Virus record (IMG/VR): IMGVR_UViG_3300032216_000376
Coordinates: 1-33,008 of that record
DNA: 33,008 nucleotides
DNA from: a virus
Lineage: Duplodnaviria > Caudoviricetes
Direction: 5' to 3' (one strand)
Positions 1 through 33,008 of the stretch are shown here, piece by piece. Made by a program: the position numbers and the translations under genes. Within the stretch, counting starts at the first letter, position 1; each line of letters begins with the position of its first letter. The notes under the pieces are model-generated. The model was given only the letters and a program-made list of their open reading frames with translations. It searched no databases and was not told the origin of the DNA.

Positions 1-1
1 G

Positions 2-358
2 GCGAACATGAAGACGGCGGCTGGGCATTTGGAAGAGGTGCGTAATGTCACTGGCCCTATGCGTGTTAATTCTTGGTTACGCCTGCCCGACGTTAATCTT
101 GCTGTTGGCGGTTCTAAAGTATCCAGCCACATGGATGGTTGGGCTATTGACTGCTCTTCTTCTACTCATACTCCTTATGACCTATGTCAGCTTGTTTTGA
201 AGGCTGGCATTAAGTTTGACCAGATGATTCACGAGTATGGACGTTGGATGCACATTTCTTTTGCGCCTGAGATGCGTCAGCAAGAGTTGACTATCTATAA
301 GCCAGAAGGCAAATACAAACCCGGCATCTGGACAGAAGCCGAATACCACACAAAGTAA
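2..358 (+). CDS. Peptidase M15 family (Zn D-Ala-D-Ala carboxypeptidase/endolysin-like), probably 5'-truncated
   Basis: Motifs NSWLR..VN..VGG...SSHMDGWAID and HEYGRWMHISF fit the M15A SxHxxGxAxD...H zinc ligands. The frame is open upstream of the ATG at 8 (GCG AAC ATG), so the true start may lie before the window. Confidence 0.85.
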   Translation, partial: ANMKTAAGHLEEVRNVTGPMRVNSWLRLPDVNLAVGGSKVSSHMDGWAIDCSSSTHTPYDLCQLVLKAGIKFDQMIHEYGRWMHISFAPEMRQQELTIYKPEGKYKPGIWTEAEYHTK

Positions 359-359
359 T

Positions 360-2927
360 ATGCCATTACAGAAACTACAGTTTAGACCCGGCGTTAACCG
401 CGAAGGCACGACCCTATCTAACGAGGGCGGCTGGTATGACTGCGACAAGATTCGTTTCCGTTCTGGCTACCCTGAGAAGATTGGTGGTTGGCAAGCAGAC
501 GGCGGCATAGCCGCAATAACAGACCCCGTCACAACACTTGTATCTACTAGTGGGCTTACAACTGCCGCTACTGTAACGTCTGGTACTGGCGCTTATTGGG
601 GCATCGCTAAGGCCATGTGGAATTGGATTAACCTGACTGGCTACAACCTTTTAGCAGTGGGGACTAATCTTAAATACTACATTCAAAACTCTTCTGGCGG
701 TGCATATAACGACATCACTCCTATTCGTTTAACAAGTGCAAGCGTAGCCACCGCTTTTACTACAACAAACGCCTCAACAAGCGTCATAGTTAATGACCCC
801 GGACATGGGGCGCAAGTAGGGGATTTTGTAAACATTACTAGCGTGTCTGGTACTGTTAATGGCATACCCGCTACCGATTTAACTGGAGAGTTTCAAATTG
901 TTAGTTATGTTAGTTCTAGCCAATACACAGTCACTGCAAAGAGTGCGGCAACATCTAGTAGCACATCGGCTGTTACCGCTACATTTAATTACCAACTAAC
1001 TACGGGTAATACAACATTTAGTTACGGTACAGGTTGGGGCGTTGGTGGTTGGGGCGGCTCTAGCGGTCCTACATCTTCATCAACCATAAATGGCGGTACT
1101 GCGGTTACTGCTAGTTCAACTACGGCAATCACACTTACATCCACTACAGGATTTAATAACGGCGCGGCCTCAATGACGAGTTCCACTATCTCGGCTACAG
1201 GTGTGTTGACTGTTGGCACACTTGCCTCTGGAACTATTTATGTCGGTATGGCTATTACTGGATCAGGTGTTGCTGGGGGTACGTACATTCTTTCTAATGT
1301 ATCTGGTACAGGTACAGGTTCTATTTGGAATACCAATACAACCACTGCGGTAGCTTCTACAACTATTACAGGCGGTGGTGGTGTTGTGTTTATTGGTATT
1401 GAGACAATCACATACACAACGGTTAGTGGAAGCACACTTGCTGGAACTATTACTCGCGGCGTAAGCAACACACCAGCGTCTGCTCATGCTACTGGCGAAT
1501 TGGTCTCGCAGTTTCCCTCTACCGCATCAGGATGGGGGCTATCTGCACCAGCAGGTCTTTCTGTGGGCATTCAGTTGCGTTTATGGAGTCAGTCTAACTA
1601 CGGGGAAGACTTGGTGTTTAACCCCCGTGGCGGCGCAATGTATTACTGGGCTAATAACGGAAGCCCTAACGTCTATGACCGTGGACAAATTGTTAAAGCA
1701 AGTACGGCTGTTGTTACAAAATCTGGTTCGTTTACACCTGATGCAACCTGTCCATCCGTGGCTAACTTTGTGTTGGTGTCTGACGCATCGCGTTTTACTT
1801 TTGCGTTTGGTTGTAACGACCCAACCGGTGTGTATGCCACGACAGCACAAGACCCTATGCAAGTGCGTTGGTCAGACCAAAACACATTGGCTGTATGGAC
1901 TCCGTCTATTACTAACCAAGCAGGGGGTATTCGTCTAAGCCACGGCTCGACTATTGTCACTGCCATACAAACCCGTCAAGAGATTTTGGTAATAACTGAT
2001 GCGGCTATCTACTCGTTCCAATATCTTGGCGCTCCATATGTTTGGGGTAATCAAATTCTTGCTGACAATATTTCTATTGTTAGCCCTAACGCAGTCCAAG
2101 TGGTTAACAACGTCACCTACTGGATGGGCGCAGATAAGTTTTATATGTATTCTGGTCGTGTAGAGACACTACCCTGCGCCTTGCGTCAGTACATATACGG
2201 CAATATCAATTTAACTGAGACATTTCAAATCCACTGCGGTACTAACGAAGGCTATAACGAAATCTGGTGGTTCTACCCATCTATTACAGGCACTACTTCA
2301 ACAGGTGAAAACGGTACAGGCACTCCTGCCTCCCCAAATGCGTTGATTGACCGTTACGTAATTTATAACCACCTTGAACGTACTTGGTATTACGGTACTT
2401 TTAACGGTACAACCGCCCGACCACGCACTGCTTGGCTAGACAGCCCTCTACGTGCTGAGCCTATGGCGGCTATTGGCTATAACTCTGGCGGAGGATATAC
2501 AAATGGCGCTGTGGTGTACCATGAAACTACCGTGGATAACAATGAGACTAGCACTCCAGTTGCTATTGAATCCTATGTTCAATCGTCTGATTTTGATATT
2601 GGTGATGGTCATAATTTTGGTTTTATTTGGAGACTTAGTCCCGACATCACTTTTGATGGCTCCACCTCAGCAGCGCCTTCCACTAACTTTACGGTAAGAC
2701 CGCGTCAAAACCCCGGTGCTAACTATGGGTCTTCAGATAATCCATTTGTAAATAGTGTTCAGTCTTACGCTAGTACAACAACATATAACGTCCAGCAATT
2801 TACTCAGCAGGTCTACGTGCGGATTCGTGGTCGTCAAATGGCGTTTAGGATTTCGTCAACAGACCTTGGTACGCAATGGCAATTAGGTTCGCCACGTATT
2901 GATGTCCGCCCAGATGGTAGGAGATAA
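360..2927 (+). CDS. Virion tail hub / DNA-stabilisation protein (P22 gp10-like, podovirus tail tubular B-like)
   Basis: 855 aa, beta-rich. N-terminus MPLQKLQFRPGVNRE..GGWYDCDKIRFR..PEKIGGW, internal VRWSDQ and C-terminal VRIRGRQMAFRI..DVRPDGRR are typical of this phage tail family. It lies just upstream of the internal virion proteins. Confidence 0.7.
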   Translation: MPLQKLQFRPGVNREGTTLSNEGGWYDCDKIRFRSGYPEKIGGWQADGGIAAITDPVTTLVSTSGLTTAATVTSGTGAYWGIAKAMWNWINLTGYNLLAVGTNLKYYIQNSSGGAYNDITPIRLTSASVATAFTTTNASTSVIVNDPGHGAQVGDFVNITSVSGTVNGIPATDLTGEFQIVSYVSSSQYTVTAKSAATSSSTSAVTATFNYQLTTGNTTFSYGTGWGVGGWGGSSGPTSSSTINGGTAVTASSTTAITLTSTTGFNNGAASMTSSTISATGVLTVGTLASGTIYVGMAITGSGVAGGTYILSNVSGTGTGSIWNTNTTTAVASTTITGGGGVVFIGIETITYTTVSGSTLAGTITRGVSNTPASAHATGELVSQFPSTASGWGLSAPAGLSVGIQLRLWSQSNYGEDLVFNPRGGAMYYWANNGSPNVYDRGQIVKASTAVVTKSGSFTPDATCPSVANFVLVSDASRFTFAFGCNDPTGVYATTAQDPMQVRWSDQNTLAVWTPSITNQAGGIRLSHGSTIVTAIQTRQEILVITDAAIYSFQYLGAPYVWGNQILADNISIVSPNAVQVVNNVTYWMGADKFYMYSGRVETLPCALRQYIYGNINLTETFQIHCGTNEGYNEIWWFYPSITGTTSTGENGTGTPASPNALIDRYVIYNHLERTWYYGTFNGTTARPRTAWLDSPLRAEPMAAIGYNSGGGYTNGAVVYHETTVDNNETSTPVAIESYVQSSDFDIGDGHNFGFIWRLSPDITFDGSTSAAPSTNFTVRPRQNPGANYGSSDNPFVNSVQSYASTTTYNVQQFTQQVYVRIRGRQMAFRISSTDLGTQWQLGSPRIDVRPDGRR

Positions 2928-2929
2928 GC

Positions 2930-3265
2930 ATGGCAAATAAAGGTGTAATAGCCCCACGACTTCCAGCCGCTCCTGTTGAATATGACCGTGTGTTTATAGA
3001 TTCGGTACTCAGCATTTTGCGCCAGTACTTTAACGGCCTTGACAACCCCGGACCTATACTTGCATCAACACAAAGACGACCCGCAGTTGGGTCTACGCCT
3101 GCTGTAGTTATCTCCGCTTTAAGTTGTACCGAGCCAAACAATGCTGGAGTTTCGGTTATCAGTCTGCCAACAGATGCAGACTTTGCTCTTTTGCGCTCAG
3201 GTGATATTTACTACGACACATCTGGTGGGGCTGCAACAAGTTACCCATTAAGGATTAAGGCATGA
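2930..3265 (+). CDS. Small conserved virion-module protein (tail-associated, hypothetical)
   Basis: 111 aa with SD GGAG upstream. The APRLPAAPVEYD..LRQYFN N-terminus is typical of the gene following the tail hub in such phages. Confidence 0.7.
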   Translation: MANKGVIAPRLPAAPVEYDRVFIDSVLSILRQYFNGLDNPGPILASTQRRPAVGSTPAVVISALSCTEPNNAGVSVISLPTDADFALLRSGDIYYDTSGGAATSYPLRIKA

Positions 3266-3271
3266 TAAACT
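3263..3271 (+). promoter_or_regulatory. Possible extended -10 promoter (TGaTAAACT) upstream of the internal virion protein genes
   Basis: TGnTAAACT lies 29 nt before the ATG at 3300. There is no good -35. Confidence 0.3.
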
Positions 3272-3299
3272 CGATTAACCCCCTTTTTGTGAGGCATAT

Positions 3300-5051
3300 A
3301 TGAGCCTTGAAGTTGCTGCAAAACACCTAGCCGCGCATGGTCGTGGTAAAGATACCGAACTTATCCATATGGATAAAGGCGAAATTGCAAGTTTACAAAA
3401 GTTAGCTCAGGCTCACGGTAAAACTTTAACTATCAACCCCCATACTGGGCTACCTGAAGCTGGCTTGCTTAGCGCCATGCTCCCCATGGTTCTTGGTGCA
3501 GGTCTAGCGGCTACTGGCGTTGGCGCTCCTTTAGCTGCTTTAATGGTTGGCGGTGGATACACCATGGCTAGTGGCGGCAACTTGAAAAAAGGTTTAATGG
3601 CTGGCCTTGGCGCTTATGGCGGTGCTGGTTTAGCTGGTTCATTTGGCGCTGCGGGCGCTGAAGCTACTACAACACTTAACGGCGCACCTGTAACTCCTAC
3701 TCCTGCCCCTGTAGCTAACCCCGCTGGTATAACTTCAACTCCTGCTTCTGGTGTTATGGATATGTCGGGTACTTCACTTGCTAATACTACTCCGGTAAGC
3801 GGAGGCCTTCCCGGATCATCAATGGTTAGCCAGCCTTTAGAGCCCATGACTAATATTCAAGATCCGTATGCAAACGCAGGATTTGAAGGTTCTGGAAGAC
3901 CTCCCGGCCTTGGAACTACGCCTGATGTGACAGGTAAACCGTTAAGCGATCCAATGTATTCTGATTACGGTGGCGCCACTAAAGGACTTCCACCACAGAC
4001 GTATGAAGTAACACCTAAAGCATACGCAGACATGACCCCCACCGAGCGTATATCGGCTATGGGCAGAGGCGCATCATTTGAAAACGCTGGTAATTTTATT
4101 GCCGATAATAAATACGCTGCTGCTGGAGCCGCAGCAAGCGTTGCTTCGGGTATGCAAAAAGAACCACCAAAACCTGCCGAGCCAGACAAAGATATGGGTC
4201 AGCGGTATTCATATAACGCAGCTAAAACAAACCCATTACCTGCACCCGATGTCCCAACATACGATCAAATGTTACACGGAAGTGGTAATTTTGGCCGTCA
4301 ACAAAAATACTTTAGCCCTTCATACACGCCAATTTCTGCTTCTGCGGCTAAAGACCTTTACCATTTTGCTGGTGGTGGCCCAGTTGAACAAATGTCTAAC
4401 CAAGCTACGCTAGGTGCAAACACCATGTACCCAATGGCAAACATGCGTACTTCCGCTTTTGCCACGCCTTATCAAGACCCACAGTCTACCAACATGATGT
4501 CGAGCATGGCTCCTTCTGGTGGCGGCACAGTCAACATGATGTCTGGCGAACCCAATATGCAGGGTACTCGGTTGGCTGAAGGTGGTATTGGGCGTTCAGA
4601 TTTTGATGTACCTGATGATCAACCTGTTGGTCCGTTAGGCTCGTTGCTTCGCGGGTTAAGAACAAAACAACAAGACGCAAACCCCGGGCTTAAATACGCC
4701 TATAACCCTGACGATCAACAGTATGTCCAACAGCAAGCAACAGGAGGACTCTCCGATGCGCACTATAACTTGGGTGGTTATTCTGATGGCGGGCGCTTAC
4801 TTCGTGGGCCGGGGGATGGCGTATCTGATTCGATACCTGCTGTAATAGGCAAAAAGCAACCTGCGCGTTTAGCCGACGGTGAATTTGTGGTACCTGCGCG
4901 TATTGTTTCTGAGTTGGGCAATGGCTCCACTGAAGCTGGTGCTCGTAAGCTATACGCAATGATGGACAGGATTCAAACCTCACGGAAGAACACAGTGGGT
5001 AAAGGCAAAGTTGCTAAAAACAATCGTGCAGATAAGTATTTACCCGCATAA
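3300..5051 (+). CDS. Internal virion (DNA ejection) protein
   Basis: 583 aa, SD GAGG. N-terminus GRGKDTELIHM..LTINPHTGLPEA is followed by a Gly/Ala hydrophobic segment. C-terminal motif GPGDGVSDSIPA..LADGEFVVPA..LGNGSTEAGA; repeated xAxGG motifs. Confidence 0.7.
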   Translation: MSLEVAAKHLAAHGRGKDTELIHMDKGEIASLQKLAQAHGKTLTINPHTGLPEAGLLSAMLPMVLGAGLAATGVGAPLAALMVGGGYTMASGGNLKKGLMAGLGAYGGAGLAGSFGAAGAEATTTLNGAPVTPTPAPVANPAGITSTPASGVMDMSGTSLANTTPVSGGLPGSSMVSQPLEPMTNIQDPYANAGFEGSGRPPGLGTTPDVTGKPLSDPMYSDYGGATKGLPPQTYEVTPKAYADMTPTERISAMGRGASFENAGNFIADNKYAAAGAAASVASGMQKEPPKPAEPDKDMGQRYSYNAAKTNPLPAPDVPTYDQMLHGSGNFGRQQKYFSPSYTPISASAAKDLYHFAGGGPVEQMSNQATLGANTMYPMANMRTSAFATPYQDPQSTNMMSSMAPSGGGTVNMMSGEPNMQGTRLAEGGIGRSDFDVPDDQPVGPLGSLLRGLRTKQQDANPGLKYAYNPDDQQYVQQQATGGLSDAHYNLGGYSDGGRLLRGPGDGVSDSIPAVIGKKQPARLADGEFVVPARIVSELGNGSTEAGARKLYAMMDRIQTSRKNTVGKGKVAKNNRADKYLPA

Positions 5052-5053
5052 CT

Positions 5054-5461
5054 ATGCCACTTCACCATGTTCACCCAAATCATTTGCCAGTCGTATGGCC
5101 TGTTGCACTTCCACTGTTAAAAAAAGCAATGGATTTAGAGCCGGGATCGCATAATGAGCAGTTTATTGAGTACAGCATTCGTACAGGTAAAACACACTTA
5201 ATGGTGTGGGAAGAACCCGAGGAAGGTATTACAGGTGCTTGCACGATTGAGTTCATTGACTATCCAATGGAACGCGTTGCACATGTGAACTTGATGGGCG
5301 GTAAAGGAATTGTTAGAGACTATGTATTTGATGAAGCTAAAAACTTCATGCGTGCTAACGGGGCTAAAAAAGCCCAATGTTGGGCACGGGGAACATTGGT
5401 TGACATGTACAAGAAAATGGGTATGGAAAACACCCACCAAGTAATGAGGGTTGATCTATGA
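5054..5461 (+). CDS. GNAT-like acetyltransferase-fold virion assembly protein
   Basis: 135 aa with pattern GACTIEFIDYP..RVAHVNLMGGKG..AKNFMRANGAKKAQCWAR...YKKMG. It sits among the ejection protein genes, with an ATGA overlap to the next gene. Confidence 0.65.
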   Translation: MPLHHVHPNHLPVVWPVALPLLKKAMDLEPGSHNEQFIEYSIRTGKTHLMVWEEPEEGITGACTIEFIDYPMERVAHVNLMGGKGIVRDYVFDEAKNFMRANGAKKAQCWARGTLVDMYKKMGMENTHQVMRVDL

Positions 5462-7827
5462 GAACAAGTTATTCACGTCGTGAACTATATGCTTTGGGCG
5501 AGCCGCTCGGGGATAGTGCTACCTACCGTAAGATGGATGGCGGTTTAATTTTTGGTGATGGTGGTAGTTCAGCCCCAGTACAAGAAACAAAAGCCAGCAC
5601 GGAACTGCCCGAGTGGGCAAAACCGTATGCTAAAGATATATTAGCTAAGGGTCAGGCGTTAACCGACGTTACCCAAAACCCGTATCAGCAATACGACCAA
5701 GCACGCGTTGCAGGGTTTTCCCCAATGCAACAGCAGGCAATGCAAAACGCCCAAGGTATGTCTGTATCCCCACAAACGGGTGAGGCAACTGCTGGCGCAA
5801 CTATGGCTGGACTTGGTGGTATGGGCGTAGCTGGTCAGGCTAATCAGTACGGGTTCCAAAATCAAGTTGGTGGGTACATGAACCCCTACTTGCAACAGTC
5901 TTTGGCTCCTCAGTTAGCGGAGGCTAATCGTGCGTACGATATTGGTGCTACTAAACAACAAAGTGCAGCAACGCAAGCCGGTGCATTTGGCGGTTCCCGT
6001 GAAGCGATCATGGCTGCGGAAAATGAACGTAACCGTAATCAAGGTTTAAATAGCATTGTTGGTCAGGGCTATAACACTGCGTTTAACAATGCGCAGAACC
6101 AATACAACCAAAATAACCAGACGCAACTTGCTGGTTACGGCCTAATGAATCAAGCTGCGGCTAACTTAGGGCAACTAGGTCAGAATCAGTACGGCCAAGA
6201 AATGGGCATCAACCAACTGCAGAATCAGTACGGCACTGCACAGCAAAACTTAATGCAAACTGGCTTGAACAACGCATATCAAGACTTCCAAAACCAGCAG
6301 AACTACCCATACAAACAGTTAGGCTTCATGTCCGACATGATTCGTGGCTTGCCACTGGGTCAGCAATCTACATCTCAGATTTACCAAGGTGCTCCTACTG
6401 CGCTACAAACTGTAGGCGCTTTGGGTATGGGTGCGTATGGTATCAATCAGCTAAGCAAAGCAGATGGCGGTTCAGTTTATGGGTATGCCGACGGCGGAGA
6501 AGTCAAACGCTATAACGGTGGCGAAGACTCGGTAACAAGTTCAAATAACACCGAACAAATTATTGGTACGCTTAGCTTAAAACAACTACATGACGCATAT
6601 CAAAATGCACAAGCGCGTGGTGATAAGCAAACAGCCATGTTAATTGCCCAACAGATAGAAAAAGTACAAGGGCAAGAAGCAAACAAATCTATACAAAATG
6701 GTATTGCTGGTGCTATGCCTCAGCAGATGGTTGACGGAATTGTGAATGCCGCAGGTGGTGGCATCTTGGCTTTTGCTGGGGATGAAGAGGAAAATGACTC
6801 CACTTCTGGGCAGTTAGTCGGTGGTCTTGGTGCGTTAATGCCATCTAGAGGTAATCCAGCTCAATACGCTAATATTACTAACGCATACCCGCAACTCCTT
6901 GCAAACGTGGCTGGGCAAAGACCCAAATACATGTCCGATGAAGACTACGATGCCCGTACAAAAAAAGAAATGGCGTTATACAGAGAAGCCGCAGGACCAA
7001 GCTCTTACGCCAATATCGGTGATTTAGTTGGTCAACTGGGTGAACAAGGTAAACAAAACGTATCACAAGGTAAAGGTTTAGCAGCATTAGCCGCAATGGA
7101 AGGTATGTTGCAACCCGGTGGAACTATTCGTGGTATTGGCAAAGCAGCAAGAGGTTTTGCTGAAGCCTACTCGCCTATCCTTAAAGCTGACCAAGACCTC
7201 CAACGCTCAATGATTGGCATGAGAATTAACTTGGCCGACGCAGAACGTAAAGAAAATGTGGGTGCGTTTACTCAAGCCCGTACCGCAGCAGATGCAGCAC
7301 GCAGATCACACGATGCCGCAGAAGCCGCTCGCGGTAAGAAGGCTATGGACGTCGCTAACTTGGCGGCTCGTATGGCGTCTACTGTTAAACCGACTGGCAC
7401 AGGTGGGGCTGGTGGCGCTGGCAAAGAACCTAAGTTCAACGAAGCTGCGCTTAAATTTAATATTGAAGATATGTTGAACAGAGAGAAACCAAAAGAAGGT
7501 GAATCACCGAAAGCGTTTGAGTCGCGCATTAAAGCGGCAGCTGTTGCCAAAACTGCAACACAAATTAAAAACGATCCGCAACTTAAAGCTGCGGTTGATA
7601 CATTCCGTACCTCTGCAACTTCGGACACTGAGGTTGAGAAAGTAGTTAAGAGTTCTAAGTTTTCTGATCCAGATTGGACAAGGGCGTACGAAAACGGAGA
7701 TACTCAAGGCATGGCCAGAGCAGAGGACGCACTTGCTGCTAATATACGAAGTCGTCAAACTGCTACAAACCCAACAAAACCGGGTGGTGGCGGTGGAGGT
7801 TCTAACATAATCAAAATCCCAGATTAA
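5458..7827 (+). CDS. Internal virion (DNA ejection/pilot) protein
   Basis: 789 aa, Gln/Ala/Gly-rich and helical. Motifs LPEWAKPY, YMNPY, AGAFGGSR and QQNYPYKQLGFMSD are typical of podovirus DNA transfer proteins. Confidence 0.7.
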   Translation: MRTSYSRRELYALGEPLGDSATYRKMDGGLIFGDGGSSAPVQETKASTELPEWAKPYAKDILAKGQALTDVTQNPYQQYDQARVAGFSPMQQQAMQNAQGMSVSPQTGEATAGATMAGLGGMGVAGQANQYGFQNQVGGYMNPYLQQSLAPQLAEANRAYDIGATKQQSAATQAGAFGGSREAIMAAENERNRNQGLNSIVGQGYNTAFNNAQNQYNQNNQTQLAGYGLMNQAAANLGQLGQNQYGQEMGINQLQNQYGTAQQNLMQTGLNNAYQDFQNQQNYPYKQLGFMSDMIRGLPLGQQSTSQIYQGAPTALQTVGALGMGAYGINQLSKADGGSVYGYADGGEVKRYNGGEDSVTSSNNTEQIIGTLSLKQLHDAYQNAQARGDKQTAMLIAQQIEKVQGQEANKSIQNGIAGAMPQQMVDGIVNAAGGGILAFAGDEEENDSTSGQLVGGLGALMPSRGNPAQYANITNAYPQLLANVAGQRPKYMSDEDYDARTKKEMALYREAAGPSSYANIGDLVGQLGEQGKQNVSQGKGLAALAAMEGMLQPGGTIRGIGKAARGFAEAYSPILKADQDLQRSMIGMRINLADAERKENVGAFTQARTAADAARRSHDAAEAARGKKAMDVANLAARMASTVKPTGTGGAGGAGKEPKFNEAALKFNIEDMLNREKPKEGESPKAFESRIKAAAVAKTATQIKNDPQLKAAVDTFRTSATSDTEVEKVVKSSKFSDPDWTRAYENGDTQGMARAEDALAANIRSRQTATNPTKPGGGGGGSNIIKIPD

Positions 7828-7835
7828 GGCTACAG

Positions 7836-10800
7836 ATGCCAATCTACGAGTACAAAGGGCAGCAATATGATGTTGCTACGGATGATGTAGCTGCGGCTAA
7901 ATCTAAAATATTAGGTTATCTAGAAAAACAATCTGCCCCCGCTGAGGAAAAGCCAGCGCCTGCGAAAGCAGCACCGATAGCCACTATGGGCGGCGACCCT
8001 ATGGGCGGCGATCTTGGTTCAGAAATTATGGGTGCGGCCACACCTAGCGAGACTAGCGGTACTGGCGAAGCTGTAAACCCTAAGGGTAAATCCGTATTTG
8101 AGCGCACTGCGCTAAAAAATATTCCCGCACCAACGGTTGACTACCAAAAGAACTTAGAGACTATGCGTCGTAGCGAGTCTCCTGAGTCAGTCATGTTTAC
8201 CCCCGGTCGCCGACTTGAAGCAATTAACGCGCAAATTGAAGGCGGGAAAAAGCAAGAAGAAGCGACCAAACAAAAACTAGCTGAGCAAGATGCCACTAAG
8301 CGATTCCTGCTAAATAGGCAGGCAGAAGCGGAAGATTACGGCGTTGGTAGAGGTGCTGCAGATGTTGGATTGTCTGCGGCAAAAGGCATAGTTGATCTAG
8401 GTCAAATGGGTATAGGCCTTGCAAATATTGCTACTGGTTGGATTCCCGGCGACAAGAATATCAATCCATTGCAAATTGGGCAGTGGGGAAAAATGCTGGA
8501 TAAGCTCGGCTATGACCCACAAAAAACAAATGAATTTCTTACTGGGTTTCAATCACCCCAGATGCAAAAGCAGTTAAACAATGTAGAGGATTCCAAAGGA
8601 TTCTTTAACAGTTTAAAAGCAATAGCAGTAAACCCATTAGCACTTACCGACACTATTGTTCGGTCGATGCCTTCCATGTTTGGTGGCGGCGCTGCTGGCG
8701 GCGCTCTATTACGTTTTTGGGAATCTAAAGCTGCAAACGAGGCGGCAAAACTTGGGCTTAAAGGTGCGGCTGCAGAAACATTTGTAGCAGATAAAGTTCG
8801 TAACGCGGCTATTTTTGCTGCCCATGCGGGTGAGGGCGCGGTTACTGCAGGTGGTATAGCTGAACAAGCACGGGAAGCCGGAGTTGATTGGGATCAATAT
8901 GTAGCTCCCGCTGTCGCCGCTGGACTTATTACTGGTGGTATTGGTTATGGCGCGGGTAAAGCTGCTGCGCGATTAGGTATAGGTGATCTTGAGGCATCTG
9001 TCGCTGCAAAAATGGCTGGCGTCAAAGGAGTAGGTGTAGGCGACCTTAATATGGGTTTGCCAAGGTATGTCTTTAGCGAAGCGCTTAAAGAAGGCGTACT
9101 AGAAGAACTACCTCAGTCCACGCAAGAACAAATATTTACTAATTTAGCTATGGGTCGTCCTTGGAGTGAAGGCGTACCCGAAGCATCTGCGCAAGGTTTA
9201 GTAACCGGTGCTGTCATGGGTGGCGGACATGCAACCTACTCCCGCGCACTTAATCGTCTTGGCCAACTTGCACAAGAAAAACAAAGAGAAGGCGCGTATC
9301 AACGCGATACAAGTTACGAAGGTTTGTCCGAACTGATTGCTAGACAAAAAGGATTCTTGACTCCGCAAGATCAGCAACAACGTCAGCAACAAACACAACA
9401 GCAGCAAGAACAAGCTCCTCCACCTGCGGTACAGGAAGAAGCACCTGCAGTACAAGAAGAAGCACCTGCCGTAACTCCAGAAGCAAGGGAAGCTACGATT
9501 GCTCAGTTAGCCACAGAGATTGCCGAGACACAAGGCGTCCCTGATGAAGACGCACGTCGTATGGCTGAGGCTAGGATTACTGCGCAAGAGCAACAACAAA
9601 AGCGCGACACCGCCAAACTTGCAACTAAACCACAAGACGACAGAATTAGAGCCAGAGCGCAGGAGTTACTGTCAGAAGGCTATGTGCAAGACGCTCAAGA
9701 AGCTATTGATACAGCAAAAACTCAAATACAAGACGAAGATGAAGCCGATGCACTTGCCGAAAGTGAAGCTAAAGGAGAAGCAAATGTTGGACAACCTAAC
9801 GCAGCCCCAAGTGGAACAAGCGCTAAAGTGGCTGGCGCAACCAATAAAGAACCCACCGCCACAGGAGTTGGAGGAGGTGAACGACCTAGAGTGGTTCCTA
9901 CTAAACCGGATGCTACTAGCGCTGATGGAAGAGAAACTCCAAAGCCCGCTACAGTAAGTTACGAAGGGCAAGATTACCTAGATACACCCCGTATTCGTTC
10001 GCTGATTAAAAAAGCCGACAACATTAACAAGGCTGTGCCGTCTGTACCTGAGGGTATGACTCGTTTGTGGCGTGGTAACCGTCCCGGTGAAGTTGGTCAA
10101 AACCCATCGTTTACTAATTCTTTAGTCGGTATCGCGCTCCCATTTAATGAGTCATATGGCGGCGATCTATCCTATGTGGATGTGCCAACTGCAGACTTAA
10201 GTAAGTACGAATCTGTTGGGGCAGTAGCAAAAGGCGCTGAGTTTAGAGTTACTCCAGAGATTGCCGCCACTGCGCAAGTAGTCCCAGCTAAAAAGCGTGG
10301 GCCAAAAGGTCCTCGGTTAGCCGCAGAAGAAAAAGAAAAGAAGGCGGTAGAGAAGAAAGCCACCGATGCTTTGATTGGCAGAGCACGTCGTGCGCTTACT
10401 AGTATTACAAAACTATTTGAGGAACTGCCTAAGCAGTTAGCCGAAGGTAAAACTAATGAGGCTGCTGCGCGTGCAAAGATAACTACTGAAGTTACAAAGC
10501 TACTTAAAAACCAACAAGAGCTACGCGATGCTGGGTTGGCCGGTTCAGCAGAAGGCAAGCGCATCAAAAAGTTTTTAGAAGCCAACGCACGCGAAGTTTC
10601 AGCCGTACAAGCCAACTTAGCCGCTCAAGAAGAAAGCTTAACCGCTCAAGAATCTGGTGAAGAGGAAACTGGTGCATCTTCAACAATCAACAAAGAACCC
10701 GCCGACGAAAGAATAAGTAAGTTCACAACTGGCGCTCAAGCTGTAACGCATGTCATCAAGACAGGCTCGCCATTCCAAGCTCGGTTGGCTAAGCGCCTTC

Positions 10801-13800
10801 GCAGTTTTGTGCAGGGTGTTAAGTTTGTTGTACTGGAAGAAGGTCAAGAAATACCTGAGCAACTCAAGACTCCTAGAAATGCTAAGGCATGGGATCGTTC
10901 GATTGCGCTCTATATTGAGAACTACAAGACAGGTGACCGCGTTATCTATGTGCGTGGCGCGTCATTTGGCAATTCTCAAGGTATCAACAACATCACTATC
11001 TTGCATGAACTCTTGCACGCTGCGACTAACCGCAAGTTGGCTATTGCATTTGAGTACATCAAAAAGGGTGTCTACCTAAACACTCCGGCAGTTAGAGCAG
11101 CGCAAGATTTAATCCGCATCATGAACAGTGCGGCTCGTACATACGAAGACCTAGCTAAGCAGAAGAAGTTGTCGATGGATATGGTTGCGCTTCGCTATGA
11201 CGGAGACATCTTCAACGACCCCCGTGAGTTTGTGTCCTATGGTTTAACCGACCCACAGATGCAAAACTTCTTGATGCAAGCGCACGGCTACGAGGCAGAC
11301 ATGCCATTCTTTACTCGGTTTGTTTCTGCACTGCGTGATCTGCTTGGTATGAAAGATACCGACATCAACGCACTGACCGACCTCATCGTTGCAACCGACA
11401 ACATTTTGAAAGCAAGGGTCCCCGGAGTTCAAATAAACGGCCAGTCCGTCAGTAGCATGTTTGGGTTTAACAAGGGTAAGGCTACGGAAACAGATAGCAC
11501 TCCCACCGTTACTGGGGAAACCATATCGGCTACGCCAAGCGCTAACGTCCAACGCCTTGCAAAGATGCTTGGCTCTAAGTTGTACGGTACGCCCCAAGAT
11601 ATTACTAAGGTGTCGGTCAAAGAGTTGTTCCAAAATTCTTTTGACGCTATTAAAGAAGCAATAGAAAACGGCCAGATTAAAAACGGCAAAGTTGCTATTA
11701 AGCTGGACAAAGATAAACGAACTGTCAACATCACTGACAACGGCCCCGGTATGCCCACCAGTGTGATGGGTAATCAGTTCTTGCAAATTGCTGGTACGGT
11801 AAAAGGTACATCTCGTGCGTCAGGTGGTCTTGGTGTTGCCAAGATGCTGTTCTTGTTTGAGAACAAAAAGTTAGAAGTTGTTTCTCTCCGCGACGGCAAA
11901 TTGTCTCGCATGGTTACAACTGGGGAAGACTTGAAAGCCGCGTTGGATGACCCATCACGCAGTCCAAAGATTACTATTTCAAATAACCCAGCCGACATTG
12001 AGAAATACAAAGATATATTTCCTGATGGGCACGGCACATCTGTAACCATTGAAATTCCTGAGTCATACACTGATTCTTCCAGCGGTGAAGAAAAGAAAAT
12101 TGACTTTCCGATTTCAGCTCACTACTACCCTGTATTAGAAAAAAGTCCTTTATTTGACGACATAGAAGTTACGTTTGATAGAGGTTCTGGCCGTCCAGAT
12201 AAATTGCAGCTTGGTAGCAACTTCCCTATCAATGACTTCACGCCTTTTGCAAATGTAAATTTTGCTTGGGGTACTGCGCGTGTCTATGTATCTAAAAAGA
12301 TAGTAAAAAATTATGGCGATAACGCCCATGTGCTGTCTAATGGTTTATGGCAATTTGATAGAAGCATTAAAGACCGACCCGGATATGACGGTAAGGCAAT
12401 TCAACGTACCTTCTATGTTGATGTATCCCCTTCCCCAGACGTTAAACCTGAGGATGCTGGCTATCCGTTTGACCTAAACCGTCAAGGCTTCTCGAAGCAA
12501 GCTAATGCCGACTTTGACAAAATCTTTAACTACATCACTGCGATCTACAGCCAACTAGATTTGGCCGCAGGTATTAAAAACTTTGGCACTGTTCAGTACG
12601 TCAACCCAAACGGTAGCTTGACTACCGCAGAAATACTTGAGCCTAAAGCACCACGTAGCGAAAACGCTTTTACTCTGATTAAACCCGGAGATAGCGTAGA
12701 AGTCCGCGATGGTGTTTTGTACGTCAACAACAGGAAGTTGCCAGAGCTTACCGCCGACGACTTAAAGAATACTGCGGTGCGCATCGACGAGTTGACTATC
12801 CCCCAAAAGGATATCAACCCACAGAAGGTCATGATTCATGACAACACTCGGTTCGAGATAGACGATAAAGTTTTAACGCAGCAAGGTTGGGATGTAGTAG
12901 TAATAGACAACTCATGGGTTGCTGTTAAAGACGGTAAAAAATACACTGAACCCGGTTCGATGGAAGAGTTAGTAGCTCAGATGGAAGCTGACGGGGCGAT
13001 AAAGTCCGAGTCTCTTTCTGAACGTGCCCGTGATAAGTTTGGTGATCGGTATGACAAGTACCTTGCTGAGATTGGTCAAACATTCCAACTACTTCGTAGT
13101 GCTCTAGTAGCCGGTGGCCGTGGTGAATACGGTGATTTAGCAAGCCAAGCAATCGGTACAAGTATTGACAACGAGTATTACGGTGTTAGTATCATGGTCC
13201 CGTTCAAGGGCATGTTTATCAATCCGACAACGACCGACATGCGCGACACTCCTGAGGAGGTTGCCATATCAATGATTGGTACGATGATCCATGAATTGGC
13301 TCACTTTAAAGCACGCAATCACGGTGCCGAGTTTGCTAGTGAGATGCAGAAGGTAATGACCTTATTGAAGGTCTACCCTGCTATTGATTTAGACCAAGTC
13401 GAGAAAAACTTAACTAAGCATATCGCTAAGAACAAAGACATTTTTGACTTTTTAAATAAGGAGTTCCGTAGTGGAAATCTCAAACCTCGTGGAAACCGCT
13501 TCAAAGACGCTGGCGGGTACCAGCAAATTGAAAATGAAGGCTCTACTGAGTCAGTGGAAGGCACTAGCGGAGCAGGAGAAGGGTGGAGACCCAGCCTATC
13601 CCAAATCGCTGGGCCTAGCGATCAGAACGCTGGACAAGTCGGCATCGGTGAAGGACTTGATAACGAAGCTCAAGAAGTCGGAGAGGCAGTAAGAAGTCAA
13701 AAGGCTATTGAGCGTGAGGCTCAGGTAGTCGGTGAAAAATTCAATGAGTCCGTAAAAGGCTACGAGTTTGGCAAAGCTGCAACGGCTTTGCAGATGGCAC

Positions 13801-16652
13801 AGGACCCTCGTAAAGTTATACCTGCTTTAGCAGCGTTATGGAAGAGAGCAAACGCGGCGCAACGTAGAGCTTTGGTAGCTGCACCTACTACGGAATTCTT
13901 AGCTGATTGGGCTGGCAACAACGTCCCGCAATTAAAGACGGTTTCTAATCTGCTTCAACGCATGAACGGCATGACGCTGCAACTGTTGAGGTCGGCTGGT
14001 GAATTAACAAACGAAATTGAGCGGGCATTCCGTGCAGACAAAACCTTGCGGGCTAAGCTCGACAAGATTGCGTTCATGTCTACTTTGATGGAGATTGATC
14101 CATCCAACCCCAACGCAAAAGAACGTAGTCTTAACTTAGACAAGATGTACGCTGAACTTGGCACAGACGGTCAACGCGTATACAAGCGCATTAAGAATCA
14201 TTTTGAAGTCCTGTCTGAGTACATGTCCCGTTTGTTGGATGATCAGATTACAAACTCTAAGTTGCCGATTGCTGAGCAAGCTAACCTGATGAAGAAGATT
14301 AGGGCGATTTACGAGACAGGGTCAAAGATTAGCCCGTACTTCCCGCTGGTGCGTGAAGGCGATTACTGGCTGTCTATCGGTTCAGGGAAAACCCGTAAGT
14401 TCTTTATGTACGAAACGGAAGCTCAGCGCGATGAAGCAATGCAACAATTTGCCGACGAGCGCGTTAAAAAGAAACCCAACGAAACTACTGAAGAGTTTGA
14501 AAAGCGTAGGGCTGAAAACTTAGAAGAACTAATCGGCGACCAAGAGTACAACTTTGGTAATGACATCAGCACTCTGCGCAGAGCCTCTGGTAATACAAGC
14601 GTATTACTTCGTGACATCTTTGTAACGATTGACGGTGCAAGTTTAGGTGACAGTGAGGCCAAAGAACGCTTGAAAGACGCTGTGTATCAAGTGTACCTAC
14701 AGTCCATGCCTGAGCAAAGTTTCCGTCGGCAGTTTATCCACCGCAAGGGAACAACTGGATTCCGTCCTGACCTCCTGCGTAACGTAGCACACACATCTAC
14801 AAAGATGGCTACTCAGCTTGCCCGTATTAAGTATGCTCCGCTGTTGCGTAATGCTATATCTGCTGCGCAGGATTCGATTGCTAACCGACCAAGTATGCAA
14901 CCGTTCGTGACTGAGATGCGGGGCCGGGTTGACTCTTCTCTTTCTCCTGTTAAAGAAGGCGTAGCAGCCAGCATAGTTGGCGGTATCACTAAAGCTTCCT
15001 ACATCTACTATTTGGGTGGCGCATCTTCTGCTTTGCTACAACCCTTAAGTATTTTCCAGACTGGTCTGCCTGTACTGTCTCGCTACGGCGCGTTCAATGC
15101 TACCCGTGAATTGGGCACTATGCTAAAGGTATGGCAGCAGTACGGCGTGTACAAAACCAACAAAGACGGAACTCAATCATGGGTCGCACCTTCCATTGAA
15201 CACGCTAAGGATTTAACTCCGTTAGAGCGCAAGGCTATACGCGAGATGCTGGCACGTGATGTGACTACTTCCACTTATGCAAGCGCAGTGTTTGACTATA
15301 AGAAGACGCCGACCGAGAACCTAAGCTCGCCTATCACAAACTTTGGTAAAGGTACCGTGGACTTGTTGGTGCTTGGTGGCTTGATGCACTCGACCGAGCG
15401 CTTGTCTCGTGAGATCATGTTCATGAGCTCGTTCCGCTTAAACATAAAAGAAGGCAAATCTTTTGAAGAGGCGGTAGATCAAGCGACCTACGATACCAAC
15501 GAAGCTCTGGGCAACTATGGCGAGTACAACCGACCCACATTCATGAAGGGTTTAGGCGGCAAGTTACTGACGCAGTTCATGATGTATCCGTTGCATGTAA
15601 CGCTATTCTTGCTCAAAAACTTTAAAGAGATGATTAAGCCGATGGACGGACGTACCCGTGTTGAGGCAGTGCAGAAGTTCTTTGGTACTTTGGGTACAAC
15701 TTACATCCTCGGCGGTTACGTTGCTCTACCAATGTTTAGCACAATCATGGGCTTGCTTGGCTGGGCATGGGAAGCATTAAAGGATAAAGATTGGCCTGAG
15801 GATTTACGGTCTATGAGCTTTGAGTTCTGGTTCCGTACTGTTTGGATGCCTAAGCAACTTGGCGAAACTGAAATTGGTGGTAAGAAGCTGTCCGACATCC
15901 TTGAGCGCGGTCCTGTTAACGCATTGACTGGGCTTGATATTTCTGGCCGTACCAGCCTCAACAACTTATGGTTGCGGGACACTAAAGAAGCCAAGACAAT
16001 CAAAGAAGAGGTCATGAACATGATGCTCGAGAAGTCTGGTGCTGGCGTGAATATGATGGTGTCTATGGCTGAAGGGCTTTCTGCTCTGGCGCATGGGGAC
16101 ACAGCCAAAGGTGTGAAAAAACTATTACCCGCTGGCTTTAGAAACTTTGTCACTGCAAATGAGTATTGGAAAGAAGGCGCTAAGGACAACAAAGGCACTC
16201 GGATTCTGTCTAAGGATGCGTTTACTACTGGTCAGATAATTGGTCAGGCTGTCGGCTTCCGTTCTGATTTACTGGCTAACACGCAATACGTAAACTTCAA
16301 GGCGATCGGCATTCAGCAACACATCCTCAATGAACGTCAGGCATTGCTAAACAATCTTGATCGTGAGTTTAGAAACAAAAACATGAAGAAGTTTGGCACC
16401 TACATGAAGGACATGAACGAGTTCAATCGCAAGTTCCCAACGTACCAAATCAGTGGTGACAACCTTTCAGATGCGCTCGAAGGTAATGCCGAGAAACGCG
16501 CAAAGGCTTTACGTGGGTTTGAACTCAACGAGAAGAACATGCCTTTACTTGGTAATGCACTTGCTCCGTCTCGTAAAGCGGCTAGGACGGCAGAAGCTAA
16601 AGGTCGCGTAGAAAATACAAGAGAAGTCTCTGGCCGACTAGAACGCCCATAA
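7836..16652 (+). CDS. Giant polyvalent internal virion protein (ART-like + zincin + GHKL ATPase + zincin + PLxRFG/LPD-type C-terminus)
   Basis: 2938-aa uninterrupted ORF. Motifs: RLWRG..SFTNS..AEF (~aa 743-803); HELLH (aa 1057) with EFVSYG (aa 1131); ELFQNSFDA / DNGPGM / GGLG / GTSV (aa 1263-1403); HELAHFKARNH (aa 1819); YFPLVREGDY (aa ~2170). Confidence 0.9.
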   Translation: MPIYEYKGQQYDVATDDVAAAKSKILGYLEKQSAPAEEKPAPAKAAPIATMGGDPMGGDLGSEIMGAATPSETSGTGEAVNPKGKSVFERTALKNIPAPTVDYQKNLETMRRSESPESVMFTPGRRLEAINAQIEGGKKQEEATKQKLAEQDATKRFLLNRQAEAEDYGVGRGAADVGLSAAKGIVDLGQMGIGLANIATGWIPGDKNINPLQIGQWGKMLDKLGYDPQKTNEFLTGFQSPQMQKQLNNVEDSKGFFNSLKAIAVNPLALTDTIVRSMPSMFGGGAAGGALLRFWESKAANEAAKLGLKGAAAETFVADKVRNAAIFAAHAGEGAVTAGGIAEQAREAGVDWDQYVAPAVAAGLITGGIGYGAGKAAARLGIGDLEASVAAKMAGVKGVGVGDLNMGLPRYVFSEALKEGVLEELPQSTQEQIFTNLAMGRPWSEGVPEASAQGLVTGAVMGGGHATYSRALNRLGQLAQEKQREGAYQRDTSYEGLSELIARQKGFLTPQDQQQRQQQTQQQQEQAPPPAVQEEAPAVQEEAPAVTPEAREATIAQLATEIAETQGVPDEDARRMAEARITAQEQQQKRDTAKLATKPQDDRIRARAQELLSEGYVQDAQEAIDTAKTQIQDEDEADALAESEAKGEANVGQPNAAPSGTSAKVAGATNKEPTATGVGGGERPRVVPTKPDATSADGRETPKPATVSYEGQDYLDTPRIRSLIKKADNINKAVPSVPEGMTRLWRGNRPGEVGQNPSFTNSLVGIALPFNESYGGDLSYVDVPTADLSKYESVGAVAKGAEFRVTPEIAATAQVVPAKKRGPKGPRLAAEEKEKKAVEKKATDALIGRARRALTSITKLFEELPKQLAEGKTNEAAARAKITTEVTKLLKNQQELRDAGLAGSAEGKRIKKFLEANAREVSAVQANLAAQEESLTAQESGEEETGASSTINKEPADERISKFTTGAQAVTHVIKTGSPFQARLAKRLRSFVQGVKFVVLEEGQEIPEQLKTPRNAKAWDRSIALYIENYKTGDRVIYVRGASFGNSQGINNITILHELLHAATNRKLAIAFEYIKKGVYLNTPAVRAAQDLIRIMNSAARTYEDLAKQKKLSMDMVALRYDGDIFNDPREFVSYGLTDPQMQNFLMQAHGYEADMPFFTRFVSALRDLLGMKDTDINALTDLIVATDNILKARVPGVQINGQSVSSMFGFNKGKATETDSTPTVTGETISATPSANVQRLAKMLGSKLYGTPQDITKVSVKELFQNSFDAIKEAIENGQIKNGKVAIKLDKDKRTVNITDNGPGMPTSVMGNQFLQIAGTVKGTSRASGGLGVAKMLFLFENKKLEVVSLRDGKLSRMVTTGEDLKAALDDPSRSPKITISNNPADIEKYKDIFPDGHGTSVTIEIPESYTDSSSGEEKKIDFPISAHYYPVLEKSPLFDDIEVTFDRGSGRPDKLQLGSNFPINDFTPFANVNFAWGTARVYVSKKIVKNYGDNAHVLSNGLWQFDRSIKDRPGYDGKAIQRTFYVDVSPSPDVKPEDAGYPFDLNRQGFSKQANADFDKIFNYITAIYSQLDLAAGIKNFGTVQYVNPNGSLTTAEILEPKAPRSENAFTLIKPGDSVEVRDGVLYVNNRKLPELTADDLKNTAVRIDELTIPQKDINPQKVMIHDNTRFEIDDKVLTQQGWDVVVIDNSWVAVKDGKKYTEPGSMEELVAQMEADGAIKSESLSERARDKFGDRYDKYLAEIGQTFQLLRSALVAGGRGEYGDLASQAIGTSIDNEYYGVSIMVPFKGMFINPTTTDMRDTPEEVAISMIGTMIHELAHFKARNHGAEFASEMQKVMTLLKVYPAIDLDQVEKNLTKHIAKNKDIFDFLNKEFRSGNLKPRGNRFKDAGGYQQIENEGSTESVEGTSGAGEGWRPSLSQIAGPSDQNAGQVGIGEGLDNEAQEVGEAVRSQKAIEREAQVVGEKFNESVKGYEFGKAATALQMAQDPRKVIPALAALWKRANAAQRRALVAAPTTEFLADWAGNNVPQLKTVSNLLQRMNGMTLQLLRSAGELTNEIERAFRADKTLRAKLDKIAFMSTLMEIDPSNPNAKERSLNLDKMYAELGTDGQRVYKRIKNHFEVLSEYMSRLLDDQITNSKLPIAEQANLMKKIRAIYETGSKISPYFPLVREGDYWLSIGSGKTRKFFMYETEAQRDEAMQQFADERVKKKPNETTEEFEKRRAENLEELIGDQEYNFGNDISTLRRASGNTSVLLRDIFVTIDGASLGDSEAKERLKDAVYQVYLQSMPEQSFRRQFIHRKGTTGFRPDLLRNVAHTSTKMATQLARIKYAPLLRNAISAAQDSIANRPSMQPFVTEMRGRVDSSLSPVKEGVAASIVGGITKASYIYYLGGASSALLQPLSIFQTGLPVLSRYGAFNATRELGTMLKVWQQYGVYKTNKDGTQSWVAPSIEHAKDLTPLERKAIREMLARDVTTSTYASAVFDYKKTPTENLSSPITNFGKGTVDLLVLGGLMHSTERLSREIMFMSSFRLNIKEGKSFEEAVDQATYDTNEALGNYGEYNRPTFMKGLGGKLLTQFMMYPLHVTLFLLKNFKEMIKPMDGRTRVEAVQKFFGTLGTTYILGGYVALPMFSTIMGLLGWAWEALKDKDWPEDLRSMSFEFWFRTVWMPKQLGETEIGGKKLSDILERGPVNALTGLDISGRTSLNNLWLRDTKEAKTIKEEVMNMMLEKSGAGVNMMVSMAEGLSALAHGDTAKGVKKLLPAGFRNFVTANEYWKEGAKDNKGTRILSKDAFTTGQIIGQAVGFRSDLLANTQYVNFKAIGIQQHILNERQALLNNLDREFRNKNMKKFGTYMKDMNEFNRKFPTYQISGDNLSDALEGNAEKRAKALRGFELNEKNMPLLGNALAPSRKAARTAEAKGRVENTREVSGRLERP
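7984..8011 (+). repeat. Short in-frame tandem repeat, period 15 (MGGDP MGGDL)
   Basis: ctatgggcggcga occurs at 7984-7996 and 7999-8011. Confidence 0.8.
9421..9473 (+). repeat. In-frame tandem repeat, 21-bp period, ~2.5 copies (PAVQEEA)
   Basis: cacctgcggtacaggaagaag / cacctgcagtacaagaagaag / cacctgccgta. Confidence 0.85.
9784..9957 (+). CDS. Candidate nested (overprinted, +1 frame) 57-aa helical protein inside the giant gene
   Basis: SD AAGGAG at 9772-9777, 6 nt before ATG 9784. Product MLDNLTQPQVEQALKWLAQPIKNPPPQELEEVNDLEWFLLNRMLLALMEEKLQSPLQ is amphipathic, while the main frame here is a disordered linker. Confidence 0.6.
   Translation: MLDNLTQPQVEQALKWLAQPIKNPPPQELEEVNDLEWFLLNRMLLALMEEKLQSPLQ
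13471..13692 (+). CDS. Candidate nested (overprinted, +1 frame) 73-aa helical protein inside the giant gene
   Basis: SD TAAGGAG at 13457-13463, 7 nt before GTG 13471. The product is basic and amphipathic, and most of the overlapped main frame is a Gly/Glu-rich linker. Confidence 0.5.
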   Translation: MEISNLVETASKTLAGTSKLKMKALLSQWKALAEQEKGGDPAYPKSLGLAIRTLDKSASVKDLITKLKKSERQ

Positions 16653-16675
16653 AAAATCCCCGCACTAGGCGGGGA
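16651..16675 (-). terminator. Intrinsic terminator of the - strand replication operon
   Basis: Minus strand reads TCCCCGC-CTAGT-GCGGGGA-TTTTTT (7-bp GC stem plus U6). It overlaps the stop codon of the convergent giant gene. Confidence 0.9.
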
Positions 16676-16712
16676 CAAAGGAGGGATGGAGCTAACATCC
16701 TAGACAACTGAT
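16651..16712 (-). ncRNA. Candidate ~62-nt antisense/trans-acting sRNA
   Basis: A -10-like TAAAAT lies at 16724-16719. The RNA has hairpin GGAUG-UUAGCUC-CAUCC, anti-SD CCUCCUUU, then the terminator. It has an 11-nt perfect complement to the RBS at 21334-21324. Confidence 0.45.
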
Positions 16713-16726
16713 GGGTGGATTTTACA

Positions 16727-16921
16727 TTAGGTTCGCCAGACTCGAAGCCCTTTAATCCCATCTAGCAACACTACTTTCGTAACAATATCCATCTTCAATC
16801 TTTTAGCCACACGGTTTAGTTCTTCCCGTGCGGCCTTCTCGTCTATGCAGGGTACAAAGAAGCTGTACCCTTTGCGGAACTTCTTCCACTCAATCTGATA
16901 CGACACTGTCTCGATTTGCAT
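16727..16921 (-). CDS. Small conserved phage protein (hypothetical; possible DNA-binding)
   Basis: 64 aa with W..F..GYSFFVP...GLRVWR. It overlaps the end of the primase-helicase gene. Confidence 0.7.
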   Translation of the reverse strand: MQIETVSYQIEWKKFRKGYSFFVPCIDEKAAREELNRVAKRLKMDIVTKVVLLDGIKGLRVWRT

Positions 16922-19736
16922 CTGCGGTCAATGTATCAAGTTGTAGATATTCAGACTTACCTGCGTCAAACTTTAATGTCCGTACGACTGGTGACGACAA
17001 CTTCATACCCTTAGACATACGCTTGTTGACGGTTTCCAATAGGATTTGCTGGTCAGTCATGGTTTTAAGCAGGCTCTTGTAGTTGATCTGCTGTTTAACG
17101 CAGAACTCTTTGAACTGCTTTGCAGCTACATATAGATGTTTGGTATCTGGCTCGTAGCGTATTAGTAACTCTCCACGCGGTTCCATACCCGGCATCGCCT
17201 GCATGTTTGTCCGTGCGTCAACTTCACCGTTAACCACCAATGTGTTCATTGCTAAGTGAGCGTTCACAAACTCGCCAAGGGCTGTAACTGGAGAATCTGT
17301 CGGTGGCTTAACGTCAAGGCGCATCTCAGACAACATGCTTTTCATCCACTTATAGATTTCTTTCATGTCATAGTTATGCAGACCAAGTTCTTTGGCTATC
17401 AAACCGCCAGTAATGATGGTGGCGCATACGGCTGACCAAAAGCGTTCGCGTGATGTGAACTGGACTTCTTTGTCAATCTTGGCTTGAATCTGTTTATATG
17501 TATTCTTGGCTTCTTCAAGGTTGTTAACTAACCAAGTAATGTAGATTTCCCCTGCGTGGCCGTAGTTCTCGTTGAGTTGGTGGTCAAACATCTCCTTGCC
17601 GTAAGCCATACCAATCACGTCGTTAGGCTCAATCTTGTACTCTAATAGGCGCACTGACTCACCATCCGGAGCGCTCTTTAACATCAATAGCTTTTCATGG
17701 AAGCTGGCGTTAGCCGATGCCAGAGTCATGTTCTGCCAAGAAGTATTGTTAACGCGCAGTGCATTCTCTGAACCTTTAACTCGGTGTTTGCCTCGACCTT
17801 GACTGATGCCGTATGCCAAGTCGGAAAACTCCTTGGGTAGCATGTTGGTAATCTCGTCAATCGTATTGGGTAGGTTGTTCATCACACCCAGTTGTTGCAT
17901 CTTGGCGTTGAGCGTATCTTTCTCAATCGCCATCATTTCGTACGGCATTCCGTACACGCTGTTGCACATGCGCAGAATCGTAGATTTTCCTGATCCAGCC
18001 TGCTCGTAGATCACGTTAATGATTGCACCCTTTAAGCCAGTGAACTTGAACAATGGGGCACCGAATGCCGTAAGAGCGGCAAACGCATGGGGCTCCATGC
18101 CCGGTTTTGCATACAGATTAAATACTTCTTTCCACTTCTCCATGTCGCCTTTGGTGTGAATCTTTTCTGCGAAGAAGTCTGTTGTTGATGACGGCGGGCT
18201 ATAGAACGTCCCGTCTTTGGTGATCTCTTTGTCACCCATAATAAATTTGCTGTCTCCATCTACCCATCCGAATTGTGTTCTCATTAGCTCTGCTTTCTTT
18301 GTGTACTGTAAGTTTTTGACTGATGTAACGACATACGTGGCAAGGTTTTCATACTGCTTGTGGTGTGCCATCACTCCCTGTTGTGCAAGATGCTTGCGCA
18401 GCTCGTCTTTAGAAGATATAGCTGCTGTCGTAATAGCAAACTCTTTCATACCGTCGTGCGGTAGGTGATGCCTAAACAGCGCCATCTCTCCTAACTCTTT
18501 GTCCCGCATCCGCTTAATCACATACAGATCATGTTCATAGACTAGCTTTGGCTCGCCCTCTTCATCATCTTGTTGTGGTCTGACGTAAATGCCACCTTTT
18601 TTCCCACGAAAAAATGGGAATGGGTACTCAGGTATTTGGTGCTTGACTACACCTTGTTTGGTTTCAACTTCAACTTCGTTATCTTCTTCGGTGGCTTGCT
18701 CAATCTCCACACCCAAAACAATAGGTGACTTGAACTTACCTCGGTGTGGGCAACCCTCACAACCTCCGGGATTTCGCTCCTCAAATGTGTCGCAGTGGTG
18801 TGGCCCACCGTTCTTTCTTATATTCTTTAGTTTCTGGTTAACCTCTGCGGGGTCATACTCGGGATGCTTCTCTGACATTTTGTGGGCGGCTTTGTCTCCA
18901 TCTACGCAAAAAGCGGGAATAGATAACGCAGACATCCACAGTGGTTCGCTAAGTTCTTCTTGATTCTCATAGCAGTAATTGAGTTGGGCGCAACCCTTCT
19001 CGCCTAGCATCATGATCGTCTTGAACTTCTTAACCTTATTACCCAATAATGCTTCCATCATTGGGCTCATCGCTCTCGGCACAAAGTCAGGCTGTTCTTG
19101 CTCAGGCGCATCTGCACCGAGTAATTCTTTGTAGGCTTCGTACGATAGAGGCTTTGTGTGCTCGTTCCAAACTGTGACGGGTTTAGGGTCATCTTTGTTC
19201 TTGAAATTAGCCGAGTGCATTGGGCGCAAGATACGTGAGGCTTCGAAGACGTGTGGGTCAACGATTAGTCCATGCTCTTTACACAATGCTTTTAGTCGCT
19301 TAGCTAACGGCGTCCACTCTTGACGAGTAACCGTGCGGTCGAGCAACCAGTAGGCGTGAATTCCGTTGCCAGAGTTCACCAGTATGGGTCTATGCAGTCC
19401 AGCGGTTTTGCAAAACTTTTGTAATTCTGCTAGTCCAGTCTGTTGATCTAGATAGCCCTCAATAATCCCTTTGGAGTTAGGTACGCCCTTGGTAGGGCCG
19501 CAATCAATATCCATCCACAATGCGCGGAAGTATTGAGCGTTACCGTGAGTCCTGTCGTTCGCTGGTCCAAATTTAGCGCATCCAAAGAACGCGTCAATCT
19601 TCTTACCTACAAACTCTTGAATTATTTCTTCAGCTTCTTCTCTAGTATCTACAAATCTTTGATCTGGAAACGTGCCACCCCCGAATACACAGTACCGTCC
19701 CTCCGTTGGGAGCACTGCATTGAGTAGGTCAAACAT
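16890..19736 (-). CDS. Primase-helicase: N-terminal AEP (RepB'-like) primase, Cys-rich domain, DUF927 + AAA+ helicase
   Basis: WMDIDC (DxD), VNSGNGIHAYW and SRILRP primase motifs; RTQFGW (DUF927); Walker A AGSGKST; Walker B TIDEIT; NENYGHAG. Confidence 0.85.
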   Translation of the reverse strand: MFDLLNAVLPTEGRYCVFGGGTFPDQRFVDTREEAEEIIQEFVGKKIDAFFGCAKFGPANDRTHGNAQYFRALWMDIDCGPTKGVPNSKGIIEGYLDQQTGLAELQKFCKTAGLHRPILVNSGNGIHAYWLLDRTVTRQEWTPLAKRLKALCKEHGLIVDPHVFEASRILRPMHSANFKNKDDPKPVTVWNEHTKPLSYEAYKELLGADAPEQEQPDFVPRAMSPMMEALLGNKVKKFKTIMMLGEKGCAQLNYCYENQEELSEPLWMSALSIPAFCVDGDKAAHKMSEKHPEYDPAEVNQKLKNIRKNGGPHHCDTFEERNPGGCEGCPHRGKFKSPIVLGVEIEQATEEDNEVEVETKQGVVKHQIPEYPFPFFRGKKGGIYVRPQQDDEEGEPKLVYEHDLYVIKRMRDKELGEMALFRHHLPHDGMKEFAITTAAISSKDELRKHLAQQGVMAHHKQYENLATYVVTSVKNLQYTKKAELMRTQFGWVDGDSKFIMGDKEITKDGTFYSPPSSTTDFFAEKIHTKGDMEKWKEVFNLYAKPGMEPHAFAALTAFGAPLFKFTGLKGAIINVIYEQAGSGKSTILRMCNSVYGMPYEMMAIEKDTLNAKMQQLGVMNNLPNTIDEITNMLPKEFSDLAYGISQGRGKHRVKGSENALRVNNTSWQNMTLASANASFHEKLLMLKSAPDGESVRLLEYKIEPNDVIGMAYGKEMFDHQLNENYGHAGEIYITWLVNNLEEAKNTYKQIQAKIDKEVQFTSRERFWSAVCATIITGGLIAKELGLHNYDMKEIYKWMKSMLSEMRLDVKPPTDSPVTALGEFVNAHLAMNTLVVNGEVDARTNMQAMPGMEPRGELLIRYEPDTKHLYVAAKQFKEFCVKQQINYKSLLKTMTDQQILLETVNKRMSKGMKLSSPVVRTLKFDAGKSEYLQLDTLTADANRDSVVSD

Positions 19737-19969
19737 TATTGGTGCTTCAAAATCGTGATGTATTCTTTGATGGGCTCAACCATTCGACTGTTTGGAATTA
19801 CCCGCCCTTCGAACCAGTTGTAAACCGTCTGACGACTGACGTCGAATCTCTCCGCAATAGAAGAAACGCTAACGCCAGTCTTTATACAAATACGTCCCAA
19901 AGCTACACCTATATGTTTTCCGTCAGCGGATTTATTCGCCAACATCAAATTTAAGCTGTAGCCTGACAC
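19736..19969 (-). CDS. XRE-like helix-turn-helix protein
   Basis: VSVSSIAERFDVSRQTVYNWFEG is a classic HTH. GTG start with SD GAGG. Confidence 0.85.
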   Translation of the reverse strand: MSGYSLNLMLANKSADGKHIGVALGRICIKTGVSVSSIAERFDVSRQTVYNWFEGRVIPNSRMVEPIKEYITILKHQ

Positions 19970-19971
19970 GC

Positions 19972-20883
19972 TTATTCCTCGTCAGTCCAAGCGGCAACTA
20001 CAGAGTCCAAACTTTTCTTGACTGTAGGTGCGGGTGCTTCGGCTTTCTTAGACTCGCGCTTCTTTGGTTCCTCGACTGCATCGTCATCAGTCACAGGAAT
20101 TGCTTGGGCCACGGGCTTAGGAGCAGGTGCTTCTAACTTAGGTCTGCCAGCAACGTCGGCTTGGTATGGTGTCATAACTACCATCTTCTGCACTTCGGGC
20201 TTGGCCGCAACTTTGCTAGTCACTGCGTACTCACCCTTGTTGATGAAGCGAGTCGGCGTAAACAAAATAGACTGGTTGTCGTTGTCTTCGTTGAAGCTCA
20301 ACTGTGTAACGACGTAGTCCAAGCTCTTGCCGTTGTTAGCCAAATACTTGGTGTAGCTCTCGAATGGGTGGGTGTTGTCGCCAACGCTTTCACCAAACAA
20401 AGATTTAGATGCCAAGTTCATTTGATAAACCTCACCCTCGAGTGAAGAACCAAAGTCCTCTTCTAACACCACGGCAATACGACGTGAGTAACGGCAAGCC
20501 TTAGAGTTACCTTGGCCTGAGCCCTTGATGTTTTGTTGGCATGAATCGCAACGCTCTGCTTGTGGACTCGCTGAACTTTCATCAGGTGACTGACCATTGT
20601 TTGAGAAACAGTCTGGTGCAGATGGCTCTGCCTCGGGTGTCCACTGCTTAGCGTAGAAGATACGACCAACTTTAGGAGATGCGCTCACAACGATAACATT
20701 AAGGTTACCCTTGACCTTGCCCATCTCTTCACCACCAACCGTCTTACGGAAGATTCCGTTCTTCGGTACGATGCGCTTGACGCCAGCGGTTTTACGGCCA
20801 GCTAATTGTTTTGTAAGCTCGCTAACTCCTGCTGTTTGCAAAAAGTCTGGGAGGTCTTGGTTTAAAAGTGTTAAGTCACTCAT
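19972..20883 (-). CDS. Putative ssDNA-binding/annealing protein with Cys4 motif
   Basis: 303 aa with PDCFS..RCDSC..KACR, a Pro/Lys-rich linker and an acidic-aromatic C-terminal tip (AAWTDEE). It lies in the replication operon. Confidence 0.55.
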   Translation of the reverse strand: MSDLTLLNQDLPDFLQTAGVSELTKQLAGRKTAGVKRIVPKNGIFRKTVGGEEMGKVKGNLNVIVVSASPKVGRIFYAKQWTPEAEPSAPDCFSNNGQSPDESSASPQAERCDSCQQNIKGSGQGNSKACRYSRRIAVVLEEDFGSSLEGEVYQMNLASKSLFGESVGDNTHPFESYTKYLANNGKSLDYVVTQLSFNEDNDNQSILFTPTRFINKGEYAVTSKVAAKPEVQKMVVMTPYQADVAGRPKLEAPAPKPVAQAIPVTDDDAVEEPKKRESKKAEAPAPTVKKSLDSVVAAWTDEE

Positions 20884-20884
20884 C

Positions 20885-21322
20885 TCATTTTTCCTTTGAA
20901 CGTCTAACTACCACGGTAAATTCGTTTTCGACATTAAGTCCTTTCGGGTAAATGTCTGGATTCTCTGCAAGAAACTCTTTCATGTGTGTCTGATGAAGTC
21001 TCTTCTCTAACAGGCCATAGTCGCCAACTTCTTCAATGAAGGCGTACATAGAATCCCAATCGTTAGTCCAGTACCGTGACTTAACTGTACGAACGATCGT
21101 GCCATGTGGGGTGCGTATGCTATCAGCGCCTTGCTCTTTGCAAGTGTCTAGCATCTGTTGTTCGAGCACTTCGAGTTGTTCTTCTAACTCTGCGTGGTCG
21201 GCTTTGTATTTTGCGGTGAGGTTGTCACGCGCATCACGAATCTTTATGTAGATCATCGTGAGTTTGTCTAGGGAAATGTCGGGTCGGACGGGGGTGACTT
21301 CGTCCTGAACTTCTGCGTCCAT
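20885..21322 (-). CDS. Conserved phage replication-module protein (coiled coil + small beta domain)
   Basis: YIKIRD..coiled coil..SIRTPHGTI..DWDSMYAFI..LLEKR. Start chosen at 21322 because GGAG lies 6 nt upstream; the ORF track start at 21334 has no SD. Confidence 0.75.
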   Translation of the reverse strand: MDAEVQDEVTPVRPDISLDKLTMIYIKIRDARDNLTAKYKADHAELEEQLEVLEQQMLDTCKEQGADSIRTPHGTIVRTVKSRYWTNDWDSMYAFIEEVGDYGLLEKRLHQTHMKEFLAENPDIYPKGLNVENEFTVVVRRSKEK

Positions 21323-21351
21323 CGTTAGCTCCATTTTGTTTTTGGTTGGTC

Positions 21352-21379
21352 AGTATATCACAACATTTGACATTGTCAA
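21352..21379 (-). promoter_or_regulatory. Sigma70-type promoter with palindromic operator over the -35
   Basis: Minus strand TTGACA-16 nt-TATACT with a TG extension. Palindrome TTGACAATGTCAA at 21367-21379. Confidence 0.8.
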
Positions 21380-22764
21380 GTACTTTCAGAAATAATTTCT
21401 TGTTTGTACAGGTCAATGATCTCGCTGTGGTTTGCTACGTTACCCCGTAGTAGGGAATACATCCTGCGCTCAACTTGACTACCACTGAGGTGAACGATAG
21501 TCATTGCATTAACTTGGCCGGGCCTGTCAATGCGAGCGTTGGCTTGGAGGTATGTTTCTACACTAGTACACGGAGCGTACCAGATGATTGTGTCGGCGGC
21601 AGTTAGGGTAAGTCCGTGAGATGCGGCCTGAGGCTGAATGATTAGGACTTTTGGTTGCGGGTTGTTTTGGAAGTGCGTAACTATGTCTGTGCGTCGGTTA
21701 ACGCTCACGTTTCCGTTGATGATCTCACTAGTGATGCCGTGCTTAGTTAGATACTTTTGTAGCAATTCAATCGTATGCGTAAAGGGTACGAACACCAATA
21801 CTTTATTGCTAGTCTCATCTATAACCTCATGCACCACCTTGAGTCGGCTTGATACATCAAACTCTAAGACTTCACGATTGTCAGTATAGACCGCACCGCC
21901 TGAGATTTGTAATAGCTTGTTGATTTTTACGGCAGCATTGACTGCGGAGATTTCTTCCCCGTCGGCCTCAATCAGCATCTCTTGCTTTAGCTTTTTGTAA
22001 TACACCAACTGTTGCGGAGTTAGCGGAGCATCACGGTCAATGAATGTCACAGGCGGTAGGTCTAGACAATCCTTCTTCTCAAACCTGATCGCGGGTTGTA
22101 GAGCTTTATGCACAATTTGTTTAGCCACGGGGCGTGGTATCCACCGATACTCGCTAACCTTCTCCATGACTAAGTCTTTGAACTGCGATACAAATATAGG
22201 CACAGCCGTTGGGTTGACTAACTTTGCCAATCCGAAAGCATCCACAGGAGATTGAGCCGCTGGTGTTCCGGTCAACATCCATAAACCCTTGACGACTTTC
22301 ATTACGTCACGCAGGTCTTTCCACCGCACAGTCTTATTGTTCTTGTAGGCTGACGCCTCGTCTACGACGACCAAATCAAAGCCACCATCCATAACTTCTT
22401 TTTTAACTATGCCTACACCGTCGAAGTTGATGATGACGAACTCGTTGCCCGCATTAACAATTTCTTTACGCTTTTTGGCTGAGCCATAAGCAATCGACAC
22501 GGTGCGATGAATGGCAAACTTGAACAAGTCTTGTTGCCATGCGGACTTCATGATTGACAGCGGACAAATCACTAACACTCGCTTCACTAACCCTAACTGC
22601 ATGAGGTAATCAACTGCCCATATAACTGATGCCGTTTTACCTGTGCCCTGCTCGTTGAAGCAGAACGCTTTGCGGTTATTAACTAAAAACTCTGATGTTG
22701 TCTTCTGATGATCGAACGGGGTGAACCCGTGAGGACGGGGCCACTCATACTCTGATAATTTCAT
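21376..22764 (-). CDS. SNF2-family (SF2) helicase
   Basis: PFDHQ, EQGTGKT, LVICPLS, VVVDEAS, LTGTP, HGLTLTAA and QANARIDRPGQ motifs. Confidence 0.92.
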   Translation of the reverse strand: MKLSEYEWPRPHGFTPFDHQKTTSEFLVNNRKAFCFNEQGTGKTASVIWAVDYLMQLGLVKRVLVICPLSIMKSAWQQDLFKFAIHRTVSIAYGSAKKRKEIVNAGNEFVIINFDGVGIVKKEVMDGGFDLVVVDEASAYKNNKTVRWKDLRDVMKVVKGLWMLTGTPAAQSPVDAFGLAKLVNPTAVPIFVSQFKDLVMEKVSEYRWIPRPVAKQIVHKALQPAIRFEKKDCLDLPPVTFIDRDAPLTPQQLVYYKKLKQEMLIEADGEEISAVNAAVKINKLLQISGGAVYTDNREVLEFDVSSRLKVVHEVIDETSNKVLVFVPFTHTIELLQKYLTKHGITSEIINGNVSVNRRTDIVTHFQNNPQPKVLIIQPQAASHGLTLTAADTIIWYAPCTSVETYLQANARIDRPGQVNAMTIVHLSGSQVERRMYSLLRGNVANHSEIIDLYKQEIISEST

Positions 22765-23075
22765 TTTTTCTTTCGCTCTCTCGTGCTTACTTCTGATACA
22801 ACTTTGTGGTTTGACCCACGCTTGAATGAGCGGTTAACAGATGCGCTCTCTAAGCGCACACCGTTTTTGTTTGACCCACCTTTTGATAGTGCCATACGAT
22901 GTGCAACATCTTTACCTTCTCTAACATCTGCACGACCATCTTTATCACGGTCAGGGTTCTTCTTGTCAATGTTTTCTCTAGCACGCTGACGCTCTAAGCG
23001 TTCGTCGGATTCGCCTCGAGCAACTTGTTGTTGGTATTCTTTTTTATATGGGCGGGGTTTATTCACGTATGGCAT
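22761..23075 (-). CDS. HNH-like endonuclease (small)
   Basis: KDVAHRMALSKGGSN...VRLESASVNRS fits a beta-beta-alpha-Me H-N-N pattern. Confidence 0.65.
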   Translation of the reverse strand: MPYVNKPRPYKKEYQQQVARGESDERLERQRARENIDKKNPDRDKDGRADVREGKDVAHRMALSKGGSNKNGVRLESASVNRSFKRGSNHKVVSEVSTRERKKK

Positions 23076-23358
23076 GGGTCACCTTTTCAATGTTGTGGCT
23101 GTTAAGTTCTTCTTGGGTCAAACCAAACTCCTCGGGGGTTGCCTCCCAAAGTGGTTTGCGCCCCTCATTTTCTACCACCTGTAACATTTTGCCAACTGCA
23201 ATGCTGACCTCCAACATCATCTCGGCTTTGTACTTATTTAGTTCCTGATGGATGATTGAGCCCACCATGTTGACCACGACCCGCTCAACAATTTCGGTGC
23301 ATCGTCGTTTTAGTTCTCCCTCAAGGATGAGGGCTGCGTCTAGTTGTTCATTTTCCAT
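23059..23358 (-). CDS. Hypothetical protein
   Basis: 99 aa with strong SD AGGAG, packed between its neighbours. Confidence 0.75.
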   Translation of the reverse strand: MENEQLDAALILEGELKRRCTEIVERVVVNMVGSIIHQELNKYKAEMMLEVSIAVGKMLQVVENEGRKPLWEATPEEFGLTQEELNSHNIEKVTHAIRE

Positions 23359-23373
23359 TGTTAACTCCTGTTG
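23359..23373 (-). repeat. 15-bp direct repeat (copy 1) spanning stop codon + RBS
   Basis: tgttaactcctgttg is identical to 28844-28858. The minus strand reads CAACAGGAGTTAACA. Confidence 0.85.
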
Positions 23374-24023
23374 TACTCACATGTTTTCACTGCACAGAAT
23401 TTGCACAGTGGGCCTTGTATAGGGTTCCACACCCCATTCTTTAGTGCTGCCTCGATACGGGCAACATCTTGTGCTGGTTTCTCTATGTACTTGGGCACCA
23501 TCTCTGCGTGGTGATCGGCACGAACGAACTCTTTACTAACTACAAATATTAGTCCGGAGCGGATTTTCTTGATATACGGAAACTTGGCGAATAGTCCACA
23601 GGCTACTAGGTCCAGTTGTTTCACATCCGCATATCTCGCACTCTTGCTTGTTTTGTAATCCAACGAGTAAGCTATCCCCGTGTTCTTGTTGATAATCACT
23701 AAGTCCGCCACCCCATGCCACCACACATTCGGCGCATCGAAATCGCAGGACTCTAAGGTTTCCGTCAACCCAAGTTTTACCTCGCATAGTTTTTCTCCTT
23801 CTAATTTGTTAAGCACATCCAGTGTGTCTTTCATGTAATCAAACGCAGGGGGTATAGGTTTACCGTCCCTGATGTATTCCTCTGCCACAGTATGTGCAGT
23901 CTTACCGTACAACGTAGCTGTTGTGTCAGGCTCAACGATGTCTTTAAGTATCTTGGTATGGTGATACTTGCGCGGACACTGCTGAAATGTCTTGAGGCTA
24001 CTAAACGACCAAACGATGCTCAT
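23361..24023 (-). CDS. Cas4-like / RecB-family PD-(D/E)xK exonuclease
   Basis: WSFSSLKTFQQCPRKY, G..AH, CEVKL, GVADLV, LDYKTS, QL, and C-terminal CKFC....C (1+3 Cys Fe-S pattern). Confidence 0.88.
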   Translation of the reverse strand: MSIVWSFSSLKTFQQCPRKYHHTKILKDIVEPDTTATLYGKTAHTVAEEYIRDGKPIPPAFDYMKDTLDVLNKLEGEKLCEVKLGLTETLESCDFDAPNVWWHGVADLVIINKNTGIAYSLDYKTSKSARYADVKQLDLVACGLFAKFPYIKKIRSGLIFVVSKEFVRADHHAEMVPKYIEKPAQDVARIEAALKNGVWNPIQGPLCKFCAVKTCEYNRS

Positions 24024-24334
24024 GCTTGTCCCCTTGCTCTGATTGCTTTGGCGTATCCATCAAGTATTGTTGCTGTGTAATTTTGAAGCCATACATCGCT
24101 TTTAAGTCCGCTCAAATCTGTTAACTCAAACAACTTTGCACACGCCTCACGTTCAAGAGCAACTGCTACATCAACTGCTTTCTCAGCCGCTTTCATTGCG
24201 GCATCAGTTAATCGCTCACGCTCTTTCTCTGCTACCAATTTGGCAAAAGTTTCAAGTTCTTTTTTATGAAAGTCAATAACAGGCCCGCGAATACCCACCT
24301 GTTTAGCCATCTCAATGATTTCATCTTGTGTCAT
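24020..24334 (-). CDS. Hypothetical phage protein (EREACAK motif)
   Basis: MTQDEIIEMAKQ..FAKLVAEKERE..EREACAK..AIRARG, with ATGA overlaps at both ends. Confidence 0.75.
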   Translation of the reverse strand: MTQDEIIEMAKQVGIRGPVIDFHKKELETFAKLVAEKERERLTDAAMKAAEKAVDVAVALEREACAKLFELTDLSGLKSDVWLQNYTATILDGYAKAIRARGQA

Positions 24335-24456
24335 TCTTCTTCCTCAGGTGGTAATCTAAATTCCCAAAATCCATAGGCATCGCCTCGGCTCCAACGATTC
24401 CAAGAGAAGTGAACATCACGCGTTCTTTTGTTGATGTACTTCCACAGGATTCTCAT
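24331..24456 (-). CDS. 41-aa Trp-rich hypothetical protein (below ORF-track cutoff)
   Basis: Translated by hand: MRILWKYINKRTRDVHFSWNRWSRGDAYGFWEFRLPPEEEE. ATGA overlaps at both ends. Confidence 0.65.
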   Translation of the reverse strand: MRILWKYINKRTRDVHFSWNRWSRGDAYGFWEFRLPPEEEE

Positions 24457-24626
24457 TTCTTCAACTTCTCCCACAACTCCAACGCTAACTTGCGCCATAG
24501 ATTGCGGGCTTCTTTATTTTCTTGGCACTTTGGGCAATCGTGTGGCTCGTACATAGCACGCACCATCTCTTGCTTCACCTTGCTTCTACGCTCAATCTCG
24601 TTGAAGGCTTCGTCTTCGGGTGTCAT
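24453..24626 (-). CDS. 57-aa hypothetical protein with CxxC (below ORF-track cutoff)
   Basis: Translated by hand: MTPEDEAFNEIERRSKVKQEMVRAMYEPHDCPKCQENKEARNLWRKLALELWEKLKK. SD AAGGA upstream; ATGA overlaps. Confidence 0.7.
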   Translation of the reverse strand: MTPEDEAFNEIERRSKVKQEMVRAMYEPHDCPKCQENKEARNLWRKLALELWEKLKK

Positions 24627-24847
24627 TGTTTGTTCCTTAATTTCAATCTGTTCTTTATACGTTCCAGAGGGCGGTAATCAACATCAAACATGTCAGCTTC
24701 TACCGCTAATTCAAACAGTTTGGGCCAACTACCCTCTTCAGAAAACCAACGACGTATTGTTCTATCATCTACATCAATGAACCTGCCAACTTCCCTCTGA
24801 CTGATTCCTTTGTCGGTAAAGTATTTTCGTATCTCGCTCAGCGTCAT
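24623..24847 (-). CDS. XRE-like helix-turn-helix protein
   Basis: GISQREVGRFIDVDDRTIRRWF is an HTH; ATGA overlaps. Confidence 0.75.
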   Translation of the reverse strand: MTLSEIRKYFTDKGISQREVGRFIDVDDRTIRRWFSEEGSWPKLFELAVEADMFDVDYRPLERIKNRLKLRNKQ

Positions 24848-24993
24848 GTGTTCTTATCCTTAAGTAAGGCTTCAACTTCAAGAATCAAATCCCAACTACC
24901 TAATTTCATTTCTGAAAGTTCTATCATTTCTCCGTTTGACAACCCAACCCAAGGCTTCTTGTAGTCTTGGATGTCATCATCGTCTTCAATCAT
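24844..24993 (-). CDS. 49-aa hypothetical phage protein (PWVGL..E..LKxKN type)
   Basis: Translated by hand: MIEDDDDIQDYKKPWVGLSNGEMIELSEMKLGSWDLILEVEALLKDKNT. SD GGAG upstream. Confidence 0.7.
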   Translation of the reverse strand: MIEDDDDIQDYKKPWVGLSNGEMIELSEMKLGSWDLILEVEALLKDKNT

Positions 24994-25153
24994 CTTCTGT
25001 TTCTCCCCACATTGCTTCGTCAATTAACTGACGCTTTACTAACTCTAATACGCCAATCACAGTAGATGTGTATAGCGTCTCGTCATACTTGTGTAGCACT
25101 TCTAGCAGTTCCTCTGCCAAACCACCCGCAATTTGTCCTTGGTTAAGAATCAT
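24986..25153 (-). CDS. 55-aa hypothetical protein
   Basis: Translated by hand: MILNQGQIAGGLAEELLEVLHKYDETLYTSTVIGVLELVKRQLIDEAMWGETEDD. SD GGAGG upstream. Confidence 0.7.
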   Translation of the reverse strand: MILNQGQIAGGLAEELLEVLHKYDETLYTSTVIGVLELVKRQLIDEAMWGETEDD

Positions 25154-25155
25154 GC

Positions 25156-25572
25156 TTACCCTCCGTGCGCTACTGCGCTATCTGCATAGTCGGCTTTCTT
25201 CTGATACTTCGGCTCGTGTACCGACAAGAAGAAACATGTGTCGCCTTCAAATCGTACTGTGTCGCCACGATAAGTCCATGCCCACTTTGGTATCCCTATA
25301 CCTTGCGTAATAAATGCAAAGCCCTTAGCAGTTAGTGTCCACTCACCATCTACCCTAGTTCTACTAGCCAAACCCCAGTAGCGTAGCTTTTGAAAGTTAG
25401 TCCATTGTGTTCTTGTGATACGCAAAGCACGCAGACTAACGGGGCCCCCTCCTGCTGAGAATAGTTCGTACAACCCATGCGCCAAACCTTTGTTGAACAC
25501 ATGCCGATACTCGACCATCTTTGCATCGCAATGAGGGCAACGCTTCTTAACACTCGCCGTAGCTTTTTCCAT
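25156..25572 (-). CDS. CxxC + winged-helix-like conserved phage protein
   Basis: CPHC..FQKLRYWGL..GEWTLTAKGFAF. Start taken at 25572 (GAGG 6 nt upstream), overlapping the polymerase 3' end. Confidence 0.7.
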   Translation of the reverse strand: MEKATASVKKRCPHCDAKMVEYRHVFNKGLAHGLYELFSAGGGPVSLRALRITRTQWTNFQKLRYWGLASRTRVDGEWTLTAKGFAFITQGIGIPKWAWTYRGDTVRFEGDTCFFLSVHEPKYQKKADYADSAVAHGG

Positions 25573-27364
25573 ATCCCGCCTCACAGTTTAAAGGTAACTC
25601 TTGTGCCCACTTGGGGCGTAGCCGCATACATAACTCTACGTATTCCACAGCAGTCGCAACTTCCTGCTCCGGGACAATTAGCGCAATCGCATCATGCACT
25701 GTCATTACTACTTTATATTTCTTAGCAACCATGAGCATTTGCTCACCGATGATGATTCGGGCTAGTGCTTGGCAGACGTTCTCGATTAACTTACCGCCGT
25801 AGATTCGATTGGGTATGACTTGTTTGCCCTTTTTGGTGTCGTACACAATTTCAGCTTTGCCCTCTTCGCTCTCGTACAAACGCAAGTTGGGGTAGCGAAT
25901 ATATAACCCGTTTGGTAAGCGAATACCATCCTCGCCCTCAATCTGCAATACACCATCTCGGCCTAGCGTCGTGTGTTGCTTCTGAAGTATGGCTTTGAGC
26001 GCAGTGCCCGCATCTTTCCATAGTTGAGTAATTTTCGGATATGTATTTCGGTACGTATTGATAATTCGCTGTGCCTCTTCAATCTCAACTTCAACACCAA
26101 AATTTTTAAGTTGCGCTTGAAACTTTGTCGCCCCCATGCCGTAGCCTGCTCCAAGAATCGTCGTTTTACCGACAAAGCGCTCGTCCTTTGTAATCTCTTC
26201 GATTCTCTTGCCATAAATAGCCGATGCCATGATCTTGTATACGTCTTCACCATCTTCAAATGCCTTTACTAAGTCGTCTTGCCCCGCTAACCATGCCAAT
26301 GTGCGGGCTTCAATCTGTGATGAGTCTGAGTCAATCATCATGTAGCCTTGTGGGGCTCTGATCGCCCTCTTAAGCATTGACCCCCTCGGTAAGTTTTGTA
26401 GGTTTAGTTTGTCGTCTCCACCCCATCGTCCAGTATGCGCCGCGTAATATCTAAGCGGGACGGGCATTGTGCCTCTGTTAGCAATACCAATGAATCGCTC
26501 TGTCCGTGTCTCTTCAATCGTAGACTTCATACCCAACCGCGCTGTGGCTAATGTTTGTACAACTGGGTTTATATGGTCAAGTAACTCTTTGAACCCTTCG
26601 TCTGTCTTAGCAAAGGCATAGGTTTCTTTGCCTGTAGTGGGGCTCTTCTTCATCGGGGGCACAACGCCATTCGCAAAAAGTAACTGAGCAAACTTGGGGT
26701 TGCTCATCAAGTCTTCTTTCTCGTAATGGGCAAGTAGTTTTATCTTTGTGGACTGAATCAGGAGTAGGTGCTCATCAAGCAAGTCCCCATCCAACTCGAG
26801 CGTAGGTTCAGTGAACATACGGATGGTTAGGTCAATTAAACGTAACTCCGCTGCGGGGAAGTCGTTACTCATAAGCAAGAATATGGAGTAGGTAAGCTTA
26901 ACGTCGTTCTTGCAATACTCCCCATAAGTGGCTAGATGCGTAGGAGTAAAGTCCTCACGGCGCAGGCCCTTGGCATCCTCTACCTCTGTGCCCTTTATGC
27001 CAACATCGTAGTGCGTAGCTAATACTTTGAGGCTACCGCCCACCTCAGTACCGTGCAATGCACGCCCCATCGAGAGAGTGTCAAGCCAACCCTTGGGTTT
27101 GATGCCGTAGACCCAGTTCAAAATTGCCCCATCGAACATTGCGTTGTGGGCTAGGGCAAGAGAATTGTCCCAATCAAATTGGTCTAGGAACTGGTGCATG
27201 TCCTCACGGCTTCCGCTAAACCATGCTGGTTCACCATCGTTTACTTGTATTGAAACACCGATAACTTCAAAGCGCTGATCCCGCACATACTCCTCAGTGG
27301 TCTGCTTGGCGAAACCTAGGTCGGCAGAGTAGTAGGTTTCAAAGTCGATTGTGAGGATGTTCAT
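25547..27364 (-). CDS. polA: Family A DNA polymerase with 3'-5' exonuclease
   Basis: ExoI IDFETY, ExoII HNAMFD, ExoIII YCKNDV; TGRW..NLQNLPR; motif A DSSQIEAR; motif B RFVGKTTILGAGYG; motif C VHDA. Confidence 0.95.
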   Translation of the reverse strand: MNILTIDFETYYSADLGFAKQTTEEYVRDQRFEVIGVSIQVNDGEPAWFSGSREDMHQFLDQFDWDNSLALAHNAMFDGAILNWVYGIKPKGWLDTLSMGRALHGTEVGGSLKVLATHYDVGIKGTEVEDAKGLRREDFTPTHLATYGEYCKNDVKLTYSIFLLMSNDFPAAELRLIDLTIRMFTEPTLELDGDLLDEHLLLIQSTKIKLLAHYEKEDLMSNPKFAQLLFANGVVPPMKKSPTTGKETYAFAKTDEGFKELLDHINPVVQTLATARLGMKSTIEETRTERFIGIANRGTMPVPLRYYAAHTGRWGGDDKLNLQNLPRGSMLKRAIRAPQGYMMIDSDSSQIEARTLAWLAGQDDLVKAFEDGEDVYKIMASAIYGKRIEEITKDERFVGKTTILGAGYGMGATKFQAQLKNFGVEVEIEEAQRIINTYRNTYPKITQLWKDAGTALKAILQKQHTTLGRDGVLQIEGEDGIRLPNGLYIRYPNLRLYESEEGKAEIVYDTKKGKQVIPNRIYGGKLIENVCQALARIIIGEQMLMVAKKYKVVMTVHDAIALIVPEQEVATAVEYVELCMRLRPKWAQELPLNCEAGYGKSYGEC

Positions 27365-27756
27365 TTATGCCCACCTGCTTTGCGCCATGCTTCTGCTTGC
27401 TGTGCGAGGTGTGCCCCTGTCCCACTTAGTGTCCCTGTTTTGTTCAAATGCGTAATGCCGTATTTGTATCTGCCGTCCTTGCCTATTGGGGGTTGCAATA
27501 GTTGTGGGTCGAGTGACTCTTCCAACTCAGGTAGCACTGCTTTCATAGCCCTATGCGTAATCTCTAAGCGACGCACCTTCTTGAGTGCGCTGTGCACGGC
27601 TACCTTTTCTTCTTCGGTTAGCACCTCACGCACTTCTGCTTTGTATAGCCAACTCCACTTGCCGTCAGGCGTGGGCTCAAAGAATTCCTCGGGGTTGCTC
27701 TCCATCCGTGCTATGGCTATCTTTACGCCGTCGTTAAACTCTTCGTTCATGCTCAC
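27361..27756 (-). CDS. Hypothetical protein
   Basis: 131 aa, overlapping both neighbours by 4 nt. Confidence 0.75.
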   Translation of the reverse strand: MSMNEEFNDGVKIAIARMESNPEEFFEPTPDGKWSWLYKAEVREVLTEEEKVAVHSALKKVRRLEITHRAMKAVLPELEESLDPQLLQPPIGKDGRYKYGITHLNKTGTLSGTGAHLAQQAEAWRKAGGHK

Positions 27757-28061
27757 ATCCTGCCTTCCATGTTGTTTAGTATTGCTTCCAGAATCTTGTT
27801 CTCTAGGGATTCTTCGTTAATCACAAGCGTCCAACCGCCAGCTTTGTCGATTTCTCGTAGGTTCTTTTCTTGTAGAGCAGTAGGTACACCCTTACCCGCC
27901 TTGGCTTCGATGCCTAAGAAGCATCCGTCGTGACACACAAGGAAGTCGGGCACACCGCTATTGCCTAACCCTGTGCCAATCGGCATAGCGTAGTAAGCCC
28001 CGTGTGCTTTAAGGATTGCTTTGATTTTGGCCTTGACCTTGGCCTCAGGAGTTTGTGCCAT
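27753..28061 (-). CDS. VRR-NUC domain nuclease (Holliday junction resolvase-like)
   Basis: PEAKVK..GVPDFLVC..FLGIEAKAGKG..TALQ is the PD-ExK pattern. Confidence 0.88.
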   Translation of the reverse strand: MAQTPEAKVKAKIKAILKAHGAYYAMPIGTGLGNSGVPDFLVCHDGCFLGIEAKAGKGVPTALQEKNLREIDKAGGWTLVINEESLENKILEAILNNMEGRM

Positions 28062-28090
28062 CTAACCCTCGAATTTGTTTTCAAGCGGTC

Positions 28091-28119
28091 AGTCTAACAC
28101 AGTGATTTGACTTTGTCAA
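28091..28119 (-). promoter_or_regulatory. Sigma70-type promoter with palindromic operator over the -35
   Basis: Minus strand TTGACA-17 nt-TAGACT with a TG extension. TTGAC-AAA-GTCAA at 28107-28119. Confidence 0.8.
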
Positions 28120-28130
28120 CTACGGACAAT

Positions 28131-28153
28131 AAAAAAGCCACCGATAGGTGGCT
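28131..28153 (-). terminator. Intrinsic terminator
   Basis: Minus strand reads AGCCACC-TATC-GGTGGCT-TTTTT. Confidence 0.88.
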
Positions 28154-28161
28154 AGGATATA

Positions 28162-28178
28162 CCCTAACAATGTTAGGG
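28162..28178. promoter_or_regulatory. 17-bp palindrome CCCTAACAATGTTAGGG (operator-like)
   Basis: Perfect 8-1-8 inverted repeat. The core recurs at 32387-32399, and at 31401-31413 with one mismatch. Confidence 0.55.
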
Positions 28179-28316
28179 GGGTTGGGGGGTTGATAGATTA
28201 CGTGCCCCCCGTCACGCTAAAGGTTCAAGCAGAGTGAAATCTCAAGGGGGACTCTGCTTGAGAAAGACACCGTCACATCTATCGGCTAGGTCATCCTCCA
28301 ATTTATGATACCCCCT
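28175..28316. ncRNA. Candidate structured RNA / attenuator
   Basis: Nested inverted repeats: 28225-28235/28251-28261 (11 bp perfect), 28192-28198/28277-28283, 28182-28190/28293-28301 (with G-U on the + strand) and 28175-28180/28311-28316. Confidence 0.45.
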
Positions 28317-28320
28317 TAGA

Positions 28321-28842
28321 TTAGTTCAGCTTTTCAATCGCACGATTGAGATACCACTGTGCCTTCTTCAAGTCTTCCAACTTGTTGCCCTTGTGGTCGG
28401 CTCTTGTTATGTATTTCACAACATTGCCAAGGTGATAGTCTAAGCCTTTCGCCTCGATGAAGTCGATAGTCTCTATTCCGCCTGCTTTGTAATGCGGAGG
28501 ATGATTGACCATGTCGGTGTGATGTGTTTCAACGATGCGTTCCATGCGTTCCTTTGCTATGGCTTGACCCATTCTGAACGCTAGTTCGGCCGAACTCTGC
28601 ATACGCTTTTTAGGTTTCGTGTGTTGATGCACTAACTCTTTCATGCGCTCGGGTGTTATCTGCGTGACTGTATCTACTGCGGTAGGTATCTTGGCATCAC
28701 CCTTCATTTTGTGGACTACCTGATGCACATACTGCGGTATCAGCTTCAGTGCGTCTGCTACCTCTCGTGCTTTCGCAGTCGGGTGCTTAGCAATGTAGGC
28801 ACGGATTTGTTGTGACTTGTTTGGTTTTGTGGCTGTAGCCAT
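28321..28842 (-). CDS. HTH-like N-terminus fused to a DUF3310 (T7 gp1.7 / SaV-like) domain
   Basis: C-terminus DMVNHPPHY..GGIETIDFI..GNVVKYITRADHKG..EDLKKAQWYL; N-terminus KSQQIRAYIAKHPTAKAREVADALK..QYVHQV. Confidence 0.85.
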   Translation of the reverse strand: MATATKPNKSQQIRAYIAKHPTAKAREVADALKLIPQYVHQVVHKMKGDAKIPTAVDTVTQITPERMKELVHQHTKPKKRMQSSAELAFRMGQAIAKERMERIVETHHTDMVNHPPHYKAGGIETIDFIEAKGLDYHLGNVVKYITRADHKGNKLEDLKKAQWYLNRAIEKLN

Positions 28843-28843
28843 G

Positions 28844-28858
28844 TGTTAACTCCTGTTG
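28844..28858 (-). repeat. 15-bp direct repeat (copy 2) spanning stop codon + RBS
   Basis: Identical to 23359-23373. Confidence 0.85.
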
Positions 28859-29049
28859 GTTTGTTGTTTAACGAATTCAGTAAGAACTTCTCTCATCTTG
28901 GCTTGCTTTGTATACGCATAGTTTGTGTTGAAGTAATCCATCACATCCTTTGGTAGACGCAAGCTCGTGCAATAGAGTGCGGGCTTCTTACCAAGACCCC
29001 TACCCTTGCGTTTTGTTATTGGTTTTAACTCTTCAATTCCTGTTGTCAT
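28846..29049 (-). CDS. Ribbon-helix-helix protein, BrnA-antitoxin-like
   Basis: KGRG..KKP....SLRLPKDVMDYF....QAKMREVL resembles the BrnA C-terminal RHH. Confidence 0.6.
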   Translation of the reverse strand: MTTGIEELKPITKRKGRGLGKKPALYCTSLRLPKDVMDYFNTNYAYTKQAKMREVLTEFVKQQTNRS

Positions 29050-29234
29050 AGCAGTGCATCCTTAAAATCATTCTTAATAAATCTTCGCTTTACTTTTTCT
29101 AACACTTTTGGGTCGGCTCGCTCGAATGGATTCCAGTCGTTTTTTATTATTAGCGAGATGGTTTCGTCTCTCTTCGTCGATTTCCTCTTGCGGGATAGCG
29201 ACTTCTTTGGTTGTAAATCTATGTTCGTTTGCAC
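29046..29234 (-). CDS. 62-aa basic hypothetical protein overlapping the Zn-ribbon gene
   Basis: GTG at 29234 with AAGGAG 5 nt upstream. Its stop forms an ATGA overlap with the gene at 29049. Confidence 0.55.
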   Translation of the reverse strand: MQTNIDLQPKKSLSRKRKSTKRDETISLIIKNDWNPFERADPKVLEKVKRRFIKNDFKDALL

Positions 29235-29319
29235 ATTCTCTCCTTCGTATGTGCCCAAATGTGGGCGATGTTGTTGTTTGCTTTACTAGTGTCCATGCAC
29301 CGCATGTCGGGCACTTCAT
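29074..29319 (-). CDS. Zinc-ribbon protein, NrdR N-terminal-like
   Basis: MKCPTCG....V..T....IRRRECANEHRFTTKE. No ATP-cone domain. Confidence 0.75.
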   Translation of the reverse strand: MKCPTCGAWTLVKQTTTSPTFGHIRRRECANEHRFTTKEVAIPQEEIDEERRNHLANNKKRLESIRASRPKSVRKSKAKIY

Positions 29320-29762
29320 CTCCTTCTTATCCTCACTGCGCCCTTAGTCACTCCCCAATCTGTCGCTTGGTTTCTAACTGAGCGTTGCAAGGAATTCATA
29401 GCCATTCGCTTTCTGTTGGTCAAGGTTCTATTTCTCTCGTTGTTCATCTCTTTGTCGGGATTAGTGGCTTGCTCGGTTGTTGTGTATTTAGAGGTTTGCA
29501 ACTTCTTTAGTAGGGCTACATCATGCTCAGGTGCGTAGTCCCACAGTCGTCTGCTTATCTTCTCTAAATGTTGTGCAACATACGGACGCACTCGTATTTT
29601 TAGGGGGACGCCTTCTAGAGGGGTGCGCAGTAGTGGTTCTTCTCTACCAAACACTAAACGCCCCGTAATGCTTTTAAACATTTGCAATGCGTCCAAAAAG
29701 CATCCATCATTGCGCCATGTCTTTATCAGACACGCATCCCAGTATTCTTGGTCGGTGCTCAT
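29316..29762 (-). CDS. Hypothetical protein
   Basis: Start taken at 29762 (MSTDQEYWDACLIKTW), with ATGA overlaps at both ends. Confidence 0.75.
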   Translation of the reverse strand: MSTDQEYWDACLIKTWRNDGCFLDALQMFKSITGRLVFGREEPLLRTPLEGVPLKIRVRPYVAQHLEKISRRLWDYAPEHDVALLKKLQTSKYTTTEQATNPDKEMNNERNRTLTNRKRMAMNSLQRSVRNQATDWGVTKGAVRIRRR

Positions 29763-30004
29763 TCCATACCCCTCAAGCCTTCCATCGCAGACCAAAAATC
29801 TTTAATAACTTCTTTTGCGCCATCTATATCATCAACGCCAATCTGTTGAACTACCTCTACCGCACATTCAACTACTTCGGTCAGGTGTTCATACGCCTTA
29901 CTCCCATAGTCAAACCCTAACTCGTATGCGTTTGTCATAGCAGTCACAGTGTTCTCATCACAATTAACGCTACGCAGTAGCGTAATCATTTCATCTTTTT
30001 TCAT
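29759..30004 (-). CDS. Hypothetical protein
   Basis: 81 aa, ATGA overlaps. Confidence 0.75.
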   Translation of the reverse strand: MKKDEMITLLRSVNCDENTVTAMTNAYELGFDYGSKAYEHLTEVVECAVEVVQQIGVDDIDGAKEVIKDFWSAMEGLRGME

Positions 30005-30351
30005 TTCTCTAGTCCTTTCATAAGCATCACCACCGCAATCTCCTCCGACAACGGCTTCGTCTCGTCAATGATGTAGTGCTCGACTACAAAGTCTCTGTCC
30101 CCGTGTTTGTTTACTTTGCTAGTTGCAACCTCTAACAGTCTGCCGTTCAATGCGCTCATCATGCCAACTCGCACTTGTGGCTCTACCTTGCCGTAACTAC
30201 TACTGGGGGTTATTTGTGGAGACTGATACATTAACTTCTCTCGTATCTCGTTGTTTCTGTTGCTCTTGCGCTTCTCCACGAACCCTACGACAAAACTACC
30301 CACTACCCAACTTACTGCGCTTATACCTGCGCCCCAAAAAAAGTCATTCAT
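30001..30351 (-). CDS. Hypothetical protein with N-terminal membrane anchor
   Basis: Hydrophobic FFWGAGISAVSWVVGSFVVGFV followed by basic KRK; SD GGAGG. Confidence 0.75.
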   Translation of the reverse strand: MNDFFWGAGISAVSWVVGSFVVGFVEKRKSNRNNEIREKLMYQSPQITPSSSYGKVEPQVRVGMMSALNGRLLEVATSKVNKHGDRDFVVEHYIIDETKPLSEEIAVVMLMKGLEK

Positions 30352-30452
30352 AAATCCTCCCTACAAAGCATCACGATTGCTACTGCAACTATTACTACTA
30401 CGACACCTCCAAGGCACATCAACATGACTGCCCATGCGATTGTTTCTAGCAT
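30348..30452 (-). CDS. 34-aa single-pass membrane peptide
   Basis: Translated by hand: MLETIAWAVMLMCLGGVVVVIVAVAIVMLCREDL. SD AAGGAGG upstream; ATGA overlap downstream. Confidence 0.7.
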   Translation of the reverse strand: MLETIAWAVMLMCLGGVVVVIVAVAIVMLCREDL

Positions 30453-31240
30453 TTGTTAGCCTCCTTTGCTTCATAACTGTGATGTATATATCCAAACTCG
30501 ATTCGCCCAACCATCATTTCTTTTATCCACACCTTACGCCCATCCATGTAGTGACGATAGTGACCCCGTCGCTTGTGTCTACGCGGACTAGCATGTGTGC
30601 CATGTGATGTTGTGGGCTCTGCATCTTCTACCTTAGCGGTTACGTCTATCACCCTCCATTCGAAAATGGGGCGTTTGCCTTTGCGTATACGCTTAGCATT
30701 GGATGCGGATGGTCTAGGTCTATACGCCTTTACATATTTCTCCTTATCCATAACTCGACGCATATACTCTATATACTGTTGGGTAATCATCGCCCCCCAA
30801 GATATTGCAAGAAACTCAGTAGCATTTTCATACTTAGAAAGAACTTCCTTAGTAACCAAGTTCTGCTCTAGCATCGCTTTCACAATATTTTCGGGACTGC
30901 GTTGACCCTGTGGCATAAAGAATGTTTTACCACCTTTAGTTAGTAGGCTACCTATATCTCCATGCTTTGTGCGTAATACCGCAACTATGGAATCCACTTC
31001 CCTTTGTATAGTTAGACCAAGCACTGTATCGTCAGATGTTGTGCGCACAAAACCTACGCTCTCAAAAGGTAGCATTACTTCACTAGGCTCTGAACCTAAC
31101 AACTCGGGCACAGTATCCGCAACTCTGTTGAATTCTTCGTCGCTCATCCAATCGAACTTACCCAAGTCAATCCATGTGTAGTCCATCACTGAACCCATAC
31201 TGAATTTGGCTTTCATCATCTCGAGAATGTTCGGAGTCAT
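30446..31240 (-). CDS. Conserved phage protein with C-terminal HxRRGHxR motif
   Basis: KRIRKGKRPIFEW..GTHASPRRHKRRGHYRH..GRKVWIK. Start taken at 31240 (TAATG overlap). Confidence 0.75.
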   Translation of the reverse strand: MTPNILEMMKAKFSMGSVMDYTWIDLGKFDWMSDEEFNRVADTVPELLGSEPSEVMLPFESVGFVRTTSDDTVLGLTIQREVDSIVAVLRTKHGDIGSLLTKGGKTFFMPQGQRSPENIVKAMLEQNLVTKEVLSKYENATEFLAISWGAMITQQYIEYMRRVMDKEKYVKAYRPRPSASNAKRIRKGKRPIFEWRVIDVTAKVEDAEPTTSHGTHASPRRHKRRGHYRHYMDGRKVWIKEMMVGRIEFGYIHHSYEAKEANKC

Positions 31241-31407
31241 TACATGTATCTCCATAAGAACACTGACACCATACCGATTACCGCTATCAGCGCAAGCAAT
31301 ACCGAGAAGTCGCTGTGCCCTTTGTAGGGGCCCTCAATCGTTAGGTATGGCTCAGTAGTCCTAAGCGTTCGTGAATAGATTTCTGTTGTGTGGTTGTTGT
31401 CTAACAT
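31240..31407 (-). CDS. 55-aa protein with C-terminal membrane anchor
   Basis: MLDNNHTTEIYSRTLR..IEGPY..VLLALIAVIGMVSVFLWRYM. The ATG at 31407 directly follows the upstream stop. Confidence 0.7.
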   Translation of the reverse strand: MLDNNHTTEIYSRTLRTTEPYLTIEGPYKGHSDFSVLLALIAVIGMVSVFLWRYM

Positions 31408-31409
31408 TG

Positions 31410-32276
31410 TTATGCCCCTTCTGTTAATACTACAAAGATTTCGTCGTTGATACGACACCCTATGTCCGATACAAAGTGCTCGGCTTCAACTAACTTCAAC
31501 ATACCTAGCTTTCCTCGCATCTCTACGGGGAGCGTATTATCATCGTAAAGTTGCACATCTTGTCCAATCTTTACCAAGTATTTACCCTCATCCTTGATGA
31601 CAAGTGCGGCTTTGTTATCACCAAACCTTTCACGGATTGATTCGATAGTCAACATGTCATCTCTGAACTTCTTGGTCTGCTCCATCTTCTTTAGCATGGG
31701 CTTCTTTTCTGCTTCAGGTAGTCCGTTTACATGCGCTAAGAACAAGTGAAAGCCACTACCCATAATAAATTCTTGCGCGGAGTTCTGCGTATCCCTCTCG
31801 GAGTAGCGATGCTCTCTACTTTTCTCGTGCGCTTGGTTGTTCATCACTTGCTTCGCCTTGTCATACGCCTTATCTATACGCTCGTTGGGCTTGAGACGAA
31901 AGAACATCTTCTTCGCCATGAGCACCGCCTTGTCCACATCTCCTGTGCGGTATGACTCTGTGCGTTCTCTCTTATCACTAATGCGGTCGTTGGTAAGCGA
32001 TAGTTTGAAGTCACCTCGGTAATACTGTCTACCAATCTTGCCAATAGTCTCACCACTATCAATCACACTGAACCCCACGGGCTTGTGATGACCTTGCGTA
32101 TCAGTAACGACGAACCGCCACAATGGATTCGCCATCGCTAGATTCATTACCAGTCTGCACATATCCGTAGGCGGGTCACCTATCGACTCCTGACCCAACT
32201 TCTTAGATACATCGGGATGCAACTCTACATTGCTCAATGCAAATAGATTCATACTAACTCCTTGTGATTCACTCAT
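31410..32276 (-). CDS. Conserved hypothetical phage early protein
   Basis: 288 aa with C-terminal LP..MRGKLGMLKLVE....SDIGCR. Two in-frame starts have SD sites (32276 and 32252). Confidence 0.8.
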   Translation of the reverse strand: MSESQGVSMNLFALSNVELHPDVSKKLGQESIGDPPTDMCRLVMNLAMANPLWRFVVTDTQGHHKPVGFSVIDSGETIGKIGRQYYRGDFKLSLTNDRISDKRERTESYRTGDVDKAVLMAKKMFFRLKPNERIDKAYDKAKQVMNNQAHEKSREHRYSERDTQNSAQEFIMGSGFHLFLAHVNGLPEAEKKPMLKKMEQTKKFRDDMLTIESIRERFGDNKAALVIKDEGKYLVKIGQDVQLYDDNTLPVEMRGKLGMLKLVEAEHFVSDIGCRINDEIFVVLTEGA

Positions 32277-32294
32277 ATCATTTCCTTTGTTTAA

Positions 32295-33008
32295 TTACCA
32301 ATCGAACTTACCTAAGATAGCATCTACCTTGGACTTCAATGCGCTTCGTGAGTCTGCATCTTCTTTAATACTCTCTATGTCTGCCCCTAACATTGTTAGT
32401 TCTAGTTGGCGTCGTGCTTCCTCTAACTTTGGGTCGTTGGTCACATTCAGTTTAGTTAGCAGTCCACACAACTCTATGGGGTTAGAGATAAGTGTGTCGT
32501 GGTAACGCTTCTTGGAATCATCGCCCTCAATATCAGTCAACTTCTCTGACATTCCTACTAGCGTCTTATGCAGACGCTCCCACGGCTCACGCATAGCCTC
32601 GGCTAACTTAGTCTCATGTTGCTTCTCGAACTCAGCTCGCATCTCATCTAGGTCATACGCGGGTATGTCCAAGCGAAAGTCACCCGCCTCAGGCACGGGC
32701 TTGACTGTGCGTCTGAAGCCAAACTTCAAGCGCACCTCTTCTACCTCGGGGTAGTCTTCTGCTTTATACATACTGCCTAGGTTGTTAGGTGCATCTATCA
32801 CAAGACGTGGATACTCAACAAAGAAGTTGGTGCACATCATGTTGAATGTCTGCTCGAACCCATTCATGGTCTGCTTGTATTCCATGAACAACTTGGTCGG
32901 CAACATACGCTCACCCTTGTCTGCCCAAGGCAATGTATGCTTGTTGTGATACAGACGAACACGCGCGGCGAAGTCTGATATGTCTTTGCGTAGGCTAGTC
33001 CCCGCAAA
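32295..33008 (-). CDS. Conserved phage early protein (DUF3150-like), 5'-truncated
   Basis: The frame is open to the window end (FAGTSLRKDISDFAARVRLYHNKHTLPW...). Motifs TLPW.DKG.R.LP, LG.MY..EDYP, PVP..GDFR and LNVTNDP.L. Confidence 0.75.
   Translation of the reverse strand, partial: FAGTSLRKDISDFAARVRLYHNKHTLPWADKGERMLPTKLFMEYKQTMNGFEQTFNMMCTNFFVEYPRLVIDAPNNLGSMYKAEDYPEVEEVRLKFGFRRTVKPVPEAGDFRLDIPAYDLDEMRAEFEKQHETKLAEAMREPWERLHKTLVGMSEKLTDIEGDDSKKRYHDTLISNPIELCGLLTKLNVTNDPKLEEARRQLELTMLGADIESIKEDADSRSALKSKVDAILGKFDW

Follow-up and report, generated by a model that had tools for sequence, protein, structure and literature searches.

Genes embedded in other genes are as such already known in phages, as in the case of Rz1, which lies within Rz and is described for the Bcep22-like phage JC1 in the accessible part of PMC9144972. 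Rz1 is a small gene contained wholly in a larger one, has a product of its own and partners the product of Rz. Small proteins have also been associated with giant packaged ones. In the accessible sections of PMC9024508, PMC12810830 and PMC11437467, Ulx of phage P1, a protein of 17 kDa, is encoded by a separate gene adjacent to that of the giant packaged protein DarB and is assigned a helper role, being listed as an aid to DarB localization in Table 1 of PMC9024508. For the metallopeptidase (MPTase) domains of large polyvalent proteins, self-processing or an aid to encapsidation is proposed in the available portions of Iyer et al. 2017 (PMC5512222); no description of nested genes was found in these portions, where the words 'overlap' and 'frameshift' do not occur and where 'nested' refers, in the passage shown, to a hairpin. 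A 2811-aa LPD38 protein of phage phi24B is, according to the available part of a preprint (bioRxiv 10.64898/2026.04.10.717836), virion-associated and a proposed ejection protein. Full-text literature searches, with subscription papers mostly outside their coverage, returned no paper that treats the family reported below or the nesting of genes within those for polyvalent proteins.

The locus studied here belongs to a window (the whole 33,008-nt stretch of DNA analysed, a virus record about 52% complete) in which a larger host gene (7836..16652, + strand) contains, in its +1 frame, a small gene termed A (9784..9957, + strand). The host gene codes for a polyvalent, DarB-like protein of 2938 aa that is likely an ejection or internal virion protein. 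Like Rz1, A is contained wholly in the larger gene, but it lacks Cys, has no spanin match, is neither a lipoprotein nor a lysis protein, and sits in the linker of a PLxRFG polyvalent protein of about 2900 aa. Unlike Ulx, it is not a separate neighbour of the gene for the giant protein, and no sequence link between the two emerges from Pfam and PHROG searches of A; the host protein in turn differs from DarB, as its Pfam matches include neither a DarB-type methyltransferase nor an SF2 helicase, both of which are present in phage LASTA. With the proteins of Iyer et al. the host protein and its relatives share domains, namely an MPTase, a weak LPD39 match and PLxRFG in the window and LPD38 in relatives. 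Protein A itself apparently represents an undescribed small-protein family.

The giant host gene

In the window the structural genes are located on the + strand, while PolA, an SNF2 helicase and a primase-helicase module are encoded on the - strand, and the gene preceding the host gene matches a 'DNA ejection protein' PHROG. The host protein matches NCBIfam PLxRFG (NF032893) with 335 bits against a cut-off of 100, as well as phrog_10089, phrog_30335 and, weakly, LPD39. It begins with a Gly/Ala-rich N-terminal domain (aa ~166-480; 8331..9275) located 5' of gene A, followed by a variable insert (aa ~731-815; 10026..10280), a first HExxH zincin-like MPTase domain (aa 953-1200; 10692..11435; HExxH at aa 1057), a module of HATPase_c and a second HExxH peptidase (aa ~1236-1855; 11541..13400) and a C-terminal PLxRFG domain, all on the + strand. 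The label 'ART-like', which a sequence-only reading of the window had given to the insert, found no confirmation, as the insert has no Pfam match and the sole lead is one from the Atlas to DUF4765 at 0.90. In the first MPTase the H, E and H of the motif and a downstream E are invariant in 32 sequences. Homologues of this domain (window 10692-11450) are LUZ19 gp37, an internal virion protein, and the central part of gp37 internal virion proteins of the phiKMV-like type (111 records); a preprint on phiKMV-like ejection proteins contains no mention of 'zinc', 'peptidase' or 'metallo'. By its sequence the host protein is a large polyvalent phage protein, composed of an LPD39/PLxRFG anchor and variable enzyme domains, and it is likely packaged and injected.

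Layout and conservation of nested gene A

Gene A opens with an AAGGAG Shine-Dalgarno (SD) motif (9772..9777, + strand), an AAGCAA spacer of 6 nt and the ATG at 9784, and ends with TAA at 9955-9957. The 57-aa +1-frame ORF proposed in the sequence-only reading was recovered with exactly the same signals and peptide. It overlies codons 650-707 of ORF 7836-16652, in the first flexible linker encoded there, and is present in a single copy within the window. The host frame across A, which had been described as disordered, is indeed linker-like, with FILMVWYC residues making up 10% compared to 28% in the whole host protein. The SD is unpaired in the centroid RNA fold, and no sigma-70-like promoter was found between 9300 and 10300.

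To assess chance, the host gene was shuffled synonymously 1000 times. In 189 shuffles no stop fell within the 57 codons, which makes the open frame weak evidence when taken by itself. An ORF of 50 aa or more that is SD-led and begins at the ATG of gene A arises in four shuffles, and two or more SD-led ORFs of this size, the host gene having two, in one.

The decisive evidence is conservation as seen across homologous sequences. A search with the peptide gave 10 called proteins and 11 viral loci, and an alignment search matched 300 stretches, of which 278 were confirmed and 80 kept. Together with the window, the 91 loci, which are partly redundant, make up 92 entries, and every one of these has the ORF in the +1 frame of a host frame that is itself open. 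Complete 57-mers are found in 78 of these entries and collapse at 90% nucleotide identity to 39 representatives, whose identity over the same bases is 0.617 in the nested frame and 0.354 in the host frame, the former exceeding the latter in 741 of 741 pairs; the expectation that the +1 frame would be better conserved than frame 0 was thereby borne out. The host codons flanking gene A show identities of only 0.14 and 0.09. Among the representatives pN/pS is 0.41 for the nested and 1.95 for the host frame (0.029/0.237 against 0.092/0.021 in 43 close pairs), and the most conserved base is the second codon position of the nested frame, which is the wobble position of the host. An SD-like motif precedes the gene in 39/39 representatives (GGAG in 32) at a spacing of 6-7 nt, and the start codon is ATG in 34 and GTG in five, a choice that fits initiation. 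The stop is also conserved. These comparisons show purifying selection on the nested frame and argue for initiation at 9784 in the window, and on this sequence evidence gene A is a real and independent nested gene, wholly inside an intact larger ORF. The 'conserved disordered linkers' of such proteins can consequently be shadows of a second gene.

The nesting also holds in broader scans. A pattern omitting a common Phe retrieved 104 distinct sequences, all nested with the exception of one chance match, and with a pattern blind to the C-terminus the HMM confirmed 111 unique copies from metagenomes and 107 from viruses (two sets that may overlap), of which 108 and 106, respectively, are nested (214/218 together). 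No standalone copy was seen among the 218 copies of these two scans. Four candidates were flagged as apparently non-nested (L381, L417, L439 and L523). In L381 (1477-1650, - strand) a TAA interrupts the host frame inside an intact gene A, representing either an error or a natural split, while L417 is a rearranged fragment. The called proteins P0127 and P0128 appear chimeric. Contrary to the view that gene callers would miss it, A is called at times, and 211 called proteins were found. In P0126 (621 aa), one of six longer matches, the host protein's N-terminal domain runs on in frame into a homologue of A; this protein may be a natural variant or the result of an indel. By a motif-based estimate, about 600 IMG/VR and 650 metagenome stretches match one gene A motif. 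Among cellular genomes it occurs in 1/401 of one bacterial family, on a contig of a Polaromonas MAG (L092) that may be a binned phage contig; this single match is too weak to name the bacterial host of the phage. INPHARED phages searched with three gene A variants gave no match, nor did seven cultured relatives searched with the HMM.

The AlphaFold2 model of A (pLDDT 90.8) consists of two helices, residues 7-18 and 34-53, joined by a Pro linker, in an acidic protein with a net charge of -5. This agrees with the helix-Pro linker-helix pattern that had been suggested, although the amphipathic character attributed to it applies clearly to helix 1 (moment 0.40) and only weakly to helix 2 (0.13), which is broadly hydrophobic. 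In a broad alignment L29, E36, W37, L40, L44, L47 and E50 are conserved to 99-100%, in part through the construction of the search pattern. Among the 217 complete copies recovered with the pattern blind to the C-terminus, the final residue is His or Gln in 216 and the penultimate one Leu, Val, Ile or Met in 216; position -3 is Pro in 138 and Leu in six. About half of the copies terminate in Gln, including that of the window, which ends Pro-Leu-Gln, and the rest mostly in His; variants with a tail longer by four residues retain a Leu-His end. No family match was obtained in Pfam, PHROGs or NCBIfam, no consistent Pfam or PHROG match across 53 family members, no match among ESM Atlas and PDB sequences, and nothing at E<=0.001 in Foldseek searches of PDB and BFVD. 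The A family is unannotated and strongly conserved, and the constraint on it exceeds that on the surrounding gene of 2000-2900 aa.

Occurrence and possible roles of protein A

Gene A was located in 121 host genes, 86 of them complete and encoding 1639-2938 aa; its position, between host codons 289 and 859, is always 3' of the N-terminal domain. The N-termini of 112 hosts form loose clusters, one of them comprising 94 hosts and another, of eight, including the window. Of the 86 complete hosts, 49 have a C-terminal domain of the same PLxRFG type as the window, and 7/7 others tested have LPD38, A being present in both LPD39 and LPD38 hosts. An HExxH motif, of several subfamilies, occurs in 85/86. 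An independent set was retrieved with a C-terminal motif (80 loci, 50 of them complete at the 5' end). Of these 50 hosts, 30 have both A and the first MPTase and 15 have neither, while four carry the MPTase only and one A only, a concordance of 45/50. No A match was found in the methylase-bearing hosts of this set, all eight of which were cut at the 5' end.

The role considered most likely, though tentatively and by analogy, is that of a small helical chaperone or inhibitor: A would associate with the giant protein inside the infected cell and stay with it up to packaging. Internal initiation on the late mRNA shared with the giant protein would give rise to A, so that the amounts of the two proteins would be coupled. 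Binding might involve the face of helix 2 that carries Leu and Trp, and might keep the membrane-seeking and peptidase parts inactive or in solution ahead of packaging. The strict nesting, with no standalone copy seen, and the precedent of Ulx point in this direction, as do the constant position after the N-terminal domain, the co-occurrence with the first MPTase in independently found hosts and the module-linked nesting of other ORFs, a different nested +1 ORF being located behind the HATPase-peptidase module in all 13 hosts with that module. An analogy can be drawn to toxin-immunity gene pairs. A prediction of a complex between A and the first MPTase domain scored 0.00 and has no bearing either way.

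Against a chaperone or inhibitor stands the finding that A barely tracks any host domain. Among 35 hosts the Spearman correlations of A distances are 0.055 with the MPTase, 0.093 with the C-terminal domain and 0.066 with the N-terminal domain, compared to 0.587 between the MPTase and the C-terminal domain. In larger sets the values are 0.15-0.22 for host domains and -0.09 to 0.16 for neighbouring genes, and co-divergence of A with its host module is accordingly not apparent at the sequence level (rho 0.06-0.22). Protein A is also more conserved (50% identity) than the host domains (23-31%), in a set partly selected on A, and it is shared by LPD39 and LPD38 hosts. Besides the four MPTase hosts without A, peptidase homologues lacking it include LUZ19 gp37 and Limnohabitans phage YIMV22061, and L109 carries A without HExxH. 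The co-occurrence of A and MPTase may reflect one phage clade only. By the weak distance correlations and the peptidase homologues without A, A marks a phage clade.

The main rival, a possible but somewhat unlikely one, is that A is a late effector directed at the bacterial host, its free [LVIM][HQ] C-terminus engaging a conserved bacterial protein (Lon or another AAA+ protease) as a decoy or modulator, with the nesting supplying late expression. High conservation without tracking of phage genes fits an outside partner, and both terminal positions are near-invariant, the Leu-His end being kept in the longer-tail variants. Lon recognises C-terminal x-L/I-L/I/V-H degrons, according to the accessible part of PMC11986505, and is regulated by LarA through such a tail (PMC10665427); A resembles these in having a helix followed by a short free tail, hydrophobic plus His in about half of the copies. 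The likeness fails for the other half, which ends in Gln, a poor Lon terminus in Table S1 of PMC11986505 (half-life 402 compared to 152 min), and for the mostly Pro position -3. Smg orthologues in the family of the Polaromonas MAG, moreover, end in His in all 29 loci parsed (of 31) and never in Gln. The window's copy of A does not have the x-L/I-L/I/V-H end of such degrons, and the Lon version of this reading is weakened by the Gln termini and the Smg orthologues.

It is unlikely, as a further reading, that A is, like Ulx of P1, a small packaged component of the virion or ejectosome, which would dock on a conserved protein of the capsid, portal or core. Ulx is packaged together with DarB (accessible parts of PMC12810830 and PMC9024508), and gene A resides inside a cluster of internal-protein genes, an upstream ejection-protein homologue being common to 101/121 hosts. 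Yet A does not co-diverge with neighbouring structural genes, and no homologue was found in the PHROG families, cultured phages and predicted viral structures searched.

That A is instead the C-terminal tail of a shortened isoform, produced by +1 frameshifting from the host frame, is very improbable. The fusion in P0126 and a +1 frame that in the window is open for another 91 codons upstream (TTG 9520, 145 aa) would fit such an origin, but P0126 may be an indel and the extension is without conservation, its open length ranging from 0 to 101 codons with a stop directly before the ATG in 3/39, and the ATG/GTG choice and 6-7 nt SD spacing are features of initiation. The tie to the ART-like domain implied in the sequence-only reading is not supported. 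A role of A as the immunity protein of that domain has adjacency in the window in its favour and is effectively refuted by distribution, since the segment occurs in 1/121 A-bearing hosts (the window's own, near-identical copies having been collapsed beforehand) and other, unrelated sequence or domains follow A in relatives. A by-product of linker composition, for which the open shuffles would speak, is refuted by selection on the nested and not the host frame, and by SD, start and stop being kept across divergent hosts.

Other nested frames in polyvalent protein genes

A second nested +1 ORF, termed B (13471..13692, + strand; 73 aa), starts with GTG after AAGGAG just behind the HATPase-peptidase module of the window. 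Six pairwise comparisons show it to be better conserved than the host frame four times and about equally conserved twice. Clustering of 237 SD-led alternative-frame ORFs of the hosts recovered A in 112 hosts together with smaller families, among them the B family in seven. Nested +1 ORFs just after the HATPase-peptidase module, found in every host with the module, compare to 3/83 after the first peptidase, which indicates that nested genes here can travel with a cognate module.

It is doubtful, though conceivable, that giant injected polyvalent proteins are equipped with control subunits of their own, encoded in the +1 frame of their linkers. Each variable toxic module would then have a nested cognate inhibitor, such as family B and its analogues behind the HATPase-peptidase module, and A would serve the ejection core as a nested chaperone, nearly universal among a large clade of uncultured podoviruses. 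If true, toxin-immunity logic would be compressed within one gene and overlooked by annotation. Gene A and the module-linked ORFs are in any case testable candidates for how phages make and package giant, enzyme-laden ejection proteins harmlessly to the producing cell.

Unannotated SD-led +1 ORFs of 108-132 aa are also present in DarB-like genes of the cultured phages LASTA, Mwe-JY07 and Skulduggery (L214:7303-7626, L216:6634-7029 and L215:9256-9642). The LASTA ORF is weakly TnpV-like (E 0.003, below the cut-off). Like A, the TnpV-like ORFs of LASTA and Mwe-JY07 are SD-led and lie in the linker of a PLxRFG giant gene, but they are unrelated to it in sequence and precede a methylase-helicase module in genes without A. 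An identity of A itself with TnpV (PF14198) was rejected, there being no Pfam or PHROG match for A and none consistent in the 53 members.

Alternative-frame ORFs of more than 100 aa, without family matches, are found inside larger genes at 1486-1938, 10750-11079 and 18589-18963 of the window. In five PLxRFG hosts without A (L223, L228, L244, L261 and L292), a recurring nested +1 family of Met/Gln-rich products of 58-80 aa is located at host codons ~523-632.

Follow-up and report, generated by a model that had tools for sequence, protein, structure and literature searches.

Between the last gene of a replication operon and its terminator, the phage DNA analysed here (the window, 33,008 nt of IMG/VR record IMGVR_UViG_3300032216_000376) raises the question of whether the phage encodes a small RNA (sRNA) directed at ribosome-binding sites (RBSs) of its own genes. 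A small RNA is likely, because the element at this place is complementary to the RBSs of two of these genes and both sides of the complementarity change together across relatives. From the sequence comparisons described below, we consider it probable that the element specifies a trans-encoded phage sRNA of about 62 nt with its own predicted promoter, the loop of which pairs with, and likely occludes, the RBSs of the genes starting at 21322 and 28842.

On the minus strand, TAAAAT (16724-16719) is followed by a 6-nt gap and then by 16712-16651, exactly as quoted in the initial annotation. The predicted sRNA (16651..16712, minus strand) was given its start from the -10-like hexamer and its end from the U-tract. 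The hexamer TAAAAT (16719..16724) lies 2 nt past the stop codon of a 64-aa gene of no known family (16727..16921, minus strand), which is the last of the replication operon and hosts the predicted sRNA promoter, and 17 nt from the -35 slot (16742..16747), which falls within the final Leu-Arg codons of that gene. The -35 slot reads CTTCGA here, a poor sequence with 2/6 matches; relatives mostly have TTGCGN. The sRNA promoter was not listed in a promoter scan of the window. Folding gave a seed hairpin (16684..16700, minus strand) with a 5-bp stem and the 7-nt loop UUAGCUC, all seven bases of which were unpaired; the sequence antisense to the target RBS comprises the loop and the 3' strand of the stem. 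A second anti-Shine-Dalgarno (SD) block, CUCCUUU (16677..16683), stands just ahead of the intrinsic terminator (16651..16676), which is shared by the replication operon and the sRNA and has a U-tract overlapping the stop codon of a convergent 2938-aa late gene. The seed hairpin (16700-16684) and the terminator hairpin (16676-16656) both folded as had been claimed.

The first target RBS (21323..21334, minus strand), identified by complementarity and by ortholog pairing tests, belongs to the first gene of the operon (20885..21322, minus strand; 145 aa). The matches of this gene to Mu Gam/Gp157-like and Pam3 gp33-like proteins were weak, all under the Pfam cut-offs, and its PHROG label was 'minor head protein'. 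The segment 16696-16686 is the perfect 11-nt complement of 21334-21324 that the initial annotation had pointed out; the 11-mer has two matches in the window (itself and the target) against 0.02 expected, and none of 100 shuffles reached two. RNAduplex predicted a 12-bp helix with a 5-bp GUCUA/UGGAC extension (-22.4 kcal/mol). This extension over the start codon, also proposed earlier, pairs in this genome but is not preserved in its nearest relatives (L004, L005, and L006). The true start is most likely 21322, since L004 lacks the ATG at 21334, which belongs to the RBS. Among the sites of this genome, 21322 alone stood out against the sRNAs of other lineages (z -3.4), with z values of -0.9 for 23358 and -0.6 for 28842; coding windows attained net pairing energies similar to those of the candidate targets.

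Further copies of the motif were claimed and found: GGAGYTAAC has four matches in the window against 0.46 expected, and the three non-self copies lie directly upstream of the minus-strand starts 21322, 23358, and 28842. The last of these is the second target, the RBS of a DUF3310 gene (GGAGUUAACA, with one G-U pair; 28844..28853, minus strand), assigned by ortholog pairing tests. The DUF3310 gene (28842-28321, minus strand) forms a separate transcription unit, divided from the operon by a minus-strand region (28091..28153) containing a terminator-like hairpin (28153-28136) and a second palindrome-bearing promoter (28119-28091). A terminator-like site was found within 600 nt past the DUF3310 gene in 26 of 33 genomes. 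Since this target lies behind a terminator, pairing there would have to be in trans. A possible third target is the RBS of a 99-aa gene at 23358 (23359..23368, minus strand; net -15.0 kcal/mol), and a possible fourth is the two-block match noticed earlier ahead of a 34-codon ORF at 30452 (30454..30469, minus strand; net -16.6 kcal/mol), which exists and fails the 9-bp helix cut-off. At 32252, also put forward as a target, a match is present but no stronger than that of a control RBS (-8.2 vs -8.9), and the ortholog test gave p=0.15; we therefore do not retain it. The target leaders were unstructured, with minimum free energies of -0.9 to -6.1.

Covariation of seed and targets in related phages, on which the initial annotation had made its proposal depend, did not refute this proposal: the seed and the RBS changed together for both 21322 and 28842. 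Across 37 lineages, cognate pairing at the first target averaged -17.6 kcal/mol against -13.7 kcal/mol for non-cognate combinations (p<=5e-5), whereas the RBS of the neighbouring gene gave p=0.18 in the same test. Phylogenetically independent swaps at the first target (27 pairs) had a mean of -3.5 kcal/mol with a sign-flip p of 0.004, compared with 0.11 and 0.87 for the controls. When eight orthologous RBSs were compared in 35 genomes, only 21322 and 28842 preferred their own element (both p=5e-5), and after thinning to 19 lineages the values were negative in 19/19 for 21322 (p 5e-5) and in 17/17 for 28842 (p 1e-4). Compensatory classes comprised GGAGCUAAC, GGAGCGAAC, GGAACUAAC, GGAGCAAAC, GGAGCGA, AGGAGAAUCA, and CAAGGAGAAA, and a CUA/CGA switch occurred inside one clade (L286/L295 vs L062/L296). 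For other RBSs, 81 cognate helices were obtained in 35 genomes against 1.15 per non-cognate cell, a comparison that ignores phylogeny. The element thus combines an exposed short seed, complementarity to distant translation-initiation regions, and covariation with them, as expected of a trans-acting sRNA.

These data also bear on the idea that the site is an ordinary terminator region in which the match is due to chance, to common descent, or to RBS sequence having been copied neutrally. Pairing with SD sequences is expected of any pyrimidine-rich stretch, relatives share history, and over all independent pairs the plain sign test did not reach significance (p 0.21, with about 15 pairs better and 8 worse); with only 2-4 pairs, binary tests on independent pairs lacked power. 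However, six control RBSs in the same genomes (those of 32252, the VRR-NUC-like gene at 28061, the polymerase, the exonuclease, the helicase, and the second operon gene) had no cognate excess, their starts being called by a simple rule so that some may be wrong. Moreover, the covariation signal survives thinning and independent swaps, and the promoter is conserved. The cognate-pairing, swap, and thinned ortholog tests thereby largely refute this explanation, which we regard as scarcely credible.

The architecture around the seed was compared in 168 distinct elements from relatives. A TAnnnT -10 hexamer was present in 151 of them at a fixed offset, 2 nt beyond the stop codon that ends the last replication gene, whereas the positions flanking it varied freely. 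A TTR Leu codon occupied the -35 slot in 33/44 representatives, against 34/107 for Leu codons elsewhere in the gene (p=1.7e-6). Judged from these patterns, the predicted sRNA promoter is conserved or under selection in relatives. An intrinsic terminator followed the element in 164/168 cases, and element lengths ranged from 40 to 99 nt (125 elements). The body between promoter and terminator varies, yet tracks the RBSs of each phage. The seed core was found in 45/168 elements with compensatory stem variants, the loop being fixed while the stems vary. At least two anti-SD blocks were present in 46/78 representatives, and an extra 5' hairpin with CAGUUG, for which no phage match was found, in 32/78.

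Some features of the hairpins would suit a function of the opposite strand, in which late read-through presents a looped RBS mimic as a protein decoy, or the motif serves as a DNA site. The hairpin folds on both strands; there was no folding bias toward the sRNA strand (50/125 elements), and G-U counts in the terminator stems leaned against it (22 vs 44). A U-tract on the opposite strand occurred in 0/125 elements, so that the terminator is unidirectional and read-through from the late gene is plausible. Nevertheless, promoter and terminator alike have the orientation of the minus strand. In true seed/target combinations (L038, not a true seed, was set aside), all four transition mismatches of the 9-nt core were G-U compatible against two edge transversions, although these numbers are small. 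The opposite-strand mini-ORF (M-E-L-T-S) was conserved in just 2/45, and in G030 a 14-bp DNA repeat stayed unchanged while seed and target switched; this repeat does not account for the seed. We consider an opposite-strand function very improbable.

A more serious competitor, though still an unlikely one, dispenses with a separate RNA: the 3' UTR of the operon mRNA would fold onto its own 5' RBS, or a processed 3' fragment would act in trans. In Staphylococcus aureus icaR, according to PMC3868564, a 3'-terminal anti-SD motif similarly pairs with the 5' SD of one transcription unit. The first target and the element do lie in one promoter-to-terminator unit with no convincing terminator between them, 3' UTR pairing would give the same covariation, and the -35 of this genome is poor. 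Judged from the sequence layout, motif and target on one transcript would be plausible for the first target. It is unlikely for the second, which sits in another transcription unit. Pairing would also have to span 4.6 kb of translated mRNA, and this model assigns no role to the codon bias at the -35 or to the conservation of the non-coding -10. The icaR unit has a single cistron and pairs through a generic UCCCC motif (PMC3868564), whereas the unit here is polycistronic and 4.6 kb long; its seed is specific to the lineage, its internal promoter is conserved, and a second target belongs to a different unit. A trans-acting sRNA fits better than 5'-3' end pairing, the other possibility raised at the outset, because the terminator cuts off the 28842 gene. 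The loop-seeded trans-acting sRNA that was first proposed is thus favoured by seed-RBS covariation and by the conserved predicted promoter.

The element could instead be made and activate or sponge, or have host mRNAs as its main targets and phage RBSs as secondary ones. Many elements carry extra modules with no phage match (the CAGUUG 5' hairpin; at least two anti-SD blocks), and long-leader lineages miss the first target, with almost no cognate pairing in 22 representatives (-0.61 kcal/mol). However, the helices form over SD and spacer in leaders that lack structure, a position at which pairing should prevent initiation, and the seed follows the phage RBSs lineage by lineage. We judge this alternative improbable.

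For the trans-acting sRNA we propose the following course. Poor -35 sequence suggests weak or delayed transcription, and the RNA would therefore accumulate with rising genome copies. Loop-to-linear pairing would begin on the unstructured C/A-rich leader and extend into the 3' stem strand, covering SD and spacer, so that ribosome loading would be blocked at the 21322 and 28842 RBSs. Translation of the first gene would fall, and the overlapping downstream genes would follow through coupling or polarity, so that early and replication functions would come under negative feedback at a late stage. The sRNA may complement an HTH protein that likely autorepresses at the palindromic operon promoter (TTGACA-16-TATACT; 21352..21379, minus strand). 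A 13-bp palindrome over the -35 of this promoter is likely an operator, and TTGACA occurred within 260 nt of the start in 75/78 representatives, with palindrome-like 13-mers. We infer that the HTH gene acts as the repressor of the operon. Predicted folds of the 145-aa and 64-aa proteins had no significant PDB match, and an RNA-chaperone role for the 64-aa protein found no support.

Among 57 ORFs scanned (66 called) of the complete relative G014, there was no integrase, and a search of genome contigs for a prophage host returned one 1-kb MAG contig and three weak matches. The cultured phages related to this one are distant (Pseudomonas phage Rollin and Rhizobium RHph_TM27A-type phages; 23-31% identity): convergent genes overlap at the corresponding place in Rollin, and visual inspection of the 64-nt gap of TM27A showed a terminator and no comparable unit. 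Five public runs, all in the form of contigs and uninformative on expression, contained 7-10% of the words and diverged relatives only; one 8.6-kb contig spans the element site at flat depth, without ends. Rfam gave no match in the window at E<=1 and none at gathering threshold in 15 related loci, long leaders included. Literature searches found no description of this element; seven supplementary files of PMC10690425 had no motif match, and files 1 and 2, outside that search, may hold the motif.

P22 sar overlaps its target. The comparison with sar and lambda OOP made in the initial annotation holds for size, own promoter, and base pairing: both are 60-80-nt phage RNAs that lower phage gene expression by pairing (excerpts of PMC12197685). 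There, OOP is classed as cis and sar as trans; being cis-encoded, OOP compares only loosely with the present element. As described in these excerpts, sar and OOP control lysogeny genes, whereas here the distances to the targets are 4.6 and 12 kb and the pairing involves only 10-12 bp. Cis-encoded antisense RNAs (OOP, RNAII) overlap the target on the opposite strand; the element lies on the targets' own strand. Closer in design is c4 of P1/P7, a phage RNA that pairs, through segments displayed in loops, with a phage mRNA around its RBS and acts alongside a protein that represses the same operon, as proposed here (excerpts of PMC12197685 and PMC8198154). In those accounts c4 comes from the operon start and controls icd/ant in a temperate phage, whereas the present element lies at the operon 3' end with its own predicted promoter, targets a Gam/Gp157-like replication-operon gene and a DUF3310 gene, and has no Rfam match to the C4 / c4 models. 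A replication operon under a small transcriptional repressor and a small translation-inhibiting antisense RNA is also found in the plasmid pMV158 (CopG and RNAII; excerpts of PMC4485353), whose RNAII is a countertranscript with full complementarity; in the phage, the RNA would be trans-encoded on the same strand, and the HTH repressor is our proposal.

More tentatively, and with rather less confidence than doubt, an apparently virulent, widespread group of tailed phages may carry a modular, programmable anti-RBS sRNA, with loops re-tuned per lineage to the SD-to-start spacer 'address tags' of a fixed gene pair and lineage-specific extras. In this way RNA alone would operate a regulon switch, turning off the translation of early and replication genes as genome copies increase; additional modules (the CAGUUG loop) may be directed at mRNAs of the host. 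If true, a trans-encoded sRNA of probably virulent phages would regulate replication and early genes of these phages themselves; in the excerpts of PMC12197685 and PMC8198154, phage antisense RNAs mostly steer lysogeny or host genes. Natural compensatory variants occur in dozens of lineages, and each seed-RBS pair is therefore a ready-made, cheap specificity experiment. The SD-to-start spacer could then serve as an address code, and the lineages may offer a potential set of orthogonal riboregulators.

The plus strand of the 33-kb tailed-phage record carries late genes for structural and ejection functions, extending as far as a 2938-aa gene; the minus strand carries DNA polymerase A, exonuclease and SNF2 helicase genes together with a five-gene unit of 145-aa Gam/Gp157-like, 303-aa, HTH (19969-19736), DUF927 primase-helicase and 64-aa genes. 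The 145-aa gene (20885-21322) showed weak similarity to Gam/Gp157, with sub-threshold matches, and to Pam3 gp33. PHROG names it 'minor head protein', although it stands first in the replication operon; this position and the weak similarities make the label doubtful. The 303-aa gene, tentatively labelled 'ssb', gave a single computed lead, Pam3 gp34-like. The 2938-aa late protein (7836-16652, plus strand) showed DarB-like similarity at its C-terminus, with sub-threshold HATPase_c and LPD39 matches. Complete relatives are 60-66 kb in size, and no integrase match was obtained among 57 of the 66 called ORFs of one of them, suggesting that the phage group is virulent. The DNA polymerase of the relative G014 (L070:9641-12301; 887 aa) contains an endonuclease-like, intein-like insert at residues 425-709.

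Behind the 64-aa gene lies the element (16651-16712, minus strand), a predicted sRNA of ~62 nt, and re-reading of the window bore out its sequence as described in the initial annotation. The 11-nt complement of the RBS of the 21322 gene (target 1) within its seed (16696-16686) was likewise found: the 11-mer occurs twice in the window against 0.02 expected, and all three non-self copies of GGAGYTAAC sit before minus-strand starts. A near-consensus promoter (21379-21352) lies ~22 nt ahead of target 1, which makes target 1 the 5' end of the operon transcript. The seed is exposed in a hairpin with a 5-bp stem and a wholly unpaired 7-nt loop, again in agreement with the earlier description. The loop begins with UUAG and so conforms to YUNR, a motif reported for recognition loops (available part of PMC4485353); this fit may be incidental, because the motif is absent from the GGAGCGA-class elements (L227-L233). 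A separate motif, CAGUUG (16710-16705), occurs in 32 of 78 elements, often as a 5'-hairpin loop with variable stems; no conserved phage target was identified for it, and hence it may be aimed at host mRNAs.

Related loci were gathered with the 64-aa protein from viral and metagenome contigs, each alignment scan contributing the best 80 of ~300-430 confirmed ones, and the 315 loci with sufficient downstream DNA yielded 168 distinct elements. TAnnnT was located exactly 2 nt past the stop codon in 151 of the 168, and a stem with a T-run followed downstream in 164. Among 44 representatives, the bases flanking this -10-like hexamer varied freely, and the Leu codon 17 nt upstream of it was TTG/TTA in 33; elsewhere in the gene, 34 of 107 Leu codons had this form (p = 1.7e-6). 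The -35 slot in the window's genome is the poor variant CTTCGA. An A-run ahead of the terminator stem was found in 0/125 elements, indicating that the terminator serves the minus strand only; the predicted lengths of these elements are 40-99 nt. On the plus strand, the 2938-aa late gene lacks a U-tract terminator of its own (window 16650-16730; 0/125), and read-through of late transcription would yield RNA antisense to the predicted sRNA, which it could inactivate.

The expected covariation of seed and target in relatives was found for target 1. The comparison used the 125 of the 168 elements whose loci contained the primase segment and target RBS as well as a terminator and promoter hexamer, leaving out the other 43. 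Elements paired with the RBS of their own phage (cognate) at -17.6 kcal/mol, vs -13.7 kcal/mol with those of others, across 37 lineages at 85% primase identity (p<=5e-5). The cognate RBS ranked among the top 3 for 17 of the 37 lineages, and the RBS of the adjacent gene showed no cognate excess (33 lineages, p=0.18). Seed/target classes seen by eye were GGAGCUAAC, GGAGCGAAC, GGAACUAAC, GGAGCAAAC, GGAGCGA, AGGAGAAUCA, and CAAGGAGAAA. In a tree of 57 rows, 21 targets and 20 elements had the GGAGC[UG]R state, which both partners shared in 19; targets and elements each changed 7 times, and the tree offered too few binary independent pairs for testing. When partners were exchanged within each of 27 pairs chosen as phylogenetically independent, pairing was weakened by a mean of 3.5 kcal/mol (sign-flip p = 0.004, with 0.11 and 0.87 for the controls), and a plain sign test was not significant (~15 vs 8, p 0.21). 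The pairing misses cluster: 22 of 75 representatives have long leaders with little pairing (-0.61), nearly all with a hairpin or a ~110-nt structured insert, vs -4.45 for the 53 with short leaders. In the short-leader subset, picked after the leader split had been seen, 20 pairs split ~12 vs 3, with p = 0.035 in the sign test and 0.0008 in the sign-flip test. The loop UU(A/C)G(C/U)UC occurs in 45 of the 168 elements, and the stems vary with compensation.

The ~110-nt insert lies in the operon 5' leader of one clade (L012 ~5495-5610; also L010, L016, L035, L055, L126 and L209) and comprises a long closing stem, a hairpin whose loop GGUUAGC is similar to the sRNA seed, and a second conserved motif. 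An Rfam search of the insert gave no match, and it is possibly a second regulatory RNA.

Other RBSs were compared across 35 genomes for which as much as 20 kb of the upstream arm was available. Besides target 1, helices of at least 9 Watson-Crick pairs numbered 81 for cognate combinations vs 1.15 per non-cognate cell (p=5e-5, uncorrected for kinship); two, at 23358 and 28842, are in the window's genome. Among eight orthologous RBSs, cognate specificity was confined to two, those of the genes at 21322 (-4.40) and 28842 (DUF3310; -3.23), the latter being present in 33 of 35 genomes and negative in 32. Both signals persisted on thinning to 19 and 15 lineages (p<=1.5e-4), with the six controls still non-significant. 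The 28061, polymerase, exonuclease, helicase, 32252 and second-gene RBSs showed no cognate specificity (p 0.11-0.99), and the weaker target initially suggested at 32252 was thus not upheld. The site proposed at 28842 held across orthologs. In the window's genome alone the secondary sites were less distinctive, and against elements of other lineages only 21322 stood out (z -3.4). Net dimer energies were -15.4 (21322), -15.0 (23358), -16.6 (30452), -10.2 (28842) and -8.2 (32252); four late genes gave -2.4 to -6.4, and some coding windows reached ~-18. The best net pairing in the genome-wide scan (-19.4 kcal/mol) was at the RBS and start (31418-31374, minus strand) of a 55-codon ORF at 31407, absent from the initial list.

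The initial annotation had also considered that the ends of one operon mRNA pair with each other. The DUF3310 RBS matches the element in several long-leader genomes as well (e.g. G015, -7.7; G016, 11-bp helix), and a terminator-like hairpin lies 3' of this gene in 26 of 33 genomes, in the window at 28153-28136, where a new promoter comes after it. Because this hairpin separates the gene, the predicted DUF3310 pairing cannot be fold-back of a single mRNA, unless the terminator leaks. Judged by sequence comparison, the anti-RBS element is real, conserved and co-evolving, and is most likely a phage sRNA that acts in trans on two conserved targets.

The 13-bp palindrome TTGACA-N-TGTCAA overlies the -35 of both replication promoters (21379-21367 and 28119-28107), is kept in relatives, and is probably the operator for the HTH gene. 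In many relatives (L067, L068, L072, L078 and L079, early arms of G003, G007, G016, G028 and G030), a 14-bp near-palindrome, CTAACA-AA-TGTTAG, forms operator-like arrays in the early region, with 12-22 copies at <=2 mismatches; the copies are strand-biased and often enclose a start codon. The window has one 1-mismatch copy (30459-30446), and G001, G002 and G014 have 0-1.

The element matches no Rfam family, and a literature search, including part of PMC10690425 (7 of 9 supplements), found no published description of it. Its predicted mode of action resembles that of c4 and sar (PMC12197685 and PMC8198154, available parts) and of trans-encoded bacterial sRNAs; unlike cis-encoded antisense RNAs, it is not cis-encoded. 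The sRNA would be transcribed from the internal promoter and pair, loop to linear, across the SD and spacer of its target, thereby blocking translation initiation, and the effect would be passed on to the overlapping downstream gene. A weak promoter that yields more sRNA as genome copies accumulate would provide delayed negative feedback. Together with the HTH gene at the probable 13-bp operator, the sRNA would constitute dual control paralleling the repressor-plus-antisense control of pMV158 (PMC4485353, available part).
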